NCBI GenBank assembly: GCA_029009515.1
Contig: JAQXJZ010000109.1
Span: forward strand, 4,066-68,065
Reading direction: 5' to 3'
DNA: 64,000 nucleotides
Origin: a bacterium
GTDB lineage: Bacteria > Bacillota > Clostridia > Christensenellales > Aristaeellaceae
Shown here: piece after piece, positions 1 through 64,000 of the stretch
Position numbering within the stretch: position 1 is the stretch's first letter
How the letters are laid out: each line of letters starts with the position of its first letter
Position numbers and translations under genes: made by a program
The notes under the pieces: model-generated
What the model was told of the DNA's origin: nothing
Database searches by the model: none
The model's input: only the letters and a program-made list of their open reading frames with translations

Positions 1-393
1 CTGTGCCAGAAGACCGAGGCCGGACTGAATGCCAAAACCGGTCTTGCGCTGGACGTGCTGGACCGCCACACCGGCAAGCTGCGCGACGTGGGCACGCTGT
101 CCGGCGGCGAATCCTTCCTGGCGTCGCTTTCGCTGGCGCTGGGCTTTGCCGATGCGGTGCAGGCGCAGAAGGGCGGCGTGCAGCTGGAGACGCTGTTTAT
201 CGACGAGGGCTTCGGCTCATTGGATGACGACAGCCTGCGCCGCGCCCTGGAAGTACTGAACGAGCTGGCCGGCGGCAAGCGCCTCATTGGCGTCATCTCC
301 CACGTGCCCATGCTCAAGGCCAGCATCTCCAAAAAGATTCTGGTGGAGCGCAAACGCCCCTGCGGCAGCGGCGTGCGCATCGTAGAAGAGTAA
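1..393 (+). CDS. sbcC: SbcC/Rad50-family nuclease ATPase, C-terminal end (5' part outside window)
   Basis: Frame 1 is open from nt 1. Translation carries the SMC/ABC signature LSGGE, Walker B/D-loop LFIDEGFGSLD and H-loop ISHV, which is the canonical SbcC C-terminus. Confidence 0.8.
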   Translation: MCQKTEAGLNAKTGLALDVLDRHTGKLRDVGTLSGGESFLASLSLALGFADAVQAQKGGVQLETLFIDEGFGSLDDDSLRRALEVLNELAGGKRLIGVISHVPMLKASISKKILVERKRPCGSGVRIVEE

Positions 394-394
394 C

Positions 395-430
395 AAAAAA
401 GCAGCTGATGCGTAATCAGCTGCTTCTTTT
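395..430. terminator. Bidirectional rho-independent terminator between convergent sbcC and plsY
   Basis: 9-bp stem GCAGCTGAT/ATCAGCTGC (401-423) with a 5-nt loop, flanked by A6 on the left and TTCTTTT on the right. Confidence 0.75.
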
Positions 431-439
431 CATATTGCA

Positions 440-1063
440 TTACTTGGCCTTTTGGCCGATTTTGTTTTCTGTGCCGTTCAGCAGGCGCTGGATGTTGGCG
501 CGGTGACGCCACACGCACAGCGCAAACAGCACCACCGTGAACAGGCAGGTGAACCACTTGCCCCAGTTGGCAATGCACATGAACACCATGTAGCTGCCCA
601 GCAGCAGCATGCTGCCAAGGCTGATGAACCGCGTGACGGCAATGACCGCCACCGCAATCAGAATGGCCAGAATGCCCCACAGCGGGTTGACGATGAACAC
701 CACCGCGGCCGAGCACGCCACGCCCTTGCCGCCCTTAAAGCCGTAGAACACCGGCCAGTTGTGGCCGATGATGGCGAACAGACCAGCCAGCATCGTGCCA
801 AAGTTCTCCACGCCAAACACCGTGCCCGGCAGCAGCCAGCGGCCGATCAGACAGGCGATGGCCGCCTTGAAGAAATCGCCCAGGAAGGTAATCACACCGC
901 TCTTCAGGCCCAGCACACGCAGCACATTGCTGGCGCCGGTGTTCTTGCTGCCCTTGGTGCGGATATCCACGCCCTTGGCGCGGGAAAGGGTGATGCCAGT
1001 GGAAAAGCAGCCCAACAGGTATGCAATCACGCTGATTACAACCGAAAGCAGGATTTCGCGCAT
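440..1063 (-). CDS. plsY: Glycerol-3-phosphate acyltransferase PlsY
   Basis: Motifs GSKNTGASNVLR and GHNWPVFYGFKGGKGVA; multi-pass hydrophobic protein. Start moved to the second ATG (1063), 6 nt after GGAGG. Confidence 0.9.
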   Translation of the reverse strand: MREILLSVVISVIAYLLGCFSTGITLSRAKGVDIRTKGSKNTGASNVLRVLGLKSGVITFLGDFFKAAIACLIGRWLLPGTVFGVENFGTMLAGLFAIIGHNWPVFYGFKGGKGVACSAAVVFIVNPLWGILAILIAVAVIAVTRFISLGSMLLLGSYMVFMCIANWGKWFTCLFTVVLFALCVWRHRANIQRLLNGTENKIGQKAK

Positions 1064-1116
1064 AATCATCCTCCGAAAGTCTTTTTGTTGTACAGCCGAA
1101 CAAACGACCTTTTTAT

Positions 1117-1145
1117 ATTATACCACATCCCGGTTCAAATGCCAA
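1117..1145 (-). promoter_or_regulatory. Sigma-70-type promoter for plsY
   Basis: Minus strand reads TTGGCA, 17 nt, TATAAT with an upstream TG (extended -10), about 50 nt upstream of plsY. Confidence 0.55.
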
Positions 1146-1183
1146 CGCCGCCGTTTGACAGATGTGTAACGATTTCCACGCAC

Positions 1184-1213
1184 AAAAAAGGAGCAGCACT
1201 TGCATGCTGCTCC
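1184..1213 (-). terminator. Rho-independent terminator after the ABC ATPase gene
   Basis: GGAGCAGCA/TGCTGCTCC 9-bp stem (1190-1213). The A6 at 1184-1189 gives a U-run on the minus-strand transcript. Confidence 0.7.
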
Positions 1214-1252
1214 TCTGGTTTTTGGAAAAAACGGATCGGGCTGTACTGGAAA

Positions 1253-2377
<1,125 letters not shown>

Positions 2378-2390
2378 TTGCTTGTCCTCC

Positions 2391-3539
2391 TTAACCCTTC
2401 ACAGCGCCGCCGGTGACGCCTTCCACGTAGTACTTCTGCAGCGCCATGAATAGCGCGGTGATGGGAATGGCCACCAGCACGCCGCCCGCGCAGAAGCGGG
2501 TGAAATAACCCTGATAGTCGTTGGTGTTAACCCAGCGGTACAGACCAACCGCCACGTTGTAGCTGGCCTTGTGACCAAACGCCACGTAGGAAGCAAACAC
2601 ATAGTCGCCCCACGGGCCCATGAACGCCATCAGGATGGTATAAATGACGATGGGCTTGGCCATGGGCATGATGATCTTGAGAAATACGTGGAAGCGGGTC
2701 GCGCCGTCGATGCGGGCGGATTCATCCAGCGATTTCGGAATGGTATCAAAGAAGCCCTTGGAGATGTAGTAGCTCATGCCGGAGGACGCGCAGGAGATGA
2801 GGATGAGGCCGGGCACGGCGCCCGCCTGGGTCAGCCCCATCATCTTGAGCAGGTAGTACAAAACGATCATGGTCAGGAAGCCCGGGAACATGCCCAGCAC
2901 CAGCACCACGTTCATGATCAGCTTGCGGCCCTTGAAGCGCATGCGGCTCAGGGTGTAGGAAACGCTGAGCACCATGATGGTCTGGATGACCGCGCAGAAC
3001 AGCGCAATGGTGAGCGTGTTCATGAACCAGCGCACAAAGTCGCAGTTGGTGGAGTCCACGCAGCGCATCACGTTGATCACCAGCAGCACGCCAAAGACCA
3101 GGAGCGCATTTTTCAGGTTACCGCTCTTTTCCTCAAAGGGATTCTTGGGCTTGCGCCTGAGGAACGCCACCATGCCCGCAATGCCGGCCGCATTGGTGAT
3201 GACCGTCAGGATGATCGCGGGCAGATCCTTCACCAGCGCCTTCAGGCTGAAGGCCACGCCCTCAAACAGGAAGCGGTAGTTGTCCAGCGTCCACTGCTTG
3301 GGGATGACATAGGCCACCTGGCCGCCGCTTTCGCCGCGGAAGGACTGCAGCACCAGAAAGACGAACGGGCACAGCCAGACGATGCTCATCAGGATGAGGA
3401 TGACGTAGATGGTGGTGTTCACGCGGCGCTCATGGCCCTTCTTGGAGCGCAGCCTGGTTTCGGGCTGCACCTCGCGGATGACGCCCGCTTTTTCGTCAAC
3501 AACGATATCGACTTCCGGAATGTGATTTTTCTTGGCCAT
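2391..3539 (-). CDS. Sugar ABC permease, MalG-like (enlarged, 382 aa)
   Basis: EAA-loop motif DESARIDGATRFHVFLKIIMP and many hydrophobic segments. Its start overlaps the stop of the upstream permease (TAATG). Confidence 0.9.
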   Translation of the reverse strand: MAKKNHIPEVDIVVDEKAGVIREVQPETRLRSKKGHERRVNTTIYVILILMSIVWLCPFVFLVLQSFRGESGGQVAYVIPKQWTLDNYRFLFEGVAFSLKALVKDLPAIILTVITNAAGIAGMVAFLRRKPKNPFEEKSGNLKNALLVFGVLLVINVMRCVDSTNCDFVRWFMNTLTIALFCAVIQTIMVLSVSYTLSRMRFKGRKLIMNVVLVLGMFPGFLTMIVLYYLLKMMGLTQAGAVPGLILISCASSGMSYYISKGFFDTIPKSLDESARIDGATRFHVFLKIIMPMAKPIVIYTILMAFMGPWGDYVFASYVAFGHKASYNVAVGLYRWVNTNDYQGYFTRFCAGGVLVAIPITALFMALQKYYVEGVTGGAVKG

Positions 3540-5275
3540 TACTGGAAATCCTCCTCATTCTTGACGGACGGGATGAAGTTGTAGACAACCAGGTTGATCA
3601 CCGCGCAGACGACGAACACCAGAATGCCCATAACAGCCGCCAGTTTGTAGTTGCTGTCGGTCACGGTCATCTTGTACAGCCAGGTGATCAGCAGGTCCGT
3701 GGTGCCGGCGTTGCCAGCCAGCTCCAGGCCCAGCGGCTTGCCCTGAGACAGCAGGAAGATGACGTTGAAGTTGTTGATGTTGCTCGTAAAGCTGGTCAGC
3801 AGATAGGGGCCGGTGACGAACAGCATGTAGGGCAGCGTGATCTTCATGTAGGTCTGGAACGCATTGGCGCCGTCGATGCGGGCGGATTCGTACAGGTCGG
3901 CGGGGATGTTCATCAGAATGCCGGTGGCGATGAGCATCAAGTACGGGATGCCGATCCACACGTTGATGGCGATGATGGTTACCCTCGCCCAGGAGGGATC
4001 CGTCCAGAAGGGCAGCGGCTGGCTGATCCAGCCCCAGTTCATGAGCATGCCGTTCACCAGGCCGTCCGCCGCAAACATCTTGCTGACGTACAGAAGCGAA
4101 ATGAACTGCGGAATGGCGATGGTCATGACCAGAATGGTGCGCCAGAGCTTTTTGAACCTGATGCCCTTCTTGTTGATCATGATGGCAACCAGCATGCCCA
4201 GGAAGTAGTTGAGGAAGGTGGCAAAGAACGCCCAGATGAGCGTCCACAGCAGCACCTGACGGAAGGTGTAGGAGAAGGACGGGGTCTTGACCGTCTGGAG
4301 GTCCTTGCCAACAAAGCTGACGCTTTCGCCCGCCTCGTTGAACACCTCAATCTGGTAGGAACCGTCCGCCTGCTGTGTTAGCGTGAACTCCGTTTTGGAA
4401 TTCTGCGTGAGCGCGGCGGCCTCAACAGCGGCGGCGGGATCGGCCGTGTTCACCGTCAGGATGTCGCCGTTCTTGGCCGTGATGGTCAGCATGGCAGAAT
4501 CCGCCGTGCTGCTGGTCACTTCAAAGCGAACGTCCGATTCCGGGCTGGTCAGCAGGGTTTCAAAGTTGGCGGTGCCAACCCACGTAAACAGCTTTCCCGG
4601 GGGCTGGTGCTGGTTGTCGTAATTGGTGAAGGCAACCAGAATCATAAAGATGATGGGCAGGATGGTAAACACCGTCACGCCCAGCGTGGGCAGCGCCAGC
4701 AGCGTCTTGTGGAACTGCGTATCCAGCAGAGACGCCATGTCGTCCCTGGCGGACTTGAGCTTTCTGCCGGACTTGAGCACCATCTCGCTCAGCTTGTTCT
4801 GCTTGATGTTCACATACCAGGTATAGATGAATGCAGCAATGAAGAAGATGGTCAAAACGCCGTAGAGCAGGATGAGGAAGGAGTTGTCGCCGTACACGGT
4901 CACGCGGCCCTTCTTGGCCGTTTCCACCGTACCCAGCGTGGCCAGCTTGCCCAGATAGGTGCGGCCGAAGAACCAGATGTAGAGGTTAAACACCGTCTGG
5001 AACACAAAGAAGAGAAGGCCGCGCAGCCACTGTCCGCGCGCCGCGGAGCCAAAGCCCATTACGGTATAGGAAACCTTGGTTTTCCAGTCGCCCTTGACAT
5101 AGGTCCTGCCCAGATCCGCCAAAAAGCTTCCCAGCCCCCTGACGAGTCCGACCAGCCGCATCACAAGGCCCTTGAGCGCGCCCGCCAGCTTGCGGGGCAG
5201 GCTCAGGAAGAAGCGCTTGAGCTTCTGGACGAACTGCTGGGGCTTGCTGAGCCTCAAGAAATCCAGATCATTCAT
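3539..5275 (-). CDS. Sugar ABC permease, MalF-like, with a large extracytoplasmic insert
   Basis: EAA-loop motif YESARIDGANAFQTYMKITLP. A ~100-aa hydrophilic insert (SPESDV...SFSYTF) sits where the MalF P2 loop would be. Confidence 0.9.
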   Translation of the reverse strand: MNDLDFLRLSKPQQFVQKLKRFFLSLPRKLAGALKGLVMRLVGLVRGLGSFLADLGRTYVKGDWKTKVSYTVMGFGSAARGQWLRGLLFFVFQTVFNLYIWFFGRTYLGKLATLGTVETAKKGRVTVYGDNSFLILLYGVLTIFFIAAFIYTWYVNIKQNKLSEMVLKSGRKLKSARDDMASLLDTQFHKTLLALPTLGVTVFTILPIIFMILVAFTNYDNQHQPPGKLFTWVGTANFETLLTSPESDVRFEVTSSTADSAMLTITAKNGDILTVNTADPAAAVEAAALTQNSKTEFTLTQQADGSYQIEVFNEAGESVSFVGKDLQTVKTPSFSYTFRQVLLWTLIWAFFATFLNYFLGMLVAIMINKKGIRFKKLWRTILVMTIAIPQFISLLYVSKMFAADGLVNGMLMNWGWISQPLPFWTDPSWARVTIIAINVWIGIPYLMLIATGILMNIPADLYESARIDGANAFQTYMKITLPYMLFVTGPYLLTSFTSNINNFNVIFLLSQGKPLGLELAGNAGTTDLLITWLYKMTVTDSNYKLAAVMGILVFVVCAVINLVVYNFIPSVKNEEDFQ

Positions 5276-5319
5276 TTTTTCACACCAGCCAATCCGTTTT
5301 TCTCAGTTGTTTGCAAGAT

Positions 5320-5359
5320 ACAAAAGAGCGGGCCGGAAGCATTTTGCTCCCAGCCCGCC
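5320..5359 (-). terminator. Intercistronic stem-loop / partial terminator between the SBP and permease genes
   Basis: 10-bp stem (5327-5336 with 5350-5359). It is fully paired only on the minus-strand RNA, where two positions are G.U wobbles, and is followed there by CUUUUG. Confidence 0.45.
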
Positions 5360-5370
5360 ATTGTACATCA

Positions 5371-6576
5371 TTACTTGGAGATATAGGTGCCGGCGGTGGT
5401 CTGGAAAGTGGTCACGACTTCCATGAGCTGTTCGTCGGTGTAAGCATCGTACTTTTCAGCCAGGATGTCATCGCCCAGAGCGGTAGCCAGAGTCCAGTAG
5501 TCGCCAGGATACTGACCCTGACCGATGCAGTACTGCAGCTGAGAAGCCAGAGCGGACAGAGCCACGTCAGCCTTCACGCCCTCGGACTGCTGGGCTTCCA
5601 GATTGGAGGGGCCCCAGCCCACAGCGTCAAAACGGGCAGCCTGCACTTCGCCGGAGGTGAGGTACAGAGCCAGAGCGTCGCAGGCAGCCAGCTTGGCCTC
5701 GTCAGTCTGGGGCTTCACGCCCAGCATCTTGAAGCCGCCGAAGCCGCCCATCTGATAGCCGTCCACGGTGGGCAGCTTAACAGCAGCGTAGTTCTCGCCC
5801 AGCATTTCCTTCACAACAGCAGCGTCCCAGGTGCCGTCCACGATGGCGCCCAGATTGGTGGCGTTGGAGGCGGAGGAGCCGTTGACGTGAGCGGGGGACT
5901 TGGCCAGCTTGATCATGGACTTCAGGGCCTTCACGCCGTTTTCGGAAGCATAGTCGCAATCCATGGCAACGATGTTGCCGGCGTCATCGGTGGAGTAGGT
6001 CAGGGTGCAGCCAGCGCCGAAGAAGAAGGCGGTCTGGTACCAGCCGGAGTTGATTTCCATGTAGAAGTTCTTGCCGGCCTTCTCGCAGTCAGCCAGAACG
6101 GCTTCCAGGTTGGAAGGATCGGTCACAACGCTCTTGTCATAGTACATGAAGTAGCCGTTGTCGCTGGTCATGGGGTAGGCGTACATCACATCGCCCATCT
6201 TGACGGCGGACACGGAGCCGGCGTCGTTCTGAGCAACAACGATTTCAGCGTTTTCGGGAGCAACGTCGATCAGAGCGCCAGCGGCAACCAGACGGGCCAG
6301 CTGATCCTGGGCGAAGCCGAAGATGTCAGCGCCGGCTTCCACGTCGGTCAGCATGTTGGAGGCGGCATCGCCTTCACCAACGGGCTCGACCACGACGGTC
6401 ATGTTCGCGTAATCGGGGTTGGCAGCCTTGAAAGCTTCAACCTGAGCCTTGGTGAACTCGACGGTCGCTTCGGCAACCCAGAGCTTGATTTCGCCGCTGA
6501 AGCCTTCAGCAGAAGCGGCGCCGATCATGGAAACAGCCATGATCATGCACAGAACCAGAGCAAGGAACTTTTTCAT
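5371..6576 (-). CDS. Extracellular sugar-binding protein (maltodextrin-type ABC SBP)
   Basis: Signal peptide MKKFLALVLCMIMAVSMIGAASA. Heads the operon with MalF/MalG-like permeases. GGAGG lies 7 nt upstream of the ATG at 6576. Confidence 0.85.
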   Translation of the reverse strand: MKKFLALVLCMIMAVSMIGAASAEGFSGEIKLWVAEATVEFTKAQVEAFKAANPDYANMTVVVEPVGEGDAASNMLTDVEAGADIFGFAQDQLARLVAAGALIDVAPENAEIVVAQNDAGSVSAVKMGDVMYAYPMTSDNGYFMYYDKSVVTDPSNLEAVLADCEKAGKNFYMEINSGWYQTAFFFGAGCTLTYSTDDAGNIVAMDCDYASENGVKALKSMIKLAKSPAHVNGSSASNATNLGAIVDGTWDAAVVKEMLGENYAAVKLPTVDGYQMGGFGGFKMLGVKPQTDEAKLAACDALALYLTSGEVQAARFDAVGWGPSNLEAQQSEGVKADVALSALASQLQYCIGQGQYPGDYWTLATALGDDILAEKYDAYTDEQLMEVVTTFQTTAGTYISK

Positions 6577-6644
6577 TGGATATCCTCCTTTTTTTGTGAG
6601 AGACGTTCTCTCAATCAAACAGGCGCACCTGTTTTGCTGATTGT

Positions 6645-6680
6645 ATTATAACACCACTTGTTTTCTTTGTCAAACGTTTG
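6645..6680 (-). promoter_or_regulatory. Promoter of the ABC operon with a LacI/CcpA-type operator overlapping the -35
   Basis: Minus strand reads TTGACA (6668-6673), 17 nt, TATAAT (6645-6650). A perfect 10-bp palindrome CAAACGTTTG (6671-6680) sits within TGCAAACGTTTGACA. Confidence 0.6.
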
Positions 6681-6719
6681 CACACATTTTCCATGATGGT
6701 TAAGGTTAAATTTTGCACC

Positions 6720-8231
6720 TTATTTGACAAGGGCAACGATTGCATACGGCGGCAGCGTGAGAAGCGCGCCGTTTACAGAAATCTCCGCAGCCGCCTTTTC
6801 CTCAAACGCATCCAGCTGACCGGCCAGCTTCAGGCCATCCGCCTGCACCTCGCAGGTATGCGTCTTTTTGGCGGAGAAGTTGACGGCAATCCAGCTCTCT
6901 TCCCCATTCCATGTGCGCTTCATCACGCACACTTCGTCCTCCAGCAGCACAAACTCGTTGCGCCCCCATGCGATGGACGGCACCTGCTTTTTGAGCTGGT
7001 TGAGCGTCTGAGCGTAGCGCAGGAGGGAATGATCGTCCTTCAGCTGCTCATCCACGCACGGGAAGGCGTATTCCACCTTGGTCACGCCCGGCGGCTGCTG
7101 CGTCCTATCGCCGTCGTTCCAGTACATGGCCAGCCGCTTGTTGGGATCATCGCCGGAGCCCACCATGCCGATCTCATCGCCATAGTAGGTAAACGCCGCG
7201 CCGCCCATCAGGCTGCAAAGGGCGGTGGCAAACTTGGCGCGCTCCGGCACGCTGCGCGCCTGCAGGCTGCCTACTGCGCGGCCGGTATCGTGGTTGCCGA
7301 GAAAAGGAGCCAGCACCTTGCCGTCCAGCGCTTCCTCCACCTGCTGCAAAAAGCCTGCAAACTGTCTGGCAGGCTTGGAGCGTGCGCGGATGGTGCGGGC
7401 GATGTAGCCCTCCGCCTGCGAAGCCGGGAAGAGGAAGAAGCTGTCCAGCCCGCTCTGATAATACTCGGCAATGGTGGAAAGCCCCGTCCACGCCTCGCCC
7501 ACCAGATAGCAGCCCGGCTTGAGCGATTTGGCCGTATCGTTCAGCCAGCGCAGGAAACGCACGTTCTCCTCGGTATCGGCGGCATAGTAGCTGGTCACCG
7601 CGTCCAGGCGGAAGCCGTCCGCGCCGCAGTCGTTCAGCCAGAAATCCATGATGGCGGCAATCTCGCCGCGCACCGCATCGCTGTCCAGGTTCAGATCCGG
7701 CATGCCGCCGCCGGTGAACTGCTCCTCATAATACCAGTCCGTACCGGCCACCGGCGCCATCTTCTGACCGCCATGCTGAGAAAAGCAGTAGTAATCCACA
7801 TAGAGATTGTCCACAGCGCCCGCACGCAGCGCATCGCAGGCCTGCACAAACCACGGGTGCTGCACCGAGGAATGATTGACAGGCAGATCCACAATCAGGC
7901 GGATGCCGCGCTCATGGCAGGCATCCGCCAGAGCGCGGAAATCCGCCAGCGTGCCGTACTGCGGGTCGATCTGGCAGTAATCGGTCACGTCATACTTGTG
8001 ATAGCTGGGGCTGGGCATGATGGGCATGAGCCACAGGCCGTCATAGCCCAGATCGCTGATGTAATCCAGCCGGCTCAGCAAGCCGGGCAGATCGCCCACG
8101 CCGTCGCCGTCACTGTCCTGATAGGAGCGCACAAACACCTCGTACCAGCTGCAGGAAGGCGGCTGCTCCTGCGCCAGCGCGCACGAAAACAGGCAGATCA
8201 GCGCCGTCAGAAACGCAAACATTCTTTTCAT
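6720..8231 (-). CDS. GH13 alpha-amylase-family enzyme, probable lipoprotein
   Basis: GH13 regions DLPVNH, GADGFRLDAV, VGEAW and LGNHD. N-terminal signal with LFSC lipobox-like cysteine. Confidence 0.9.
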   Translation of the reverse strand: MKRMFAFLTALICLFSCALAQEQPPSCSWYEVFVRSYQDSDGDGVGDLPGLLSRLDYISDLGYDGLWLMPIMPSPSYHKYDVTDYCQIDPQYGTLADFRALADACHERGIRLIVDLPVNHSSVQHPWFVQACDALRAGAVDNLYVDYYCFSQHGGQKMAPVAGTDWYYEEQFTGGGMPDLNLDSDAVRGEIAAIMDFWLNDCGADGFRLDAVTSYYAADTEENVRFLRWLNDTAKSLKPGCYLVGEAWTGLSTIAEYYQSGLDSFFLFPASQAEGYIARTIRARSKPARQFAGFLQQVEEALDGKVLAPFLGNHDTGRAVGSLQARSVPERAKFATALCSLMGGAAFTYYGDEIGMVGSGDDPNKRLAMYWNDGDRTQQPPGVTKVEYAFPCVDEQLKDDHSLLRYAQTLNQLKKQVPSIAWGRNEFVLLEDEVCVMKRTWNGEESWIAVNFSAKKTHTCEVQADGLKLAGQLDAFEEKAAAEISVNGALLTLPPYAIVALVK

Positions 8232-9619
8232 GACTGCTTCTCCTTTTCAAAATACTCGTCCAGCCGCTTAAGCGCCAGCACATACACGCGGATGGCGCGG
8301 ATCAGGTCGTCCACGCACACAGCCTCGTCTGCGCCGTGCGCTTCGCCAAAGGGCTTCTTCCTTCGCGGATCCATCACGCCCGGCCCGTACGGCAGCGATC
8401 GCGGGAACAGGCGCGAATGCGTGCCGCCGCCCATCACATAGGGTTTGGCGTTGGGATCAAGAAACTCTCGGCAGGTATCCAGCAGAATCTGCACCTCGGG
8501 CTCGTCAGGTGAATCGAGGCGCGGCGGGCTCCAATTCACATTTTCCAGCGCAATGCCCAGCTTGCCGAGCCGCTTCTTCAGCGCATACAGCAGGCTTTCG
8601 CCGCGCTGGGTTACGGCGGAACGCACGTTGATGTTCTGGATGAGCCTGCCGTTTTCCATGCGGATCAGGCCGCCCACGCAGGTGGTTTTGCCCGAAACAG
8701 CGTCCTCGTGCTGAATGCGCAGCCCCGTGCCGAAGCTGTCCGGAAAGCACTGGCGCAGGCGGTGGATTTTGTCCGCCGCATCGCCGGTGAGCAGATGCAG
8801 ATCATCCAGCAGCTCCAGCAGCCTGAAGATGGCGTTATCGCCCTGAAGCGGCACGCAGCAGTGCGCCGCCTTGCCCTGCACATGGATGCGGATGCCGTCC
8901 TCCGTCTCTTCCACCAGCGCCTTTTTCCGCGCAAGCGCCAGCGCTTCGACATCGGCATGACTCAAAAGCGCATATGCATCCGCCGGGACGGAATTGCTTG
9001 CCACGCCGCCGCGGATGTCCAGCAGATTGCCGCCTGTCATCTCCAGCACGAGATCGGCCTCCAGAATGCCCTTTTCGCCGATGCACCCGGCCCACGCGCC
9101 ATCGCAGTTGAGGGTATAGGCAGGCGGTTCGTGGCACGCCAGATAGTGCCGCACATCGGCCATGTCCGTCTCCTCGCTGGTTCCGGCCATCAGGCGGATG
9201 GTGCTTTGCAGCTCCACGCCCATCTCGCGCAGGCAGCGCAGCACGTACAGGCACATCACCACCGGGCCCTTGCAGTCGCTGCTGCCCCGGCCGATGACCC
9301 AGCCTTCTTTTTCAACCGCGTCATAGGGCGCATGCTTCCAGCCGTCGCCCTCTGGCACCACGTCGATGTGCCCGAGCATGCCCAGCTCGCGCGATCCTTT
9401 CGCGCCCGCATGCAGCACGCTCACGCTGTAAACGCCATCCCGCTCCACCGCAAAGCCGTACTTCTTCGCCAGTTCAGCCAGATGATCCGCCGCTGCATCG
9501 CACCCGGGCGTTCCCGTGACGGATGGAATGTTGATGAGAGAAATCAGGTCGCGCACCAGCTCATCCCGGTGCATGGCAGCCCATGCGTCCACCGCGGCTG
9601 CAAGCATTCTTTCGTTCAT
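8228..9619 (-). CDS. M20-family dipeptidase (PepV/Sapep-like)
   Basis: Metal-site motif HIDVVPEGDGW and GRGSSDCKGP, ~460 aa as in PepV-type dipeptidases. Its stop overlaps the amylase start (ATGA). Confidence 0.8.
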   Translation of the reverse strand: MNERMLAAAVDAWAAMHRDELVRDLISLINIPSVTGTPGCDAAADHLAELAKKYGFAVERDGVYSVSVLHAGAKGSRELGMLGHIDVVPEGDGWKHAPYDAVEKEGWVIGRGSSDCKGPVVMCLYVLRCLREMGVELQSTIRLMAGTSEETDMADVRHYLACHEPPAYTLNCDGAWAGCIGEKGILEADLVLEMTGGNLLDIRGGVASNSVPADAYALLSHADVEALALARKKALVEETEDGIRIHVQGKAAHCCVPLQGDNAIFRLLELLDDLHLLTGDAADKIHRLRQCFPDSFGTGLRIQHEDAVSGKTTCVGGLIRMENGRLIQNINVRSAVTQRGESLLYALKKRLGKLGIALENVNWSPPRLDSPDEPEVQILLDTCREFLDPNAKPYVMGGGTHSRLFPRSLPYGPGVMDPRRKKPFGEAHGADEAVCVDDLIRAIRVYVLALKRLDEYFEKEKQS

Positions 9620-9645
9620 TCGGCTTCCCGTCCTTCCTGCCGCCT

Positions 9646-9674
9646 ATTCTATCACACGGCCTTTTCTTTTGCAA
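9646..9674 (-). promoter_or_regulatory. Candidate promoter for the dipeptidase-amylase pair
   Basis: Minus strand reads TTGCAA, 17 nt, TAGAAT, about 30 nt upstream of the start codon. Confidence 0.4.
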
Positions 9675-9682
9675 AAAACTGC

Positions 9683-9711
9683 TTGACAGGCGAACCTTCC
9701 TGTTGTATCAT
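9683..9711 (+). promoter_or_regulatory. Promoter of the lacI-GH31-GH65 operon
   Basis: TTGACA (9683-9688), 17-nt spacer, TATCAT (9706-9711). Confidence 0.55.
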
Positions 9712-9717
9712 AAAGTT

Positions 9718-9733
9718 ACTGAAACGTTAAAGT
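9718..9733 (+). promoter_or_regulatory. Candidate LacI-family operator
   Basis: ACTGAAACGTTAAAGT is 12 of 16 positions self-complementary around an AACGTT core. It lies immediately downstream of the -10, fitting autoregulation. Confidence 0.4.
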
Positions 9734-9755
9734 GATCAACAGAAGGAGCCTGCAT

Positions 9756-10781
9756 ATGAAGCGCGTGAGCATCAAGGACGTTGCAAAGGAGGCCGGCGTA
9801 TCGGCCACCACGGTGAGCTATGTGCTCAACCGCACGCCCTCGGAAACCATCAGCTCCGAGACCACCCAGCGCGTGCTGGAGGCCGCCCGCAGGCTCAACT
9901 ACGTGCCCAATCTCAACGCCCGCAGCCTCTCCAGCCGCAAAAGCAACCTGATCGGCGTGCTCATTCCGCAGACCGAGCCGGGCAAGGAGTTCATGTTCTC
10001 CAACCCGTTTTACGGCGAACTGCTCTCCTCCATCGAATACACCGCGCGCCAGCACGGCTATCACCTGCTTCTGTCCGGCACGCAGGAGGATCAGGACTAC
10101 GTGAGCATCGCGCGCAACCGCGGCGTGGACGGCATCATCATCGTGGGCACCTATCCGGGCCGCAATCTGGAAGCGCTCAAGGCCATCGACGCGCCCATCG
10201 TGCTGGTGGACAGCTACGTGAAGGACGAAACCTTCCACACCATCGGCATCGAGGACCGCGACGGCGCGCGCATGGCAGCCGAATACCTCATTGCCAGCGG
10301 CCACCGCGATATCGCCTTCATCAGCGGCTCCATCCGCGAACACGGCGTCAACAGCAAGCGCTATCAGGGTTTTTGCGAGGCTATGGCCGCGGCCGGCCTG
10401 ACGGTTCCCGAAGAAGCCGTGTATTCCGGCACGGTGGATTACGAATACGGCCTGCATGCGGCAAAGGAATACCTGCGCCGCGGACGGAAGCAGACCGCTG
10501 CCTTCGTCACGGCGGACGTCATCTCCATGGGCCTCATCAAGGGGCTTCTGGAGGAAAACCTGCGCATCCCGGATGATCTGTCCATCGTCAGCTTTGACGA
10601 CGTGTATCTGGCGCAGATGAGCTATCCATCCCTCACCACCATTCATCAGAACATTCCCGAAAAAGGCGCCATGGCTGTGCAGCTCATTCTGGATGCGGTG
10701 CAGTCGGGCAAAAAGGAGCATACGGAGTGCATCCTGCCGCTGCGGCTGGTGGAGCGCGACTCCGTGAAAAGGAGAGAATGA
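9756..10781 (+). CDS. LacI-family transcriptional regulator
   Basis: N-terminal HTH MKRVSIKDVAKEAGVSATTVSYVLN plus a periplasmic-binding-protein-like sugar domain. AAGGAG lies 7 nt upstream of the ATG at 9756. Confidence 0.92.
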   Translation: MKRVSIKDVAKEAGVSATTVSYVLNRTPSETISSETTQRVLEAARRLNYVPNLNARSLSSRKSNLIGVLIPQTEPGKEFMFSNPFYGELLSSIEYTARQHGYHLLLSGTQEDQDYVSIARNRGVDGIIIVGTYPGRNLEALKAIDAPIVLVDSYVKDETFHTIGIEDRDGARMAAEYLIASGHRDIAFISGSIREHGVNSKRYQGFCEAMAAAGLTVPEEAVYSGTVDYEYGLHAAKEYLRRGRKQTAAFVTADVISMGLIKGLLEENLRIPDDLSIVSFDDVYLAQMSYPSLTTIHQNIPEKGAMAVQLILDAVQSGKKEHTECILPLRLVERDSVKRRE

Positions 10782-12988
10782 AGTTGCTGAAACATCTTCC
10801 GGAAGGGCTGACCCCCTTTCAGGACTGCGGCTTTGACCGAAAGCCGCACCTGCCGCTGGCGGGCGAAGGCGTGCAGGTGTTCTGCCGTACGGAGGAGCAA
10901 CCTGCGCTGCACCTGTGCGTGAACGGCGGCGAGCGCCTGCTTTCCCCGGCTCAGGTGGACGAGCGGCACTGGCGCTTCGATCTGGGCGCGTTCCAGTACG
11001 GCGACGAGGTGAGCTACCGCTTCAGCGGCGACAGCCGCGTGTTCGCCTTCGAGCCGCTGCGCGAAGCACTCTGCCATCAGCCCGTTTCGCTCATGCAGCG
11101 CGGCCATGAAGCCTGCGTGGTCTTTGACGCTTTCCACCTGCTGTTCCGGGCGGATGAAACCCTCACGGTTTCTGCCAGCACGGCGCAGCCGCCCGAGTGG
11201 AACGAGTGCGAAGAAATCACGCTTCCGCTTCGCGAAAATTTTTCTCTGCATGTGCAGAAGTCTCCTTTTATTTGGGAACTTAAACGTTTCAGTAATGAGA
11301 AACCCGTGCTTTCCGTTTCGCAGTACCGGGTGTGGGAAGGCATGCGCGGCGGCATTGGCAGCATCGGGCACTTGGGCGCGCTGAACGTGCAGCATGTGTG
11401 GGGCACTGGCGAACGCTTTCATCAGGTGGATCTCATGGGCAGTGAAACCAATGGCCGTGTGGTGGAAAAATTCACCCAGCAGGGCGACCAGACCTATCTG
11501 CCCATCCCCTTCTTCATGACGGACGGCGGCTTCGGCTGCTTCCGCAGCAGCAGCATTTCCGCCGAAATGCGCTTTGGCGAAACGTTTGCCGTATGCCAGC
11601 GCACGCAGGGCGAAACCCTGTTTGAGGACGTGTACTTCTTCGGCGCGCCTGCGGATGTGCTTGCGCAGTTCATCCGCCGCACCGGCCAGCCCGTTCTGCC
11701 GCCGGACTGGGCCTTCGGCCTGTGGATGAGCGCCAACGGCTGGAACTGCGACGCTGAGGTGGACGCGCAGCTCAGCGCCATGAAGGAGCACGATTATCCC
11801 GCCGACGTGATGGTGCTGGAGGCATGGAGCGACGAACGCACCTTCTACCGCTGGAACGATGCGCAGCACTGGGCCGATCCCGCCGCCACCGTGCGCCGCA
11901 TCCGCGAAGCCGGGCTGCACGCGGTGCTGTGGCAGATTCCCATCGTCAAATACGAGTGGGACGGCGAGCCCGGCGAAGCGCTTTTGCAGGACGAAAAGGA
12001 AGCCATCGAAAACCGCTACTGCGTGATGAACGCCGACGGCACGCCCTACCGCATTACGGAAAACTGGTTCCACAACAGCCTGATCCTCGATTTCACCAAT
12101 CCCGAGGCGGTGAAGTGGTGGTTTGCCAAGCGCAAGCCTCTGCTCGATATGGGCGTGGAGGGCTTCAAGACCGACGGCGGCGAGTTTCTGTTTGACGAAA
12201 CGGCGCGATTGCACAACGGCATGACCGGTTTGGAAGCGCACAACCTGTACCCTTCGCAGTACGTGGGTGCATACCACGATTTCCTGCGCGAAAACGGCGT
12301 GCATGGCGTTACCTTCAGCCGGGCGGATTTCACCGGCGCGCACACCCGTCCCATGCACTGGGCGGGCGACCAGCTGAGCACCTGGAGCGAGCTGCAGAGC
12401 CAGCTGCGCGCGGGATTGAGCGCAGGCCTTTCCGGCGTGCTGTTCTGGGGCTTTGACATCGGCGGATTCGCGGGCGAGCTGCCCAGCGCCGAGCTCTATC
12501 TGCGCGCCACAGCCATGGCCTGCTTCTGCCCCGTCATGCAGTGGCACGCCGAGCCCCGCAGCGGCCAGTTCTACGCCACGCACGAGGATGGCTTCATCAA
12601 CGACCGCAGCCCGTGGAACCTGGCGCAGAAGCTGGGCGACCAGAGCGTGCTGATCATCAGCACCGCCTTTGCCAAGCTGCGCCGCAGGCTGAAGCCCTAT
12701 CTGGTTTCCGAGGCCGAACACTGCACCGAGGCAGGCCGTCCGCTGATGGCGCACCTGTGCATCGACTTCCCGGAGGACGAAACCGCCTGTGCCTGCAATG
12801 ATCAGTACATGCTGGGCCGAAAACTGCTGGTTGCGCCCATCGTGCAGGAAGGCCAGGTGCAGCGCCAGGTGTACCTGCCAAAGGGCCGCTGGAAGAACGT
12901 ATTTACCGCAGAAACCTTTGCCGGTCAGCAATGGGTGACCATCGCCTGTCCGCTGGATCAGATTCCCGTATTCGAAAGGCAGGAATGA
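10778..12988 (+). CDS. GH31 alpha-glycosidase
   Basis: GH31 nucleophile region GFKTDGGE and WMSANGW. Start ATG 10778 overlaps the lacI stop (ATGA) and follows AGGAGAG. Confidence 0.88.
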   Translation: MKLLKHLPEGLTPFQDCGFDRKPHLPLAGEGVQVFCRTEEQPALHLCVNGGERLLSPAQVDERHWRFDLGAFQYGDEVSYRFSGDSRVFAFEPLREALCHQPVSLMQRGHEACVVFDAFHLLFRADETLTVSASTAQPPEWNECEEITLPLRENFSLHVQKSPFIWELKRFSNEKPVLSVSQYRVWEGMRGGIGSIGHLGALNVQHVWGTGERFHQVDLMGSETNGRVVEKFTQQGDQTYLPIPFFMTDGGFGCFRSSSISAEMRFGETFAVCQRTQGETLFEDVYFFGAPADVLAQFIRRTGQPVLPPDWAFGLWMSANGWNCDAEVDAQLSAMKEHDYPADVMVLEAWSDERTFYRWNDAQHWADPAATVRRIREAGLHAVLWQIPIVKYEWDGEPGEALLQDEKEAIENRYCVMNADGTPYRITENWFHNSLILDFTNPEAVKWWFAKRKPLLDMGVEGFKTDGGEFLFDETARLHNGMTGLEAHNLYPSQYVGAYHDFLRENGVHGVTFSRADFTGAHTRPMHWAGDQLSTWSELQSQLRAGLSAGLSGVLFWGFDIGGFAGELPSAELYLRATAMACFCPVMQWHAEPRSGQFYATHEDGFINDRSPWNLAQKLGDQSVLIISTAFAKLRRRLKPYLVSEAEHCTEAGRPLMAHLCIDFPEDETACACNDQYMLGRKLLVAPIVQEGQVQRQVYLPKGRWKNVFTAETFAGQQWVTIACPLDQIPVFERQE

Positions 12989-12989
12989 C

Positions 12990-14930
12990 ATGAACGACAT
13001 TCGCATCAGCCCGTGGCGGATTGAGCACAGCGGCGCGGCAAGCGACTATACGCAGAGCATTTTCACCATCGGCAACGGGTATGTGGGCGTGCGCGGTTTT
13101 TCCACGCAGGAGGCGAAAACCTCACCCTGCGATCACGCGCTGTTCCGCGCCGGGCTGTACGAGCAGGTCAAGCCCGGCATCACAGACCTCGTGCAGCTGC
13201 CGGACGTGCTGCACCTTCGCGTGGGCGAAGGTGACGTGCTGCATCAATCGCTCGATCTGCAAACAGGCGTGCTGACGCAGGAATGGGAGGGCGTGCGCTG
13301 CGAGCGCATGGCCAGCATGGCGGATCATCAGCTCATCTGCCTGAAATGGACGGTGGACGCCATCGGCCCCGTCACGCTCTGCCGCACTTGGGATACGGGC
13401 GTGCGCAATCTGCCCGTGCACGACGATCAGATGGCCAGCTCAACCGAGACGGTGCAGCTGCTGGAAACCGTACAGACTACGGAAGATACGCTGCGCATGC
13501 GCACCATTCACAATCATCGCAGCATCGCCTTCCATCAGCAGCTGCTGCTCAACGGCCAGCCCTTTCTCGGCGATACCCTCCCCACACCCTGTGTGCTGGA
13601 AAAGCGCATCCGCATCCTGCTGGATGATGAAGCGCCCAACCCCAGCGTTCCCGATCCGTGGGAAGCCAACCGCACCGCATGGGCTGCCCTCTGGCGCGAC
13701 TGCGATATCCAGCTGGATGCATCCGATGAGGTGCAGGGCGCGCTGCGCTGGAACCTCTTTCAGCTGCTGTGCAATAACGCCGCAGACGATCCGACTGTGT
13801 CCATCGGCGCGCGCGGCCTCACCCACGGCCGCTACAAGGGCAACACCTTCTGGGATACGGACATTTTCCTCTTCCCCTTCTACTGCTGGCAGCGTCCCGG
13901 AGCCGCCAGGAACCTTGCGCAGTATCGGCTCGACCGTCTGGACGACGCGAAGGCGCTGGCGAAGAAGCAGAACCTTTCCGGCGCGCGCTACCCGTGGATG
14001 TGCTCCACCGACGGTCTGGAACAGTGCGAAAGCTGGGACATCGGCCTGTGTGAAACGCACATCACCGCCGACGTGGCCTACGCCATCGACCGCTATACGC
14101 AGATCACCGGCCAGCCTGTGACGGCAAAAATGCAGGAGCTGTTTGCCGAGACGGCGCGTTTCTGGCGCAGCCGCTTCACATGGGAAGAGGCGAAGCAGCA
14201 GTATTCCAGCTTCTTTGTCAAAGGCCCGGATGAATACTGCGGCGCGGCGGTGAACAACACCTACACCAACTATATGGCGCGGCACAATGTGCGCCTTGCG
14301 CTGCGGCATCAGCCGGATGAAGCGCTTGCGCAATTCGCGGATCACATCGCCATTCTGTACGACGAAGGGCGCGAACTGTTTTTGCAGGACGAGCTGTTTG
14401 AGCGCCTCGAGCCGCTGCCCAGCCGCCACGAGGGCGGCCAGCCGCTGTACAAAACCATCTGCTTCGACCGCATGCAGCGCTACCGCGCGCTCAAGCAGGC
14501 CGATCTGGTGCAGCTGATGGTGCTCTTCCCCCACGCATTTACCACTGCACAGAAGCGCGCCGTGTGGGACTTTTACGAGCCCCTCACCGTGCACGACAGC
14601 ACGCTCAGCTTCGGCGTGCACGCGCATCTGGCCTTCCAGCTGGGGCTGATGGAAGAAGGCTGGGACTACTTTGAAAAATCCCTCTTCCTTGATCTGCGCG
14701 ATGTACTGAGCAACACCGGCCGCGAAGGCGTGCACATGGCCGCGCTGGGCGCAAGCTGGCAGGCGATCATCTATGGCGCGCTGGGCCTCTGGACGGAAAA
14801 CGGCCAGCTGACTGTGCAGCCGCATCTGCCCGAAGCCATCCGCTCCGTCAGCCTGTGCGTGTACCATCAGGGGCAGCGCCTGCGCATCACGGCCGATCAC
14901 AACGGCGCTCACATCACAAAGGAGGCGTAA
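12990..14930 (+). CDS. GH65-family enzyme (disaccharide phosphorylase-like, short form, 646 aa)
   Basis: N-terminal FTIGNGYVGVRG, GNTFWDTDIF, catalytic-acid region CETHITADVAYA, LKQADLV and HDSTLS, all as in GH65 phosphorylases. Confidence 0.82.
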   Translation: MNDIRISPWRIEHSGAASDYTQSIFTIGNGYVGVRGFSTQEAKTSPCDHALFRAGLYEQVKPGITDLVQLPDVLHLRVGEGDVLHQSLDLQTGVLTQEWEGVRCERMASMADHQLICLKWTVDAIGPVTLCRTWDTGVRNLPVHDDQMASSTETVQLLETVQTTEDTLRMRTIHNHRSIAFHQQLLLNGQPFLGDTLPTPCVLEKRIRILLDDEAPNPSVPDPWEANRTAWAALWRDCDIQLDASDEVQGALRWNLFQLLCNNAADDPTVSIGARGLTHGRYKGNTFWDTDIFLFPFYCWQRPGAARNLAQYRLDRLDDAKALAKKQNLSGARYPWMCSTDGLEQCESWDIGLCETHITADVAYAIDRYTQITGQPVTAKMQELFAETARFWRSRFTWEEAKQQYSSFFVKGPDEYCGAAVNNTYTNYMARHNVRLALRHQPDEALAQFADHIAILYDEGRELFLQDELFERLEPLPSRHEGGQPLYKTICFDRMQRYRALKQADLVQLMVLFPHAFTTAQKRAVWDFYEPLTVHDSTLSFGVHAHLAFQLGLMEEGWDYFEKSLFLDLRDVLSNTGREGVHMAALGASWQAIIYGALGLWTENGQLTVQPHLPEAIRSVSLCVYHQGQRLRITADHNGAHITKEA

Positions 14931-14933
14931 CGC

Positions 14934-15827
14934 ATGTACATTCCCAAAACAGCGCACAAGGGGCGCGCCGCCGCCGTGCTGCTGGCGCCGTCGCTCATCG
15001 GCGTGGTGTTCTTCTGCCTGCTGCCCATCGCAGCCACGCTCATCTTCAGCGTCATGAATTACGACCTGCTCATGCCCATGAACACCATGCAGTTTGTGGG
15101 GCTGAAGAATTTCACGCGCATCCTTACAGGCCGCGAGTTTCCCAAGGTGCTGGGCCACACCTTCACCTATCTCATCCTCTACCTGCCCGCCATCCTCGTC
15201 ACGTCCATGGTGCAGGCGCTCATCCTGAACCGCAGTTTCAAGGGCCACACGCTGTTCCGCACCGTCAGCTACCTGCCGGTCATCACCTCGTGGGTGGCGG
15301 CTGCCGTGGTGTGGAAGTGGATGCTCAACGGCAAGTTTGGCCTGCTGAATCATATTCTGCTCATCTTCGGCATCCAAGGTCCGCCGTGGCTGTCCAGCCG
15401 CACCTGGGCCATGCCGGGCATCGTGATTGCTGCCGCGTGGAAGGACACCGGCTACTACGCGCTGATGATGCTGGCCGCGCTCAAATCCATCGACCATGCG
15501 TACTACGAGGCCGCGTCCATCGACGGAGCAGGCCCGCTGCGCCGCTTCTTCTCCATCACGCTGCCGCTCATCTCGCCCACGCTGTTTCTGCTGATCGTGT
15601 TAAACATCATCTACGGCCTGCAGGTGTGCGATTCCGTGCTCATCATGACCAACGGCGATCCCGGCGGCGCCACCACGGTATTCCTCGAGCGCATCTACAA
15701 GTACGCCTTCAAGCAGTACAAGATGGGCTACGCGGGCGCGTATTCGTGGATTCTCTTCTTCCTCATCATGGCATTCACAGCCCTGCAGTTCTGGCTGGAA
15801 AAGAAGTGGGTGAATTACGATGCGTAA
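14934..15827 (+). CDS. Sugar ABC permease (family-1 CUT1, MalF/UgpA type)
   Basis: EAA-loop YYEAASIDGAGPLRRFFSITLP, multiple TM segments. AAGGAGG upstream. Confidence 0.9.
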   Translation: MYIPKTAHKGRAAAVLLAPSLIGVVFFCLLPIAATLIFSVMNYDLLMPMNTMQFVGLKNFTRILTGREFPKVLGHTFTYLILYLPAILVTSMVQALILNRSFKGHTLFRTVSYLPVITSWVAAAVVWKWMLNGKFGLLNHILLIFGIQGPPWLSSRTWAMPGIVIAAAWKDTGYYALMMLAALKSIDHAYYEAASIDGAGPLRRFFSITLPLISPTLFLLIVLNIIYGLQVCDSVLIMTNGDPGGATTVFLERIYKYAFKQYKMGYAGAYSWILFFLIMAFTALQFWLEKKWVNYDA

Positions 15828-16659
15828 AAGCAGAACCTTTGCCATCTCCAAAACCGTGCTGCTTTACCTGATGATCGCGCTTCTGATCGTCATCAACATC
15901 CTGCCGTTTTTCTGGATGGTGTCCTCCTCCCTCAAGGGCGAGGAAGCCATCCGCACCATTCCCATCAAGTGGCTGCCGGAGCATCCCACGCTGGAAGGCT
16001 ATGTGCGCGTGTTCAACATGAAGGGTTTCTCCTTCACCCGCGCCAGCCTCAACAGCCTGTTTCTGGCCGTGGCCATGACGCTGGTAGAGGTGGGATCGTC
16101 CACGGCGGCGGCGTTCGTGTTTGCCAAGCTGCCCTTCCGCGGCAGCGGCAAGCTGTTCGGCGTGTATCTGGCCACCATGATGATTCCCGGCACGGTGACC
16201 ATGGTGCCCAATTACATCATCCTGCGCACCCTCGGCCTGCTGGACACCTACACGGGGCTGGTGCTGCCGTCGCTGGGACGCGCGTTCAGCGTGTTTCTGA
16301 TGAGGCAGAGCATGATGGGCGTGAACGACGCCTATATGGAATCAGCCTTTCTGGACGGCGCGTCGCTGTACCGCATCTTCTTTTCCATCATGCTGCCCAT
16401 GGTCACGCCCACGCTGGCCACACTCACGCTGCTTTCCTTCATGGGCGGCTGGAACAGCTACCTTTGGCCGCTCATCGTGCTCACCTCCACCAGCAAGCAG
16501 ACGCTGCAGGTGGTGCTGGGCAACATGAACAGCATGTACGAAAGCAACGAGCACGTGCTCATGGCCGGCGCGGTGCTCACCATCCTGCCCATTCTGGTGG
16601 TGTATCTGATCTCGCAGAAGTACGTGGATCAGGGCATCAGCGTGGGCGGACTGAAGTAA
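15820..16659 (+). CDS. Sugar ABC permease (MalG/UgpE type)
   Basis: EAA-loop YMESAFLDGASLYRIFFSIMLP. Overlaps the upstream permease by 8 nt. Confidence 0.9.
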   Translation: MRKSRTFAISKTVLLYLMIALLIVINILPFFWMVSSSLKGEEAIRTIPIKWLPEHPTLEGYVRVFNMKGFSFTRASLNSLFLAVAMTLVEVGSSTAAAFVFAKLPFRGSGKLFGVYLATMMIPGTVTMVPNYIILRTLGLLDTYTGLVLPSLGRAFSVFLMRQSMMGVNDAYMESAFLDGASLYRIFFSIMLPMVTPTLATLTLLSFMGGWNSYLWPLIVLTSTSKQTLQVVLGNMNSMYESNEHVLMAGAVLTILPILVVYLISQKYVDQGISVGGLK

Positions 16660-16715
16660 CCTGTAGGCGCGCCAAGGCGCGTTTGCAATAAAAACAACTC
16701 AAGGAGGAACCCGTA

Positions 16716-17942
16716 ATGAAAAAGCTCATTTCTCTGGTACTGGCCCTCATGATGGTGCTGGGCATGACCGCGGCTGTGGCCGAACCCGTCACCCTTACCT
16801 ACGCTCACTTCTCCGGCTCCGGCGTGCAGGAGGAAGTGCTGAACAAGATGATCGACGTATTTGAAAGCAAGAACCCCGATATCAAGATCGACCTGCAGAT
16901 CACCGGCTTTGAAGATTACTTCACCAAGCTGGCCACCGTCATCGGCGGCGGCAATGCGCCCGACGTGTTCGAAATGAACATGGAAAACTTCCTGGCCTAC
17001 ATGCTGCGCGGCGCCTGCGCCGACCTGACCGGCCTGGTGGATACCGCCAACTACTCCGAAGGCACCCTGGCCGCCGTCAGCTCCGATGGCAAGCTGTACG
17101 CCGTGCCCATGAGCTTCTCCACCTGCCTGCTGTTCTACAACAAGGATCTGTTTGATCAGGCTGGCGTGGAATATCCCAACGACAGCTGGACCTGGGCCGA
17201 TATCCAGGCCGCGGCTGAAAAGATCAAGGCGCTGGGCGACGACATCTGGGGCATTTACCAGCCCATCACCTACAACGAGTTCTACAAGTCCGTCAAGGGC
17301 AACGGCGGCAGCCTGCTCACCCCCGACTACTCCGCCTTCACCCTCAACTCCGCCGAGAACGTGGAAGTGCTGGACGCCATGATCAAGCGCGTGCGCGGCG
17401 AAGAGCGCGTGATGCCCACCACCGAGGACATGGCCGGCCGCGGCGACTGGGATCTGTTCCAGGAGGGCAAGCTGGGCATGTGCATCACCGGCATCTGGGC
17501 CTTCCCCACCTTCACCGAGAAGTGCCCCTTCGGCTGGGATGTGGTGGTCGAGCCCGGCTACGAGACCAAGTCCACCTTCTTCTTTGCCAACGTCAACTGC
17601 GTGTCTCCCTCCTCTGACAAGAAGGAAGCCGCTGCCAAGTTCATCGACGCCATGGGCTCCGACCCCGACATCGTGCAGCTGCGTCTGGACGCCAGCTGGG
17701 AGCTGCCCACCATCGCCGACCAGTCCAAGCTGACCCAGTACCTCGAGGTCACTCCTCCCGCCAACCGCAAGGCCGTGTTTGACAGCATGGACTTCGCCGC
17801 CGCTCCTCCCGCTCTCCTCGAGCAGGGCGCCGTGAGCGAGATCATCAACAACGTCCTCAGCACCCTCGAGATGGACGACCTGTCCGCTCAGGAAGCGCTG
17901 GACGAGATCCAGGCTCAGCTGGAAGACGCGGATCTCCTGTAA
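16716..17942 (+). CDS. Extracellular sugar-binding protein (ABC SBP)
   Basis: Signal peptide MKKLISLVLALMMVLGMTAAVA and family-1 SBP-like sequence. AAGGAGG lies 8 nt upstream. Confidence 0.88.
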   Translation: MKKLISLVLALMMVLGMTAAVAEPVTLTYAHFSGSGVQEEVLNKMIDVFESKNPDIKIDLQITGFEDYFTKLATVIGGGNAPDVFEMNMENFLAYMLRGACADLTGLVDTANYSEGTLAAVSSDGKLYAVPMSFSTCLLFYNKDLFDQAGVEYPNDSWTWADIQAAAEKIKALGDDIWGIYQPITYNEFYKSVKGNGGSLLTPDYSAFTLNSAENVEVLDAMIKRVRGEERVMPTTEDMAGRGDWDLFQEGKLGMCITGIWAFPTFTEKCPFGWDVVVEPGYETKSTFFFANVNCVSPSSDKKEAAAKFIDAMGSDPDIVQLRLDASWELPTIADQSKLTQYLEVTPPANRKAVFDSMDFAAAPPALLEQGAVSEIINNVLSTLEMDDLSAQEALDEIQAQLEDADLL

Positions 17943-18070
17943 GGGGCTGAGCCCCTTAACCCGCTCTCCGAGGCCATGAAATGGCCTCGGGGGGGTGGCG
18001 CAAAAGTTTATGGCTGCATCTAAGACCGCCGGGGCACATACGGGTGCCCCGGCTCGCTTGTCGGTATTGC
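17943..18070 (+). repeat. Hairpin-mosaic element copy A: hairpin 1, hairpin 2 and 59-nt conserved core
   Basis: GGGGC-tga-GCCCC (17943-17955). CCGAGGCCAT-gaa-ATGGCCTCGG (17968-17990). Core 18012-18070 matches the reverse complement of 53817-53875 at 55 of 59 nt and contains a 10-bp hairpin (18028-18053). Confidence 0.85.
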
Positions 18071-18188
18071 TCTTCTTGTTTGTTGGCTGCGTCAGACCGC
18101 CGGTCGGCGGAAGGCCTCCCGGCTCGCGTTCGTTCAAAATGGCAAGTCAACTTCCAGTACCGCATGGCTATTTCATGAGCGAAGCGAG

Positions 18189-18220
18189 CTTCATTCCTTC
18201 ATTCCTTCATTCCTTCATTC
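18189..18220 (+). repeat. Perfect tandem octamer (CTTCATTC)x4
   Basis: Four head-to-tail identical copies read directly from the sequence. They end 5 nt before the AAAGGAG Shine-Dalgarno of the next gene. Confidence 0.95.
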
Positions 18221-18237
18221 TCCGAAAGGAGCCTACT

Positions 18238-20022
18238 ATGCCAGTCTATCAAATCACCGGCAACGAATACCTCTCCCTTCCCGCTATCCGCGAATCAGAC
18301 GGCGCGGTGGAATCCATCAGCTTTCTGTACATGCAGCTCAAGGGTATGCTGGAGGTGACCGGCACACCTGCGCTCATTGCACCATACATTCAATGCGGCG
18401 CAAAACGTCTGCCTCTCAATCCCGTGTGGGAGCGGCAGCACTGCTGGATTCCCAGCTTCACCAGCGTTTCGGATGGTTTCTCCTTCCGCTGCACCTATCT
18501 GTCCCCTGTTGGCGAGCGCGGCTTCGGCATGCGTCTGGAAGCTGAGAATCAAAGCGCCACGGCTGCGTCCGTCGCCATCGGCCTGGACGGCGAATGGACA
18601 CAGACCCTGCACACCGTCAACGAAAGCATTCCGCTTGCTTCCGACCGCATGGTGAAAGCATCCGGCTGGAACCACATGTTTGTATTCCAGCAGGTTCCCG
18701 GCCTGCCGCTGATGGCCTTTGCGCCCATTGTGGGCGATGATCAGCCCTTCAGCGAGATCGATCAGGGCGCGGAGTGGTCGCAGCATGATTTCTCCTACGA
18801 TATTCACAAGACCACCGTGCTGCAGCCCGGCCAGCGCATGCAGCTGGACGTGTTCTGGGGCGTGGGCTACGAGGAAGTGGCTGCCTCCACCTCCGCCAAG
18901 GAAATGCTGCGGCAGGGCTTTGATGCGCTTTATGCGCGCGCCTGCGGCTGGCTGAGCGAGCGCGAACGGCGCAGCGGCGATGAGAGAATTGACGAGCTGC
19001 TCAACACCAACCTGTTCTTTGCGTTCTTCTATGCCTCCGGCCGCACGGTGGATACGGAGGAACTGTGCATGATGACCTCGCGCAGCCCGCGCTACTATGT
19101 GTCCGCCGCCTACTGGGACCGCGACAGCCTGCTGTGGGCATTTCCGGCCATTGTGCAGGCGGATCATGCCTATGCGCGCGAATTGCTGCTTTCCGTTTTC
19201 CAGCGTCAGGGGCGCAATTTCGGCGTCCACAGCCGCTTCATCGACGGCACGGTGCTGGAGCCGGGCTTTGAGCTGGACGAGCTTTGCGCACCGGTGATCG
19301 CGCTGGAGCGGTATGTGGCCATCACGGGCGATCCGTCCATTCTGAACAACGCTCTGATCCGCGACAGGCTGGAAAGCATCCTGCAAAAGCTGCGCATGCA
19401 GCGGCATCCGACCGCTGCACTGTACGCCACCTTCCTGCAGCCGACGGATGATCTGCACCGCTATCCCTACCTGACGTACGACAATGTGCTGGTGTGGCGC
19501 GCGCTCCGCTGTTTGGGGGAATGGCTGAACCGGTCGGACTGTCTGGCGGAAGCCGAAGCGGTGCACGCGGCCATCCTTGAGCACTGCGTGTTTGCGCACG
19601 AAGGAAAGCGTATTTTCGCCTGGTCGGTGGATCTGTGCGGGCAATGGGACATCTACGACGAGCCTCCGGGAAGCCTGCAGCTGCTGCCCTTCTACGGCTT
19701 CTGCCCGATGGAGGACGAGGTGTGGCGCAATACCACCGCGCTCATCCGCAGTCCGTCCTACGGGCTTTCCTTCGCCAACCACCCCATTGCGGAAATCGGC
19801 TGCAAGCACGCGCCGCATCCGTGGGTGCTGTCCATGTGCAACAGCCTCATCAGCGGCCACGCACAGGAGGCGCTTGATCATCTGCGGCTGACGACCATGG
19901 ACAACGGCGTGGCCTGCGAAAGCGTGCACGAGGACACCGGCGTGTGCACCACCGGCGCGGCTTTTGCCACCTGTGCAGGTTTTCTGGCATTTGCCCTGCT
20001 GGAAGCGCTCGCCAGTTGTTGA
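18238..20022 (+). CDS. (alpha/alpha)6-barrel glycoside hydrolase-like protein, GH125 (DUF1237)-like signature, with N-terminal extra domain
   Basis: YWDRDS, FELDELCAPVIAL, LQPTDD, YDEPPGSLQLLPFYGF and GCKHAPHPW parallel remembered GH125 motifs (WLRDS, YELDSLC, PND, DDANxPSLLxLPYLG, GxGSPHT). Start set at ATG 18238 after AAAGGAG; the upstream part of the track ORF is repeat DNA. Confidence 0.55.
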   Translation: MPVYQITGNEYLSLPAIRESDGAVESISFLYMQLKGMLEVTGTPALIAPYIQCGAKRLPLNPVWERQHCWIPSFTSVSDGFSFRCTYLSPVGERGFGMRLEAENQSATAASVAIGLDGEWTQTLHTVNESIPLASDRMVKASGWNHMFVFQQVPGLPLMAFAPIVGDDQPFSEIDQGAEWSQHDFSYDIHKTTVLQPGQRMQLDVFWGVGYEEVAASTSAKEMLRQGFDALYARACGWLSERERRSGDERIDELLNTNLFFAFFYASGRTVDTEELCMMTSRSPRYYVSAAYWDRDSLLWAFPAIVQADHAYARELLLSVFQRQGRNFGVHSRFIDGTVLEPGFELDELCAPVIALERYVAITGDPSILNNALIRDRLESILQKLRMQRHPTAALYATFLQPTDDLHRYPYLTYDNVLVWRALRCLGEWLNRSDCLAEAEAVHAAILEHCVFAHEGKRIFAWSVDLCGQWDIYDEPPGSLQLLPFYGFCPMEDEVWRNTTALIRSPSYGLSFANHPIAEIGCKHAPHPWVLSMCNSLISGHAQEALDHLRLTTMDNGVACESVHEDTGVCTTGAAFATCAGFLAFALLEALASC

Positions 20023-20089
20023 CATCTGGCGCAAACAGGTATAAGCTCTAAGGTAGCGTTTATCCACAAATCCATCCGGAGGGAACATC

Positions 20090-21907
20090 ATGAAAATCCT
20101 GTTTGCCACCAGCGAATGTGCGCCCTTTTCCAAATCCGGCGGTCTGGCCGACGTTGCCTACTCCCTGCCCCCTGCCCTGCGCGATGCGGGCAACGAGATT
20201 GCCGTCATCACTCCGCTGTATGAGTGTGTACAGAAACGCTTTGGCGGCGAATTGACCCACGTGATGGATCTGCCCATTGCGCTTGGCCAGAACAGCTGGA
20301 CCTGCGGCCTTTACCGCGGCGACCTGCACGGCGTGACCGTGTGGTTCCTGAAGAATGACGATTTCTTCATGCGCCCCAAGCTCTATGGCTACGGCGACGA
20401 CAAGCTGCGCTTTGCGTGGTTCTGCCGCGCCATCGTCGCCCTGATTGACAAGCTGGATTTCGTGCCCGAAATTCTGCACTGCAACGACTGGGAGACCGCC
20501 CTGGCCATCATCTACCTCAAGAACGATCAGGTGCTCAACCGCGAGCTGCGCAAGATCAAGACCGTGTACACCATCCACAACATCGCCTATCAGGGCCAGT
20601 TCGGCTCCAACGAGCTGGCGGAAACCTTCGATCTGCCCTGGGGCTGGTACGACGGCGGTCTGGGCTATGTGTACGAAGGCCGTCCCGACATCAACCTGAT
20701 GAAGGGCGCCATGCTGATGGCCAATGCCGTATCCACCGTTTCCACCACCTACGCGCGCGAGCTGCACCGCCCTGAGTTCGGCAGCGGTCTGCACGGCGTG
20801 GTGGATCTGATTGGCACCAAGATGCGCGGCATTCTCAACGGCATCGACATGGATCTCTACGATCCCATGAAGGATACCCGCCTGCCTGCGCCCTTCTCCG
20901 TGGATGACATGAGCGGCAAGGCCGAGTGCAAGCGCTACATTCAGGAAAAATTCGGCCTGTATGACGAGCCCGGCTGGCCGCTGTTTACCGCGGTTGCCCG
21001 TCTGGTGGAGCAGAAGGGCATCGAGCTCATCCGCGAAATTCTGCCCCGTCTGATGGACATGGGCGTGCAGATCATCATCTACGGACAGGGCGATCAGCAC
21101 TACATCGACTACTTCGAGGAGTGCCGCAAGCGCTGGCCCGGCCAGTTCGGCTTCTCCAGCGATTACAACGAGCATCTGGCTGCGCAGGTGTTTGCCGGCG
21201 CGGACTTCTACCTCATGCCCTCCCGCTTTGAGCCCTGCGGCCTGTCCCAGATGATGGCCATGCGCTACGGCACCGTGCCCATCGTGCATGAGACCGGCGG
21301 CCTGAAGGACTCCGTGCGTCCCTTCCGCTACTTTGACGGCGTAGGCGACGGCTTCGCCTTCTCGCCCTACAACAGCACCGAGCTCGCCCTGGCCATCCGT
21401 CAGGCGCTGAAGGTGGACTTTGCCGATCAGGAAACCTTCCAGCTCATCCGCCGCCGCTGCATGGAAAAGGACTTCTCCTGGACCAAGAGCGCCGAGCGCT
21501 ACGAGCGCATGTACTCCGAAATCGCCGAGGGCCAGCAGGGCGAGCTGGTGCGCTTTGCCGATGCATACGAGCAGCTGGAGGCCGCCTACAAGGCTGCCGC
21601 CGAGGAAAACAGCCGCCGCAAGCACACTGCCGCGCTGGCCGCCCATCGCCGCGCCGTGCAGATTACCATGACCGGCCGTGCCAGCGGCGTATTCACCATC
21701 GTCATCGACCGCGAGGGCATTCAGGTGTATCCGCACACGCTGGATCAGGTGGACGCCTACGTCACCGCCAGCTTCGACCATCTGCTGGGCATGGCGCAGG
21801 GCAGGCTGAGCTTCGACAAGCTCTACCTGTCCGGCCACCTCAAGATTTCCGGCAACCTATCCAAGGGCATGGAGCTGCGCCCCATGCTGACCGCGCTGGG
21901 CGAATAA
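20090..21907 (+). CDS. glgA: Glycogen/starch synthase GlgA with C-terminal SCP2-like domain
   Basis: N-terminal KSGGLADV motif and GT5 core to about residue 478. The additional ~125 aa end in SFDHLLGMAQGRLSFDKLYLSGHLKISGNLSKGMEL (SCP2 sterol-carrier-type). Confidence 0.9.
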   Translation: MKILFATSECAPFSKSGGLADVAYSLPPALRDAGNEIAVITPLYECVQKRFGGELTHVMDLPIALGQNSWTCGLYRGDLHGVTVWFLKNDDFFMRPKLYGYGDDKLRFAWFCRAIVALIDKLDFVPEILHCNDWETALAIIYLKNDQVLNRELRKIKTVYTIHNIAYQGQFGSNELAETFDLPWGWYDGGLGYVYEGRPDINLMKGAMLMANAVSTVSTTYARELHRPEFGSGLHGVVDLIGTKMRGILNGIDMDLYDPMKDTRLPAPFSVDDMSGKAECKRYIQEKFGLYDEPGWPLFTAVARLVEQKGIELIREILPRLMDMGVQIIIYGQGDQHYIDYFEECRKRWPGQFGFSSDYNEHLAAQVFAGADFYLMPSRFEPCGLSQMMAMRYGTVPIVHETGGLKDSVRPFRYFDGVGDGFAFSPYNSTELALAIRQALKVDFADQETFQLIRRRCMEKDFSWTKSAERYERMYSEIAEGQQGELVRFADAYEQLEAAYKAAAEENSRRKHTAALAAHRRAVQITMTGRASGVFTIVIDREGIQVYPHTLDQVDAYVTASFDHLLGMAQGRLSFDKLYLSGHLKISGNLSKGMELRPMLTALGE

Positions 21908-21925
21908 CCAATCCCGTTCATTGCA

Positions 21926-21964
21926 AAGAGCAGCCGGCCTGTCAAAGGCTGGCTGCTCTTTTGC
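21926..21964. terminator. Terminator between convergent glgA and yeiH
   Basis: Long imperfect stem AAGAGCAGCCGGCC/GGCTGGCTGCTCTT followed by TTTTG. Confidence 0.7.
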
Positions 21965-21971
21965 TATTCAC

Positions 21972-22985
21972 TTACACAATCCCCATGCCCATTTCCACCA
22001 GCAGCGCCACAATAACCACCAGCGCCGAGATGATGAAGCCGTGCACCATGGGACGCACACCGGCTTTTTTCATGCTCGAAAAGGAGGTGTTGAGGCCGAT
22101 GGCGGCCAGCGCGCAAACCATCAGAAATTTGCTCAGACGCTTGGCTGCACTCACCAGCTGTGCGGGAATGGGAAGCACGCTGGAGAGGATGGCCATGCCC
22201 AGGAAACCGAGAATGAACCATGGAAAGATGGACGCGATGGACACGTTGGCCTTGAGCGCGCTGCCCGCCGCCACGCGGCGTTTCAGGCGCAGCTGAACGA
22301 GCGCAAAGATCACCACCGTGGGGATGATGGCCAGCGTGCGCGTGAGCTTGACCATGGTGGCAAAATCGCCCGCAGCCTCCGAAAAGGCATAACCTGTGGC
22401 CACCACGGAGGATGTATCATTCACCGCTGTTCCGGCCCAGATGCCAAACGCCTGATCGCTCATGCCCATCGCCCTGCCCATGATGGGAAACAGCACGATC
22501 ATGGCCATGTCAAACAGGAAGGTAGCGGACATGGCGTAGGCCACGTCGCTGTCCTCAGCCTCAATGGTGGGTGCGATGGCCGCAATGGCGCTGCCGCCGC
22601 AGATGCCCGTGCCCGCCGAGATGAGATTGGACAGCTTCCAGTTCAGTCCAAGCGCCCGGCCGATGAAGTATCCTCCGCCAAAGCAGGTCAGCAGCGTAAA
22701 TACCATCACCGTCAGCGACATGCGGCCCACATGCAGAATGGTGGTTACATTGAGGGACAAACCCAGCAGGATGATTGCAAACTTCAGCACCTTCTTGGAG
22801 GTGAATTTGAGCCCCGGCAGCAGCGTTTGCGCAGGCGCCTTGACGGCATTGATGCCCATGCCAATGAACATGGCGATGACAGCCGAACCGATGAGATGAA
22901 CGGGCAGCAGGCTTTCCAGCCAGCAGGCCAGCGCAGCCACCGCCACTGCCAGCACAAACCCGGGTACAATCCTGAGATGCTTCAC
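21972..22985 (-). CDS. yeiH: YeiH/UPF0324-family membrane protein (putative sulfate/anion exporter family)
   Basis: Highly hydrophobic ~338-aa protein typical of UPF0324, divergently paired with a LysR regulator as for yeiH-yeiE. GTG start at 22985 lies 7 nt after AAAGGAGAG. Confidence 0.75.
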   Translation of the reverse strand: MKHLRIVPGFVLAVAVAALACWLESLLPVHLIGSAVIAMFIGMGINAVKAPAQTLLPGLKFTSKKVLKFAIILLGLSLNVTTILHVGRMSLTVMVFTLLTCFGGGYFIGRALGLNWKLSNLISAGTGICGGSAIAAIAPTIEAEDSDVAYAMSATFLFDMAMIVLFPIMGRAMGMSDQAFGIWAGTAVNDTSSVVATGYAFSEAAGDFATMVKLTRTLAIIPTVVIFALVQLRLKRRVAAGSALKANVSIASIFPWFILGFLGMAILSSVLPIPAQLVSAAKRLSKFLMVCALAAIGLNTSFSSMKKAGVRPMVHGFIISALVVIVALLVEMGMGIV

Positions 22986-23038
22986 AGCTTTTCTCTCCTT
23001 TGCTCGTGAATTCCCGTTGATTATACCGCCCTGAAGTG

Positions 23039-23076
23039 ATAAAATCAAATCATCATTTACTATCATTTGATTTTAT
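23039..23076. promoter_or_regulatory. 12-bp perfect inverted repeat in the yeiH/lysR divergent region (candidate LysR site)
   Basis: ATAAAATCAAAT (23039-23050) and ATTTGATTTTAT (23065-23076), separated by 14 nt. Confidence 0.5.
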
Positions 23077-23094
23077 TTTCTTATGAGGTGGATC

Positions 23095-23949
23095 ATGCTC
23101 GACTACCGCATGCAGACGTTTCTCACGCTTTGCCGGGAGATGAATTACCGCCGGGCCGCACAGGCGCTCAACATGACCCAGCCTGGCGTGACGCAGCACA
23201 TTCAGCATCTGGAGAAGCACTACGGCGTCAAACTGTTTGTGTATGACGGGCGCCGCCTGCACCGTACTCCGGAGGCGGATGCGCTCAAGCGTCATGCAGA
23301 AAGTGTTATGGCCCGTGAAAAAGCGCTCACTGATGTTTTTGCTGCGCCCAGAAGGGTTCATCTGGACGTGGGCGCTACCAAAACCATTGGCGAATTTGTG
23401 CTCACCGGCGCACTCAGCCGTTATCTGGCTGACCCTATGCACAGCATCCGCTTTGAAATCAACAACACCGAGGTGCTGCTGGATATGCTGGATGAATCGC
23501 TGCTGGATTTTGCCGTGGTGGAGGGTGTGTTTGACAAGCAGCGCTTTGGCTGGCATCTGTTCAAGCGGGAGCGTTTCACCGGCATCTGCGCGGCCAGTCA
23601 CCCATTTGCCGGGCGCACCGTGCCCATCAGCGAGGTTTTCGGGCAAACGCTCATCGTGCGCGAGCCCGGCTCCGGCACCCGGCGCCTGCTGGAGCAATCG
23701 CTGGATGCACGCGGATATTCGCTGGATGCGTTCAGCCGCTGCATCTGCATCAGCCAGTTTTCCGTCATTACTGGCGTTGTTGCGGATGCTGGCGCCATCT
23801 CCTTCGGTTACGCTCCGGTGGCGGCGCAGCGCACAGACCTTGCAACCTTTGAGGTGGAACATATGCCCATGTGGGGTGAATTCAATTTTGTTTACTGTGA
23901 TGAAGAAACCGCACGGAAGAAAATCGAACTGTTCTTTGGCAAGCCATAG
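23095..23949 (+). CDS. LysR-family transcriptional regulator
   Basis: HTH region FLTLCREMNYRRAAQALNMTQPGVTQHIQHLE plus a LysR substrate-binding domain. Start at the second ATG after GAGGTG. Confidence 0.9.
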   Translation: MLDYRMQTFLTLCREMNYRRAAQALNMTQPGVTQHIQHLEKHYGVKLFVYDGRRLHRTPEADALKRHAESVMAREKALTDVFAAPRRVHLDVGATKTIGEFVLTGALSRYLADPMHSIRFEINNTEVLLDMLDESLLDFAVVEGVFDKQRFGWHLFKRERFTGICAASHPFAGRTVPISEVFGQTLIVREPGSGTRRLLEQSLDARGYSLDAFSRCICISQFSVITGVVADAGAISFGYAPVAAQRTDLATFEVEHMPMWGEFNFVYCDEETARKKIELFFGKP

Positions 23950-23952
23950 CAA

Positions 23953-23983
23953 AAGCCGCCTGAATATTCAGGCGGCTTGATTT
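23953..23983 (+). terminator. Rho-independent terminator of lysR
   Basis: AAGCCGCCTGA-atat-TCAGGCGGCTT 11-bp stem followed by GATTT. Confidence 0.7.
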
Positions 23984-23995
23984 AGCTGGAACTCT

Positions 23996-24133
23996 TTTGC
24001 ATACAGCGGCGTTTTCCAGATAGCAGCGCGTTTCCTCCTGTGCGCGGCGCAGCATGTCCTCCTCAGGGTTTCCCTTGAGGTGCAGCATGGCCATGACGGG
24101 TTTGCTGTTTCCAAACAGTTCTCGATAGGTCAC
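23996..24133 (-). pseudogene. 5' relic (~45 codons) of a BtpA/SgcQ-family gene
   Basis: ELFGNSKPVMAMLHLKGNP resembles the BtpA/SgcQ N-terminus (KxVIxMxHLxxLPG). The GTG start overlaps the MFS stop (GTGA). The reading frame then runs into the lysR terminator and loses similarity. Confidence 0.4.
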
Positions 24134-25269
24134 TTGCTTTCATTCTCCGTTTTGCGGATCACCAGGCTCAGGATCAGAATGCCCACGCAGGGCACCAGAT
24201 TGCACAGCATACCGGCCTGCAGGCTCACGCCATCCGCCACCAGGCCGATGATCCACGGCATGATGATCGCGCCCAGGCTGCCCACCGGCAGCATCACGCC
24301 CATGCTGGACGGGCTCATGATCTTGCCCACGCCGGCCACAGCCACCGGGTTCACGCCTGCCATGGCAAAGGCGAAGGCAAACAGCATGCACACCGCCAGC
24401 ACCGGCTGCTGGGCGGCAATCATGGCCGCATACAGCGCCGTGCAGCCAGCGCCCATCACCGCCAGCGCGCGGAAGGTGTTTTTGATGGGGAACACAAAGG
24501 CGATCAGCAGACGCGCAATCAGGGTTGCGCCCCACATGATGGTAACGGTGTAGGTGCTCAGCGCGCCGCTTAAGATCTGCTGGTTGCGGTAATAGGTGAC
24601 CAGCCAGCCGGTCACGCTGGTTTCGGCAGCGTTCTGGCAGAAGATCAGGCCCGTAATCAGCCAGAATTTGGCGCTGCGCAGGAAGCTCAAATCCAGCTTT
24701 TCCTTTTTGCCAGCTTCGCCGGTGCGGCCGGGCAGTTTGGCTGACAGAAAGATCAGCCACATCACAAGACCGAGCGCGGCGATTGCCATCATGGGCGCCT
24801 TCTGCCCCACGCCGGTCATCATGGCAATGACAAACGGGCAGATGAGCGCGCCAAAGGCATAGCATGCATGCAGCAGGCTCATGCCCTTGGTGCGGTCAGC
24901 GCTGTTGTTGCCCACCAGCACCGTGCAGTTGTTGAGCGCGCAGCCCTTGGCGATGCCCACAATGGCAAAGGCCGCCATCAGAATCACCGCCGCGCCGGAC
25001 GCGGTCATGAGCAGATAGCCAATCAGATAGCCGCTGCACAGGATGGCCACCGTATTGCGCTTGCCGATTTTGGAGGGCAGCACGCCGGAAATGAAGGACG
25101 CAGCCATGTTGCCAATGCTCATGCAGGACAGCAGCGTGCCCGTCATGGCAAAGGAAAAGCCGTACATTTCCTGCAGCAGGCTCACCACCACGCCGCTGGA
25201 AATGGCGCAGACGCCGCTGATCATGAAGGTGATAAAACCGGTATTGCGAAGCTGTTTTGCCCTTTGCAT
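24130..25269 (-). CDS. MFS transporter
   Basis: 379 aa, about 12 hydrophobic segments, glycine-rich MFS-like loops. Confidence 0.85.
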   Translation of the reverse strand: MQRAKQLRNTGFITFMISGVCAISSGVVVSLLQEMYGFSFAMTGTLLSCMSIGNMAASFISGVLPSKIGKRNTVAILCSGYLIGYLLMTASGAAVILMAAFAIVGIAKGCALNNCTVLVGNNSADRTKGMSLLHACYAFGALICPFVIAMMTGVGQKAPMMAIAALGLVMWLIFLSAKLPGRTGEAGKKEKLDLSFLRSAKFWLITGLIFCQNAAETSVTGWLVTYYRNQQILSGALSTYTVTIMWGATLIARLLIAFVFPIKNTFRALAVMGAGCTALYAAMIAAQQPVLAVCMLFAFAFAMAGVNPVAVAGVGKIMSPSSMGVMLPVGSLGAIIMPWIIGLVADGVSLQAGMLCNLVPCVGILILSLVIRKTENESK

Positions 25270-25281
25270 ATTTCTTTCTCC

Positions 25282-26166
25282 TTATTCCTTATGCAGTTTG
25301 CGGTCAGCCAGCGCCGTAAGCAAAAGACCCAGCAGGATCATGCCGCAGCTGACGCCCTTGCGCAGCGTGAACGTTTCGCCAAGCAGAATCAGGCCGAACA
25401 CGATGCTGGTGAGCGGCTCCAGCAGCGAATACACTGCCGCATCCGCATCGCCCACAATGCGCACGCCTGCCTGAAACAAAGCACTGCCGCCAATGCTCAC
25501 CATCAGCGCAGCGGCAATGGCAAACAGCCAGGCCTGCGGCGTGAGCGCCAGCGTCAATTTGCCGCCAATGCCGCCCACCAGCAGGCACAGCACTGCGCCC
25601 GCAGCAGACGTGGCGGTCATCAGCCGGTACAGCGGCAGCGGATTGCCGGCCTCACGGTCCAACAGGATGATATAGGCGGCAAACACCACGCCCGAGCCCA
25701 GCGCCAGCGCCGTGCCAAAGGGCGATCGTCCGCCGTCTCCCGTTTCCACCAGCAACAGCGCGCCCGCAAGGCTGATGGCAAGGCCCGTCCATTTCATGGC
25801 GCTGGGACGGTAGCGGAAGCGCAGCACGCGGTAGAGCACCACGAACAGCGGGTAGAGAAAATGCAGCGTGGTGGCGATGCCTACCGGGATATAGCTGTAG
25901 GAAGAGTACAGCATGAGCGTGCAGCCAAAGTTGAGCAGGCCCAGCACTGCGCCCCTTTGCAGCTGACGGCCGGTGGCCCTGTAGCCCGGCGAGGTGAGAT
26001 GGCTGAGCAGCAACAGCAGCGGCAGCGGCAGCATCGCACGCAAAAGCGCCATGTTCACCCCATTGTTTCCGCCTGCGTAAGACAGATTGGCCAATACCGG
26101 CGTAAAGCCGAACACCACAGCCGAAAGAAAAACCTCCGCAATTCCCAGACCCCTTGAGCGTTTCAT
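25282..26166 (-). CDS. EamA/DMT-family transporter
   Basis: 294 aa with two EamA-like halves of about 5 TM segments each. Confidence 0.85.
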   Translation of the reverse strand: MKRSRGLGIAEVFLSAVVFGFTPVLANLSYAGGNNGVNMALLRAMLPLPLLLLLSHLTSPGYRATGRQLQRGAVLGLLNFGCTLMLYSSYSYIPVGIATTLHFLYPLFVVLYRVLRFRYRPSAMKWTGLAISLAGALLLVETGDGGRSPFGTALALGSGVVFAAYIILLDREAGNPLPLYRLMTATSAAGAVLCLLVGGIGGKLTLALTPQAWLFAIAAALMVSIGGSALFQAGVRIVGDADAAVYSLLEPLTSIVFGLILLGETFTLRKGVSCGMILLGLLLTALADRKLHKE

Positions 26167-26230
26167 GCCCAGAGCACTTCCTTTGACGAATGCTGGTCTT
26201 TATTGTAGCAGGAAACGGCTCCTGAAACAA

Positions 26231-26263
26231 GCAAAACACCCCGCTTCATGCAGGGTGTTTTGC
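26231..26263 (-). terminator. Terminator after the flavodoxin-like gene
   Basis: GCAAAACACCC/GGGTGTTTTGC 11-bp stem with an 11-nt loop, and a T-rich tail on the minus strand. Confidence 0.6.
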
Positions 26264-26280
26264 ATCGTGCCGATTTCCCC

Positions 26281-26703
26281 TTACTGGGAAACCTTCTTGG
26301 CGCACTCGGCCGCCCACTTGGCAGCGCCCTTGATTTCCTCATCGGTGGGATGCTTGCCGCCGAACAGGCCGCCCTTGCCGGAGCACACATAAGCGCTGTC
26401 CAGCACCTTGATGCCCTGAGCAGTCAGCTCAGCCTTCATCTGCTGGATGGCGGCGTCGTTCTTCTGGGGATTGCAGCAGAACAGCGCAGCATTGTTGACG
26501 CGCTTGGGGTTGAGGGTCTTGATGAACTCCATGGTCACCTTGTCAGCCTTGGTGCCTTCGCAGCCCAGGAACATCAGGATGACGTTTTCGGGCATATAGG
26601 CCGGAGGCAGGGCTTCCTTGATCAGATCCACTTCCTTGCCGATCGCATCGGCGATGAGTTCCGCAGAGCCCTTGGGGCTGACGTAATGCAGTCTGCCTTT
26701 CAT
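26281..26703 (-). CDS. Flavodoxin-like-fold protein
   Basis: 140 aa with an alternating beta/alpha pattern (VILMFLGCEG, AALFCCNP). It lacks a clear T/SxTGxT FMN loop, so the function is uncertain. Confidence 0.5.
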   Translation of the reverse strand: MKGRLHYVSPKGSAELIADAIGKEVDLIKEALPPAYMPENVILMFLGCEGTKADKVTMEFIKTLNPKRVNNAALFCCNPQKNDAAIQQMKAELTAQGIKVLDSAYVCSGKGGLFGGKHPTDEEIKGAAKWAAECAKKVSQ

Positions 26704-26737
26704 TTTGAAAACCTTCCTTCTTCTTTCCTTGCACAGA

Positions 26738-26766
26738 AGCCCCGAATGAGCCTGTCATTCGGGGCT
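26738..26766 (-). other. 12-bp stem-loop in the 5' UTR of the flavodoxin-like gene
   Basis: AGCCCCGAATGA/TCATTCGGGGCT with a 5-nt loop. It lies between the predicted -10 and the start codon and has no U-tail on the sense strand. Confidence 0.6.
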
Positions 26767-26778
26767 GTTGATATATCC

Positions 26779-26806
26779 ATTATACGGTAAAAACCAGTCT
26801 TGTCAA
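26779..26806 (-). promoter_or_regulatory. Promoter of the flavodoxin-like gene
   Basis: Minus strand reads TTGACA, 16 nt, TATAAT. Confidence 0.6.
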
Positions 26807-26816
26807 GGCTTGGCGC

Positions 26817-27689
26817 TCACAGCTGCTCCGCGATGAAGCGGTTGATGAGCCTCATCAGGCCTTCGCCGTCGCGGCATTCGCACACAACGGTGACAACGGC
26901 GTTTTTCCCCGGCAGAATGACGGAGAGCTGGCCGTACTTGCCGTCTGCGCGGAAGGACTCATGCGCGCCGCGCCAGAACAGGTAGCCGTAGTTGTCGCCG
27001 CCCTGCGGTGCAGCGCAGGCGTCGATCCACTCCGCGTTCAGCAGCCGGCGTCCGTTCCACATGCCGCGCTGCAGGCAGAACAGGCCGAAGCGGTGCAGCT
27101 CCGTCAGCGCCAGGAACAATCCGCCCGCGCCAAAGGTGTTGCCCAGCGGATCACACTCCCAGGTTGGGCGCTTGATGCCCAGCGGCTTGAACAGGCGCGG
27201 CGTGAGATAAGAAACCAGATCGCACCCCGAGCGGCGCTGCACCAGCACGCCCGCCAGATAGGGGCCGACGTTGTTGTACACAAATTTTTCGCCCGGCGCA
27301 TACGCGAAGGGCTGCGCGAGGCTGAGCTTCACCCAGTCGTCCTCCTCGTAGAAGGGGCGCTGGTTGCCCATCAGAAAGCCCGTTTCCTGTCCCAGGCGCA
27401 TGGTGAGCAGATCTCGCACGGTAGCTTTCCGCAGGTTTTCGCATACCGTTTCGGGCAGATCATCGCAAAAGGCGTCGGTCAGCTTTTCATCCAGGCGGAT
27501 CAGCCCTTCCTGCACGGCAAAGCCCACCGCGATGGAGGTGAAGCTCTTGCTGGCGGAGTAGATATTGCGGCGGCATTCGCCCTCACTGCGCCACGCAAGG
27601 ATCAGCTCGTCATCTTTGGTTACGTTCACGCCCAGCACGCCAAGGCGCTGCGCTTCTTCCAAATAGGCTGTCATTTTCTCTTCGTTCAT
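26817..27689 (-). CDS. Serine hydrolase, beta-lactamase/transpeptidase-like (class C/esterase type)
   Basis: SxxK motif SASKSF near the N-terminus and YNN (YxN) motif. Confidence 0.8.
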   Translation of the reverse strand: MNEEKMTAYLEEAQRLGVLGVNVTKDDELILAWRSEGECRRNIYSASKSFTSIAVGFAVQEGLIRLDEKLTDAFCDDLPETVCENLRKATVRDLLTMRLGQETGFLMGNQRPFYEEDDWVKLSLAQPFAYAPGEKFVYNNVGPYLAGVLVQRRSGCDLVSYLTPRLFKPLGIKRPTWECDPLGNTFGAGGLFLALTELHRFGLFCLQRGMWNGRRLLNAEWIDACAAPQGGDNYGYLFWRGAHESFRADGKYGQLSVILPGKNAVVTVVCECRDGEGLMRLINRFIAEQL

Positions 27690-27693
27690 CCTT

Positions 27694-27897
27694 TTACACC
27701 TCCGCGATCACCCGGCACGGCAAGCCGGTAACATCGGCAAAATTCATGGGATAGGTATGGGCGGTGAAGCATCCGCCGCGCTCCACCAGCGCCTTGAGAT
27801 TGCACAGATTTTCAATCACAAAGCAGCCGCGGTCGGCGCAGTACTGATCCTTGGGCGTATGCTCCCTGCCGCGGCGCACGCCGGAACAATCCACCAC
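27694..27897 (-). pseudogene. 3' relic of a cyclase-family (kynurenine-formamidase-like) gene
   Basis: CFVIENLCNLKALVERGGCFTAHTYPMNFADVTGLPCRVIA matches the remembered C-terminal pattern of putative cyclases (ENLxNLxxL...F.F.ALPLKI.GADGSPVRA.A). There is no N-terminal part; upstream DNA is AT-rich and non-coding. Confidence 0.45.
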
Positions 27898-28272
27898 AAT
27901 GCGCTTTTTTCATTATATGAAACACGGCGCAGGAAAGCAAGGATTTTGGATGTACAAAAAGAGCAGCGAAAATGGTCCGGAAAACTGTTTGTCAATGTTC
28001 GGCCATCATCCATGTCAGACGGCCTGTTTCTTTGTGCGTCCTGTATGGTAAATGGTGTAAATTCATGATCATTATCAACCGTTTTTTTGTCGTGATTGAT
28101 TGATTTTGCTTTTCTGTGCGCGAAAGAGAATAGAGAAACAGGCGGCTGACCCATATACTTGAAATGACAGGAAACGGAGAAAAAAAGCATCGGGTGACAA
28201 GCATTGTTTTGCTTTTATCACCTTTCTTTCATTTTATATCAAATTGCTGACAAGCAACCGGAGGTGTGCGGA

Positions 28273-29220
28273 ATGAACGGTACCCTTGCCCCGCGTGATC
28301 TGCGCAAAAGGAGCCGTCTGGGGGGCTATCTGAAAAATCACTGGCAGCTGTATCTGCTCTTGTCCCTGCCCATTGCCTTTGTCATCATCTTCAAATACGC
28401 GGCATATCCGGGTCTGCGCATCGCCTTCATGAACTACAAGCCGGCCAAGGGCTATGCCGGCAGTCCGTGGGTGGGCATGCAGACCTTTGAAAAGGTGTTC
28501 CGCGACAAGGATTTCTTCAAGGCGCTCAATAACTCGCTGATCTTCAACTTCCTGGATCTGCTGGTTGGCTTCCCCATCCCGATTGTGCTGGCGCTGCTTC
28601 TCAACGAGCTGCGCTTCAACCGCTACAAAAAGCTCTCCCAGACCATCCTCTATCTGCCCCACTTCCTCAGCTGGGTCATCATCGCCTCCGTGGCGCTCAC
28701 GCTCTTCAAGCCGGAAACCGGCCTTGTCAACGTGGTGCTCATGCGCATGGGCGTGATTGAAAAGGGCATTCCGTTCCTGACGGAAAAATGGAACTGGGCC
28801 GTCACGTATCTGCTCATCGGCGTATGGCAGAACATGGGCTGGGGCTCCATCATCTATCTGGCTGCCATCACCGGCATTGACGCAGAGCTTTACGAAGCTG
28901 CCACCATCGACGGCGCCGGAAGGCTGCGCAAGATCTGGAGCGTCACGCTGCCCAGCATCCGCCCCACGATGGTGACGCTGCTGATCATGAACCTGGGCCG
29001 CGTGATGGGCTCCAACTTCGAGCGCCTCAACGCCTTTGGTAACGTGCAGGTGAAGGCCTTCCAGTATCAGCTGGCCATCTACATCTACGAAACAGGCCTG
29101 GCAGGCGGCAACTTCAGCCGCGCTACCGCCGTTGGCCTGTTCCAGTCGCTGGTGGGTCTCATCCTGGTGCTGGCGTCCGACTGGGTGGCCAAGCGCCTGG
29201 GCGAAGACGGACTGCTTTGA
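28273..29220 (+). CDS. Polysaccharide/oligosaccharide ABC permease, LplB type
   Basis: N-terminal KNHWQLYLLL and EAA-loop YEAATIDGAGRLRKIWSVTLP. GGAGGTG lies 7 nt upstream of the ATG at 28273. Confidence 0.9.
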   Translation: MNGTLAPRDLRKRSRLGGYLKNHWQLYLLLSLPIAFVIIFKYAAYPGLRIAFMNYKPAKGYAGSPWVGMQTFEKVFRDKDFFKALNNSLIFNFLDLLVGFPIPIVLALLLNELRFNRYKKLSQTILYLPHFLSWVIIASVALTLFKPETGLVNVVLMRMGVIEKGIPFLTEKWNWAVTYLLIGVWQNMGWGSIIYLAAITGIDAELYEAATIDGAGRLRKIWSVTLPSIRPTMVTLLIMNLGRVMGSNFERLNAFGNVQVKAFQYQLAIYIYETGLAGGNFSRATAVGLFQSLVGLILVLASDWVAKRLGEDGLL

Positions 29221-29236
29221 GAAAGGAGGAAGGAAA

Positions 29237-30151
29237 ATGACCAATCCGGCTCCCGCAGCAGAGAAAAAAAGCTCCATCTGGCGCGGCGTGAACCGCGTGC
29301 GCATCAGCGATTTTGTGATCGCCTTCGTCATCCTGCTCCTTTCGCTCACCTGCATCCTTCCCTTTATTCATGTGGCGGCAAAGAGCATTTCCTCCAACAC
29401 GGCGGTCATGTCCAAGTCGGTTTATCTCTGGCCCAAGGACATCAGCTTCAGCGCCTACGGCTCCATCTTCCGCGATGGTCAGCTCACCTATTCCATGGGC
29501 TACACCATTGTGGTCACGCTGCTGTTTACGGTGATTGGCATGTTCATCACCGTGTGCGCCGCCTACCCGCTTTCCATCAAAGGCCTTAAGGGCAGAAGCG
29601 TGTTTGCCTTCATCATCATGTTCACCATGTACTTCAGCGCGGGTCTGATTCCCGAATACCTGCTGTACAAGGATCTGGGCCTGCTCAACACCATGTGGGT
29701 GCTGGTGCTGCCGCTGTGTTTTGCCCCTTACAACATGCTGATCATGCGCTCCTTCCTCTCCTCCACCATCCCCGACAGCCTGTATGAGGCGGCCAAGCTG
29801 GATGGTGCGGATTACTTCCAGATCCTGTTCAAAATTGTGCTGCCGCTGAGCAAGCCCATTCTGGCCACGCTTTCGCTGTTCTACGCCGTAGGCCGCTGGA
29901 ACGCGTATGCGGACGCCAAGTACTACATCACCACCAAGTCCCTGCAGCCCCTGCAGTACATGCTGAGCAACATGGTTCTCAACTCCGGCCAGGACGCCGT
30001 CAGCCTGTCCGAGGCCGCAGCGGTTTCCACCACGCCGGAAGTGCTGCAGGCCGCCACCATCATGTTCGCCACCCTGCCCATCATCATGGTATACCCCTTC
30101 GTGCAGAAGTACTTCGTCAAGGGCACCATGATTGGCGCGGTGAAGGGCTGA
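29237..30151 (+). CDS. ABC permease, LplC type
   Basis: EAA-loop YEAAKLDGADYFQILFKIVLP and C-terminal FVQKYFVKGTMIGAVKG, typical of LplC-type permeases. AAGGAGG upstream. Confidence 0.9.
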   Translation: MTNPAPAAEKKSSIWRGVNRVRISDFVIAFVILLLSLTCILPFIHVAAKSISSNTAVMSKSVYLWPKDISFSAYGSIFRDGQLTYSMGYTIVVTLLFTVIGMFITVCAAYPLSIKGLKGRSVFAFIIMFTMYFSAGLIPEYLLYKDLGLLNTMWVLVLPLCFAPYNMLIMRSFLSSTIPDSLYEAAKLDGADYFQILFKIVLPLSKPILATLSLFYAVGRWNAYADAKYYITTKSLQPLQYMLSNMVLNSGQDAVSLSEAAAVSTTPEVLQAATIMFATLPIIMVYPFVQKYFVKGTMIGAVKG

Positions 30152-30211
30152 TCATCATTGCAATAATGGCGGTGGAATCCGCTGTTATCAATAAATCAAG
30201 GAGGTATCCCC

Positions 30212-31372
30212 ATGAAGAAAATCCTTTCCCTGGTTCTGGCACTGGTTATGGTGCTGGGCATGGTTTCCTTTGCCAATGCCGAAGCTGCCGGCATGGACGC
30301 CTGGAAGCCCTTCGAGGAGCGCGTGGACGCCATCAACAAGATCATCGCTGCCGGTCTGACCGATCAGGCTCCTCTGGGTCTGGGCATCCCCACCAGCGCT
30401 TATGTGCAGAACTTCAGCTACCGCGACAAGCCCGTGGATGAGGCCGAGTGGGCCATGCATTCCTCTCTGGGCACTGCCTGCTTCAGCTGGGAGCCCACCA
30501 AGGCCATGCTCAAGCGCAAGAATGCCGAATACCACATGGGCTGGTACTCCTCCGAGTTCGACCTTGAAAAGGACAGCAAGGGCGCCAACGTGGACCAGAC
30601 CCAGACCGATTTGATCAACGGCAAGACCTTCGAATACGGCGGCTACATGGCTGCCAACGTGGACTGGCTGAAGGCCTTCTACGAGAACAACCCCGGCGCT
30701 GAACCGGCCGTGGCCAGCTACTACGACAGCGTGGAGCCCGGTGTGATCGACGCTCCCGTGACCCGCTCCGACAACCCCTTCGGCATGATCGTTGGCTTCT
30801 CCTCCTACGCCACCGAGGAACAGCTCAAGGCTGCCTGGATGCTGATGGAGTGGATGATCCAGCCCGAAAACCTGTTCGTGCTTGAGAACGGCGTGGAAGG
30901 CGTGACCTACAACCTGGGCGAGAACGGCCTGCCCGTGATGGTTGGCGATTACTCCGGCCCCGAGATGCTCAACCACAACATGAACATCGACATGACCTGC
31001 CTGGTGCATGCCTCCAAGGTCGTCGGCACCATCGAAGACAGCATCCGCGCCATCGTTCCCCAGGGCATTCCTCAGGACTTCTTTGAGGGCATGATGGGCA
31101 ACTACAACGAGCTGCAGGAGATCGTTGCCGCTGGCAACGCCTACTCCGATCCCATCTTCGCTGTGGCCATCGAGTCCGAATCCGAGTACAGCGCCAGCCT
31201 GCTGAGCCTGTATCAGGAATACTTCGCCAAGCTGATCAAGTGCGATCCCGCTGAGTTCGACGCCCTGTATGAGCAGTTTGCTCAGGAATACCTGGACGCC
31301 GGCTATCAGGAGATCATCGACGAGCGTCTGGAAGCCTACGAGGCCGGCAAGACCACCAAGCTCCCCCGCTGA
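30212..31372 (+). CDS. Secreted solute-binding protein, atypically short LplA-like (386 aa)
   Basis: Signal peptide MKKILSLVLALVMVLGMVSFANA. The C-terminal half resembles LplA-type SBPs. Follows the LplB/LplC permeases. Confidence 0.7.
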   Translation: MKKILSLVLALVMVLGMVSFANAEAAGMDAWKPFEERVDAINKIIAAGLTDQAPLGLGIPTSAYVQNFSYRDKPVDEAEWAMHSSLGTACFSWEPTKAMLKRKNAEYHMGWYSSEFDLEKDSKGANVDQTQTDLINGKTFEYGGYMAANVDWLKAFYENNPGAEPAVASYYDSVEPGVIDAPVTRSDNPFGMIVGFSSYATEEQLKAAWMLMEWMIQPENLFVLENGVEGVTYNLGENGLPVMVGDYSGPEMLNHNMNIDMTCLVHASKVVGTIEDSIRAIVPQGIPQDFFEGMMGNYNELQEIVAAGNAYSDPIFAVAIESESEYSASLLSLYQEYFAKLIKCDPAEFDALYEQFAQEYLDAGYQEIIDERLEAYEAGKTTKLPR

Positions 31373-31394
31373 TTGACTGACCCCGCTTGATCCC

Positions 31395-31427
31395 GGCCCG
31401 CCTGATGAAAAATCAGGCGGGCCTTTT
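31395..31427 (+). terminator. Rho-independent terminator of the SBP gene
   Basis: GGCCCGCCTGAT-gaaaa-ATCAGGCGGGCC followed by TTTT. Confidence 0.8.
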
Positions 31428-31434
31428 GCATACT

Positions 31435-31478
31435 CAAAAAACAACCTGCTGCCTTTTTTCAGCAGCAGGTTGCTTTTT
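31435..31478. terminator. Bidirectional terminator (serves the minus-strand GH105 gene)
   Basis: CAACCTGCTG/CAGCAGGTTG 10-bp stem flanked by A7 on the left and CTTTTT on the right. Confidence 0.75.
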
Positions 31479-31491
31479 GACTTTTACAGTT

Positions 31492-32541
31492 TTACAGCGC
31501 GCCGTCGCCGCGGCAGCCCTGCTGCTCCAGCACGGCTGAGAGGAACGCCAGCGCCAGGCCCTGTCCCCAGCCCTGCGTCCACGAACGGGAGATGTTGCGG
31601 TAGCCATCGCGGTCCTTCATCACCGCCGTACCGCTGGACACGTTCAGCACACGGCCCTCGGGGCTGACATTGGCCAGAATGCCTTCCACCGATTTGTTGA
31701 TATATTTAATATGAAGCGGATTTCCCTTCAGCACCATCGCGGCGGCAATGCCGGCGGATGCGGAGATTTCCTCATAGCTTTCCTCATCATCGAGGATGGT
31801 GCGCCACAGGCCGTTTTCCGTCTGCAGATTCTTCAGCGCGGCCAGCTGCTCGGCGGTGGAACCGGCGATGTCCATGTACTTGGGGTAGAGATAGCACTCC
31901 GGCAGCACGCGTCCCGCCTGCGCCATGGTATACACGGCCCAGGCATTGGCACGGCCCCAGTAGAAGCCGGACATGTGGCCTTTTTCGATATTGTTGTAGC
32001 CGTGATACCACAGGCCGGTCTTTTTGTTCTGCAGATATTCGATGTGCCAGTAATACTGGTTCAACGCGTCATCGATCAGCTGCGCATCCTTCCACATCAC
32101 GCCTGCGCGCAGCATGAGGAACGCCGCCATGAACAGCGTATCCGCCCAGCACTGCTCCGGGAAATCGTTGTTGACGGAAACCGTGTGCTGCAGCACGCTG
32201 TCGCCAAAGCGAAGCGCCCGGTTCTGCAGATAATCGATCTTGCTTTTCAGGATGTCCTCATACCGGGAATCTCCCGTTGCCTGATACAGCGTGATCATGG
32301 CATGGCCCATGGCGCAGGTATTCACCGTCCAGTTGGGCAGGCCCAGTTCGATGTATTCATCCACCCTCGCCTTGACAAGATCCAGATACTCCTGCCTGCC
32401 GGTCACGCGCCACGCTTCGCAGATGCCAAAATAGGCAACGCCGCACGGCCAGTCCCACGTCATGTCCATGTTCATGGTCTGGTGCACAATGGCGTCAATA
32501 GCTTTCTCTACACGCACCTGATCAAATTGAATGTTTGCCAT
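31492..32541 (-). CDS. GH105 unsaturated rhamnogalacturonyl hydrolase (YteR/GH88-105 type)
   Basis: WDWPCGVAYFG, CWADTLFMAA and GFYWGRANAWAVY are typical of the YteR/GH105 (alpha/alpha)6 fold. ATG 32541 lies 6 nt after GGAGG. Confidence 0.82.
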   Translation of the reverse strand: MANIQFDQVRVEKAIDAIVHQTMNMDMTWDWPCGVAYFGICEAWRVTGRQEYLDLVKARVDEYIELGLPNWTVNTCAMGHAMITLYQATGDSRYEDILKSKIDYLQNRALRFGDSVLQHTVSVNNDFPEQCWADTLFMAAFLMLRAGVMWKDAQLIDDALNQYYWHIEYLQNKKTGLWYHGYNNIEKGHMSGFYWGRANAWAVYTMAQAGRVLPECYLYPKYMDIAGSTAEQLAALKNLQTENGLWRTILDDEESYEEISASAGIAAAMVLKGNPLHIKYINKSVEGILANVSPEGRVLNVSSGTAVMKDRDGYRNISRSWTQGWGQGLALAFLSAVLEQQGCRGDGAL

Positions 32542-32586
32542 CACGAGCCTCCTGTATTTCTGAAGAATTTGTTCTGGTGATATCCA

Positions 32587-33249
32587 TTAAGGCCGGATCA
32601 GCGCCCTGAAGCGCTCATCGCCTTGCATCCATTCCGCGATCAGGCGGGCGATCCGACGGGCTCCCTCTTCATTGAAATGGGTCATATCGTCATGGCCGTC
32701 CGGAAAGTCCGGATGAACGCCCCTGGGAATGCGCACAAACAGCTCCGCCGTTTTGTCCTCGCCCAGCTCCAGATACAGCCTGCGGCTCATTGCCTTGAGG
32801 TCGCACAGCGGCAGGCAGCGCATTGCAGCCAGCCGTCTCACAGCGGCTGCATACTCGCCATGGGTGTACAGAAGACTGGTATGGCCAACGAAGAAACGCC
32901 TGCACACCGGCGTGATCAGAACCGGCGCTGCGCCGCACGAGATGGCTCCATCGCAGAACACGTTCAGGTTTGCCATGAAGCTTGTAGCCGGATCCGTGTG
33001 GCGCTCTTCATCGTCCTTTTCATCGTTGTGGCCAAACTGAATCAGCAGCACATCTCCGGGCTGCATGGCTGCTTTGACAGCTTCAAACCGGCCTTCCTGC
33101 AGAAAGCTTTTGGTGCTGCGTCCGCTGACGGCATGGTTGAACACGCGCACATCCTCACTCACCATCTCCCTCAGCGCCCAGCCCCAGCCCCTGAAAGGCG
33201 GCGTATTATCTTCAACGGTCGAATCGCCAATCACATAAAGATCCGGCAC
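32587..33249 (-). CDS. SGNH/GDSL hydrolase, rhamnogalacturonan acetylesterase-like
   Basis: Block I YVIGDSTV, GRS, GHND and DMTHF (DxxH) blocks. GTG start at 33249 after GGAGGAAG. Confidence 0.8.
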   Translation of the reverse strand: MPDLYVIGDSTVEDNTPPFRGWGWALREMVSEDVRVFNHAVSGRSTKSFLQEGRFEAVKAAMQPGDVLLIQFGHNDEKDDEERHTDPATSFMANLNVFCDGAISCGAAPVLITPVCRRFFVGHTSLLYTHGEYAAAVRRLAAMRCLPLCDLKAMSRRLYLELGEDKTAELFVRIPRGVHPDFPDGHDDMTHFNEEGARRIARLIAEWMQGDERFRALIRP

Positions 33250-33282
33250 AGCGCTTCCTCCTCTGTTGTTTTTCTCTGCTGA

Positions 33283-33531
33283 CAGTATAAGCAGCACGAA
33301 GCAAAGCAGCTTGAACAGAATCGCCGCAACCGCCGCATTTTCACCCGTGGCGGCATGCTGGAACGCTTCATGCAGCGCCCGCTGCTATTGACTGACGATC
33401 AGGTGTACCGACTACTGCAAACAGCATTCATTACCGAGGCTGTTCAGGCGATGGAAAAGGCGCTGATCAGCGAGGCTGTACGGGCCGTGACCCAGGCTGC
33501 GGAGGACACGAATCCCGATGCAAAAGCTTGA
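33283..33531 (+). pseudogene. 5'-truncated DUF3847-like (MobC-analogous) gene fragment
   Basis: Open frame ...KQLEQNRRNRRIFTRGGMLERFMQRPLLLTDDQVYRLL... matches the remembered DUF3847 C-terminal pattern (RTxRLIERGAILES...LT.E). It has no N-terminus or start region, and the frame opens right after a stop at 33280. Confidence 0.5.
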
Positions 33532-33620
33532 ATTGTACCTGGTTACAGGTCGCAACTATCCACGTTTCACGTGGGGTTGCGCTCTGCGAGGCACGCTCCG
33601 AACGGGGTTCGTCGCTCTGA

Positions 33621-33667
33621 GATTTTGTTCTGCGGAACAAAATCAACAGGGGCGCGGTGCGTGCGCC
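33621..33667 (+). promoter_or_regulatory. Candidate oriT: 10-bp perfect inverted repeat plus GTGCGTGCGCC
   Basis: GATTTTGTTC-tgcg-GAACAAAATC (33621-33644), followed 14 nt later by GTGCGTGCGCC (33658-33668). The layout resembles the RSF1010/MobQ oriT (inverted repeat, then TAAGTGCGCCCT). Confidence 0.4.
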
Positions 33668-33698
33668 AGCAAGCTGGCTACCCAAGGAAAGTGGGGTG

Positions 33699-35214
33699 AT
33701 GACGGTGGCGTGTCCTCACTTTGATGTGTCCATCCGCCAGCGCAGCAAGGGACAATCCGCCGTGGCGGGTGCTGCCTGTATGTCCGCTGAAAAGCTGTTC
33801 AGCGAGTACGACCAGCGGACGAAGAATTTCTGCTACAAAGAAAAAGAAATCGTGGCAAAGGGAATCCTGCTGCCGCCCAACGCGCCATGGGAATATGCTG
33901 ATCGGCAGACGCTCTGGAATGCCGTCGAAGCATCCGAAAAGCAATGGAACGCACAGCTGGCGAGAGGTATCATTATGGCGCTGCCGAGGGAGCTTCCTGC
34001 CAACCAATATGAGGCCCTCGTCCGCGAATACTGCATGGAACAATTCGTGTCCCGTGGCATGATCGCCGACTACGCCATTCATGATAAGGGCGACGGCAAT
34101 CCGCATGCCCATGTGATGCTGACCATGCGTGCAATGGACGAGCATGGCAAGTGGCTACCCAAGGGAAAACGTGTCTGCGTGCTGGATGAAAACGGCGAGC
34201 GGATTAAGCTGCTCAGCGGTGACTATAAATCCTACAAGGTACGCACCACGGATTGGGACGATCCTGGCAATTGTGAGCGGTGGCGTACCACATGGGCCGA
34301 CACCACAAATCGTTATCTGGAACGTGCCGGAGAAGACGTTCGGCTTGATCTCCGTTCATACGAGAGGCAGGGAGTTGATCTGGTTCCCACCGTCCACATG
34401 GGACCTGTTGTTACCTACCTGGAACAGCAGGCATCCGCACAGAAATTGGCCAGTACAACGAGGAAATCAGACAATTCAACCGTGTGCTGCAATCGTTGAA
34501 GTCACGGCTGGAATCGCTAAAAAAGTGGCTGGCAGATGCTATCCGCAAAACAGCAGAAATCATGAAGCCGGAGCCATACCAACCTTCGCTGATGGAATAC
34601 ATTCAGGTGTTCCAGAATTTTCGCAGGGCTGGGCGTGCGGACTGGGGCAAGAAGGCAAGGCAGACTGCTGGTATCAACGACCTGGAATTCGCAGCACAAG
34701 TACAGTTCTTCATGCAGGAAGCTGGTATCAGCACGCTGCAGGATTTCGATGGATTTGTTGGCAAACAGCAAGAAAGCCTTACCCAGCTTGACGGCGTGGG
34801 CAAGGCGATTCGGAAAAAGCAAACGGCACTCAAGCATCTGGAGACATTTCAGCGACTCAAGCCAATCTCTGATAAGAGTAAGCGCGGCATGGGATTTGTT
34901 CGGAAACAGTATGCTGAAAAACACCAGCAGGAGCTGCACGAGTTTGCAAAGGCTGTGCGGTACATGAATGCATCGCCAGTGAATTGCAGCAGCTGCCGGA
35001 GGAACAGTCTCAGCTTTGTGCAGCACTCGCGGAACAGAATGTTGATCCTGATCTGATTGATCGTATTCGTTACTGTGTTGATACGGTCATCAAAGCTGGC
35101 GAGGAACCGAGGCAGAGGGAGTCAATCAGGGCGCAGCTGCAAATTGCAAAGGCGCAGCAGAGCAGAACAGTAGCGCAACAGACAAATTTGGAACCTTACG
35201 CCGACATATTGTGA
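33699..35214 (+). pseudogene. MobA/MobL (MobQ-type) relaxase pseudogene
   Basis: N-terminal relaxase fold with HDKGDGNPHAHVM (HxDxxxPHxH). The expected catalytic Tyr in AAAYRS is Cys (GAACMSAE). The frame breaks near 34428 (frame 3 to 2, restoring GIRTEIGQYNEEIRQFN) and near 34960-34975 (frame 2 to 1). Confidence 0.8.
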
Positions 35215-35247
35215 TACCTCGTTGCTTTTCTGCCTCCTGCTCCCGTA

Positions 35248-37227
35248 TTATTGCTGATGAACCCGTTCAAGCACAGGGATGACCTCCAGCGGCGCCGGAA
35301 CAGTCACGCGCTGCCCGCCTTCAAGCACTTCGCCGGTATCCACATTGCGCCACTGACCGGCAGGCAGATACACGCTGCGGCTGCGGGCGCCGGGCTCCAT
35401 CACGGGCGCGACGAGATACTTGCCGCCGAACATGTACTGATCCTGCAGCAGGGCGCAGTTCTCGTCCTCCGGGAACTCGTAGAACATGCCGCGCAGCAGG
35501 GGCGTGCCGGCTTCATGGGCTTCCTGCATCAGGCCGCGGACGTAATCCCGCATTTCCTCGCGGCGGTTCATGTACTTCACCAGGATGGGGTACGCTTCCT
35601 CGCCGAAAGACCAGACCTCGTTGTCGCTGCCGGAGTTCAGCACGCGGGTGCCGTCCTTGCGGTACACGGGTTCAGCGGGCGCGCGGTCGCCATGCAGGCG
35701 CATCACGGGGCAGTAGCAGCCCCACTGGAACCAGCGCACCAGCAGCTCCCGGAACCACTCCTCCCTGGGGTTGCCCGCGTGGAAGCCACCGATATCCGTC
35801 GTCCACCACGGGATGCCCGCAACGCCCATGCTCACGCCGGCGCAGACCTGACGGCGGAAATCCTCCCAGCGGCTCATGATGTCGCCGGACCACACCAGCG
35901 CACCGTAGCGCTGGCTGCCCGCCCAGGCGCAGCGCACCAGATTGACGGGGTTCTCCTGGCCCTGGGCCGTCATGCCCTCGTAGAACAGGCGGGAATAATA
36001 CTGCGGATAGATATTGCCGATCTGCTGGCTGGAGCCAATGTGATAACGATACTGCTTGAAGTCGTAGGTGCCCCACTCCGGCTCGGCCTCGTCCAGCCAG
36101 AACACACGGATGCCGTAGTCGTAATAATTCTTCTTGATCTTGTTCCAGACATACTTGCGGGCACGGGGATTGGTCGCGTCGAAGAACATCGAATCTTCCA
36201 CAAAGCGCATGCCGACCTGCTCGCCGTATTCTGCGCGAACCAGCAGTCCCTGCTGGAGCATCTCGTCGTAGTTCTCGCTGGTGAGGGCGACCTGCGGCCA
36301 CACGGACACCATCAGCTCAATACCCAGTTCCTGCAGCTCCCTGACCATCGCCGCGGGATCCGGGAAGAACTCGGGATCGAAGCGGTAGTCGCCCATGTGG
36401 GGCCAGTGGAAAAAGTCGCAGACGATCACATCGATGGGCAGATTGCGGCGCTTGTACTCCCGGGCAACCTCCAGCAGTTGCTCCTGATTCCAGTAGCGCA
36501 GCTTGCACTGCCAGAAGCCCAGGCCGTACTCGGGCATCATGGGCACAAAGCCCGTGGCGCGGGCGTAATTCAGGCTGATGTCAGCAGGCTTGTCACCGGC
36601 AGTGATCCAGTAATCCAGCTGCTTGGTGGCATCGGCATGCCAGGAGGTGCGGTTACGGCCGAAGGACACCCAGCCGATGGCGGGGTTGTGCCACATGAAG
36701 CCGTAGCCGCGGCTGGACATAATCACCGGCACGCTGGCCTGGGAGTTGCGGTGGGCCAATTCAAGGGTGCAGCCCTTCCAGTCGATATACTCCTCCTGAT
36801 ACTGGCCCATGCCGTAGATATGCTCGCCGTCGAAGCCCTCGAAGGTGGCCGTCAGGGCATGGTCGCCGCCGATGATGGGCTCGAACTTGCGGCTCTGCAG
36901 CACCAGGGCGTTGGCGCCGTCGGTCTCCTGCAGCAGCACCGCTCCCTTCTGATTCAGGAAGGTGATGCGCACGCGGCGCTTCCAGCCGCATACATCCAGC
37001 TTGGCAGTGATCTTGCCGTTGCGCAGGATGGCATGATCGTCATCCACCAGAGTCAGCTCCACGTCCGGGCTGTCCACGGGATCCAGCAGGGCAAAGCGGT
37101 TATCCTGCACATCACCCATCAGCACCGCGCGCACACGCAGGCTGTCGGGGCCCCAGGGCTCCACAACCACCGTCTCGCCGTGGTTGCGCCAGATGATCTG
37201 CTGACCGTTGAATTCAAAGAATTTCAT
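35248..37227 (-). CDS. GH31 glycosidase (alpha-xylosidase/alpha-glucosidase type)
   Basis: YicI-like N-terminus, VCDFFHW and nucleophile-region WLDEAEPE. ATG 37227 follows AAGGAGAA. Confidence 0.85.
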   Translation of the reverse strand: MKFFEFNGQQIIWRNHGETVVVEPWGPDSLRVRAVLMGDVQDNRFALLDPVDSPDVELTLVDDDHAILRNGKITAKLDVCGWKRRVRITFLNQKGAVLLQETDGANALVLQSRKFEPIIGGDHALTATFEGFDGEHIYGMGQYQEEYIDWKGCTLELAHRNSQASVPVIMSSRGYGFMWHNPAIGWVSFGRNRTSWHADATKQLDYWITAGDKPADISLNYARATGFVPMMPEYGLGFWQCKLRYWNQEQLLEVAREYKRRNLPIDVIVCDFFHWPHMGDYRFDPEFFPDPAAMVRELQELGIELMVSVWPQVALTSENYDEMLQQGLLVRAEYGEQVGMRFVEDSMFFDATNPRARKYVWNKIKKNYYDYGIRVFWLDEAEPEWGTYDFKQYRYHIGSSQQIGNIYPQYYSRLFYEGMTAQGQENPVNLVRCAWAGSQRYGALVWSGDIMSRWEDFRRQVCAGVSMGVAGIPWWTTDIGGFHAGNPREEWFRELLVRWFQWGCYCPVMRLHGDRAPAEPVYRKDGTRVLNSGSDNEVWSFGEEAYPILVKYMNRREEMRDYVRGLMQEAHEAGTPLLRGMFYEFPEDENCALLQDQYMFGGKYLVAPVMEPGARSRSVYLPAGQWRNVDTGEVLEGGQRVTVPAPLEVIPVLERVHQQ

Positions 37228-37243
37228 AGCCGTTTTCTCCTTT

Positions 37244-38269
37244 TTACGTAAAGTCGAAGGCCTGGACCTGCTCGTATTCCTTCTGGTCATAAACGGAGCC
37301 GTCCGGGTACATCACACAATGGAACCAGCGCTTGGGTTCGGGGCTGCCGATGGGCCAGTCCCAGGGGAAATGATACTGGGCGCTGCCGGCGCACAGGCCC
37401 CAGACGTAGAAGCCGATATGCTCCTTGCTGTACACGGGCAGGAAGCCCTCCATCTCGTTGTTGAAGGTACGGGCAAGGCACTCGGTGCACAGCGCCGGAC
37501 GGCCAGTCGCCTTGGCACGGGCGGTTTCGCCGTCGAAGTTCAGCTCATGGATGCCGGGCAGATCAGGATCCAGCACGTCCACACCGGGCGTCGCATAGCA
37601 GTGGAAGGTCGTAATATCCGAGATATCGAAGGCATTCCAGCAGGCCGTCAGGGGCTGAGTGGGATTGACCGCACGGGCCAGCTCGAAGGCATAATTCTGC
37701 AGGGGAACATTGCCCTCATGGCACTCGTTGTACAGATCCCAGAAGGTGACGCGCGTATCGTTGGCAAAGCAGGTGATGATGTCGGTCACAAAACGGCCGA
37801 TGCCCTCCTTGTCCTCCATCCACTTGCCGTTGCAATCGAAGATCTGCGCGCCCTTGTAGATCCAGCTGCCGTCGTGGCGGCCGGGCTTGAAATCGATGAT
37901 GAAGGGATCTTCATCCGGCTGCAGATCGTTGTCCGGCAGCATGTAGGTGTTGGGCTGCAGCGTCAGCATCACGGTGAAGCCCAGCTCTTTGCACCAGTCC
38001 AGGAAGGTATCCAGGTTCTGCTTCACCTGCTCGCGGCGGGATTCCCACTGGCAGGCCGCCACAAAGATGCGCAGGCTGTTGAAGCCGAACCGCTTGGCAA
38101 AGCGCAGCTCCCGGTGGATGACCTCCGGCCGGAAGTGCTGCCACATTTCAATGTAGGAGCAGCAGTAGGACGGGATGAAGTTCACGCCCTTGATCACGCC
38201 CAGGGGCTTCATGTATTCTTCCGCCCGCTGAATGCTCCAACGGCTGTTCATCAGTTCCTCATGCGTCAT
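37244..38269 (-). CDS. Clan GH-A TIM-barrel glycoside hydrolase (GH5-like), cytoplasmic
   Basis: Acid/base motif WDLYNE and nucleophile-like CTEC, no signal peptide. GGAGG lies 7 nt upstream. Confidence 0.65.
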   Translation of the reverse strand: MTHEELMNSRWSIQRAEEYMKPLGVIKGVNFIPSYCCSYIEMWQHFRPEVIHRELRFAKRFGFNSLRIFVAACQWESRREQVKQNLDTFLDWCKELGFTVMLTLQPNTYMLPDNDLQPDEDPFIIDFKPGRHDGSWIYKGAQIFDCNGKWMEDKEGIGRFVTDIITCFANDTRVTFWDLYNECHEGNVPLQNYAFELARAVNPTQPLTACWNAFDISDITTFHCYATPGVDVLDPDLPGIHELNFDGETARAKATGRPALCTECLARTFNNEMEGFLPVYSKEHIGFYVWGLCAGSAQYHFPWDWPIGSPEPKRWFHCVMYPDGSVYDQKEYEQVQAFDFT

Positions 38270-38281
38270 GGTGTTTCCTCC

Positions 38282-40117
38282 TTAGGTTCCCTGATGTTCA
38301 CGGTCGAGGGTCTGCATGTCGGGATAGATCCGGTTGTACATATAGTACCATTGCATCAGCGGCACCGTGTAATAGGGCTTGAAGGTGCGGCAGACATGGT
38401 GGTAGATGCCGCTGTGGCCGGGCAGCGTGCGGAAGGTGTTGTCCTCGCCGTCCACCGGCTTGAGCCATTCCTCGGGATGCGCCTGGTCACCCACCAGCAC
38501 GGTCATCTCATCGCAGCACAGCACCAGCGGGCCATAGCACAGCGCCACCACATTGGGATGCTGGGGATCGACGGGCTTGAAGCACAGCTTGTAGGGCAGG
38601 CGGATCTCCACCGGGTCGCCATCCTGCCATTCGCGGTCGATGGTCAGCCAGGTGTTGGGCTGGGCGGACAGGGCCGTCCGTTCACCGTTGATGTACACCG
38701 CATTGCCATTCACCGCCCAGGACGGGATGCGCACCCGCAGGGCAAATGCCGTGCGCTGAGCGGCATGGATGGTGAACTTCGCTTCCGGCTTGCGGGGGAA
38801 ATCGCCGGTGCTGAGGATGCTGACTGCCTGACCAGCCTGGCAGAAGTCGATCTTTGCCGGGATGAGCTGGCTGATATAGGGGCCAGCCTCATCAAAGTAG
38901 GCGATCATGTTGGCGTATTCCGCCGTGTCCTGCGGGAAGGTGCCCGTGCAGCACTGCCACACGAAATTCTGGCCCATGTGCTGCAAGCGGCGATCCTCGT
39001 AGGATTTCAGCGCGCCATCCACAAAATAGCTGGCGTAATAGAGCACCTGTCCCTTTTCCGTGATGGGCGGCTGACCCAACGTGCCATTCACCAGCAGTTT
39101 CTCCGCCCAATCGCCGTAGCGGGCGTCGCCGGTGAGCTTGAGCAGGTAGTTGCACAGCTTGAACACCGCCCAGCTGCAGCAGCTGACCTCGCAGGAGCCC
39201 CAGGAATCGCTGCGGGTGGCATTGCCGCCATGGAAGCTTTGGTATACCAGCTTACCCGTTGTGGTCAGCTCCCTGTCCCAGGTGGGCAGAATAGCGTTGC
39301 CCAGATAACCCGGGTCATCGCCGAAAAGCATCTCGCCCGGGCCGTAGCCGCCGGTGGCATAGGTGTGATGCTCTGTGATCTCCTGATAGCCCTTTTCGAT
39401 GACCTCCAGATAATGGGGATCCTCCGTGACGATATAGGCCCGGGCGGCAGAGGAAAGGCTGTTCACCTGGCTGTACGCATGACGGGGGCCGATGCCCATT
39501 TCACCGCTGGCCAGCTTGTCCCACATATAGTGGTAAAGCCATTCGTCTGCCATTTCCTTGTAGATATCATCCCCGAAGAGCTGGTAGGCGCGGTAGAGGT
39601 TCTCCGGCAGGGTGTACCACTCGATCTGCCCGCGCATACGGTGATCCTGCAATCCGTCGCGGGGGATATCCGTCTGGAATTTCGCCTTTGCATACCGGCT
39701 GATGCGCAGGATCCAGGGCTTGACCTCCTCCACGCCCATGTACTCGTACATGTCCAGAAAGCCGCCCAGGTATTTCTCCCAGATGTAGGTGCCGCGATCC
39801 ATCACGTCTTCGCACTTCTCCACGCACTCGCACCAGCCATGGAACAGCTCCATCGCCTTGGCGCGGATGCGCTCATCGCCGGTGTTGCGGTACCATTTGG
39901 CATAGGCGCCCAGGTACTGCCCGATAAAGGGCCCCCAACCCACCATGCCGTTGGCACTGGAGGAGATCCCCGCCTTCACCCGGAAGCGATGCAGGATGTC
40001 GTCATTGGAGGGATGCATCGCGTAAAGCTCCAGCGTTTCATCCCGCTGGGTCTTGAAGGGGCTTTCCAACAGCTCTACATGTTGATACTCAGCACCTTGC
40101 AGCTTGTAGTTCTTCAT
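38282..40117 (-). CDS. DUF1680 / GH127-type beta-L-arabinofuranosidase-like protein
   Basis: About 610 aa with DUF1680-like sequence and Cys-rich motifs CEVSCC and WQCCTG (HypBA1-type Cys/Glu metal site). Confidence 0.75.
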   Translation of the reverse strand: MKNYKLQGAEYQHVELLESPFKTQRDETLELYAMHPSNDDILHRFRVKAGISSSANGMVGWGPFIGQYLGAYAKWYRNTGDERIRAKAMELFHGWCECVEKCEDVMDRGTYIWEKYLGGFLDMYEYMGVEEVKPWILRISRYAKAKFQTDIPRDGLQDHRMRGQIEWYTLPENLYRAYQLFGDDIYKEMADEWLYHYMWDKLASGEMGIGPRHAYSQVNSLSSAARAYIVTEDPHYLEVIEKGYQEITEHHTYATGGYGPGEMLFGDDPGYLGNAILPTWDRELTTTGKLVYQSFHGGNATRSDSWGSCEVSCCSWAVFKLCNYLLKLTGDARYGDWAEKLLVNGTLGQPPITEKGQVLYYASYFVDGALKSYEDRRLQHMGQNFVWQCCTGTFPQDTAEYANMIAYFDEAGPYISQLIPAKIDFCQAGQAVSILSTGDFPRKPEAKFTIHAAQRTAFALRVRIPSWAVNGNAVYINGERTALSAQPNTWLTIDREWQDGDPVEIRLPYKLCFKPVDPQHPNVVALCYGPLVLCCDEMTVLVGDQAHPEEWLKPVDGEDNTFRTLPGHSGIYHHVCRTFKPYYTVPLMQWYYMYNRIYPDMQTLDREHQGT

Positions 40118-40184
40118 CATGTCCTCCTTTGAAAAAACGGGGGTATCCATGCACAGATACCCCCGTAAATGACCTGATTGGAGA

Positions 40185-41120
40185 TCAGCCCGTCACGGCG
40201 CCGATCATAACGCCCTTCTCAAAATACTTCTGCACGAAGGGATACAAGCACAGGATCGGCACAGTGGACACGATCATGACAGCGTATTTCACCTGGTCGG
40301 CAGAGGACTGGCCGTAGCCGCCCTGCACGCCGCCGTTGCCGGAGGCATACGCCTCGTTCAGCAGCAGGATGCGGCGCAGGACCATCTGCAAGGGTTCGTT
40401 GGCCTGGTTGTAGTTGTAAACCAGCGCATTGAAGTAGTCATTCCAGTGGTACACGCCGTAGTACAGGATTTCCACAGAGATGACGGCCTTCGACAGCGGC
40501 AGCACGACCTTGAAGAAGTAGTTGAAGTGGCTGCAGCCGTCCAGAATCGCAGCCTCGTACAGATCGTTGGGAATACTGTTCTGGATGAAGGTTCTGGCGA
40601 TGATCAGGTTGTATGTATTCACCGCCATAAAGATGATCAGAATCCACTTGGTGGAGATCAGGTTCAGTCTGGAGATGGTCATGTACAGGGGCACCAGACC
40701 GCCGGAGAAGTACATGGTAAAGACGAAGTAGAGCATCACCGGGTTGCGTGCCTTGAAGTCAGGGCGGCTCAGTGCATAAGCCGCAGGCATCGTCACCGCC
40801 AGGTTCAGGGCAGTGCCGGCCACCACGTAGATGATGGTGTTCAGATAGCCATTCCAGATACGGGCGTCGGTAAACACCTGCTGGAAGCCATAGAAGCGGA
40901 TATCCACCGGCCAGAAGACGACCTTGCCCTGATTGACCAGATCAGAATTGGAAATGGAGGCAATGACCACAAACCACAGGGGATACAGGATGATCAGGAA
41001 GCACAGGACGCTCAAGACGATGACCAAAGCGCCGAAAAGACGGTCGCTCAGGCTGGTTTCACGGATGGAATTTTTGCGGACTTCCGACTTGCGAAGATCC
41101 TTATTGGTCATAGCTGTCAT
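40185..41120 (-). CDS. ABC permease, LplC type
   Basis: EAA-loop YEAAILDGCSHFNYFFKVVLP and C-terminal FVQKYFEKGVMIGAVTG. AAGGAGG upstream. Confidence 0.9.
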   Translation of the reverse strand: MTAMTNKDLRKSEVRKNSIRETSLSDRLFGALVIVLSVLCFLIILYPLWFVVIASISNSDLVNQGKVVFWPVDIRFYGFQQVFTDARIWNGYLNTIIYVVAGTALNLAVTMPAAYALSRPDFKARNPVMLYFVFTMYFSGGLVPLYMTISRLNLISTKWILIIFMAVNTYNLIIARTFIQNSIPNDLYEAAILDGCSHFNYFFKVVLPLSKAVISVEILYYGVYHWNDYFNALVYNYNQANEPLQMVLRRILLLNEAYASGNGGVQGGYGQSSADQVKYAVMIVSTVPILCLYPFVQKYFEKGVMIGAVTG

Positions 41121-41134
41121 GATAATCCACCTCC

Positions 41135-42085
41135 TTACATCAGTCCGCTGCCGGTGATCTTCTTGCTGATCCAGTTGGCAGAGAGCAGGAAGACAAAGTT
41201 CACCACGTTGGTGAACAGGCCGACAGCAGTACCAAAGGAGAACTGGGAGGACTTGACGCCCACGTCATACACATAGGTCGAGATAACCTGAGACGCCTTC
41301 AGGTTCAGCGTGTTCTGCATCAGATAAACTTTATCAAAGCCAACGTTCAGGATGTTACCCATGTTCATGATCAGCAGGATCATGATGGTAGGCACCAGCA
41401 CGGGGAATTCGATGTGAATGACGCGCTGCCAGCGGTTTGCGCCGTCGATCTTGGCAGCGTCGTAGAGCTGGGTGTCAACGGAGGACAGGGCTGCAATATA
41501 GATGATGGAATTCCAGCCCATGCTCTGCCAGATACCGGAGCCGACATACATGCCGACGAAGTACTTGGCCTGGCCCAGCAAATTGGCCTTTTCAGGCACC
41601 AATCCCAGCATTTTCATGAAATCAGACAGAACGCCGCCCTTCTTGGCAAAGAGCACGTTCAGCATGGAAACCAGAACGACAGTAGAAATGAAATACGGAA
41701 TATACACCGTCGTCTGCACGGTGCGCTTCCACTTGTTGTTGCGGATCTGGTTGATGATCAGCGCCAGCACAATGGGCGCGGGAAAGCCCAGCAAAATGCT
41801 GACGGCAGAGATGGTGAAGGTGTTCTTCAGCGTGGAAGAGAACATTGAGCTGCTGAAGTACTGGTCAAAGTACTTCCAGCCAACCCACTTGCCGCCGGTG
41901 ATGCCGGCTTCAAAGCTATACTCACGGAACGCCAGCTGCGCACCGTACATGGGCACATAGGCAAAAATCAGGATATAGAGCATCGCAGGAAAAAGCATGA
42001 CCCACAGCTGCCAATCCTTTGCCAGATACCAGCCCAGACCTTTCTTTGTACCGCGTTTTACGATCGTCTTCGTATTTCCATTCAC
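41135..42085 (-). CDS. ABC permease, LplB type
   Basis: LAKDWQLWVMLF N-terminus and EAA-loop YDAAKIDGANRWQRVIHIEFP. GTG start 10 nt after GGAGG. Confidence 0.88.
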   Translation of the reverse strand: MNGNTKTIVKRGTKKGLGWYLAKDWQLWVMLFPAMLYILIFAYVPMYGAQLAFREYSFEAGITGGKWVGWKYFDQYFSSSMFSSTLKNTFTISAVSILLGFPAPIVLALIINQIRNNKWKRTVQTTVYIPYFISTVVLVSMLNVLFAKKGGVLSDFMKMLGLVPEKANLLGQAKYFVGMYVGSGIWQSMGWNSIIYIAALSSVDTQLYDAAKIDGANRWQRVIHIEFPVLVPTIMILLIMNMGNILNVGFDKVYLMQNTLNLKASQVISTYVYDVGVKSSQFSFGTAVGLFTNVVNFVFLLSANWISKKITGSGLM

Positions 42086-42201
42086 GGAAGATACCCCTCC
42101 TGTCTTTCAGCCTGCATCGGGAGTATCCCTCCGCAGTCTTTACGCCATCAATGCAAGGCTTGATGGCGCTTCGGGATGTTCCCGACATGAATAATGCCAA
42201 G

Positions 42202-42233
42202 GGGCGGGACGCGGAATTATCCGCATCCCGCCC
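42202..42233 (-). terminator. Intercistronic 14-bp stem-loop after the SBP gene (attenuator/stabiliser)
   Basis: GGGCGGGACGCGGA-atta-TCCGCATCCCGCCC. The single C/A mismatch on the plus strand is a G.U pair on the minus-strand (sense) RNA. Two further small hairpins follow in the 164-nt spacer. Confidence 0.55.
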
Positions 42234-42249
42234 ACAGAAGTTTACCTGA

Positions 42250-43830
42250 TTACTGAGCCTTAAAAACGTCGTAGGCAGCCTGACGGATCTGCAGGATGTC
42301 GTTCAGACCAGCGGCCATAGCGGCGTCAACATAGTCTTCCCAATCCTCTTCCACGTCGGACTCACCGGTCAGCCACAGGCCCCAGTAGTTGTCGATGATG
42401 TTGTCCACGTTCGCCTGAGCAACTGCCATGGTGTTCTGATCCTCAGCAGTGTACTTCATCAGCATCTGGGGATAGTACTCGTTCTCCATGTCCACCAGAG
42501 CGATGGACTCCTTGTACTGCTCGCGCTCGGTCAGGGCATATTCCATGTCGATGGTCATGTCAACGCGGGTAGCACGACGGATGTACATGGGAGCGTTGTC
42601 AGCGAAGGTGGAAGTCCACTTCCAGGTGCCGGGGTCGGTGTTAGCCTCAGCGGGAGGAGGCAGAACCTCGTAGTGGTTGTCGCCAACCTTGGCCACGTTG
42701 CCGTCGATGATGCCGCCGAACAGGCCTTCCACGGACTCAGCTTCGCCGTAGAACAGGTCAACGAACTTCATCGCAGCTTCAGGATTCTCACACTTGGCGG
42801 ACATACAGACGCGGTTGCCGCTCATGTTCAGGCCGGAGAAGTCGTAGGGCCAGCGAGGCGCGACGTCAGCATACTTGGGATCCAGATCGTTCTGGAAGGG
42901 ACCGCAGGGAACATACTGGGAGTGCAGGGTGGGGCCGAACTTATCGGTCTCTTCCCAACCCATAACCACGCCGACCAGCGCGTTGCCCTCAGCGTCGCCG
43001 CGGGACAGGGACTGGAACATGGAGTAGTCATTGGTGATGGCGTTTTCGTTGATCAGGCCATTGGCGTACAGATCAGCCAGGTAGATCATCATTTCCTTGT
43101 AGCGCTCGTCCACGGCGAAGGCCTTGACCTGGCCGCCCTCGGCGAAGTAGGAATAATAGCCCCAGTTGGTCTGCTGGATGCCCCAGGAGCCGATCAGGTT
43201 GTGCAGGCCGTAAGCGCCGCCGAACCAGCCGTTGAAGTCCATGGGGATCTCGTCGTTGGGGTTGCCGTTGCCGTTGGCGTCATTCTCCTTGAAGGCCATC
43301 AGGACGTCCTTCAGCTCGGACAGAGTGGTGGGAACTTCCTTGCCCACGTTCTCCAGCCAAACCTTGTTGACGAACATAACGGTGTTGGTGTCAGGCCACT
43401 TGCCCTGGAACTTGGGCAGACCGTAGATCTTACCTTCCAGCGTCTTGGCCAGAGCCAGGGTGTCGGGCTCCTCGGTGAACATCGCGGTCACGTTGGGCAT
43501 GGCATCCACATACTTGGTCAGATCAGCGAACAGGCCCTCGTAGGTGGTGTAGTCAGCATCGATGGTGGCATTGAACAGCAGGTCCGGGATGTCGCCAGAG
43601 GCAAAGCGCTGGGACTTCACGGTATCCCAGTCAGTCCAGATGACTTCCCAGGTCACGTCGACGCCAGCGCGCTCTTCCAGCTCGCTGACCCACTTCATTT
43701 CGTCAACATGCTTGGTCAGGGGATGGGCGATGAACAGAGCGGTCAGCTTGACGGGTTCGTCAGCGCTGGCGAAGCTCATCATGCCCAGCAGCATCATGGC
43801 AGCCAGGACCAGAGAAACGATTCTCTTCAT
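42250..43830 (-). CDS. Extracellular solute-binding protein, LplA type (526 aa)
   Basis: Signal peptide MKRIVSLVLAAMMLLGMMSFASA, with size and sequence typical of LplA-type SBPs. AAGGAGG upstream. Confidence 0.88.
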   Translation of the reverse strand: MKRIVSLVLAAMMLLGMMSFASADEPVKLTALFIAHPLTKHVDEMKWVSELEERAGVDVTWEVIWTDWDTVKSQRFASGDIPDLLFNATIDADYTTYEGLFADLTKYVDAMPNVTAMFTEEPDTLALAKTLEGKIYGLPKFQGKWPDTNTVMFVNKVWLENVGKEVPTTLSELKDVLMAFKENDANGNGNPNDEIPMDFNGWFGGAYGLHNLIGSWGIQQTNWGYYSYFAEGGQVKAFAVDERYKEMMIYLADLYANGLINENAITNDYSMFQSLSRGDAEGNALVGVVMGWEETDKFGPTLHSQYVPCGPFQNDLDPKYADVAPRWPYDFSGLNMSGNRVCMSAKCENPEAAMKFVDLFYGEAESVEGLFGGIIDGNVAKVGDNHYEVLPPPAEANTDPGTWKWTSTFADNAPMYIRRATRVDMTIDMEYALTEREQYKESIALVDMENEYYPQMLMKYTAEDQNTMAVAQANVDNIIDNYWGLWLTGESDVEEDWEDYVDAAMAAGLNDILQIRQAAYDVFKAQ

Positions 43831-43881
43831 ACGGGTACCTCCTTACATTTACCGTTCGCTGAAAAAGCTTATTCTTTTCTC

Positions 43882-43894
43882 GCAATCGAACGGT
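43882..43894. promoter_or_regulatory. 13-mer GCAATCGAACGGT, candidate operator (copy 1)
   Basis: Identical 13-mer at 45135-45147. Here it lies 10 nt downstream of the predicted -10 of the minus-strand SBP operon. Its CGAACGGT end is also inverted-repeated with ACCGTTCG at 43850-43857. Confidence 0.45.
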
Positions 43895-43904
43895 TTCTGA
43901 CTAT

Positions 43905-43933
43905 ATTTTACGGCTCGCCGTATCAAAACGCAA
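43905..43933 (-). promoter_or_regulatory. Candidate promoter of the SBP-permease-GH operon
   Basis: Minus strand reads TTGCGT, 17 nt, TAAAAT. Confidence 0.4.
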
Positions 43934-44121
43934 TGGATTTTGCAGAAGTGTTTTGCAAAATACGGCAACCATTAGGCTGATTGTTACATCCTTAACCTAA
44001 ATTCAACCCAAAATGTCTGTAATGGGTACGCAAAAAGTTTTCGTTCCGGCGGATTCTGGTCACTGCGTAGCATAGCATTACTTCGTTCTTGCATTATTTG
44101 CCAATCCATCGTATAATATTC

Positions 44122-44135
44122 ATATATATATATAT
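44122..44135. repeat. (AT)7 dinucleotide microsatellite
   Basis: Read directly. Lies just downstream of a TATAAT (44112-44117) in the araC-side promoter region. Confidence 0.9.
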
Positions 44136-44193
44136 CAAGCATGTTTCCATGTGTTATCCGGCAAAAAGATAGATTTTCTGGAAGGTGTGCGCT

Positions 44194-45063
44194 GTGAAAT
44201 ACGATGTATTGTCCATTTCCCATCCCCATGAGATAACCCTGTGCGGAAGCAATCTGTATGCACGGCCGGAGTTCCACCCGGATCGCACGATGCCCGAGCA
44301 CGACCTGCTGTACGTCTATTCCGGTGAGTGGACACTGGTTCAGGATGACGTTTCCTATACGGTCGGCGCCGGAAACGTCATCTTGCTGCGTGCAGGCAGC
44401 CATCATTATTCGCCGGTTCCCTGCTCGGCCAACAGTATGAATATGTTCATCCACTTTTCCAGGCTGCCGGATGACCGGCTGAACGTGGAGCTTTCCGTGG
44501 CAGAAGCTTCCGTTTATGCAAGCGGCGAGACGGTCTGCATCCCCACGGTGATCCATTGTGGGACACAGGGAACAGTGGAGAACCTCTTCCGGGAGATCAT
44601 CGATGTGTTCTGGTCCCGCAGGGATGACCGGGAACGCAAGCTGCGCATGCTGCTGGCGCTGCTGCTTGCGGAACTCTCCTTCTTTGCCCGGAAGGAACCC
44701 GCCGGCAAGGAGCGGCAGGAATGGTTCGTTGACCTCCTGAAGGCAATGAACGCGGAAATCGGCCGCTTCTTCACGCTGGAGGAAGCCGCCTCGATCGCGC
44801 ACATGCAGGTCAGAACATTCTCTTCCCGCTTCCGTAAGATGACAGGCCGGACCTTCCAGCAGTATCAGATGGAGACGAAGCTGCAGATGGCGTACGATAC
44901 GCTTTCGACCGGCCCCTATACCGTGAAGCAAGTGGCAGATATGTACGGGTTCTGTGATCCCTACTATTTCAGCCGGGTGTTTAAGAAGGTTTACGGAATG
45001 CCCCCCAAGGCCGTCAAGCAGCTGGATCCCTCGGCGAATATCAACCGTCCGTGGATGCAGTAA
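44194..45063 (+). CDS. AraC-family transcriptional regulator (cupin sensor plus HTH)
   Basis: C-terminal AraC HTH (FSSRFRKMTGRTFQQYQ, YGFCDPYYFSRVFKKVYG) and N-terminal cupin-like domain. GTG 44194 lies 9 nt after GGAAGG. Confidence 0.88.
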   Translation: MKYDVLSISHPHEITLCGSNLYARPEFHPDRTMPEHDLLYVYSGEWTLVQDDVSYTVGAGNVILLRAGSHHYSPVPCSANSMNMFIHFSRLPDDRLNVELSVAEASVYASGETVCIPTVIHCGTQGTVENLFREIIDVFWSRRDDRERKLRMLLALLLAELSFFARKEPAGKERQEWFVDLLKAMNAEIGRFFTLEEAASIAHMQVRTFSSRFRKMTGRTFQQYQMETKLQMAYDTLSTGPYTVKQVADMYGFCDPYYFSRVFKKVYGMPPKAVKQLDPSANINRPWMQ

Positions 45064-45099
45064 AACGACTATTCAACTGGCCTATGCCCAGATTTTCCA

Positions 45100-45128
45100 T
45101 TTACACCTGACTTATACTGCCCTATAAT
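45100..45128 (+). promoter_or_regulatory. Promoter of the LamG-GH127 gene
   Basis: TTTACA, 17 nt, TATAAT. Confidence 0.5.
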
Positions 45129-45134
45129 GCAAGT

Positions 45135-45147
45135 GCAATCGAACGGT
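45135..45147. promoter_or_regulatory. 13-mer GCAATCGAACGGT, candidate operator (copy 2)
   Basis: Identical to 43882-43894. Starts 6 nt after the -10 and is followed by a partial repeat ACAATCGAATGAC (45148-45160). Confidence 0.45.
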
Positions 45148-45175
45148 ACAATCGAATGACGATCGTAGGACCCCA

Positions 45176-48100
45176 GTGAAAACGTATCTATGGCTGGTTC
45201 TTTTTGTGTTGCTTTTTTCTCTTCCGGCCGCACTGGCAGAGGAGGAACAGCCCGTTCTGTATCTTCCCTTTAACGGCACCGCGCAAGACGCCTCGCCCCA
45301 TCATCTGCATGGAAAGACAAACCGTGAAGCCGTCTATACGGAAGGCGTGAACGGTCAGGCCCTGAAGCTGGATGGCAGAACCTATATCGATCTGGCACAT
45401 CCGGGCTGCTGCAGCCGACGCAGCTGACCTTCGCCGCCCGGGTGAAGGCAGACGGCGTGCTGACCGGCGAGCACATGATCACCCGGCAATTACAAGGGAA
45501 CCGGCTGGTATCTGTCCTGCCTGGATAACAACACGCCGCTGAAGCTCTCCGTCGGCCCGTCCTCCGGGCAGCCCATGGAGATCTTCGTCTCCGGCAGCCG
45601 AGCCGCTTTCTTCCCCGCAGACGAATGGGTACACAGCGCCGTGACGTATGACTCCGCCAATGACAGGGATCACAAGTACATCGGCTTCAATTCCCCCCCG
45701 GGTACAACGGCGGCTATGCGCGGCTGACGCTGGACGAACTGGCGATTTACGACGCCGTGCTGGCGCCTGCGGATATCATCGCCTTGTACACCCGCTTCGG
45801 CGCTGAATTGGATGCTGCCGAGGTCGTGATAAGCGACGCCGCAGGACTGACGCTCCCCCTGTTGTCCATCAAGGAGGACATTACCCTGCCTGACACGGGC
45901 ATATCCGGCAGCAGCATCCGTTGGTCGTCCTCCAATGAGGCCGTGATGAGCTCCCAGGGGCAGGTCAGCAGGCCCGCTGCCGGTGAAAACGATGCGCCTG
46001 TCACGCTGACTACTACGATCGAGTTTGGAGGATATAGCATGAAGAAAGCTTTTGATCTGACGGTCGAGGCAATGCCTGCCTTTACCAACCTGAGCAACGT
46101 GTCCATGGGTGACGTGACGCTGCTCAACCCTTACGAGCAGAACGCCTTTACCAAGGAAGTGGCATACCTGAAGTTCCTGGACGCGGACCGCCTGCTGAAG
46201 GGCTACTGCCTCATCGGCGGCGTGGAAAGCAGCGCACAGATCTATGGCGGCTGGGAAAATTCCGCCATCAAGGGGCACACGCTGGGGCACTATCTGTCCG
46301 CGCTGTCCCAGGCCTATGCGACCTGCAACGATGAGGAGCTCAAGGCCATCGCCGACCACATCGTGGAGGTGCTGGCCCAGTGCCAGAACGCGGAGACCGG
46401 CTATCTTTCCGCGATCCCGGAGAGCCACTTCACCCAGATCGAGCAGGGCAACACTGCCGGCACATGGGTACCGTGGTACAATATGCACAAGCTGATGTCC
46501 GGCCTGATCCATGCCTGGGAGCTGACGGGCAATGCGCAGGCGCTGGATGTCGCCTCCCGCCTGGGAGACTGGGTGTATTCCCGTACCTCCAAATGGTCTC
46601 CCGCCACCCAGATCACGGTGCTCAACGTGGAATATGGCGGCATGAACGACGTGCTCTACCAGCTGTACAGCCACACCCGGGCGGAAAATCATCTCTCCGC
46701 TGCCCACAGCTTTGACGAAATGGCGCTCTTCGACGCGCTGTATAACGGCCAGGATGTGCTCAACGGCAAGCACGCCAACACCACCATCCCCAAGATCGTT
46801 GGCGCGTTGCAGCGCTACATGGTGCTGGGCGAGGGGGAGGAATACTACCTGCAGGTCGCCGAGAACTTCTGGGAAATCGTGGTGAACAACCACACCTATA
46901 TCACCGGCGGAAACAGCGAGTGGGAGCACTTCGGCGAGCCGAACATCCTGGAAGCCGAGCGCACCAACTGCAACTGTGAGACCTGCAACACCTACAACAT
47001 GCTCAAGCTGACCCGGGGGCTGTTCAAAGTCACCGGCAGCCGTAAGTATGCTGACTACTACGAGAACACCTACATCAATGCGATCCTGTCCTCTCAGAAC
47101 CCGGAAACCGGCATGACCACCTACTTCCAGCCGATGGCCAGCGGCTATTTCAAGGTATACAGCACGCCCGACCAGCATTTCTGGTGCTGCACTGGCTCCG
47201 GCATGGAGAATTTCTCCAAGCTGGGCGACAGCATCTATTATCAGGACGACAGCAGCCTCTATGTGACCCGATATACCGCCTCCTCCGTCCAGTGGAGGGC
47301 AAAAGGCATGACCGTCACGATGGAAACAGACATCCCCATGACGGATCAGGCAGTGCTGACCATCGCGGCGGACGCGCCGGTCGCGGCAGATATCGTCCTG
47401 CGCGTGCCGGACTGGTGCGCGGGCGAGCCGCTGGTTCAGATCAACGGTGAAGCGGCCGGGGCAGCGGCGGTCAACGGCTTTATCCGCCTGAGCCGCGAGT
47501 GGCATGGCGGCGATATCATCAGCATCACGCTGCCCTCGGAGATCCGGGTCCATCCGCTGCCCGACGATCCCGGCGTGGTCGCCTTCAAGTACGGCCCCGT
47601 TGTGCTCAGCGCCGCTCTGGGGCAGAACAGCATGACCACCAGCGTCACCGGCGTGGATGTCACCGTCCCCTCCGCCGATCCGTCTGCGAGCGAGGTGCTC
47701 CGCATCGCGGAAGGCACCACAGAAGCATGGCTGCAGAACATCGGAGAGCATCTCGTCCGCGATGGCGCGGAGCTGCGCTTCACCCTGCGCGGCACGGATC
47801 GCGACCTGGTCTTTACCCCCCACTATCAGCAGCACCAGAGCCGCTATGCCATCTATGTACGCCTCACCGATGAGACTGCCGCCGATGTCGAAGACACCAC
47901 CCGGTATATCGTGATCGACAGCCTGCCGGTAGCCAACGACCAATATGAATTCTCCCACAACCTGCAGGGCAGCAAGACCGGCACCGGAATGCATATGGGC
48001 CGGAACTACCGCCATGCAGAAGCCAGCGGATTCTTCTCCTACGACATGGCCGTGGAGCAGGGCGTGCAGAACTACCTGTGTGTGAATTACTTCCGCGGCG

Positions 48101-48318
48101 ACGCCGGACGCAGGTTCACCGTGCTGGTCAACGACGTCGTGCTGGCAAGCGTCACGCTGGAAAATGTCACCCCCGGCAAGTTCTACGATGTGTACTATCC
48201 CATCCCGGCATCCCTGACCGAGGGAACAGATCAGGTGACGATCACCTTCAACGCGGATCAGGGAGGCTACGCCGGCGGCATCTTTGAAAAGCTCAGCATT
48301 GTCAAAAGAAAGGATTGA
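45176..48318 (+). pseudogene. Secreted LamG - Ig-like - DUF1680/GH127 beta-L-arabinofuranosidase-like gene, interrupted by three frameshifts
   Basis: Signal peptide plus a LamG_3-like start (VLYLPFNGTAQD...GQALKLDG) in frame 2. The frame switches 2>1 at CCGGG (~45401-45406), 1>2 at CCCGG (~45481-45486) and 2>1 in C7GGG (45693-45702). The remaining 853-aa frame carries ETCNTYNML and FWCCTG (HypBA1-type motifs). Confidence 0.75.
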
Positions 48319-48384
48319 GTTTCTTCTGCCGCATCGCATAGGCAAATATGCGTTAACGGGATAAGTCGTCCCAACGAACTAAAA

Positions 48385-48430
48385 AGAAAGCAGGAGTTCC
48401 GCGACGAGAGCGCAGGCACTCCTGCTTTCT
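48385..48430 (+). terminator. Stem-loop after the GH127 gene
   Basis: 13-bp stem AGAAAGCAGGAGT/ACTCCTGCTTTCT with a 20-nt loop. The U-tail is weak. Confidence 0.5.
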
Positions 48431-48554
48431 GCTGAATGGTTATCATGGTTGGTCGAATCGTGGGCCAGCAAACAAGCGACGCTTGCGAAGTCAATTTGAT
48501 AATCCGAACCTATTTCCAACCAGCAGCAGGTTCGGATTTCTCTTGTGCAGTGGA

Positions 48555-48692
48555 TCAAATGGATAGGAATGAATGCCAGAAGTACTTTCTGTTCTCAAAG
48601 CCTTTCTCGCATGCGATATCATAGAAGGCATTCGCGACGATGGATTCTATCAAAATGGTAATAGCCAGCGCAAGCAGATACAGAAAAAGCAT
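48555..48692 (-). CDS. Hypothetical small hydrophobic protein (45 aa)
   Basis: MLFLYLLALAITILIESIVANAFY... preceded by AGGAGGAAG 8 nt upstream, in a low-GC islet. There is no room for its own promoter after the tRNA terminator, so it is weakly supported. Confidence 0.3.
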   Translation of the reverse strand: MLFLYLLALAITILIESIVANAFYDIACEKGFENRKYFWHSFLSI

Positions 48693-48710
48693 AGTATTTC
48701 TTCCTCCTAT

Positions 48711-48746
48711 ACAAAAAAGAACACCTTGATTTCTCAAGGTGTTCTT
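48711..48746 (-). terminator. Rho-independent terminator of the tRNA pair
   Basis: AAGAACACCTT/AAGGTGTTCTT 11-bp stem (48717-48746) followed on the minus strand by TTTTTTGT. Confidence 0.8.
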
Positions 48747-48748
48747 GA

Positions 48749-48825
48749 TGGTAGCGGCGATCGGATTCGAACCAATGACACTCCGGGTATGAACCGAATG
48801 CTCTAGCCAGCTGAGCTACGCCGCC
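48749..48825 (-). tRNA. tRNA-Met (elongator, anticodon CAT)
   Basis: Reverse complement GGCGGCGTAGCTCAGCTGGCTAGAGCATTCGGTTCATACCCGGAGTGTCATTGGTTCGAATCCGATCGCCGCTACCA folds as a cloverleaf: 7/4/5/5-bp stems, CAT anticodon, encoded CCA. Confidence 0.9.
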
Positions 48826-48829
48826 ATGT

Positions 48830-48906
<77 letters not shown>

Positions 48907-48934
48907 ATGCTGTATCGCTCACGCGACGTTGATT

Positions 48935-48963
48935 ATCTTACATCATCTTCGCGTTTTTGTCAA
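48935..48963 (-). promoter_or_regulatory. Promoter of the tRNA pair
   Basis: Minus strand reads TTGACA, 17 nt, TAAGAT, about 28 nt upstream of the tRNA-fMet 5' end, preceded by an A/T-rich UP-like tract. Confidence 0.6.
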
Positions 48964-49004
48964 CAGCTTTTTCGAATTTTTTTGAAAAAAGTTTTTCGGG
49001 GTGT

Positions 49005-49597
49005 TCACAGCCCCATCTGACGGTGCATTTCCTCTATCCTGCGCACCGCCTCCTGATGCCATGCAAGCATGTCGCATTCCCCTGCTTTCTGCTGCATCTG
49101 CGCATAGATCAGGCAGTCTGCGCTGTCAATGGCAAAGCCGCTCTGCAGGCCGTTTTCCAGCCGATCCGGCCGCACGGCACAGAGCGCCCCAGGGCAAAGA
49201 TCAAATCCTTGCTCACGCGCATACGCCCAAGCTTCACAAGCCCAAGCTCCATCAGGTCCCTTCCGCAGGTCCATACCATGGGCAGCACCTTTTTCTGCGT
49301 CAGCCCGCTCAGCGTGCTGCCGCCGCGCTCGATACACAGCACCGCGCGCCAGCCGCCTTGGGCGGGCATGGCAAACACATCGCCCGCACGTACGCTGCGG
49401 AACGGTTCCTGCGCGATCCGCTCGCGGTACTTTTCTTCTGATGTTTTGCGCTTGCGCGTTTTTTCGCGCGGCACGCGCAAACTGTTCAAAAACTTTTCCA
49501 GCGCTTTCTGCCTTGTTTTCAGATCACGCTCCGTGGCTTCCAGTTCCTTCAGATAGGCAAGATCCGCCCCGTTTTCCACAATGCCCCAATAGCCCAT
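49005..49597 (-). pseudogene. Hypothetical protein gene with an apparent frameshift in a G4/C4 run
   Basis: Two overlapping track ORFs (49109..49660 and 49005..49337). High third-position GC switches from one frame to the other near 49185-49193 (CCCC on the plus strand). Joined product is about 197 aa with no recognised family. Confidence 0.45.
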
Positions 49598-49681
49598 ATT
49601 CATCTCTCCCTGGTACACAGCATAACGCGCCGAACCACTCTTGTAAACAAACTCGCACACTCTTCATTTCCCTGCAATTTG

Positions 49682-49690
49682 TGTTATAAT
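49682..49690 (+). promoter_or_regulatory. Extended -10 promoter element for the CHAP gene
   Basis: TGTTATAAT (TGnTATAAT) 36 nt upstream of the start. The same 13-mer TTTGTGTTATAAT recurs at 50772-50784. Confidence 0.45.
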
Positions 49691-49725
49691 GAACAGGTAC
49701 AATTTGCATGAAGGAGTTTTTCTGC

Positions 49726-50751
49726 ATGAAACTCAGTCTTTTCCACCGCATTGCAGTTCTGCTGATGGCGCTTGTGCTGCTCGTGCCCGCCCTGTCTGTG
49801 GCGGATGAGCAGACCGATGCGCTGTTTGATCTGGCTCTTGCCGATCTGCGCACCCCGGATCAGCTCAGCGATGAAACCGGCTTTTTCGGCTTGCACACCG
49901 GCGACAGCGCCTTTGTGCCCTGTGTGTCGCCCGGCGTGATCCCCTTCGACGAAATCCCCGAAGGCGGACTGCAGCCCACCCAAAGCGGCGTTTTCACCTC
50001 CTCGGATGAAAGCGTGGTCATCGTATCTGCCGACGGCGTGATGACCGGCGTTTCAGCCGGCGAGGCGGAAGTGACCTGCCTGATCGGTGAGGATGAGTAC
50101 ACCTACAACGTCACCGTGGGCGATGACCAGCTGCCGCAGGCCATTAAAAACTACATCTACGTTCTCCAGCGCGAATTCTACACCGTCAAGCGCGCCCGTC
50201 TGCCCCGCTACAACAAGTACGCCAAGTGGTATTACAAGAAGAAGAAGGAAGTGGGCTGGTGCGCCGTGTTCACCGCCGCCTGCGCCAATTCCGCCGGCAT
50301 CCAGCCCCTGGAGCTGCGCGACCTTGACAAACTGGAAACGCCGCCCGATGTGATGTTTGTGCGTCAGGGTGAGGTGGGCCACCAGTACGACGGCTTCAGC
50401 GAGCGCGGCCGCTTTGTGGATGTGCCCAAGCCCGGCTATCTGGTGATCTACGCCGATATGTCCAAGTCCTACCGCACCACCCACATCGCCTCCGTTATCG
50501 ATGTCAAGGAGCTGGGCAGCGGCCTGTATGCCGTCACCACGGTGGAGGGCAACATGTCCAACAGCGTCAAGAGCTATTCCTACATCTATGACAGCACCAA
50601 GGCCAACAACCACATCACCAACAAGAACCGCAACGAGCTGCAGTACAACATGTCCGAACTGCCCGAAAGTGAGCATACCGATCCGCTCATTCAGTACCAG
50701 CTGCATACCGATCACTGGGCCGTTTTCGGTTTCTGCCAGACCTGGCAATAA
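49726..50751 (+). CDS. Secreted Big_2 plus CHAP/NlpC-P60-like cell-wall hydrolase
   Basis: Signal peptide. Big_2-like segment SDESVVIVSADGVMTGVSAGEAEVTC. Cys in VGWCAVF, His in TTHIASVI and the EGN motif are typical of CHAP amidases. Confidence 0.75.
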   Translation: MKLSLFHRIAVLLMALVLLVPALSVADEQTDALFDLALADLRTPDQLSDETGFFGLHTGDSAFVPCVSPGVIPFDEIPEGGLQPTQSGVFTSSDESVVIVSADGVMTGVSAGEAEVTCLIGEDEYTYNVTVGDDQLPQAIKNYIYVLQREFYTVKRARLPRYNKYAKWYYKKKKEVGWCAVFTAACANSAGIQPLELRDLDKLETPPDVMFVRQGEVGHQYDGFSERGRFVDVPKPGYLVIYADMSKSYRTTHIASVIDVKELGSGLYAVTTVEGNMSNSVKSYSYIYDSTKANNHITNKNRNELQYNMSELPESEHTDPLIQYQLHTDHWAVFGFCQTWQ

Positions 50752-50775
50752 AGCTGTTTCTTTTTGATGGTTTTG

Positions 50776-50784
50776 TGTTATAAT
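50776..50784 (+). promoter_or_regulatory. Extended -10 promoter element for rubrerythrin
   Basis: TGTTATAAT 55 nt upstream of the ATG at 50839. Confidence 0.45.
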
Positions 50785-50838
50785 ATCCCCGTCGAAAACG
50801 GAGATTCAATCAAAAAACCAAAATGGAGGAAATCGACC

Positions 50839-51381
50839 ATGAAAGAACTCAAGGGAACCAAGACCGAGGCCAATCTGATGACCGCTTTTGCCGGCGAAAG
50901 CCAGGCCCGCAACAAGTACACCTACTACGCTTCCAAGGCCCGCAAGGACGGCTATGTGCAGATTGCCAAGCTGTTTGAGGAAACCGCCAACAACGAAAAG
51001 GAGCACGCCAAGATCTGGTTCAAGCTGCTGCACGGCGGCGCTGTGCCCAGCACCACCGAAAACCTGCTGGATGCTGCCGAAGGCGAGAACTACGAGTGGA
51101 CCGACATGTACGCCAACATGGCCAAGGACGCCCATGAAGAAGGCTTTGAAGAGATCGCTTTCCTGTTTGAGAAGGTTGGCGCCATCGAAAAGCATCACGA
51201 AGAGCGCTATCGCAAGCTGCTGGCCAACATCGAAGGCGGCCTCGTTTTCAGCCGCGACGGCGACGCCATTTGGGAGTGCTCCAACTGCGGCCACATCGTC
51301 ATCGGCCCCAAGGCCCCTGAAATGTGCCCCGTCTGCGCTCATCCCCAGGCCTACTTCATGCTGCGCCCCACCAACTACTAA
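50839..51381 (+). CDS. rbr: Rubrerythrin
   Basis: Ferritin-like di-iron ExxH motifs ([13 protein letters not shown]) and a C-terminal rubredoxin-like CSNCG...CPVC. Confidence 0.93.
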
Positions 51382-51383
51382 TC

Positions 51384-51439
51384 AGGGATTGAGTCCCTCA
51401 ACCCACTTGCCGAGGCCATTGAATGGCCTCGGTTTTTTT
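51384..51439 (+). repeat. Two-hairpin module of the mosaic family, doubling as the rubrerythrin terminator
   Basis: AGGGAT-tga-GTCCCT (51384-51398). Linker CAACCCACTTG. CCGAGGCCAT-tga-ATGGCCTCGG (51410-51432) followed by T7. Collinear with 17943-17990. Confidence 0.85.
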
Positions 51440-51527
51440 GTATGCGGATTCGGTATTGACGGATGGAGGCTTTCCTGTTAGTATTCATTCTCGGTGTCAT
51501 ATTTACATTCAGAAAGAAGGAAAACCA

Positions 51528-52886
51528 ATGCAGGAGGAACGCTCCAAACTGCTGGGCTCCATGGAAATGAGCCGGCTGGTGGTCAAAGTTTCCGTGCCGA
51601 TTATGATCAGTATGCTGGTGCAGGCGCTGTACAATGTGGTGGACGGCATTTTCGTGGCGCGCTACAGCGCCGAAGCGCTCACCGCCGTGTCGCTGGCCAT
51701 GCCCATTCAGATGCTGATCATCGCCGCCTCCACCGGTCTTGGCGTGGGTATCAACAGCCTTGTCAGCCGCAAGCTGGGCGCCAAACGCGCAGAGGAAGCG
51801 CGCGAGGCCGCCAAAAGCGGCATTTTTCTGCAGATGTGCGCCTTTGCGCTGTTCTTTGTTTTTGGCGCTTTTGCAGCCAAGCCTTTCTTCCGCTTCCTGA
51901 CCCCTTCGGCGCAGCTGCAGGAGCTGGGCGGCACCTATCTGAGCATCGTATGTACGTTCAGCTTCGGCGTGTTTCTGTCCATCAGCTTTGAGCGCCTGAT
52001 GCAGGCCACCGGCAACACCGTGCTTTCCATGGTCACGCAGTTGACCGGCGCGGTGGTCAATATCCTCCTCGACCCCGTTTTGATCTTCGGCATGTTCGGC
52101 CTGCCGGCCATGGGCGTTGCGGGCGCTGCCATCGCCACCATCCTTGGCCAGATCTCCGGCATGACGCTGGGCATCATCCTCAACCAGACGCGCAACAAGG
52201 AGCTCCGCATTTCCTTCCGGGGCTTCCATCCCAATGGCGATCTGCTCAGGAGCATTCTGAGCGTAGGCTTCCCCAGCATCATCATGCAGTCCATCTCCTC
52301 TGTGATGAACGTGGCCATGAACCTCATCCTGATGGCCTACGGCAATGCCGCCGTGAGCGTGCTGGGCGTATACTTCAAGCTGCAGTCCTTCGTGTTCATG
52401 CCGGTGTTTGGCCTGAGCAACGGCCTGGTGGCCATCATCGGCTACAACTACGGCGCCAGGCTGCGCCAGCGCATTTATGAAGCCATCAGGGTGGCTCTCA
52501 AGCTGGCCGGAATCATCATGGGCGTGGGCATGCTGCTTTTCCTGTTCATTCCGCAGGTGCTGCTGGGCCTGTTTGAAACCAACGGCGCCAGCGAGCTGAC
52601 GCAGATTGGCGTGATCGCGCTGCGCATCATCTGCTCCTGCTTCCTGCCCGCTGCCATCGGCATCACCCTCAGCACGGTCTTCCAGGCCGTGGGCAAGGGC
52701 TTCTACAGCCTCGTGATGAGCCTCAGCCGCCAGCTGGGCGTGCTGCTGCCTGCCGCATGGCTGCTGAGCCACTTCTTTGGCCTCAACGCCGTGTGGTGGT
52801 GCTTCCCCATTGCCGAGGTGGCATCGCTGATCATCTGCCTTGCGCTCTATCGCCGTGTGGATCGCACGATGTTCCGAAATCTGTAA
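51528..52886 (+). CDS. MATE-family efflux transporter
   Basis: 452 aa, N-terminal PIMISMLVQALYNVVDGIFVAR typical of MATE, about 12 hydrophobic segments. Confidence 0.9.
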   Translation: MQEERSKLLGSMEMSRLVVKVSVPIMISMLVQALYNVVDGIFVARYSAEALTAVSLAMPIQMLIIAASTGLGVGINSLVSRKLGAKRAEEAREAAKSGIFLQMCAFALFFVFGAFAAKPFFRFLTPSAQLQELGGTYLSIVCTFSFGVFLSISFERLMQATGNTVLSMVTQLTGAVVNILLDPVLIFGMFGLPAMGVAGAAIATILGQISGMTLGIILNQTRNKELRISFRGFHPNGDLLRSILSVGFPSIIMQSISSVMNVAMNLILMAYGNAAVSVLGVYFKLQSFVFMPVFGLSNGLVAIIGYNYGARLRQRIYEAIRVALKLAGIIMGVGMLLFLFIPQVLLGLFETNGASELTQIGVIALRIICSCFLPAAIGITLSTVFQAVGKGFYSLVMSLSRQLGVLLPAAWLLSHFFGLNAVWWCFPIAEVASLIICLALYRRVDRTMFRNL

Positions 52887-52894
52887 TCATCCAA

Positions 52895-52926
52895 AAGGCC
52901 GTGTGCATCAACTTGCACACGGCCTT
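52895..52926. terminator. Bidirectional terminator between the MATE and SDR genes
   Basis: AAGGCCGTGTGCA-tcaact-TGCACACGGCCTT 13-bp stem. Confidence 0.75.
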
Positions 52927-52929
52927 GCT

Positions 52930-53637
52930 TTATTCTTCTTTCAATTCCCAGTTGTAATCGTTGTGATAAATCATCTGCCGCGTCATGCCGCCGTCGATGC
53001 AGATGTTTTCGCCGGTGATGAAACCAGCCTTATCAGAACACAGGAACAGCACCATGTGCGCAATATCCATGGGATGCCCCACGCGCCCTGCCGGATGCTG
53101 CGATGCATCCGCGCCTTCATACACGGTATAGGCCGTGTCAATCCAGCCGGGCGAGATGGAATTGACCCTCACACGCCCAGACAAACTCACCGCCAGCGCA
53201 TGCGTGAGCGCGGCAATGCCGCCCTTGGCCGCGGTGTAGCTCTCCGTGTTGGGCTGACTCATGCGATCACGCGAGGAGGAGATGTTCACGATGCTCGCGC
53301 CCGGCGCAAAGTACGGCAGGAACAGCTGCGTCAGATAATACGGCGCGGTCACGCCCAGGCGCAGCGACTCGTTGAATTCATCATAGCCGCAGCTGTCAAT
53401 GCCCTTGAACAGCGGCGGCGCATTGTTGATGAGACAATCTATATGCCCATGATGTGCAATCACGCTCTGCGCAAAGGCCTCCAGTACGTTTTTCTGCCCG
53501 ATATCGCCCACATAGTGCGGGCCTTCCTGCTTGTCGATCACGCACACCTGTGCGCCCTCAGCGCGGAATGCGTCCGCAATGGCTTTGCCGATGCCCATGG
53601 CGCCGCCGGTGATAACAACTACTTTCTCTTTGAACAC
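52930..53637 (-). CDS. Short-chain dehydrogenase/reductase (classical SDR)
   Basis: TGGAMGIG cofactor motif, NNA, and YTAAK (YxxxK). GTG start 7 nt after AAGGGAG. Confidence 0.9.
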   Translation of the reverse strand: MFKEKVVVITGGAMGIGKAIADAFRAEGAQVCVIDKQEGPHYVGDIGQKNVLEAFAQSVIAHHGHIDCLINNAPPLFKGIDSCGYDEFNESLRLGVTAPYYLTQLFLPYFAPGASIVNISSSRDRMSQPNTESYTAAKGGIAALTHALAVSLSGRVRVNSISPGWIDTAYTVYEGADASQHPAGRVGHPMDIAHMVLFLCSDKAGFITGENICIDGGMTRQMIYHNDYNWELKEE

Positions 53638-53658
53638 GATGTTCTCCCTTCGGTCGAA

Positions 53659-53739
53659 GTGAAGTGCGCCTTCGGCGCGTGAAGTTCGCCTGCGGCGGTG
53701 AAGTGTGCCTGCGGCATGTGAAGTTTCCTGCTGCGCAGG
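53659..53739 (-). repeat. Four phased GTGAAGT-plus-hairpin units (19-20-nt period) in the SDR 5' leader
   Basis: GTGAAGT at 53659, 53679, 53698 and 53718. Each is followed by a small hairpin with a different stem (GCGCC/GGCGC, CGCC/GGCG, TGCC/GGCA, CCTGC/GCAGG). Degenerate copies lie on both flanks. Confidence 0.9.
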
Positions 53740-53816
53740 AAGATTTGGTTAGCTGTGCGGTAACATGCTATCTTTATTGTAGCATCAGCCCACCCATAAA
53801 TCAACCAGCAAGGAAT

Positions 53817-53971
53817 GCAATACCATCAATCGAGCCGGGGCACCCGTATGTGCCCCGGCGGTCTTAGTTGCAGCCCTACCCATACACAAACACCGTGCAC
53901 CTTTCAGGTGCACGGTGTGCGGGGTGCAGGGGGCTCAGCCCCCTGCCGGGATCCAAGGGCAGAGCCCTTGG
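53817..53971 (-). repeat. Hairpin-mosaic element copy B (inverted relative to copy A)
   Basis: 59-nt core (53817-53875). 12-bp hairpin ACACCGTGCACC/GGTGCACGGTGT (53890-53918). GCAGGGGGC-tca-GCCCCCTGC (53926-53946). CCAAGGGC-aga-GCCCTTGG (53953-53971). Confidence 0.85.
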
Positions 53972-53982
53972 CGTCTCCTCCT

Positions 53983-54951
53983 TTATAGGAACGCCACACA
54001 GGCGGGCGCGTTGAACGGGATCTCGCGGGTGGTGTGGGTGGGCATGCCGGTTTCGGTGTTGATGTGCTTGATGACAACCCAGTCGGAATTCTGACAGCAG
54101 ATGACCAGGTGATTGCCGCTTTCGGTCAGCTCCATGTGGCGCGGACTGCGGCCGCCGCAGTCAAAGTTGGCCTTGAGCGTGAGCAGACCGTCTTCGCCCA
54201 CTTCCAGAACGGCAATGTTGTCGGCGTAGCGGTTGGCGGCGTACACAAAGCGTCCGTCCTTGGAAACGCAGAGGGTGGAGCAGTGGCTGCTGCCAAAATG
54301 GTTGGCAGGCAGGGTGGATACCTGCTGCCTGAGCGACCAGTCGGACGTGTCATAGACGAGAATCTGGTTGGAATACTCGGTGATGACGTACAGCAGCTTT
54401 TCATCCACGGACAGGCGCAGATGGCGCGGACCGCTGCCTTGCGGCGCGGATACAACGGCATCCTCCACCAGCTTGCCGTTTTCAACGCGGTAGATGAACA
54501 GCTTGTCCAGACCGAGGTTGGCGGTGTACACGCGGTCCTCGGCACGGTTGAGCGCAGCGCAGTGCGCGCGGCTCTGGTTATCGCCCACCTGCTCAATGGC
54601 GTCCACATCGCCAAACTTGCCGGTCTCGGGATCAAACTGCGCGCACAGCACATGGCCGCTGCCGTAGCAGGAACCAATGAGCAGCTTGTTGACAGGCGAA
54701 TACGCCAGATGGCACAGTGCACGGCCCACCACATTGCGGCGGTCAGTGAGGCGGTAGCTCATGCCTTCGCGGCGATAGGCGTAAATGGCGGCATAGTAGC
54801 TGTTTTCGGTAAGGGCGAAGAGGTAGCCGTCACCGCAGGCAATAAAGCTGGGCGACTCGATGCCGTCCGTCCAGAAAGGGACGGAGCGATCGCCGAAATA
54901 CGCAATGGATGTATCCAGCGATACGCCGTAGCCGGAAATGATGCATTTCAT
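53983..54951 (-). CDS. 7-bladed beta-propeller lactonase-family protein (Pgl/YbhE-like)
   Basis: Repeated propeller motifs, GSGPRHL and GGRSPRHM (GxxPRH), and VYTANLGLDKLFIY, typical of PF10282-type lactonases. Confidence 0.75.
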   Translation of the reverse strand: MKCIISGYGVSLDTSIAYFGDRSVPFWTDGIESPSFIACGDGYLFALTENSYYAAIYAYRREGMSYRLTDRRNVVGRALCHLAYSPVNKLLIGSCYGSGHVLCAQFDPETGKFGDVDAIEQVGDNQSRAHCAALNRAEDRVYTANLGLDKLFIYRVENGKLVEDAVVSAPQGSGPRHLRLSVDEKLLYVITEYSNQILVYDTSDWSLRQQVSTLPANHFGSSHCSTLCVSKDGRFVYAANRYADNIAVLEVGEDGLLTLKANFDCGGRSPRHMELTESGNHLVICCQNSDWVVIKHINTETGMPTHTTREIPFNAPACVAFL

Positions 54952-54972
54952 GGTGTATCTTTCCTTTCTTCC

Positions 54973-56361
54973 TTATGCAAGCCCTGATTTGCGGATCGCG
55001 CGCTTGAGCCATCCGCCCCAGAGATAATAGACAATAAACAGAATGGACGTGAGCGTCCACGTGATGGGATAGCTGAGCATGAGCATTTCCAGCGTGTGAT
55101 TCATGGGCAGAATCCACACCACCCAGATCACGCGGAACACGCACACGCCAAACAGCGTAAACAGCGTGGCTACCAGCGAATCGCCCACGCCGCGCAGGGC
55201 GCCGGAGAGAATTTCGATGCAGATAAAGGCCATGTAGGCAGGCGCAATTACGCGCAGCATCTGCAAGCCGTACTCAATCACAACCGGATCATCTGTAAAC
55301 AAATGATACAACATACGGCCACCCAAAAGCAAGAGTGTACTGAGCACAATGGTGGAGCCAAACATCATCAGCAGGCACACGCGCACGCTGCGGCGCATGC
55401 GGTCGTACTGCTTTGCGCCAAAATTCTGACCCACAAAGGTAGTGATGGATACGCCAAATGCACCCACGATCATCCAGTAAAAACCATCCAGCTTGCCAAA
55501 GGCCGTGTAGGCGGCAATCATGTCTGTGCCAAAGCCGTTGACCGCCGTCTGAATGACCACGTTGGACACCGAGTACATCATGGACTGCAGACCGGCCGGC
55601 AGGCCGATGGCCGCAATGCGGCCCAGCAGCTGGGTATGAAAGCGGATTTTGCGCACATCCAGATGGTACACAGTCGGCGAGCTCGTCAGCGTAAAGATGA
55701 CCAGCACGGCGCTGACCAGCTGAGAAAGGATGGTGGCCAGCGCAGCGCCCGCCGCGCCCAACTCCATGCCCACCACCAGCAGCACGTCCAGCACAATGTT
55801 GACAATGCAGGCAGCTGCCAGGAACAGCAGCGGACGGCGGGAATCGCCCACGGCACGCAGAAGGCCCGAGCCGATGTTGTAAATCAGCGAGGGAATCATG
55901 CCGATAAAGTAAATGCGCAGATAGATGACCGCATGCGGCAGCACATCCGCAGGCGTACCCAGCATTTCCAGCAGCGCAGGCGAAAAGATGTAGCCGACGA
56001 TCATGATGATCGCGCCGCCGGTGATGGCCATGGCCATGGCGGTATGCACCGTCTGGCTGACTTCCTCACTACGCCGTCCGCCGTAAAACTGCGACAGGAT
56101 GACCGTAGCGCCGGAAGACAGGCCCACAAAGAAGCCCACAATCAGGTTGATGAGGCTGCCGGTGGCGCCGCCCACTGCGGCCAGCGCCTCCTTGCCCACA
56201 AATTTGCCCACGATGATGGCGTCCACCGTGTTGTACATCTGCTGGAAAAAGGTGCCCAGCAGAATGGGAAAGAAGAACGCCAGCAGCGTTTTCCAGATGA
56301 CGCCGCCGGTGATGCTGTTTACATCCACACCGGCGGAAATGCGCTTTGCTTTCCAGGCCAT
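54973..56361 (-). CDS. MATE-family efflux transporter
   Basis: 462 aa with FFFPILLGTFFQQMYNTVDAIIVGKFVG, the MATE N-terminal signature. Confidence 0.9.
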   Translation of the reverse strand: MAWKAKRISAGVDVNSITGGVIWKTLLAFFFPILLGTFFQQMYNTVDAIIVGKFVGKEALAAVGGATGSLINLIVGFFVGLSSGATVILSQFYGGRRSEEVSQTVHTAMAMAITGGAIIMIVGYIFSPALLEMLGTPADVLPHAVIYLRIYFIGMIPSLIYNIGSGLLRAVGDSRRPLLFLAAACIVNIVLDVLLVVGMELGAAGAALATILSQLVSAVLVIFTLTSSPTVYHLDVRKIRFHTQLLGRIAAIGLPAGLQSMMYSVSNVVIQTAVNGFGTDMIAAYTAFGKLDGFYWMIVGAFGVSITTFVGQNFGAKQYDRMRRSVRVCLLMMFGSTIVLSTLLLLGGRMLYHLFTDDPVVIEYGLQMLRVIAPAYMAFICIEILSGALRGVGDSLVATLFTLFGVCVFRVIWVVWILPMNHTLEMLMLSYPITWTLTSILFIVYYLWGGWLKRAIRKSGLA

Positions 56362-56367
56362 AAAGGG

Positions 56368-57126
56368 TTACTCCTTCTCAGGCGTCGTTGGTGCATTCAA
56401 AAACCAGACGGGATAGCTGCCCGCATAACGGTAGCCCAGTTTCTGCGCCAGATGCAGCGAAACATCGCTGGCTGCGTCCCATTCGGGGATAAGGCCTCGA
56501 TCCAGGCATTCGAGAATCAGTCTCGCGCTGCACGCGGCTGCAATGCCGCGTCGCTGATAATCAGCCCGCACGTCCACCTGTATTTCGATCCCCTGGGAGC
56601 AGCTCGAATAAGAGGATGCGCTGCCGATGAGCACGCCGTCCTTCAAAGCGGCTACGCCAAGGCCATGAGCGCGGTAGCTGTCCCATGAGCCAAACTGCAG
56701 GCAGGCGTCGCACGACCATGTCTGCGCAAGCGCCTGATGATAGCAGTCCTCATCAAACAGGCGCAGTTCGATCTCTGCGGGAATCTGCTGCGCAAGCCGC
56801 GAAAGGTGTTCGCGGTCGAAGGCTTCCGGCAGCCCGAGCGCATAGCGCGTTTCGGCTGTGACGCTTCCCTGGAGGATCTGCCCCACGCGTTCGTGCAGCT
56901 CAGGCGTACGGCTGACCAGAATGCGGAAAAAGCCCTGATCCGAAAATCGCGTCAGCAGCGCTTCCCATTCCGACGCATCCGCATCACCGGCCAGAAACAG
57001 AAAATCGCCGTTTTCGCACGCGGCTGCGCGGCCGCCTTCACAATGGAAGCGGCCCTGCATGCCCTCGCGTGCGCTTTGGATCATCAGGTTGTCCCAGCCG
57101 TCAAACAGGCTCAGGCATTCTCCCAT
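56368..57126 (-). CDS. GNAT-family acetyltransferase (two-domain, ZmaR/PF12746-like)
   Basis: C-terminal GNAT core VDVRADYQRRGIAAACSARLILECLDRG. Overlaps the upstream gene by 16 nt. Confidence 0.7.
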   Translation of the reverse strand: MGECLSLFDGWDNLMIQSAREGMQGRFHCEGGRAAACENGDFLFLAGDADASEWEALLTRFSDQGFFRILVSRTPELHERVGQILQGSVTAETRYALGLPEAFDREHLSRLAQQIPAEIELRLFDEDCYHQALAQTWSCDACLQFGSWDSYRAHGLGVAALKDGVLIGSASSYSSCSQGIEIQVDVRADYQRRGIAAACSARLILECLDRGLIPEWDAASDVSLHLAQKLGYRYAGSYPVWFLNAPTTPEKE

Positions 57127-58142
57127 TTGGAGAGTTCCTCCTGAATATAGGAAAGGGACAGCAGTTTTTCCTTCACCTCGTCCACGGTGAGCAGACGGGT
57201 GTTGTTGGAGTTGAACTCACTGAGCAGGTTGCGGTCCTCGTCGCCCTTGACCACATACTTGTCGTAGTTGAGGTCGCGGCTGTCGGAGGGGACGCGGTAG
57301 AAATCGCCCATGTCGATGGCATGCACGCATTCCTCGTTGGTCAGCAGGGTTTCGTACATCTTTTCGCCGTGGCGGATGCCGATGACGCGGATGGGATTAT
57401 CCGCATGGAACAGTTCCTTCACAGCCTGCGCCAGAACACCGATGGTGCAGGCAGGCGCCTTCTTGACCAGAATATCGCCGCTGTGCGCGTTTTCAAAGGC
57501 GAACAGCACCAGCTCCACGGCTTCCTCCAGGCTCATGATGAAGCGGGTCATATCCGGGTTGGTCACGGTCAGGGGCTTGCCTTCGCGGATCTGGTCGATG
57601 AACAGCGGAATGACCGAGCCGCGCGAGCACATCACATTGCCGTAGCGGGTGCCGCAGATGAGCGTGCGCTCGGGCGACACCGTGCGGGCCTTGGCCACAA
57701 ACACCTTTTCCATCATGGCCTTGCTGGTGCCCATGGCGTTGACGGGATAGGCCGCCTTGTCGGTAGACAGGCAGATCACCTTTTTCACGCCGGCCTCGAT
57801 GCAGGCGGTGAGCACGTTATCGGTGCCCAGCACATTGGTCTTGACCGCCTCGATGGGGAAAAACTCGCAGGAGGGAACCTGCTTGAGGGCGGCGGCATGA
57901 AACAGATAATCCACGCCGTAGATGGCGTTTTTCACGCTGGACAGATCGCGCACGTCGCCGATGAAGTACTTGATCTTGTCATTCTGATAGCGGTGCCGCA
58001 TATCATCCTGCTTTTTCTCATCGCGGCTGAAAATGCGGATTTCGGCAATATCCGTATCCAGGAAGCGCTTGAGCACCGCCTCGCCAAAGGAGCCGGTACC
58101 GCCGGTGATCATCAGCGTCTTTCCGCTGAAAGGAGTGCTCAT
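57111..58142 (-). CDS. capE: UDP-GlcNAc 4,6-dehydratase/5-epimerase, CapE/FnlA/WbjB type
   Basis: LMITGGTGSFG, EIRIFSRDEKKQ, HAAALKQVPSCEFFP, and the subfamily-specific MxxxK (AMGTSKAMMEK) in place of YxxxK. Confidence 0.85.
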   Translation of the reverse strand: MSTPFSGKTLMITGGTGSFGEAVLKRFLDTDIAEIRIFSRDEKKQDDMRHRYQNDKIKYFIGDVRDLSSVKNAIYGVDYLFHAAALKQVPSCEFFPIEAVKTNVLGTDNVLTACIEAGVKKVICLSTDKAAYPVNAMGTSKAMMEKVFVAKARTVSPERTLICGTRYGNVMCSRGSVIPLFIDQIREGKPLTVTNPDMTRFIMSLEEAVELVLFAFENAHSGDILVKKAPACTIGVLAQAVKELFHADNPIRVIGIRHGEKMYETLLTNEECVHAIDMGDFYRVPSDSRDLNYDKYVVKGDEDRNLLSEFNSNNTRLLTVDEVKEKLLSLSYIQEELSKWENA

Positions 58143-58880
58143 TTACATTTCCTCCTCGGTGTTCTTTAGCACGTTGCCGGTCAGGCGGTGCAGCACGTCG
58201 CGGTAGGCCTCGGCCACGTCGCCCAGATCGTGACGGAAACGGTCCAGATCCATGGGTTCGTGGGTGGCGGCGTCCCAAAAACGGCAGGTATCGGGCGATA
58301 CCTCGTCCGCCAGCAGAATCTGACCCTTGTAGCGGCCAAACTCCAGCCGGAAGTCGATGAGCTCGATGTTGATATCGCGCATGCACTCGGACAGGATCTC
58401 ATTCACCAGGTAGCTCATTTGCTCCATGCGGCGCACCTCTTTCGGCGTGGCCAGCTGCATGGCGGTGATGTGGGTGACATTGACCATGGAATCTTCCAGC
58501 TCGTCATCCTTGAGGTTGAACTCGATGACGGTGTTGCGCAGCTTGGTGCCGTCCGGCACGCTCATGCGGCGGGCAAGGCTGCCGGCGGCAATATTGCGCA
58601 CCTTGACCACAAAGGGGATCATCTCCACCCGCTTGACCAGCGAGCAGCGGTTGTCGATGCGCTTGATAAAATGGTTGGGCACGCCTTTTTCGGTCAGCAG
58701 CGTAAACATGTATTCACAGATCAGGTTGTTGATCTCGCCCTTGCCGATGATGCGTCCGCGCTTGAGACCGTGGAAAGCAAAGGTTTCATCGCGGTAGTAC
58801 ACCACAGCTTCGTCCGGATTTTCGGTGGCGTACAGGCGCTTTCCCCTGCCCTCGGCAATCATGGTGGTAATGTTGCTCAT
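58143..58880 (-). CDS. purC: SAICAR synthetase
   Basis: GKGEINN, VVKVRNIAAGS, DFRLEFG and DEVSPDTCRFWD...DLDRFR. Confidence 0.93.
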   Translation of the reverse strand: MSNITTMIAEGRGKRLYATENPDEAVVYYRDETFAFHGLKRGRIIGKGEINNLICEYMFTLLTEKGVPNHFIKRIDNRCSLVKRVEMIPFVVKVRNIAAGSLARRMSVPDGTKLRNTVIEFNLKDDELEDSMVNVTHITAMQLATPKEVRRMEQMSYLVNEILSECMRDINIELIDFRLEFGRYKGQILLADEVSPDTCRFWDAATHEPMDLDRFRHDLGDVAEAYRDVLHRLTGNVLKNTEEEM

Positions 58881-58929
58881 GTTCTACTTCCTTCTTGTTC
58901 CTCTGCCTGTCTATAATGGTTCGTTTTGT

Positions 58930-58958
58930 ATTGTAGCACGGTTCTGCGCACTTCGCAA
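58930..58958 (-). promoter_or_regulatory. Promoter upstream of purC
   Basis: Minus strand reads TTGCGA, 17 nt, TACAAT with an upstream TG. It leaves a leader of about 45 nt. Confidence 0.5.
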
Positions 58959-59099
58959 GCAATTGCATGCATCGTTCGCATTTGCATCTTTCCCGCGAGC
59001 CAGCCCGCTTTGGACGCCCCTTTTCTGCCAAAAATCAACATATGACAGACTGTTTACAGAAAAAACAAAGAACCGTCATGATAACTGTTCAAAAAATGC

Positions 59100-59128
59100 T
59101 TGCAAATGAGTTTTGACTGTGCTATAAT
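59100..59128 (+). promoter_or_regulatory. Promoter of rpmE
   Basis: TTGCAA, 17 nt, TATAAT with an upstream TG. Confidence 0.6.
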
Positions 59129-59181
59129 CTCTCGTGCGGTTTTCATTGAACCCACAGCATGCGCAAAAGAGGTGAGAGTGC

Positions 59182-59382
59182 GTGAAAGAAAAGATCCATC
59201 CCAAATATGGCAAGTCCATCGTCCGTTGCGTATGCGGTGAGACGTTTGAGACGGGTTCTGTCAAGGGTGAGCTGAAGGTTGAAATTTGCTCCAAGTGCCA
59301 TCCTTTCTTCACCGGCAAGCAGAAGCTGGTCGATACCGGCGGACGCGTTGACCGCTTCAAGAAGCGTTTCAACATGGAATAA
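59182..59382 (+). CDS. rpmE: 50S ribosomal protein L31 (Zn-ribbon type A)
   Basis: MKEKIHPKY..., CxC...[10 protein letters not shown], 66 aa. GTG start after GAGGTGAG. Confidence 0.95.
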
Positions 59383-59389
59383 GCCATTC

Positions 59390-59427
59390 AAAAGAGCGCC
59401 ACAAGGCGCTCTTTTTGATTTTTTCGG
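59390..59427 (+). terminator. Rho-independent terminator of rpmE
   Basis: AAAGAGCGCC-acaa-GGCGCTCTTT followed by TTGATTTTTT. Confidence 0.85.
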
Positions 59428-59536
59428 AAATTCTTTCATCCCCGTTTCAAGGCAGGAACAAACGGGGTATATGTCGAATACAGAGCATTTGTGTACCTGT
59501 GATCTTTTTTGCACAGGAGAAAGGAAAGATACCTTT

Positions 59537-60598
59537 ATGAGCAAAACTCCCGCTGCTTCCTGCCGCCGTCCGGATATTGGCGGACAGGCGGTTATGGAAG
59601 GCGTCATGATGAAGGCGCCGGACGCCATCGCCATCTCTGTGCGCCGCCCCAACGGCGACATCATCACCAAGCGCACCACCTACGTTCCCCTGAGCAAGAA
59701 GCACAAGTGGATGGGCTGGCCCATTGTGCGCGGCGTGGTCAACTTTGTCACCATGCTGTCCATGGGCATGAGCACCCTGCAGGAGAGCACCGACATGCTG
59801 GGCATTCTGGACGAGGAACCCACCAAGTTTGAAAAGTGGCTGTCCAAAAAGCTGGGCAAGGGCATCGACAAGATTGTCATGGGCACGGCCATCGTGCTGG
59901 CGGTCGTGCTGTCCATCGGTCTGTTCTTCGTCATTCCGGAGCTGGTGGCCCGCGCCCTCAAGGCCCTCATGCCCAACCCCGAGCAGAACTGGCTGATCAA
60001 CCTTTTGAGCGGCCTTGTGCGCATCATGATCCTCATCTGCTACATCCTGTTCTGCAGCAGCGTGCCGGATGTGCGCCGCACCTTTGAGTACCACGGCGCT
60101 GAGCACAAGACCGTCTACTGCAACGAAAACAACCTGCCCCTCACGCCCGAAAACGCGCAGCAGTTCACCACCCTGCACCCGCGCTGCGGCACCAGTTTCC
60201 TGCTGATTGTGTTCGTCATCTCCATCGTGCTGTTCACGCTGGTGGGCTATCAGGGCACCAACTACTTCCTGCGTCTGGGCAGCCGTCTGGCGCTTCTGCC
60301 CCTGGTGGCCGGCATCAGCTATGAAGTGCTCAAGGGCCTGGCCCACAGCAAGGGCAAGATTGTGGAAATCCTGCGCTGGCCCGGCATGCAGATGCAGCGC
60401 CTCACCACCAGGCAGCCCACCAACGAAATGCTGGAAGTGGCCATCGTTTCCATGAACGTGGCGCTCTACGGCATTCCCGAAGGCTGCCCCAAGACCTCGG
60501 ACGGCTACACCATCATCCGCGATTACCGCGTGACCGATCCCAGCTACGTGCCGCCGGTGGAAGAGCCCGCCGAAGAAGAGGCCGCCGAAAACGAATGA
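59537..60598 (+). CDS. DUF1385 membrane protein (conserved prmC neighbour)
   Basis: GGQAVMEGVMMK, YHGAEHK and HPRCGTSF, the DUF1385 hallmarks. ATG 59537 follows AGGAGAAAGG. Confidence 0.85.
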   Translation: MSKTPAASCRRPDIGGQAVMEGVMMKAPDAIAISVRRPNGDIITKRTTYVPLSKKHKWMGWPIVRGVVNFVTMLSMGMSTLQESTDMLGILDEEPTKFEKWLSKKLGKGIDKIVMGTAIVLAVVLSIGLFFVIPELVARALKALMPNPEQNWLINLLSGLVRIMILICYILFCSSVPDVRRTFEYHGAEHKTVYCNENNLPLTPENAQQFTTLHPRCGTSFLLIVFVISIVLFTLVGYQGTNYFLRLGSRLALLPLVAGISYEVLKGLAHSKGKIVEILRWPGMQMQRLTTRQPTNEMLEVAIVSMNVALYGIPEGCPKTSDGYTIIRDYRVTDPSYVPPVEEPAEEEAAENE

Positions 60599-61443
60599 CC
60601 ATCCGACAAGCCATCCTCGAGGCCGTGCAGGCGTTTGATGCAGCCGGCGTGCCCGATTCCCGCATCGACGCGGAGCTTATCCTGTGCCATGTCACCGGTC
60701 TGGACAGGATGAATCTGCTGATGTCGGGCGCAAGTGAACTGACCAAAGAGCAGGAGCAGCGTTTTTCGTCGCTCCTGCTTTCGCGCGCAAAGCGGACGCC
60801 TGTGCAGTATCTGCTGGGCACGCAGTTCTTCTTCGGACGCGAATTTCAGGTGGATTCCCGCGTGCTCATCCCGCGTCAGGAGACCGAGGAGCTGTGCGAA
60901 ATCGGCATTGCCTTTCTGAAGGCTCTCCCCCATCCCGCTGCGCTGGATCTGTGCACGGGCAGCGGCGCCATCGCCGTGACCCTCAAGGCCGAATGCCCGC
61001 ATGCGGAGGTATCCGCCTCCGACCTGAGCACGGACGCACTGGCGCTGGCTGCGCAGAATGCACAGCAGAACCACGCAGACGTTGCCTTTTTTCAGGGCGA
61101 TCTGTGGCAGCCGCTGGAGGGCATGACCTTCGACCTCATCCTGTCCAATCCGCCCTACATTCCCACGCTGGACTGCGACACGCTGCAGCAGGAAGTGATG
61201 CAGGAGCCGCGCATGGCGCTGGACGGCGGCGCGGACGGGCTGGATTTCTACCGCCGCATTGCCCACGGCACGCCTGCGCACCTGAACCCCGGCGGACTGA
61301 TCGCCGTGGAGGTGGGCATCCATCAGGCGCAGGACGTGGCGGATCTGTTCCGCCAGGCCGGGCTGTGCGATGTATCCGTCCGCAAGGACATCTACGGCGT
61401 GGAGCGCATGGTGAGCGCGCGAAGGAGTGAAGCGCATGTTTGA
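60595..61443 (+). CDS. prmC: Release-factor glutamine N5-methyltransferase
   Basis: SAM motif DLCTGSGAIAV and catalytic NPPY. Overlaps the upstream stop (ATGA). Confidence 0.92.
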   Translation: MTIRQAILEAVQAFDAAGVPDSRIDAELILCHVTGLDRMNLLMSGASELTKEQEQRFSSLLLSRAKRTPVQYLLGTQFFFGREFQVDSRVLIPRQETEELCEIGIAFLKALPHPAALDLCTGSGAIAVTLKAECPHAEVSASDLSTDALALAAQNAQQNHADVAFFQGDLWQPLEGMTFDLILSNPPYIPTLDCDTLQQEVMQEPRMALDGGADGLDFYRRIAHGTPAHLNPGGLIAVEVGIHQAQDVADLFRQAGLCDVSVRKDIYGVERMVSARRSEAHV

Positions 61444-62494
61444 CAAATTCGACTGGATGGAAGGCCGGTATGAGGAACTCTCCATCGAGGTCAGCCAGCC
61501 GGAGATCATTGCGGATCAGGCCAAATGGCAAAAACTCCTCAAGGAGCATGCCTCGCTGGAGCCTGCCGTAACCGCCTACCGCACCTACAAGCGCACGCTT
61601 GCAGACATCGCTGACGCGCAGGAGATGCTTGCCCAGCCCGACATGGCCGAGCTGGCTCAACTGGAGCTGGAGGAACTCACCCAGAGCAAGGCTCATCAGG
61701 AGGAAGCGCTCCGCATCCTGCTGCTTCCCAAAGACCCGGATGACGACCGCAGCGTGGTGATGGAAATCCGCGCAGGCGCCGGCGGTGAGGAAGCCGCCCT
61801 TTTTGCCGGAGAGATTGTGCGCATGTACACCCGCTATGCCGAAAAGCGCGGCTTTCGCGTATCCATGGTCAATTGGAGCGATACCGAGCTGGGCGGCGTG
61901 AAGGAAGCCGTGTTCACCGTCAGCGGCGCCGGCGCGTTCCAGCGTCTCAAGTACGAAAGCGGCGTGCACTGCGTCAAGCGCATCCCCGTGACCGAATCCA
62001 ACGGCAAGCTGCAGACCTCCACCTGCACCGTGGCCGTGCTGCCCGAAGCCGAGGACGTGGAAATCACCATTGACCCAAACGACCTGCGCATCGACACCTA
62101 CCGTGCCGGCGGCGCAGGCGGACAGCACGTCAACCGCACCGACAGCGCCGTGCGCATCACCCACATTCCCAGCGGCATCGTGGTGCAGTGCCAGAACGAG
62201 CGCAGCCAGATCCAGAACCGCGAGGTGGCCATGCGCATCCTCAAAAGCCGCCTCTACGACCGTCTGCGCTCCGAAAAGGACAGCCAGTACGCTCAGAGCC
62301 GCCGCGTGCAGATTGGCACCGGCGACCGCAGTGAGCGCGTGCGCACCTACCACTACATGCAGAACCGCGTCACCGATCACCGCATCGGTCTGACCCTCTA
62401 CAACCGCATCGACGACATCCTCGGCGGCGCGATTGACGAATTCATCGACGCGCTCCTGCTCGCCGAGCAGGCGGAGAAGCTCAAGGCGCTGTAA
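61436..62494 (+). CDS. prfA: Peptide chain release factor 1
   Basis: GGQ motif (GAGGQHVNRTDSAVRITH) and PVT tripeptide. ATG 61436 lies 8 nt after GAAGGAG. Confidence 0.95.
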   Translation: MFDKFDWMEGRYEELSIEVSQPEIIADQAKWQKLLKEHASLEPAVTAYRTYKRTLADIADAQEMLAQPDMAELAQLELEELTQSKAHQEEALRILLLPKDPDDDRSVVMEIRAGAGGEEAALFAGEIVRMYTRYAEKRGFRVSMVNWSDTELGGVKEAVFTVSGAGAFQRLKYESGVHCVKRIPVTESNGKLQTSTCTVAVLPEAEDVEITIDPNDLRIDTYRAGGAGGQHVNRTDSAVRITHIPSGIVVQCQNERSQIQNREVAMRILKSRLYDRLRSEKDSQYAQSRRVQIGTGDRSERVRTYHYMQNRVTDHRIGLTLYNRIDDILGGAIDEFIDALLLAEQAEKLKAL

Positions 62495-62495
62495 C

Positions 62496-62572
62496 GCAGG
62501 GCGCTGCCCTGCACCCGCTTAAGGGCTTTGCCCTTAAGAATCCCGTGGATTGGCCTCGCTTTGCGAGGCCAA
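62496..62572 (+). repeat. Triple-hairpin mosaic (shuffled modules of the same family)
   Basis: GCAGGGC-gct-GCCCTGC (62496-62512). CTTAAGGGC-ttt-GCCCTTAAG (62518-62538). TTGGCCTCGC-ttt-GCGAGGCCAA (62550-62572). Linkers ACCCGC and AATCCCG echo those of copy B. Confidence 0.8.
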
Positions 62573-62611
62573 AGGGAGACTATCTATTGTTTTCTAAGTA
62601 AGGTGTTTGTA

Positions 62612-64000
62612 ATGAAAACTCAGGTGCTTTTGCCTACGGATGAGGCTGTTGCTTATGCTGCGCAGGTGCTGCGCGAGGGCGGTCTGGTGGGCATGCCCAC
62701 GGAGACCGTGTACGGTCTTGCGGCTAATGCGCTGGATGAAGAGGCTGTGCGCGGCATTTTTGCCGCAAAGGGCCGTCCGGCGGATAATCCGCTCATTGTG
62801 CACGTCAACAGCATCGAGGAAGCTGAAAAGCTGTGCATCATCAGCGATGCTTCGCGCGTGCTCATGCAGCACTTCTGCCCCGGCCCGCTCACCGTCATCA
62901 TGCCGCGCCGCTCCTGCGTGCCGGATGTGGTGACTGCCGGTCTGGATACGGTGGCCATCCGCATCCCTTCGCATCCCGTGGCGCGCAGCCTGATCGCCCA
63001 AAGCGGTCTGCCCATCGCCGCGCCCAGCGCCAACACGTCCGGCAAGCCCAGCCCCACCACCGCCCAGCATGTGTATCACGATCTGGACGGAAAACTGCCC
63101 GTCATTCTGGATGGCGGCGAATGCGATGTGGGGCTGGAAAGCACGGTCATCACCATGGCTGGCGACATGCCAACCGTGCTGCGTCCGGGCGGCATCACCC
63201 CGGAAATGCTGCTCACAGTGCTGCCCGAAGTGCGCGTGGCAGACAGCGTGCTCCGTCCGCTCAAGCAGGGCGAAAAAGCCCTCTCCCCCGGCATGATGTA
63301 CAAGCACTACGCGCCCGGCGGCATGCTGACCATGGTGAAGGGCGAGCAAAGCAATGTGCAGCGCTGCTGCCTCAGGCTGTATGACGAGGCCAAAGCAGAT
63401 GGCAAGAGCGTGCGCATTCTGGCGTTCGAGGAACATCTGGACGCCTACAAGAGTGCAGAGGTGCTCTCCATCGGCCGCCTGAGCGAACCGGAGACGGTCA
63501 GCCACAAGCTGTTTGCCATCCTGCGTCAGATGGACGACGAAGGCGTCGACGTGCTCTACAGCGAGATCCTGCCCGCCGAAGGTCTCGGTCTGGCCATCAT
63601 GAACCGTCTGAGCCGCGCGGCTGGTTTCCGCACCATTGATGCGGACGTGACCGATCCCTTTCTGGACGTGAGCGGCCTCACCGACGGCGAGATCACCCTT
63701 TCGCTGGATCGTACAGCGCCCGGCATGCCTGAAAAGAACTGGCTGCCCGCATACCACTTTGCCATCTGCGATATGCACGGCGTACGCATGGGCAAGTGTG
63801 ATCTGAGAATCGGCCATAACGACATGGTTTATTTTGGCGGAAACATCGGCTACGAGTTGCTCGAAGAATACCGCGGCCATCACTACGCTGCCAAAGCCTG
63901 CCGCCTGCTGTTCCAGCTGGCAAAGAAACACGGCATGGACTACGTGATCATCACCTGCGCGCCCGACAATCTGCCTTCCCGCAAAACGCTGGAAGGGCTG
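62612..64000 (+). CDS. tsaC: L-threonylcarbamoyladenylate synthase (Sua5/TsaC2) fused in frame to a GNAT domain; 3' end outside window
   Basis: Not in the ORF track because no stop falls inside the window. Hand translation from ATG 62612 is open for 463 codons: YrdC motifs PTETVYGLAANA, KGRPADNPLIVH and SANTSGKPSPT; a Sua5 C-domain to ...NRLSRAAGF; then GNAT-like GNIGYELLEEYRGHHYAAKA. Confidence 0.85.
   Translation, partial: MKTQVLLPTDEAVAYAAQVLREGGLVGMPTETVYGLAANALDEEAVRGIFAAKGRPADNPLIVHVNSIEEAEKLCIISDASRVLMQHFCPGPLTVIMPRRSCVPDVVTAGLDTVAIRIPSHPVARSLIAQSGLPIAAPSANTSGKPSPTTAQHVYHDLDGKLPVILDGGECDVGLESTVITMAGDMPTVLRPGGITPEMLLTVLPEVRVADSVLRPLKQGEKALSPGMMYKHYAPGGMLTMVKGEQSNVQRCCLRLYDEAKADGKSVRILAFEEHLDAYKSAEVLSIGRLSEPETVSHKLFAILRQMDDEGVDVLYSEILPAEGLGLAIMNRLSRAAGFRTIDADVTDPFLDVSGLTDGEITLSLDRTAPGMPEKNWLPAYHFAICDMHGVRMGKCDLRIGHNDMVYFGGNIGYELLEEYRGHHYAAKACRLLFQLAKKHGMDYVIITCAPDNLPSRKTLEGL

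What the first reader, a model, noticed from the sequence alone, without database searches (positions are those of the whole stretch)
17943..18225. Copy A of a ~0.3-kb modular intercistronic element (inverted partner at 53641-53971)
The 295-nt gap between the SBP stop (17942) and the GH125-like start (18238) is built from discrete modules. In order they are: hairpin 1 GGGGC-tga-GCCCC; hairpin 2 CCGAGGCCAT-gaa-ATGGCCTCGG; a 59-nt core (18012-18070) holding a 10-bp hairpin; a variable spacer; (CTTCATTC)x4; and the SD. The reverse complement of 53817-53875 matches the core at 55 of 59 positions, and the module order is the same there. Both copies sit between co-directional genes and face the same way relative to transcription. 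No coding feature explains this. It recalls enterobacterial REP/BIME mosaics, which I do not know to be described for this kind of genome.
Basis: seen in the sequence. Interest (0 to 1): 0.7.

Follow-up and report, generated by a model that had tools for sequence, protein, structure and literature searches.

The report
Mosaic hairpin repeats between gut-bacterium genes
The gap between a sugar-binding-protein gene and the next gene in an uncultured pig-gut Clostridia bacterium is filled with short hairpin repeats that recur at other gene ends, a new family of a familiar kind of bacterial repeat (like REP/BIME in E. coli or BOX/SPRITE in pneumococcus).

Summary

It is not one 0.3-kb element. It is a mosaic of parts that behave differently:
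- Hairpin 1 and the core are dispersed multi-copy repeats. Their depth in gut metagenomes is 5-25x and 12-48x the local single-copy depth.
- Hairpin 2 and the CTTCAY array are locus-specific.

The core is a 10-bp hairpin with a variable apex between conserved flanks (AAGACCGCC ... GGCTCGCTTG). Across 15 units, 7 of its 10 pairs show compensatory changes.

The mosaic sits between a stop codon and, where one is present, the real terminator. It usually faces the same way as the upstream gene. It is present or absent at orthologous junctions in relatives.

In one metatranscriptome, RNA contig depth falls 3-7 fold across both copies.

No Rfam family matches the core. The partner copy's array scores just under threshold for the orphan motif Gut-1, on the opposite strand.

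My best reading is a REP/BOX/SPRITE-like repeat family transcribed in 3' UTRs, acting as an attenuator or mRNA-end stabiliser. It is a new member of a known kind, of moderate interest.

The parts
17940..17958 (+). Hairpin 1 (h1): TAAGGGGC-tga-GCCCCTTA. The SBP stop codon TAA forms the base of the stem. It is followed by AACCC (17959-17963).
   Evidence: The h1 family pattern occurs 4 times against 0.06 expected. Depth is 4-6x the local flank in metagenomes.
17968..17990 (+). Hairpin 2 (h2): CCGAGGCCAT-gaa-ATGGCCTCGG, followed by a G-run and a GT-rich spacer up to 18011. The same stem at 51410-51432 is followed by T7, which makes it a true terminator there.
   Evidence: The ortholog L049 keeps the hairpin with one compensatory change (A-T to C-G), one C-G to T.G wobble and a longer apex.
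18012..18070 (+). Core unit 1. Its flanks are GGCTGCATCTAAGACCGCC and GGCTCGCTTG. The 10-bp hairpin is at 18028-18053, with loop ATACGG.
   Evidence: Depth is 12-48x the single-copy flank.
18071..18093 (+). Linker between core units (TCTTCTTGTTTGTTGGCTGCGTC). It recurs between tandem cores in other contigs.
   Evidence: Loose ends, and L049 and L061.
18094..18127 (+). Core unit 2, a degenerate subtype: AGACCGCC-GGTCGGC-GGAAG-GCCTCC-CGGCTCGC, with a purine-rich loop.
   Evidence: Scores 49.5 bits with model R1. Many contigs match only 18092-18127.
18146..18220 (+). CTTCAY array: about two degenerate ~20-nt units, then (CTTCATTC)x4 at 18189-18220.
   Evidence: The repeat number differs in L049.
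18220..18240 (+). CUCC-GAAA-GGAG mini-hairpin over the SD (18225-18231), and the ATG of the GH125-like gene (18238).
   Evidence: The hairpin is in the MFE fold but is weak, z = -0.7.
53926..53971 (-). Partner copy: h1a CCAAGGGC-tct-GCCCTTGG (53953-53971) and h1b GCAGGGGGC-tga-GCCCCCTGC + ACCCC (53926-53946). They start 11 nt after the lactonase stop.
   Evidence: Depth is 5-25x. There is a local resemblance to the reverse complement of Rfam Clostridiales-2 (18.6 bits).
53890..53918 (-). Partner copy h2: ACACCGTGCACCT-gaa-AGGTGCACGGTGT, followed by a GT-rich spacer.
   Evidence: Depth is close to single-copy.
53817..53875 (-). Partner copy core unit 1, with its hairpin at 53834-53859.
53776..53804 (-). 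Promoter-like site TTGATT-17-TGcTACAAT (extended -10). It is conserved in ortholog L061.
53657..53741 (-). Array of 4-5 units of ~20 nt, each CTTCAC plus a GC hairpin with a GNA triloop, just upstream of the SD (53644-53650) and the GTG start (53637) of the SDR gene. Read on the + strand it is a near-threshold Gut-1 match.
51382..51440 (+). A h1-h2 mosaic without a core, after the rubrerythrin gene. Here h2 plus T7 forms an intrinsic terminator.
62495..62575 (+). Two h1-type hairpins followed by h2 (h1-h1'-h2), with no core, after the RF1 (prfA) gene.

Best explanation
The gap is a pile-up of lineage-specific interspersed palindromic repeat modules. They lodge in the 3' untranslated region of the upstream gene, between its stop codon and, where one exists, its true terminator.

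Two modules are dispersed repeats:
- h1, consensus CARGGG(G)C-N3-G(C)CCCYTG-(C)ACCC.
- The core, an imperfect palindrome with conserved flanks AAGACCGCC / GGCTCGCTTG around a hairpin whose apex varies. It is often found as a tandem dimer.

h2 is the locus's own terminator-type hairpin.

The modules are transcribed with the upstream gene. I infer that they act there as stable RNA stem-loops that stop or slow RNA polymerase and 3' exonucleases. The SBP (or lactonase) message would then be more abundant than the message of the next gene. This is the role shown for REP sequences in the malE-malF gap of E. coli.

Shown here:
- The repetition and the modularity.
- Conservation of the hairpin through compensatory changes.
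- Placement and orientation relative to genes.
- Presence or absence among relatives.
- Presence in RNA libraries, and a drop in RNA contig depth across both copies.

Inferred:
- The attenuator/stabiliser effect.
- The way the repeats spread (transposition or gene conversion).
For: Repetition:
- An exact 37-mer is shared by the two copies; 0 matches in shuffles.
- Further units occur in MAG RGIG7318 (L001-L003), in JAEIGA01 contigs (L007, L033, L036), in IMG/VR contigs L057/L059, and in L049 and L061.
- Many metagenome and metatranscriptome contigs match only the core or only h1, with unrelated flanks. Core depth is 12-48x and h1 depth 5-25x the local unique depth.

Structure:
- In 15 units the 10-bp helix is 96.7% paired, and 7 pairs show changes on both sides. 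0 of 500 shuffles reach this, and slid controls give 23-55% paired.
- The ortholog L049 has G-C to A-T in the core and a compensatory change in h2.

Placement:
- h1 starts 0-20 nt after the stop, or holds the stop codon in its loop (SecA in L001, and L033).
- In L002 and L061 the order is stop - h1 - h2 - core(s) - canonical terminator.
- The core follows a co-oriented upstream gene at 6 independent loci.

Turnover:
- The SBP junction carries the mosaic in the window and in L048-L050.
- It carries only a core-like hairpin in L037/L051.
- It carries a plain 63-nt terminator gap in L038/L039 and L042-L047.
- The SbcC 3' end is plain in the window but mosaic in L002.
- Every lineage keeps some strong GC hairpin directly after the SBP gene.

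RNA:
- In metatranscriptome X25 one contig runs from the SBP gene through h1 and h2 into the core.
- Depth is 11.6 over SBP against 0-4.8 over the GH125-like gene, and 40.4 over the lactonase against 5.9 over the SDR and 0 over the gap.
Against: - The RNA evidence is contig-level, unstranded, from one metatranscriptome, and may include DNA. Contigs also break at repeats for assembly reasons.
- The core has no U-tract, and the terminator scan does not call it. In copy A the T-run after h2 is replaced by a G-run.
- None of the 26 compensatory cells has a G-U intermediate. That fits DNA-level palindrome maintenance at least as well as RNA selection.
- Two loci (L001b, and L057/L059) carry the mosaic antisense to, or diverging from, the neighbouring genes.
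- Where a canonical terminator follows, an extra stabiliser looks redundant. The repeats may simply be tolerated there.
- The copy number per genome was not counted directly.
Confidence: 0.55

Rival explanations
1. The repeats are purely selfish or neutral miniature mobile DNA (MITE/REPIN-like). They are spread by a transposase encoded elsewhere (for example an IS200/RAYT-type HUH enzyme) or by gene conversion, and they collect after stop codons only because insertions are tolerated there. They have no role for the host.
For: - Presence or absence at orthologous sites.
- Near-identical copies 36 kb apart.
- Contigs of relatives end at the repeats.
- Only Watson-Crick compensatory changes, with no G-U intermediates.
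- Nested insertion inside an h1 loop in L001b.
- Canonical GTAG-tagged REPs lie next to cores in L003, L033 and L057/L059, so a REP-mobilising system probably exists in that lineage.
- Pneumococcal RUP, BOX and SPRITE show the same bias for sites downstream of genes (PMC3049150).
Against: - No transposase was found in the window.
- No target-site duplication or clean empty site could be defined.
- The core and h1 lack the GTAG/CGTC tag.
- There is a strong bias for the orientation of the upstream gene rather than of replication. Copies A and B are opposite on one replichore, and GC skew is monotonic.
- Hairpins are kept by compensatory change over ~14% nucleotide divergence.
- This reading is not exclusive of the best explanation.
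Confidence: 0.3
2. It is a dedicated cis-regulatory RNA of the sugar operon, such as an antiterminator target, a riboswitch or a protein-binding leader, that controls the GH125-like gene.
For: - It lies inside an operon-like row of genes (LacI, GH31, GH65, two permeases, SBP, GH125-like, GlgA).
- The core loop (A and G invariant) and its flanks are conserved.
- The pyrimidine-rich CTTCAY repeats can pair with the SD.
Against: - The same modules follow unrelated genes: lactonase, rubrerythrin, RF1, SecA, SbcC and a RecA-like gene.
- The element is absent from the same junction in close relatives.
- No Rfam match.
- The SD hairpins are no better than shuffled sequence, z from -0.1 to -1.5.
Confidence: 0.07
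3. The functional strand is the opposite one. The mosaic would encode antisense small RNAs, as suggested by the Gut-1 match and by the resemblance to Clostridiales-2, both on the strand opposite to the genes.
For: - Gut-1 scores 45.7 bits, E = 5e-8, on the + strand at 53657-53729. The conserved U...G flanks add a wobble pair only on that strand.
- Clostridiales-2's first hairpin resembles the reverse complement of h1b plus CACCCC.
- In the Gut-1 seed alignment the arrays occur in both orientations next to each other.
Against: - Both scores are below the Rfam thresholds.
- Copy A and the other loci give no such hit.
- RNA contig depth over the array is 0-3.6.
- The promoter-like site points along the gene strand.
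- The core has no match on either strand.
Confidence: 0.08

Closest known systems
REP / BIME elements of enterobacteria and pseudomonads
   Same: - Short GC-rich imperfect palindromes, many copies, extragenic, mostly downstream of genes, and combined into mosaics.
- They can supply or abut stop codons (PMC3733652).
- In malE-malF they stabilise the upstream binding-protein message (established knowledge, not tested here).
   Different: - No GTAG or CGTC tag.
- Units are in direct, not alternating, orientation.
- The apex of the core hairpin varies while the flanks are fixed.
- No RAYT was seen.
- The host is a Clostridia lineage, which is not mentioned in the main text of the REP survey I searched.
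BOX elements of Streptococcus pneumoniae (boxA-boxB(n)-boxC)
   Same: - A modular interspersed repeat of a Firmicute, with a variable number of internal modules.
- Folds into stem-loops.
- Is co-transcribed with neighbouring genes and affects them (PMC3049150).
   Different: - No sequence relation was looked for or seen.
- BOX has terminal inverted repeats and target duplications, which I could not show here.
- BOX is AT-richer and is not tied to stop codons.
[quoted passage not shown]
   Same: A repeat family that looks like a terminator hairpin. It is enriched close to the 3' ends of genes, and its authors thought it was co-opted as a terminator (PMC3049150).
   Different: SPRITE is a single 18-bp duplex plus a U-rich tract. 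Here there are several distinct hairpins, and the core lacks a U-tract.
Rfam Gut-1 RNA motif (RF01706)
   Same: Tandem ~20-nt units made of a conserved heptamer (GUGAAAU/GUGAAGU) plus a short GC hairpin. It is known only from gut metagenomes and has no known function (PMC2864571).
   Different: - Concerns only the array of the partner copy, not the core.
- Scores 45.7 bits against a threshold of 50.
- Lies on the strand opposite to the flanking genes.
- In copy A the hairpins are lost and only the CTTCATTC words remain.
Rfam Clostridiales-2 RNA motif (RF02937)
   Same: The first hairpin and its flanks (GGGGGUG-CAGGGG...CCCCUG-CCG) read like the reverse complement of h1b plus CACCCC.
   Different: 18.6 bits against a threshold of 58.6. 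The 33-nt middle part is missing, and no other h1 copy gives a hit.

Membership tests
REP/BIME | Short (20-40 nt) GC-rich imperfect palindrome, present in many extragenic copies | tested here: met
   The core is a 35-37-nt imperfect palindrome. There are 15 units in the held sequences. Depth is 12-48x single-copy in metagenomes. The copy number per genome was not counted directly.
REP/BIME | GTAG (or CGTC) tetranucleotide tag at one end | tested here: not met
   Neither the core nor h1 has the tag on either strand. Separate GTAG-tagged REPs exist in L003, L033 and L057/L059, but none in the window.
REP/BIME | BIME architecture: REPs in alternating orientation with set linkers | tested here: not met
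   All modules and tandem cores are in direct orientation.
REP/BIME | Associated RAYT (HUH tyrosine transposase) in the genome | not testable with these tools
   None among the window's genes. The whole genome is not available.
Rfam Gut-1 (RF01706) | Covariance-model score at or above the gathering score (50 bits) | tested here: not met
   45.7 bits, E = 5e-8, full-length match at 53657-53729 on +. No hit in copy A.
Rfam Clostridiales-2 (RF02937) | Covariance-model score at or above the gathering score (58.6 bits) | tested here: not met
   18.6 bits. Only the first hairpin aligns.
Intrinsic (Rho-independent) terminator | GC-rich hairpin directly followed by a U-run | tested here: not met
   The core hairpin is followed by CTCGCTTG. 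The scan reports only a 5-bp alternative. h2 of copy A is followed by G7. The same h2 at 51410-51432 is followed by T7 and does qualify.
MITE | Terminal inverted repeats and a target-site duplication, with filled and empty sites | tested here: inconclusive
   Filled and empty orthologous sites exist, but they have diverged too far to define ends or duplications.
BOX-type modular repeat | Ordered modules, with the internal module in variable copy number | tested here: met
   The order h1(1-2) - h2 - core(1-2) is kept at 8 or more loci. This is an architectural likeness only; sequence relation to BOX was not tested.

The most novel reading that the evidence does not exclude
The mosaic is an RNA-level system for punctuating operons. 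It would have three parts:
- h1 hairpins that embed the stop codon and modulate termination or ribosome release.
- Core hairpins, with fixed flanks and loop bases, that are bound by a dedicated protein.
- The pyrimidine-rich CUUCAY arrays, which act as anti-SD mimics gating translation of the next cistron. These arrays are the Gut-1 family, read on the strand opposite to Rfam's annotation.

This would give the orphan Gut-1 motif its first biological context. The evidence does not exclude it. The core and the array co-occur in the only two gaps of the window that have either one, which I estimate at about 1 in 600 by chance. An SD-pairing CUCC or CUUCG precedes the SD at four loci. The folds, however, are no better than shuffled sequence.
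Probability: 0.1. Interest if true: 0.7.

Novelty: new member of a known kind. Interest (0 to 1): 0.4.

Why it matters
- Interspersed palindromic repeats are well described in Proteobacteria and in pneumococcus. I found no description of them for high-GC gut Clostridia (a Christensenellaceae-like lineage).
- These repeats break metagenome assemblies: contigs end at them.
- They differ between close strains.
- They appear to set the relative expression of neighbouring genes in carbohydrate operons.
- They give a genomic context to the orphan Gut-1 motif.
- A covariance model of the core and of h1 would improve annotation of many animal-gut MAGs.

Tried and rejected
- **Rfam, gathering threshold, whole window:** only two tRNAs.
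- **Rfam, E-value mode, copy A and seven related loci:** nothing relevant.
- **Genome collection scan for the core:** only one MAG.
- **Metagenome scan:** 33 hits, of which 30 are chance matches inside GC-rich soil coding genes.
- **Viral contigs:** 2 real hits (the same sequence twice) and 2 chance hits. The h1 pattern gave none.
- **BLAST against plasmids and phages:** no match.
- **Exact-protein look-ups of the window's SBP and GH125-like proteins:** not on record.
- **Core model R1 over 210 kb of related sequence:** no unit beyond the training set, except a 21-bit relic at the orthologous junction of L037/L051.
- **Core as terminator:** rejected, because there is no U-run.
- **N-terminal extension of the GH125-like protein:** the ORF 17995-20022 runs in frame through the core and would give a lipoprotein-like signal. 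Rejected, because orthologs start at the ATG and the gap length in L049 differs by 22 nt, so the frame is not kept.
- **Integron attC, ANTAR hexaloop pair and RAT sites:** considered from memory and dropped, because the conserved bases do not fit. These were not tested formally.
- **Strand choice from G-U pairs:** too few cases, and they contradict each other.
- **Supplement of the 2017 motif paper (for Clostridiales-2):** not held.

Full report
**1. The observation**

- Hairpin 1 (h1) is longer than described. The stop codon is part of the stem (TAAGGGGC-tga-GCCCCTTA, 17940-17958).
- The 59-nt core matches the reverse complement of 53817-53875 at 55/59.
- The repeat finder extends this match to 77 nt at 87%.
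- A 37-mer is shared exactly, against zero matches in 100 shuffles.
- The partner copy lies between a lactonase gene and a short-chain dehydrogenase (SDR) gene on the minus strand. It has the same module order and the same orientation relative to the genes.
- The two highest-scoring tandem repeats in the whole window are (CTTCATTC)x4 at 18189-18220 and a 19-20-nt repeat at 53659-53735.
- Clusters of CTTCAY occur only in these two gaps.

**2.

- A second, degenerate core unit follows the first (18094-18127: AGACCGCC...GGCTCGC with a GGAAG loop).
- Two more h1-h2 mosaics lack a core. One follows the rubrerythrin gene (51382-51440) and one follows the RF1 gene (62495-62575).
- The rubrerythrin copy has the same h2 stem as copy A. 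It is followed by T7, so it is a normal terminator there. In copy A the T-run is a G-run.
- h1-type palindromes occur 4 times against 0.06 expected.

**3. Where else the modules occur**

The window comes from an uncultured Clostridia bacterium of pig and sheep guts. Near-identical DNA is found in such metagenomes, and homologs are named "Clostridia bacterium" or "Christensenellaceae bacterium".

Scans with the core pattern gave the following:
- The species-representative genome collection gave only one MAG, RGIG7318 from buffalo caecum, with three matching loci.
- JGI metagenomes gave three real contigs among 33 hits.
- IMG/VR gave one sequence, present twice.
- A wider pattern and the fetched relatives raised the total to 15 distinct units.

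Laying Logan contigs of gut metagenomes and metatranscriptomes on the gap shows many contigs that match only the core, only the second core unit, or only h1, each with unrelated flanks. Summed depth relative to the local single-copy depth:

| Module | Depth relative to single copy |
|---|---|
| Core | 12-48x |
| h1 | 5-25x |
| h2 | ~1x |
| Promoter region | ~1x |
| CTTCAY array | ~1x |

So the 0.3-kb stretch is not one repeated element. It is a mosaic of two dispersed repeat families around locus-specific parts.

**4. Anatomy of the core**

- All units share the flanks (C)TAAGACCGCC and GGCTCGCTTG.
- Between the flanks is a 10-bp hairpin whose upper part differs from unit to unit. Examples are GGGGCAC/GTGCCCC, GGGGCAA/TTGCCCC, GGGGCCA/TGGCCCC, GGAGGCA/TGCCTCC, TGAGCAA/TTGCTCA, TGAGGTC/GACCTCA and GTGACAC/GTGTCAC.
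- The loops are of two kinds, ATACRG or purine-rich GGARG.
- Across the 15 units the helix is 96.7% paired, and 7 of 10 pairs have changes on both sides. No shuffle reaches these values, and slid controls give 23-55% paired.
- Not one of the 26 changed cells is a G-U intermediate. That fits maintenance of a DNA palindrome at least as well as selection on RNA.
- The flanks pair only partly (AAG/CTT around an ACC/TCG internal loop), which gives the unit a direction.
- Tandem dimers joined by a conserved linker (..TTGACGGTAYGCTTCTTCTTGTTTGTTGG..) recur: in copy A, L049, L061, L033, L001 and many loose ends.

**5. Placement**

- h1 begins 0-20 nt after the stop codon at every locus where the upstream gene is known.
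- In two cases the stop codon lies in the h1 loop: SecA in L001 (...GGC AGG GGC TGA) and a gene in L033.
- Where a canonical terminator exists, the order is stop - h1 - h2 - core(s) - terminator. L002 (after SbcC) and L061 (the ortholog of the partner copy) both show this. The mosaic is therefore inside the 3' UTR of the upstream gene.
- The core follows a co-oriented gene at six independent loci.
- Two loci are exceptions. L001b is antisense between two genes, and L057/L059 lies next to a diverging gene.
- Copies A and B are opposite to each other on a stretch with monotonic GC skew. Orientation therefore follows transcription, not replication.

**6. Turnover among relatives**

The state of the SBP-to-GH125 junction varies:

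| Loci | State of the junction |
|---|---|
| Window, L048, L049/L050 | Full mosaic |
| L037/L051 | One core-like hairpin plus a T-rich tail (21 bits with model R1) |
| L038/L039, L042-L047 | Plain 63-nt terminator gap |

- L049/L050 is about 86% identical in DNA over the operon. It shows G-C to A-T in the core, and in h2 one compensatory change (A-T to C-G), one C-G to T.G wobble and a longer apex.
- Conversely, the SbcC 3' end is plain in the window (393-430) but mosaic in L002.
- In the partner copy the window has lost the second core and the terminator that L061 still has. L061 has gained two small ORFs between the promoter and the array.
- Contigs carrying the lactonase gene are short, and contigs carrying the cores often end at the repeats.
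- This is the behaviour of mobile or recombining repeats, not of a conserved regulatory leader.
- Even so, every lineage keeps some strong GC hairpin right after the SBP gene.

**7. Expression**

In metatranscriptome X25:
- One contig runs from the SBP gene through h1 and h2 into the core.
- Contig depth is 11.6 over SBP and 0-4.8 over the GH125-like gene.
- Depth is 40.4 over the lactonase, 5.9 over the SDR, and 0 over the gap in between.

This is what an attenuator or a stabiliser of the upstream message would give. The data are unstranded contigs from one sample, however, and contigs also break at repeats for assembly reasons.

**8. Comparison with known families**

- Rfam at gathering thresholds finds only two tRNAs. 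Copy A and seven related loci have no relevant hit in E-value mode.
- In the partner copy, the array read on the plus strand (antisense to the genes) matches Gut-1 (RF01706) end to end at 45.7 bits, with a threshold of 50 and E = 5e-8.
- Gut-1 is an orphan motif known only from human gut metagenomes (PMC2864571). Its seed alignment shows arrays in both orientations side by side.
- h1b plus CACCCC resembles the reverse complement of the first hairpin of Clostridiales-2 (18.6 bits against 58.6).
- The REP features were tested. The size, the palindrome and the copy number fit. The GTAG/CGTC tag and the alternating BIME arrangement do not.
- No transposase lies in the window.
- True GTAG-tagged REPs sit beside cores in L003, L033 and L057/L059, but not in the window.
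- The nearest Firmicute analogues are pneumococcal BOX (modular, with a variable internal module) and SPRITE (a terminator-like repeat at gene ends) (PMC3049150).
- No similar DNA exists in the plasmid or phage collections.

**9. Verdict**

- It is best read as a new family of interspersed palindromic repeat modules of an animal-gut Clostridia lineage. The modules are transcribed in 3' UTRs and probably act as attenuators or mRNA-end stabilisers at operon junctions (confidence about 0.55).
- A purely selfish-DNA reading is the main rival, and it is compatible with the first.
- Two things remain unexplained. One is the link between the core and the CTTCAY (Gut-1-like) arrays next to the following gene's ribosome-binding site. 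The other is how the repeats spread.

Noticed in passing
window 53657-53741 (and 18146-18220): CTTCAY arrays sit directly upstream of the SD of the next gene, in the only two gaps that also hold a core. Read on the opposite strand, the partner's array is a near-threshold Rfam Gut-1 match. The pyrimidine words (CUUC, CUCC) can pair with the SD (GAAGG, GGAG) at four loci, but the folds are no better than shuffled sequence.
   Followed up: partly
L003 253-280; L033 ~160-193 (-); L057 604-681; L059 3089-3166: Canonical GTAG-tagged REPs (GTAGGGGCGAC-N5-GTCGCCC) lie within ~30-150 nt of core units in the RGIG7318-like genomes. In L057/L059 they form an inverted REPIN-like pair. There are none in the window.
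   Followed up: partly
window 33657-35056: A MobA/MobL-family relaxase gene (E = 4e-82) and an unknown ORF lie in a lower-GC stretch among sugar-utilisation genes. A 10-bp AT-rich hairpin at 33621-33644 sits just upstream. This may be a remnant of a mobilisable element with its oriT.
   Followed up: no
L061 3607-4164: In the ortholog of the partner gap, two small ORFs (81 aa on -, 73 aa on +) are inserted between the conserved promoter and the CTTCAC array. They are absent from the window.
   Followed up: no
window 26197-26233, 53771-53807, 58925-58961 (minus strand): A shared TGCTACAATAAAGA word, which is an extended -10 promoter, recurs upstream of three minus-strand genes (family D2).
   Followed up: no
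L001 5905-6010: An h1 hairpin is split by a 47-nt insertion in its loop. The insertion carries its own hairpin and a word (GCTCACCGCAGGTGTGCC) that is repeated 150 nt downstream. This is nesting of yet another repeat family.
   Followed up: no
window 17995-20022: An ORF runs in frame from a GTG at 17995 through both core units into the GH125-like gene. It would encode a lipoprotein-like signal (..LLFLFVGC..). I judged this to be chance, because the orthologs start at the ATG and the frame is not kept in L049.
   Followed up: yes
L040 and L041 1-2972: More distant relatives carry a type II-A CRISPR-Cas locus (Cas9, Cas1, Cas2, Csn2) upstream of the same sugar operon. It is absent from the window.
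   Followed up: no

Follow-up and report, generated by a model that had tools for sequence, protein, structure and literature searches.

The spacer between the lactonase and SDR genes (copy B; positions 53641-53971, read on the minus strand) appears, with a probability of about 0.7, to belong to a lineage-specific family of repeats that are small, modular, and non-coding and are located just past stop codons. The window, i.e., the whole 64,000-nt stretch of DNA analyzed here, comes from a 3.02-Mb draft genome (G000; 175 contigs, 58.7% G+C, 86% complete). In this genome, nhmmer searches that were started from two cores and iterated to convergence detected 97 units of the conserved core at about 70 intergenic loci (E-values down to 1e-17), and a covariance model counted 96 cores. 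Since 22 of the 97 units are no more than 300 nt away from the end of a contig, the assembly evidently breaks at the repeats, and the unit counts are therefore lower bounds.

Organization of the lactonase-SDR spacer

Read on the minus strand, the copy B spacer consists of the stop codon, the hairpins H0, H1, and H2, which together make up the head, the core, a stretch of spacer, four CTTCAC units, the SD, and a GTG start (Table 1). Every part listed in the preliminary description of this DNA was found at its place on this strand. The mosaic sets in 11 nt past the lactonase stop codon, and head and core together, 176 nt counted from the stop, fold into four hairpins with -99.4 kcal/mol (z = -6.2 against shuffles). 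A sequence within H1 had been reported as common to copies A and B, and the 13-mer GGGGCTGAGCCCC within H1 does recur in copy A, at 17943-17955 (4 matches versus 0.23 expected). A shared core is likewise present, although its length is 62 nt and not the 59 nt given earlier: the copy B core matches positions 18009-18070 of copy A with 91.9% identity. Comparison of the two H2 hairpins agrees with the earlier statement that they have no sequence in common.

H2 of copy B, a 13-pair stem with a 3-nt loop and the tail TTGTGTATGG, is picked up as a terminator by a simple scan, and its GC-rich stem-loop with a T-rich tract, on the strand of the upstream gene, is what would be expected of an intrinsic terminator. 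Positions 53743-53815 are unique in the genome and hold the sole promoter-like site of the spacer, so that the SDR gene is probably transcribed separately. The predicted promoter in the copy B spacer, the second, degenerate core in copy A, and the Gut-1 match of the CTTCAC repeats (see below) are additions to the preliminary description.

Besides copies A and B, the window contains a head-only unit at the 3' end of a gene described earlier as encoding rubrerythrin. This unit has the H1 variant GGGAT-tga-GTCCC, the linker CAACCCACTTG, and the H2 hairpin CCGAGGCCAT-tga-ATGGCCTCGG, followed by TTTTTTT (seven T); the H2 class of copy A thus looks here like a plain, textbook-like terminator.

Table 1. 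Features of copy B, copy A, and the head-only unit, in window coordinates
Feature	Position	Strand	Comment
Copy B, lactonase stop codon TAA	53985-53983	-	ORF 53983-54951, Pfam PF10282
Copy B, H0 hairpin CCAAGGGC-tct-GCCCTTGG	53971-53953	-	Optional module, type 'a'
Copy B, H1 hairpin GCAGGGGGC-tga-GCCCCCTGC, then linker ACCCCG	53946-53926	-	Contains GGGGCTGAGCCCC
Copy B, H2 hairpin (slot 2) ACACCGTGCACCT-gaa-AGGTGCACGGTGT	53918-53890	-	Class 3
Copy B, H2 with T-rich tail TTGTGTATGG	53918-53880	-	Resembles an intrinsic terminator
Copy B, core, single unit, apical type GGGGCAC	53885-53816	-	Inner hairpin within a weaker outer helix
Copy B, core inner hairpin, 10-bp, GC, GCCGGGGCAC-atacgg-GTGCCCCGGC	53859-53834	-	
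Sigma-70-like promoter TTGATT-17-TACAAT with upstream TG (TTGATT-17-TGcTACAAT)	53804-53776	-	Predicted for the SDR gene
Gut-1-like array: four units of GTGAAGT plus mini-hairpin (53657-53729), then array-head hairpin	53657-53742	+	RF01706
Conserved array-head hairpin TTCCTGCTGCGCAGGAA	53724-53742	+	Follows the four units
Four CTTCAC units	53723-53718, 53703-53698, 53684-53679, 53664-53659	-	SDR leader
SD AAGGGAG	53650-53644	-	Partly within the last mini-hairpin of the array
GTG start of the SDR gene	53637-53635	-	PF13561/PF00106
Copy A, overall	17940-18240	+	Between solute-binding-protein gene and GH125-like gene
Copy A, H1 stem	17940-17958	+	First 3 nt are the stop codon TAA
Copy A, H2 CTCTCCGAGGCCAT-gaa-ATGGCCTCGGGGGG (CCGAGGCCAT/ATGGCCTCGG)	17964-17994	+	Rare class 6, without T-run
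Copy A, core 1	18002-18071	+	
Copy A, core 2	18077-18127	+	Degenerate
Copy A, degenerate TTCAT array: TTCAT plus hairpin, then CTTCATTC four times; SD; ATG (18238)	18173-18240	+	ATG of the GH125-like gene
Head-only unit	51382-51446	+	After the stop codon of the upstream plus-strand gene; no core

Copies of the unit in the source genome

Core units are about 70 nt long and occur once or twice per locus; at 25 loci, a second, weaker core follows about 71 nt downstream of the first on the same strand. When the flanks of 59 strong copies were aligned, the same order recurred: stop codon, an optional H0 (three or four types), H1, linker, H2, T-rich stretch, and core. In these 59 copies, the H1 consensus is mostly (N)NAGGGG-CTGA-CCCCTN(N), followed by the linker ACCC(C)G; the T-rich stretch runs into TGTTTGGGG(C/T)TGC in front of the core; and the core itself follows the pattern TAAGACCGCC-[variable stem]-GGCTCGCTTGA. 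At its 3' end, the core either closes with GAGTGCA or is linked to the second core by GACGGTA... The H0 type 'a' of copy B is found at 7 of 54 typed core loci and in about 20 places genome-wide. Behind the cores, there is often a further repeat module, which is a hairpin array of the Gut-1 type or an inverted-repeat (X) module of 210 nt.

The H1-H2-core order is seen at about 58 loci of the genome, and hairpins upstream of the core were found at all 58 loci that were folded. An nhmmer search with the short H1 motif is insensitive and returned only 36 matches; among these best matches, the core comes next in 28 cases, and the other 8 are heads without a core. Cores without heads were not seen in the genome.

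Core units are never found inside genes and are strongly oriented. With gene calls from a crude, purpose-built gene finder seeded on Pfam-verified genes, 23 units in tandem gene pairs are oriented with the upstream gene and 2 against it, while convergent genes surround 27 units and divergent genes 1. Most cores begin 40-115 nt past the upstream stop codon, a distance that corresponds to the head length. The H1 stem takes its first three bases from the stop codon at 10 or more loci, with a complementary 3' arm (TAA...TTA, TGA...TCA), and about 10 loci have a reading frame that terminates at a TGA or TAA in the H1 loop. The genes that flank the units share no function.

Rfam has no family for the head, the core, or the 210-nt X module; weak matches to nrdJ, sbcD, and Clostridiales-2 (12-22 bits versus thresholds of 40-59) were taken as chance. 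Several other readings of these modules were rejected. The hammerhead-like reading of CTGATGAG in the X module failed on misfitting core nucleotides and has no Rfam match. Integron attC sites do not fit units that are dispersed and lack GTTRRRY ends, and a small ORF across H0-H2 is at odds with hairpin lengths that vary out of frame.

The hairpins might also be regarded as ordinary intrinsic terminators that evolved independently, with copies A and B resembling each other by chance or convergence. H2 of copy B does pass the terminator scan, and GC-rich hairpins after stop codons are expected at 59% G+C. Chance or convergence would hardly account, however, for 43 exact copies of GGGGCTGAGCCCC in the genome (versus 0 for the reversed control), for 97 core units with E-values this low, or for a module order that is fixed at about 58 loci and repeated in other species. 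A genome-wide survey of copies was the test by which the preliminary description itself proposed to be judged. With a recurring module order at about 58 loci, the survey favors that description and refutes the view of chance-similar independent terminators, which we regard as extremely improbable.

Diversity of slot 2 and conservation of structure

Tabulation of the slot-2 hairpins over the genomic copies, as proposed earlier, was based on folds of the sequence ahead of the core at 58 loci and yielded at least 8 unrelated hairpin classes. The commonest is class 3 (ACACCG[CT]GCA[CT]C; about 20 loci), which includes copy B, followed by class 4 (CCGGGCACCC; about 10 loci), class 2 (CTGCGCCTTCC; about 8 loci), and class 1 (CTCTGAGCCTTCC; 5 loci). 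Class 6 (CCGAGGCCAT), to which copy A belongs, is rare and is also found at C70:44225 and in the head-only unit. At least 4 T within 8 nt past the stem follow 45 of the 58 H2 hairpins; the T-run is absent in the other 13, copy A among them.

The stems of class 3 and of the core are preserved by compensatory changes. In class 3 H2 hairpins, 92% of the cells are paired and both partners have changed in 5 of the 12 stem pairs; the copy B H2 is distinguished by a C-G to U-A change, which three class 3 copies have in common. In the core, the inner 10-bp helix is paired in 89.8% of the cells, with changes on both sides in 5 of 10 pairs, and the outer helix, rich in G.U pairs, in 73%; these values were reached by no shuffle and by no slid register. 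The suggestion of selection on structure rather than sequence is borne out to this extent by the class 3 H2 (92% paired) and the core inner stem (90%). However, hairpin-templated DNA repair can produce double changes in palindromes without selection on RNA. Over head and core, interior G.U pairs and A.C mismatches number 132 and 12 on the forward strand, compared to 57 and 24 on the reverse strand; since some of the G.U pairs are inherited, these counts do not represent independent events. This asymmetry agrees with folding on the sense strand of the upstream gene.

The aligned loci have conserved linkers and variable stems. When 50 loci were typed by H0, H1 loop, H2 class, apical stem, one or two cores, and downstream module, 46 distinct combinations were found. 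H0 and H1 are each associated with H2 (p <= 0.001), whereas no association of H2 was detectable with either core trait (apical stem, p = 0.11; core number, p = 0.70) or with the downstream module (p = 0.08). Since the head modules are linked and head and core combine almost freely, head and core behave like separable units subject to recombination. The spacer would thus be a mosaic of shuffled modules and not one of two look-alike terminators, which would account for the difference in slot 2 between copies A and B. The modular (cassette-like) assembly proposed earlier is supported by the recurrence of the order at about 58 loci, the number of slot-2 classes, and the nearly free combination of head and core.

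The CTTCAC repeats as a Gut-1-like array

In a permissive scan, positions 53657-53729 of the plus strand matched the full Rfam model of Gut-1 (RF01706, model positions 1-77) at 45.7 bits (threshold, 50 bits; E = 5e-8). Gut-1 is known from human-gut metagenomes only and has been described as a probable free-standing non-coding RNA of unknown function (PMC2864571; Weinberg et al. 2010). The copy B repeats align with the model end to end and have the same alternation of 7-nt linkers with short hairpins bearing UNCG-type loops; there are four hairpin units, and the linker GUGAAGU is a one-base variant of GUGAAAU in Gut-1. What the preliminary description called phased CTTCAC repeats might tentatively be read as a weak copy of this orphan RNA motif, seen on its other strand and scoring below the gathering threshold.

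Nineteen other arrays in the genome exceed the Gut-1 threshold, with 51.5-76.3 bits, and Gut-1-type arrays exist there in more than 19 copies of 3-6 units each. In contrast to the published free-standing RNA, the motif is here a multi-copy repeat module that is often found behind a core: 14 of 26 arrays lie 57-92 nt behind one, always on the opposite strand. Among the 43 genomes of the genus, Gut-1 was detected only in G000.

The sole gene of the source genome for an Avd-like protein (PF05635; C150:5589-5888) is preceded by a mirrored GTGAAGT/ACTTCAC hairpin array, which itself comes after a tRNA cluster and a terminator. Only two more of the 43 genomes, G018 and G007, have an Avd-like gene. 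The arrays in front of it there use ATGAAG/CTTCAT, which is also the linker of the degenerate array in copy A. More speculatively, and in keeping with the mobile-element view given below, the one Avd-like protein that is confined to this small clade may bind the Gut-1-type arrays that follow the unit.

The position of the array invites a different reading of the whole spacer, namely, a cis-regulatory leader of the SDR gene that acts as an attenuator, as a riboswitch-like element, or through binding of a translational regulator to the array. The array does end at the SD, with the last mini-hairpin overlapping GAAGGGAG; arrays adjoin an SD at four or five other loci; and the one Avd-like gene of the genome has an array with the same GTGAAGT linker in front of it. 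Against such a role, head and core track the upstream and not the downstream gene, the downstream genes are unrelated, and the arrays stand in no fixed relation to their neighbors, occurring in either orientation and often adjoining the stop codon of a convergent gene. We consider a leader function of the spacer improbable and prefer to see in the array one more repeat module behind the core.

Distribution and turnover among related genomes

When one genome per species was scanned for the exact pattern, the core turned up almost exclusively in four or five species of Clostridia known from MAGs, including "Candidatus Limiplasma sp."; those core-bearing MAGs that have a named source come from animal guts, e.g., buffalo cecum and roe-deer rectum. 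MAGs of other species have the same H1-H2-core order with other H2 and apical stems. Among the 43 genomes of the genus, the core is present in 19 (96 copies in G000, 67 in G018, 50 in G010, 31 in G049, and 30 in G032) and was not found in 24. The H1 13-mer is present in 30 of the 43, with about 0 for the reversed control.

Comparison of orthologous gene ends reveals that the family is gained and lost between species. The ends of thiI and gpmI have the mosaic in G000 and ordinary terminators in G018, G002, G007, and G039. At the end of rny, G000 has a head with two cores, G049 a head with one core, G018 a head alone, with different H1 and H2 and a good T-run, and G002 an ordinary terminator. 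The pyrH gene is followed by a forward unit in G000 and by another repeat module and a reversed unit in G018. At the end of gdh, a head with one or more cores is found in G000, G032, and G049 and an ordinary terminator in G018; the gdh H2 hairpins of the first three genomes are related by a 2-bp change on both arms, and G032 has two whole units compared to one in G049. In G032, G049, and SUG39, H2 lacks a T-run and a separate terminator follows the cores. For copy B itself, the lactonase ortholog of G018 (69% identity) is followed by an ordinary terminator and a different neighbor and so does not provide a clean empty site. A look-up of the exact SDR protein gave no match, and a metagenome scan with the lactonase found no relative.

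These comparisons bear on the possibility that head and core form a functional structured RNA family, i.e., 3'-UTR-derived sRNAs or a protein-binding 3'-UTR element, that is retained by selection and whose repeat character is secondary. Such a role would agree with the excess of G.U pairs on the forward strand, with linkers that are conserved while the stems vary, and with the retention of the unit at the 3' end of gdh in three genomes, where the 2-bp indel in H2 preserves the structure; in the relatives G032 and G049, a true terminator placed after the cores would make the unit a part of the transcript. Retention by selection is, on the other hand, difficult to reconcile with the absence of the core from 24 of 43 congeners, with gain and loss at housekeeping genes between close species, with flanking genes that have no common function, and with the lack of any Rfam match for head and core. 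On balance, a structured RNA of this kind seems unlikely, and we favor the repeat family as the primary explanation.

Mobility and the REP/RAYT question

High-copy extragenic palindromes arranged in mosaics at gene 3' ends, in numbers that differ between relatives, recall the REP/BIME systems, in which palindromic units are mobilized by a RAYT (Y1 family) transposase. Among the genomes of the genus, however, the Y1_Tnp domain (PF01797) does not covary with the core. Intact Y1 genes are found in G005, G034, G038, and G046, which have no cores, and G000 has only Y1 fragments. No Y1 match was found in the core-bearing G018 (67 cores), G010 (50), G007, G015, and G039, although, these MAGs being incomplete, its absence from them is not proven. 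Nor is a GTAG or CGTC tag, the criterion used for REP sequences (PMC3733652), conserved in the 59 aligned loci next to any of the three head hairpins (H0, H1, and H2) or next to the core; the single GTAG of copy B (GGGTAGGGC) stands in place of the consensus TTTGGGG. Finally, all modules of a unit, as well as tandem cores, have the same orientation, without the alternation that is seen in BIMEs. A RAYT-driven REP/BIME system is thus a highly improbable source of the present family.

The H0-to-core unit is not bounded by inverted repeats, no transposase was found linked to it, and filled and empty orthologous sites (thiI, gpmI, and rny) are too divergent for a target duplication to be read. A plasmid search gave no match to the element, and no core was found in the viral contigs of IMG/VR. 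Tortoise microvirus 76, on the other hand, has in its non-coding region a series of GC hairpins resembling H0-H1-H2, with the same linkers (84% over 57 nt, E = 9e-5); this match to a tortoise-gut microvirus is short and is taken as a lead only. It would fit a rather speculative view, to which we assign a low probability, that H1-H2-core is a new non-autonomous mobile element aimed at gene 3' ends in one orientation. Such an element would bring its own stop-proximal hairpin and terminator, replace the native one, and spread without a recognizable transposase, perhaps via a single-stranded DNA or RNA intermediate.

Proposed action and spread of the unit

In the repeat family that we favor, transcription of the upstream gene would run into the unit, which would form the 3' end of the mRNA. 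Together with the U-rich tail, H2 would then act as an intrinsic terminator, which in copy B would end the MATE-lactonase transcript, and the GC hairpins would shield the 3' end of the mRNA from exonucleases. The SDR gene would be read from its own promoter at 53804-53776, and its leader would carry an array that is antisense to Gut-1 and whose last mini-hairpin overlaps the SD. The family would have spread by a transposase-independent or trans-acting route, and recombination or gene conversion between the conserved linkers would shuffle the modules, leading to unrelated slot-2 hairpins in copies A and B.

There are two counterpoints to H2 as a terminator. If termination at H2 were efficient, the core behind it would rarely be transcribed, which would leave its conserved structure unexplained. 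In addition, the T-run is absent not only in 13 of the 58 H2 hairpins of the source genome but also in G032, G049, and SUG39.

Comparison with known repeats and implications

The present family belongs with small interspersed structured repeats of the BOX/SPRITE/BIME kind and is previously undescribed. The comparison with SPRITE and BOX made here concerns architecture and genomic distribution only. SPRITE of pneumococci is a terminator-like interspersed repeat that is enriched near the 3' ends of coding sequences (PMC3049150). Like the present unit, it is small, combines a long stem with a U-rich tract, lies near CDS 3' ends, and is thought to have been co-opted as a terminator, and neither target duplication nor a transposase has been established for either of them. 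However, SPRITE is one hairpin of fixed sequence, whereas here the corresponding hairpin is a slot, with at least 8 unrelated occupants, in a unit of 3-4 hairpins, with an extra conserved core behind the T-run and with Clostridia MAGs as hosts. The BOX elements of streptococci are modular composite repeats of the form boxA - boxB(n) - boxC (PMC3049150); they share with the present unit separable modules, a variable number of internal units, predicted stem-loops if transcribed, and clustering with other repeat families. They differ in having IS-like terminal inverted repeats, which were not seen in the present unit. The pneumococcal repeats are enriched between convergent genes and follow the genome coding bias at only about 61-63% (PMC3049150), compared to 23 to 2 with the upstream gene here. 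REP and BIME sequences of Enterobacteria and Pseudomonas are mosaics of extragenic palindromes at gene 3' ends (PMC2817692, PMC3733652), as are the present units; effects on termination and mRNA stability are known for BIMEs and are inferred here. The present unit differs in lacking a RAYT association, the GTAG/CGTC tag, and alternating orientation. Its unusual traits are the strict lock to the upstream gene, the hairpin slot with many occupants, the incorporation of the stop codon, and the fixed junction with Gut-1.

These previously undescribed repeats of uncultured gut and rumen Clostridia are placed where relatives have native terminators at housekeeping genes and thereby bear on the evolution of 3' UTRs and operon boundaries. 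With 22 of the 97 units at contig ends, they also bear on the fragmentation of these MAGs into many contigs. The orphan Gut-1 motif, for its part, gains a host genome, the character of a multi-copy repeat, a fixed partner in the core, and a candidate protein partner.

Possible tandem repeat units in a relative and a similar hairpin series in a microvirus

Units consisting of the hairpin head (H0, H1, and H2) and the ~70-nt core hairpin behind it may also be organized in series. In the related genome G001, the 13-mer that serves as an exact-match marker of H1 occurs four times with a 127-nt period. This periodicity suggests a tandem array of whole head-plus-core units, and the putative array resembles the two units found behind gdh in another relative, G032. 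A series of GC hairpins is also found in a non-coding region of the gut virus Tortoise microvirus 76 (MK765629.1), in the order GAGGGGCTCTGCCCCTG-GACCCCGG-CAGGGGGCGCTGCGCCCCCCTG-CACCCCC-long hairpin. Its linkers are the same as those of H0-H1-H2, and the series is opposite in strand to the viral genes.

Other repeat families

A third repeat family in the genome that holds the window (G000), here referred to as the X module, is represented by 28 copies of ~210 nt each, frequently located directly behind a core. Its layout is GGGGGAACGCCGCTGCGGCGG-CTACACCTCATCAGTC-hairpin-AGCTTCCCCTCAAGGGGAAGCT, followed after ~70 nt by AGCTTCCCCTTGAGGGGAAGCT-CCGCCGTAGGCGG-TGATGAGGTG; the module is a long inverted-repeat, MITE-like structure. 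Rfam contains no family matching it. Repeat family D2, TGCTACAATAAAGA, which combines an extended -10 element with a discriminator, occurs three times in the window; each site is probably a strong promoter, and the three would be built alike.

G000 encodes a single Avd-like/23S-rRNA-IVS protein (PF05635). Its gene is preceded by a tRNA cluster and a terminator, and also by a mirrored hairpin array in which GTGAAGT units are followed by ACTTCAC units. The gene is present in only 3 of the 43 congeners, all three of which have an array of this kind; in G018 (L087) and G007 (L086), the array linker at this gene is ATGAAG. Elsewhere in G000, a six-unit Gut-1 array (Rfam RF01706) adjoins a partial match to a T-box leader, which scores 36 bits and is truncated by the edge of the locus.

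Coordinates of the features described in the text
Feature	Locus	Position	Strand
H1 13-mer series	G001:C56	27808-28201	
Microvirus hairpin series	L085	1501-1610	
X module examples	L057 (G000:C101:1-700); L058 (G000:C145:11200-12300)		
D2 sites	window	26197-26233, 53771-53807, 58925-58961	
Avd-like gene region	L071 (G000:C150:4089-7388)	~1815-2150	minus
Partial T-box match	L062 (G000:C101:7700-8200)	1-73	minus
Shadow ORF, 502 aa	window	16629-18137	minus
Frames ending in H1 loop	G000	C39:59679, C68:10822, C7:5322, C75:388, C76:10137, C147:~4440, C86:~14620	

Reading frames around the repeat

Both in the window and genome-wide, real genes are frequently shorter than antisense "shadow" ORFs, and a gene finder seeded by ORF length called the wrong strand across the whole genome. 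One such shadow ORF is antisense to the solute-binding protein (SBP) gene and extends straight on through repeat copy A. At ~10 loci in G000, an upstream reading frame enters H1 and is terminated by the TGA or TAA of its loop; the repeat thus provides these frames with their stop and with the two or three codons before it.
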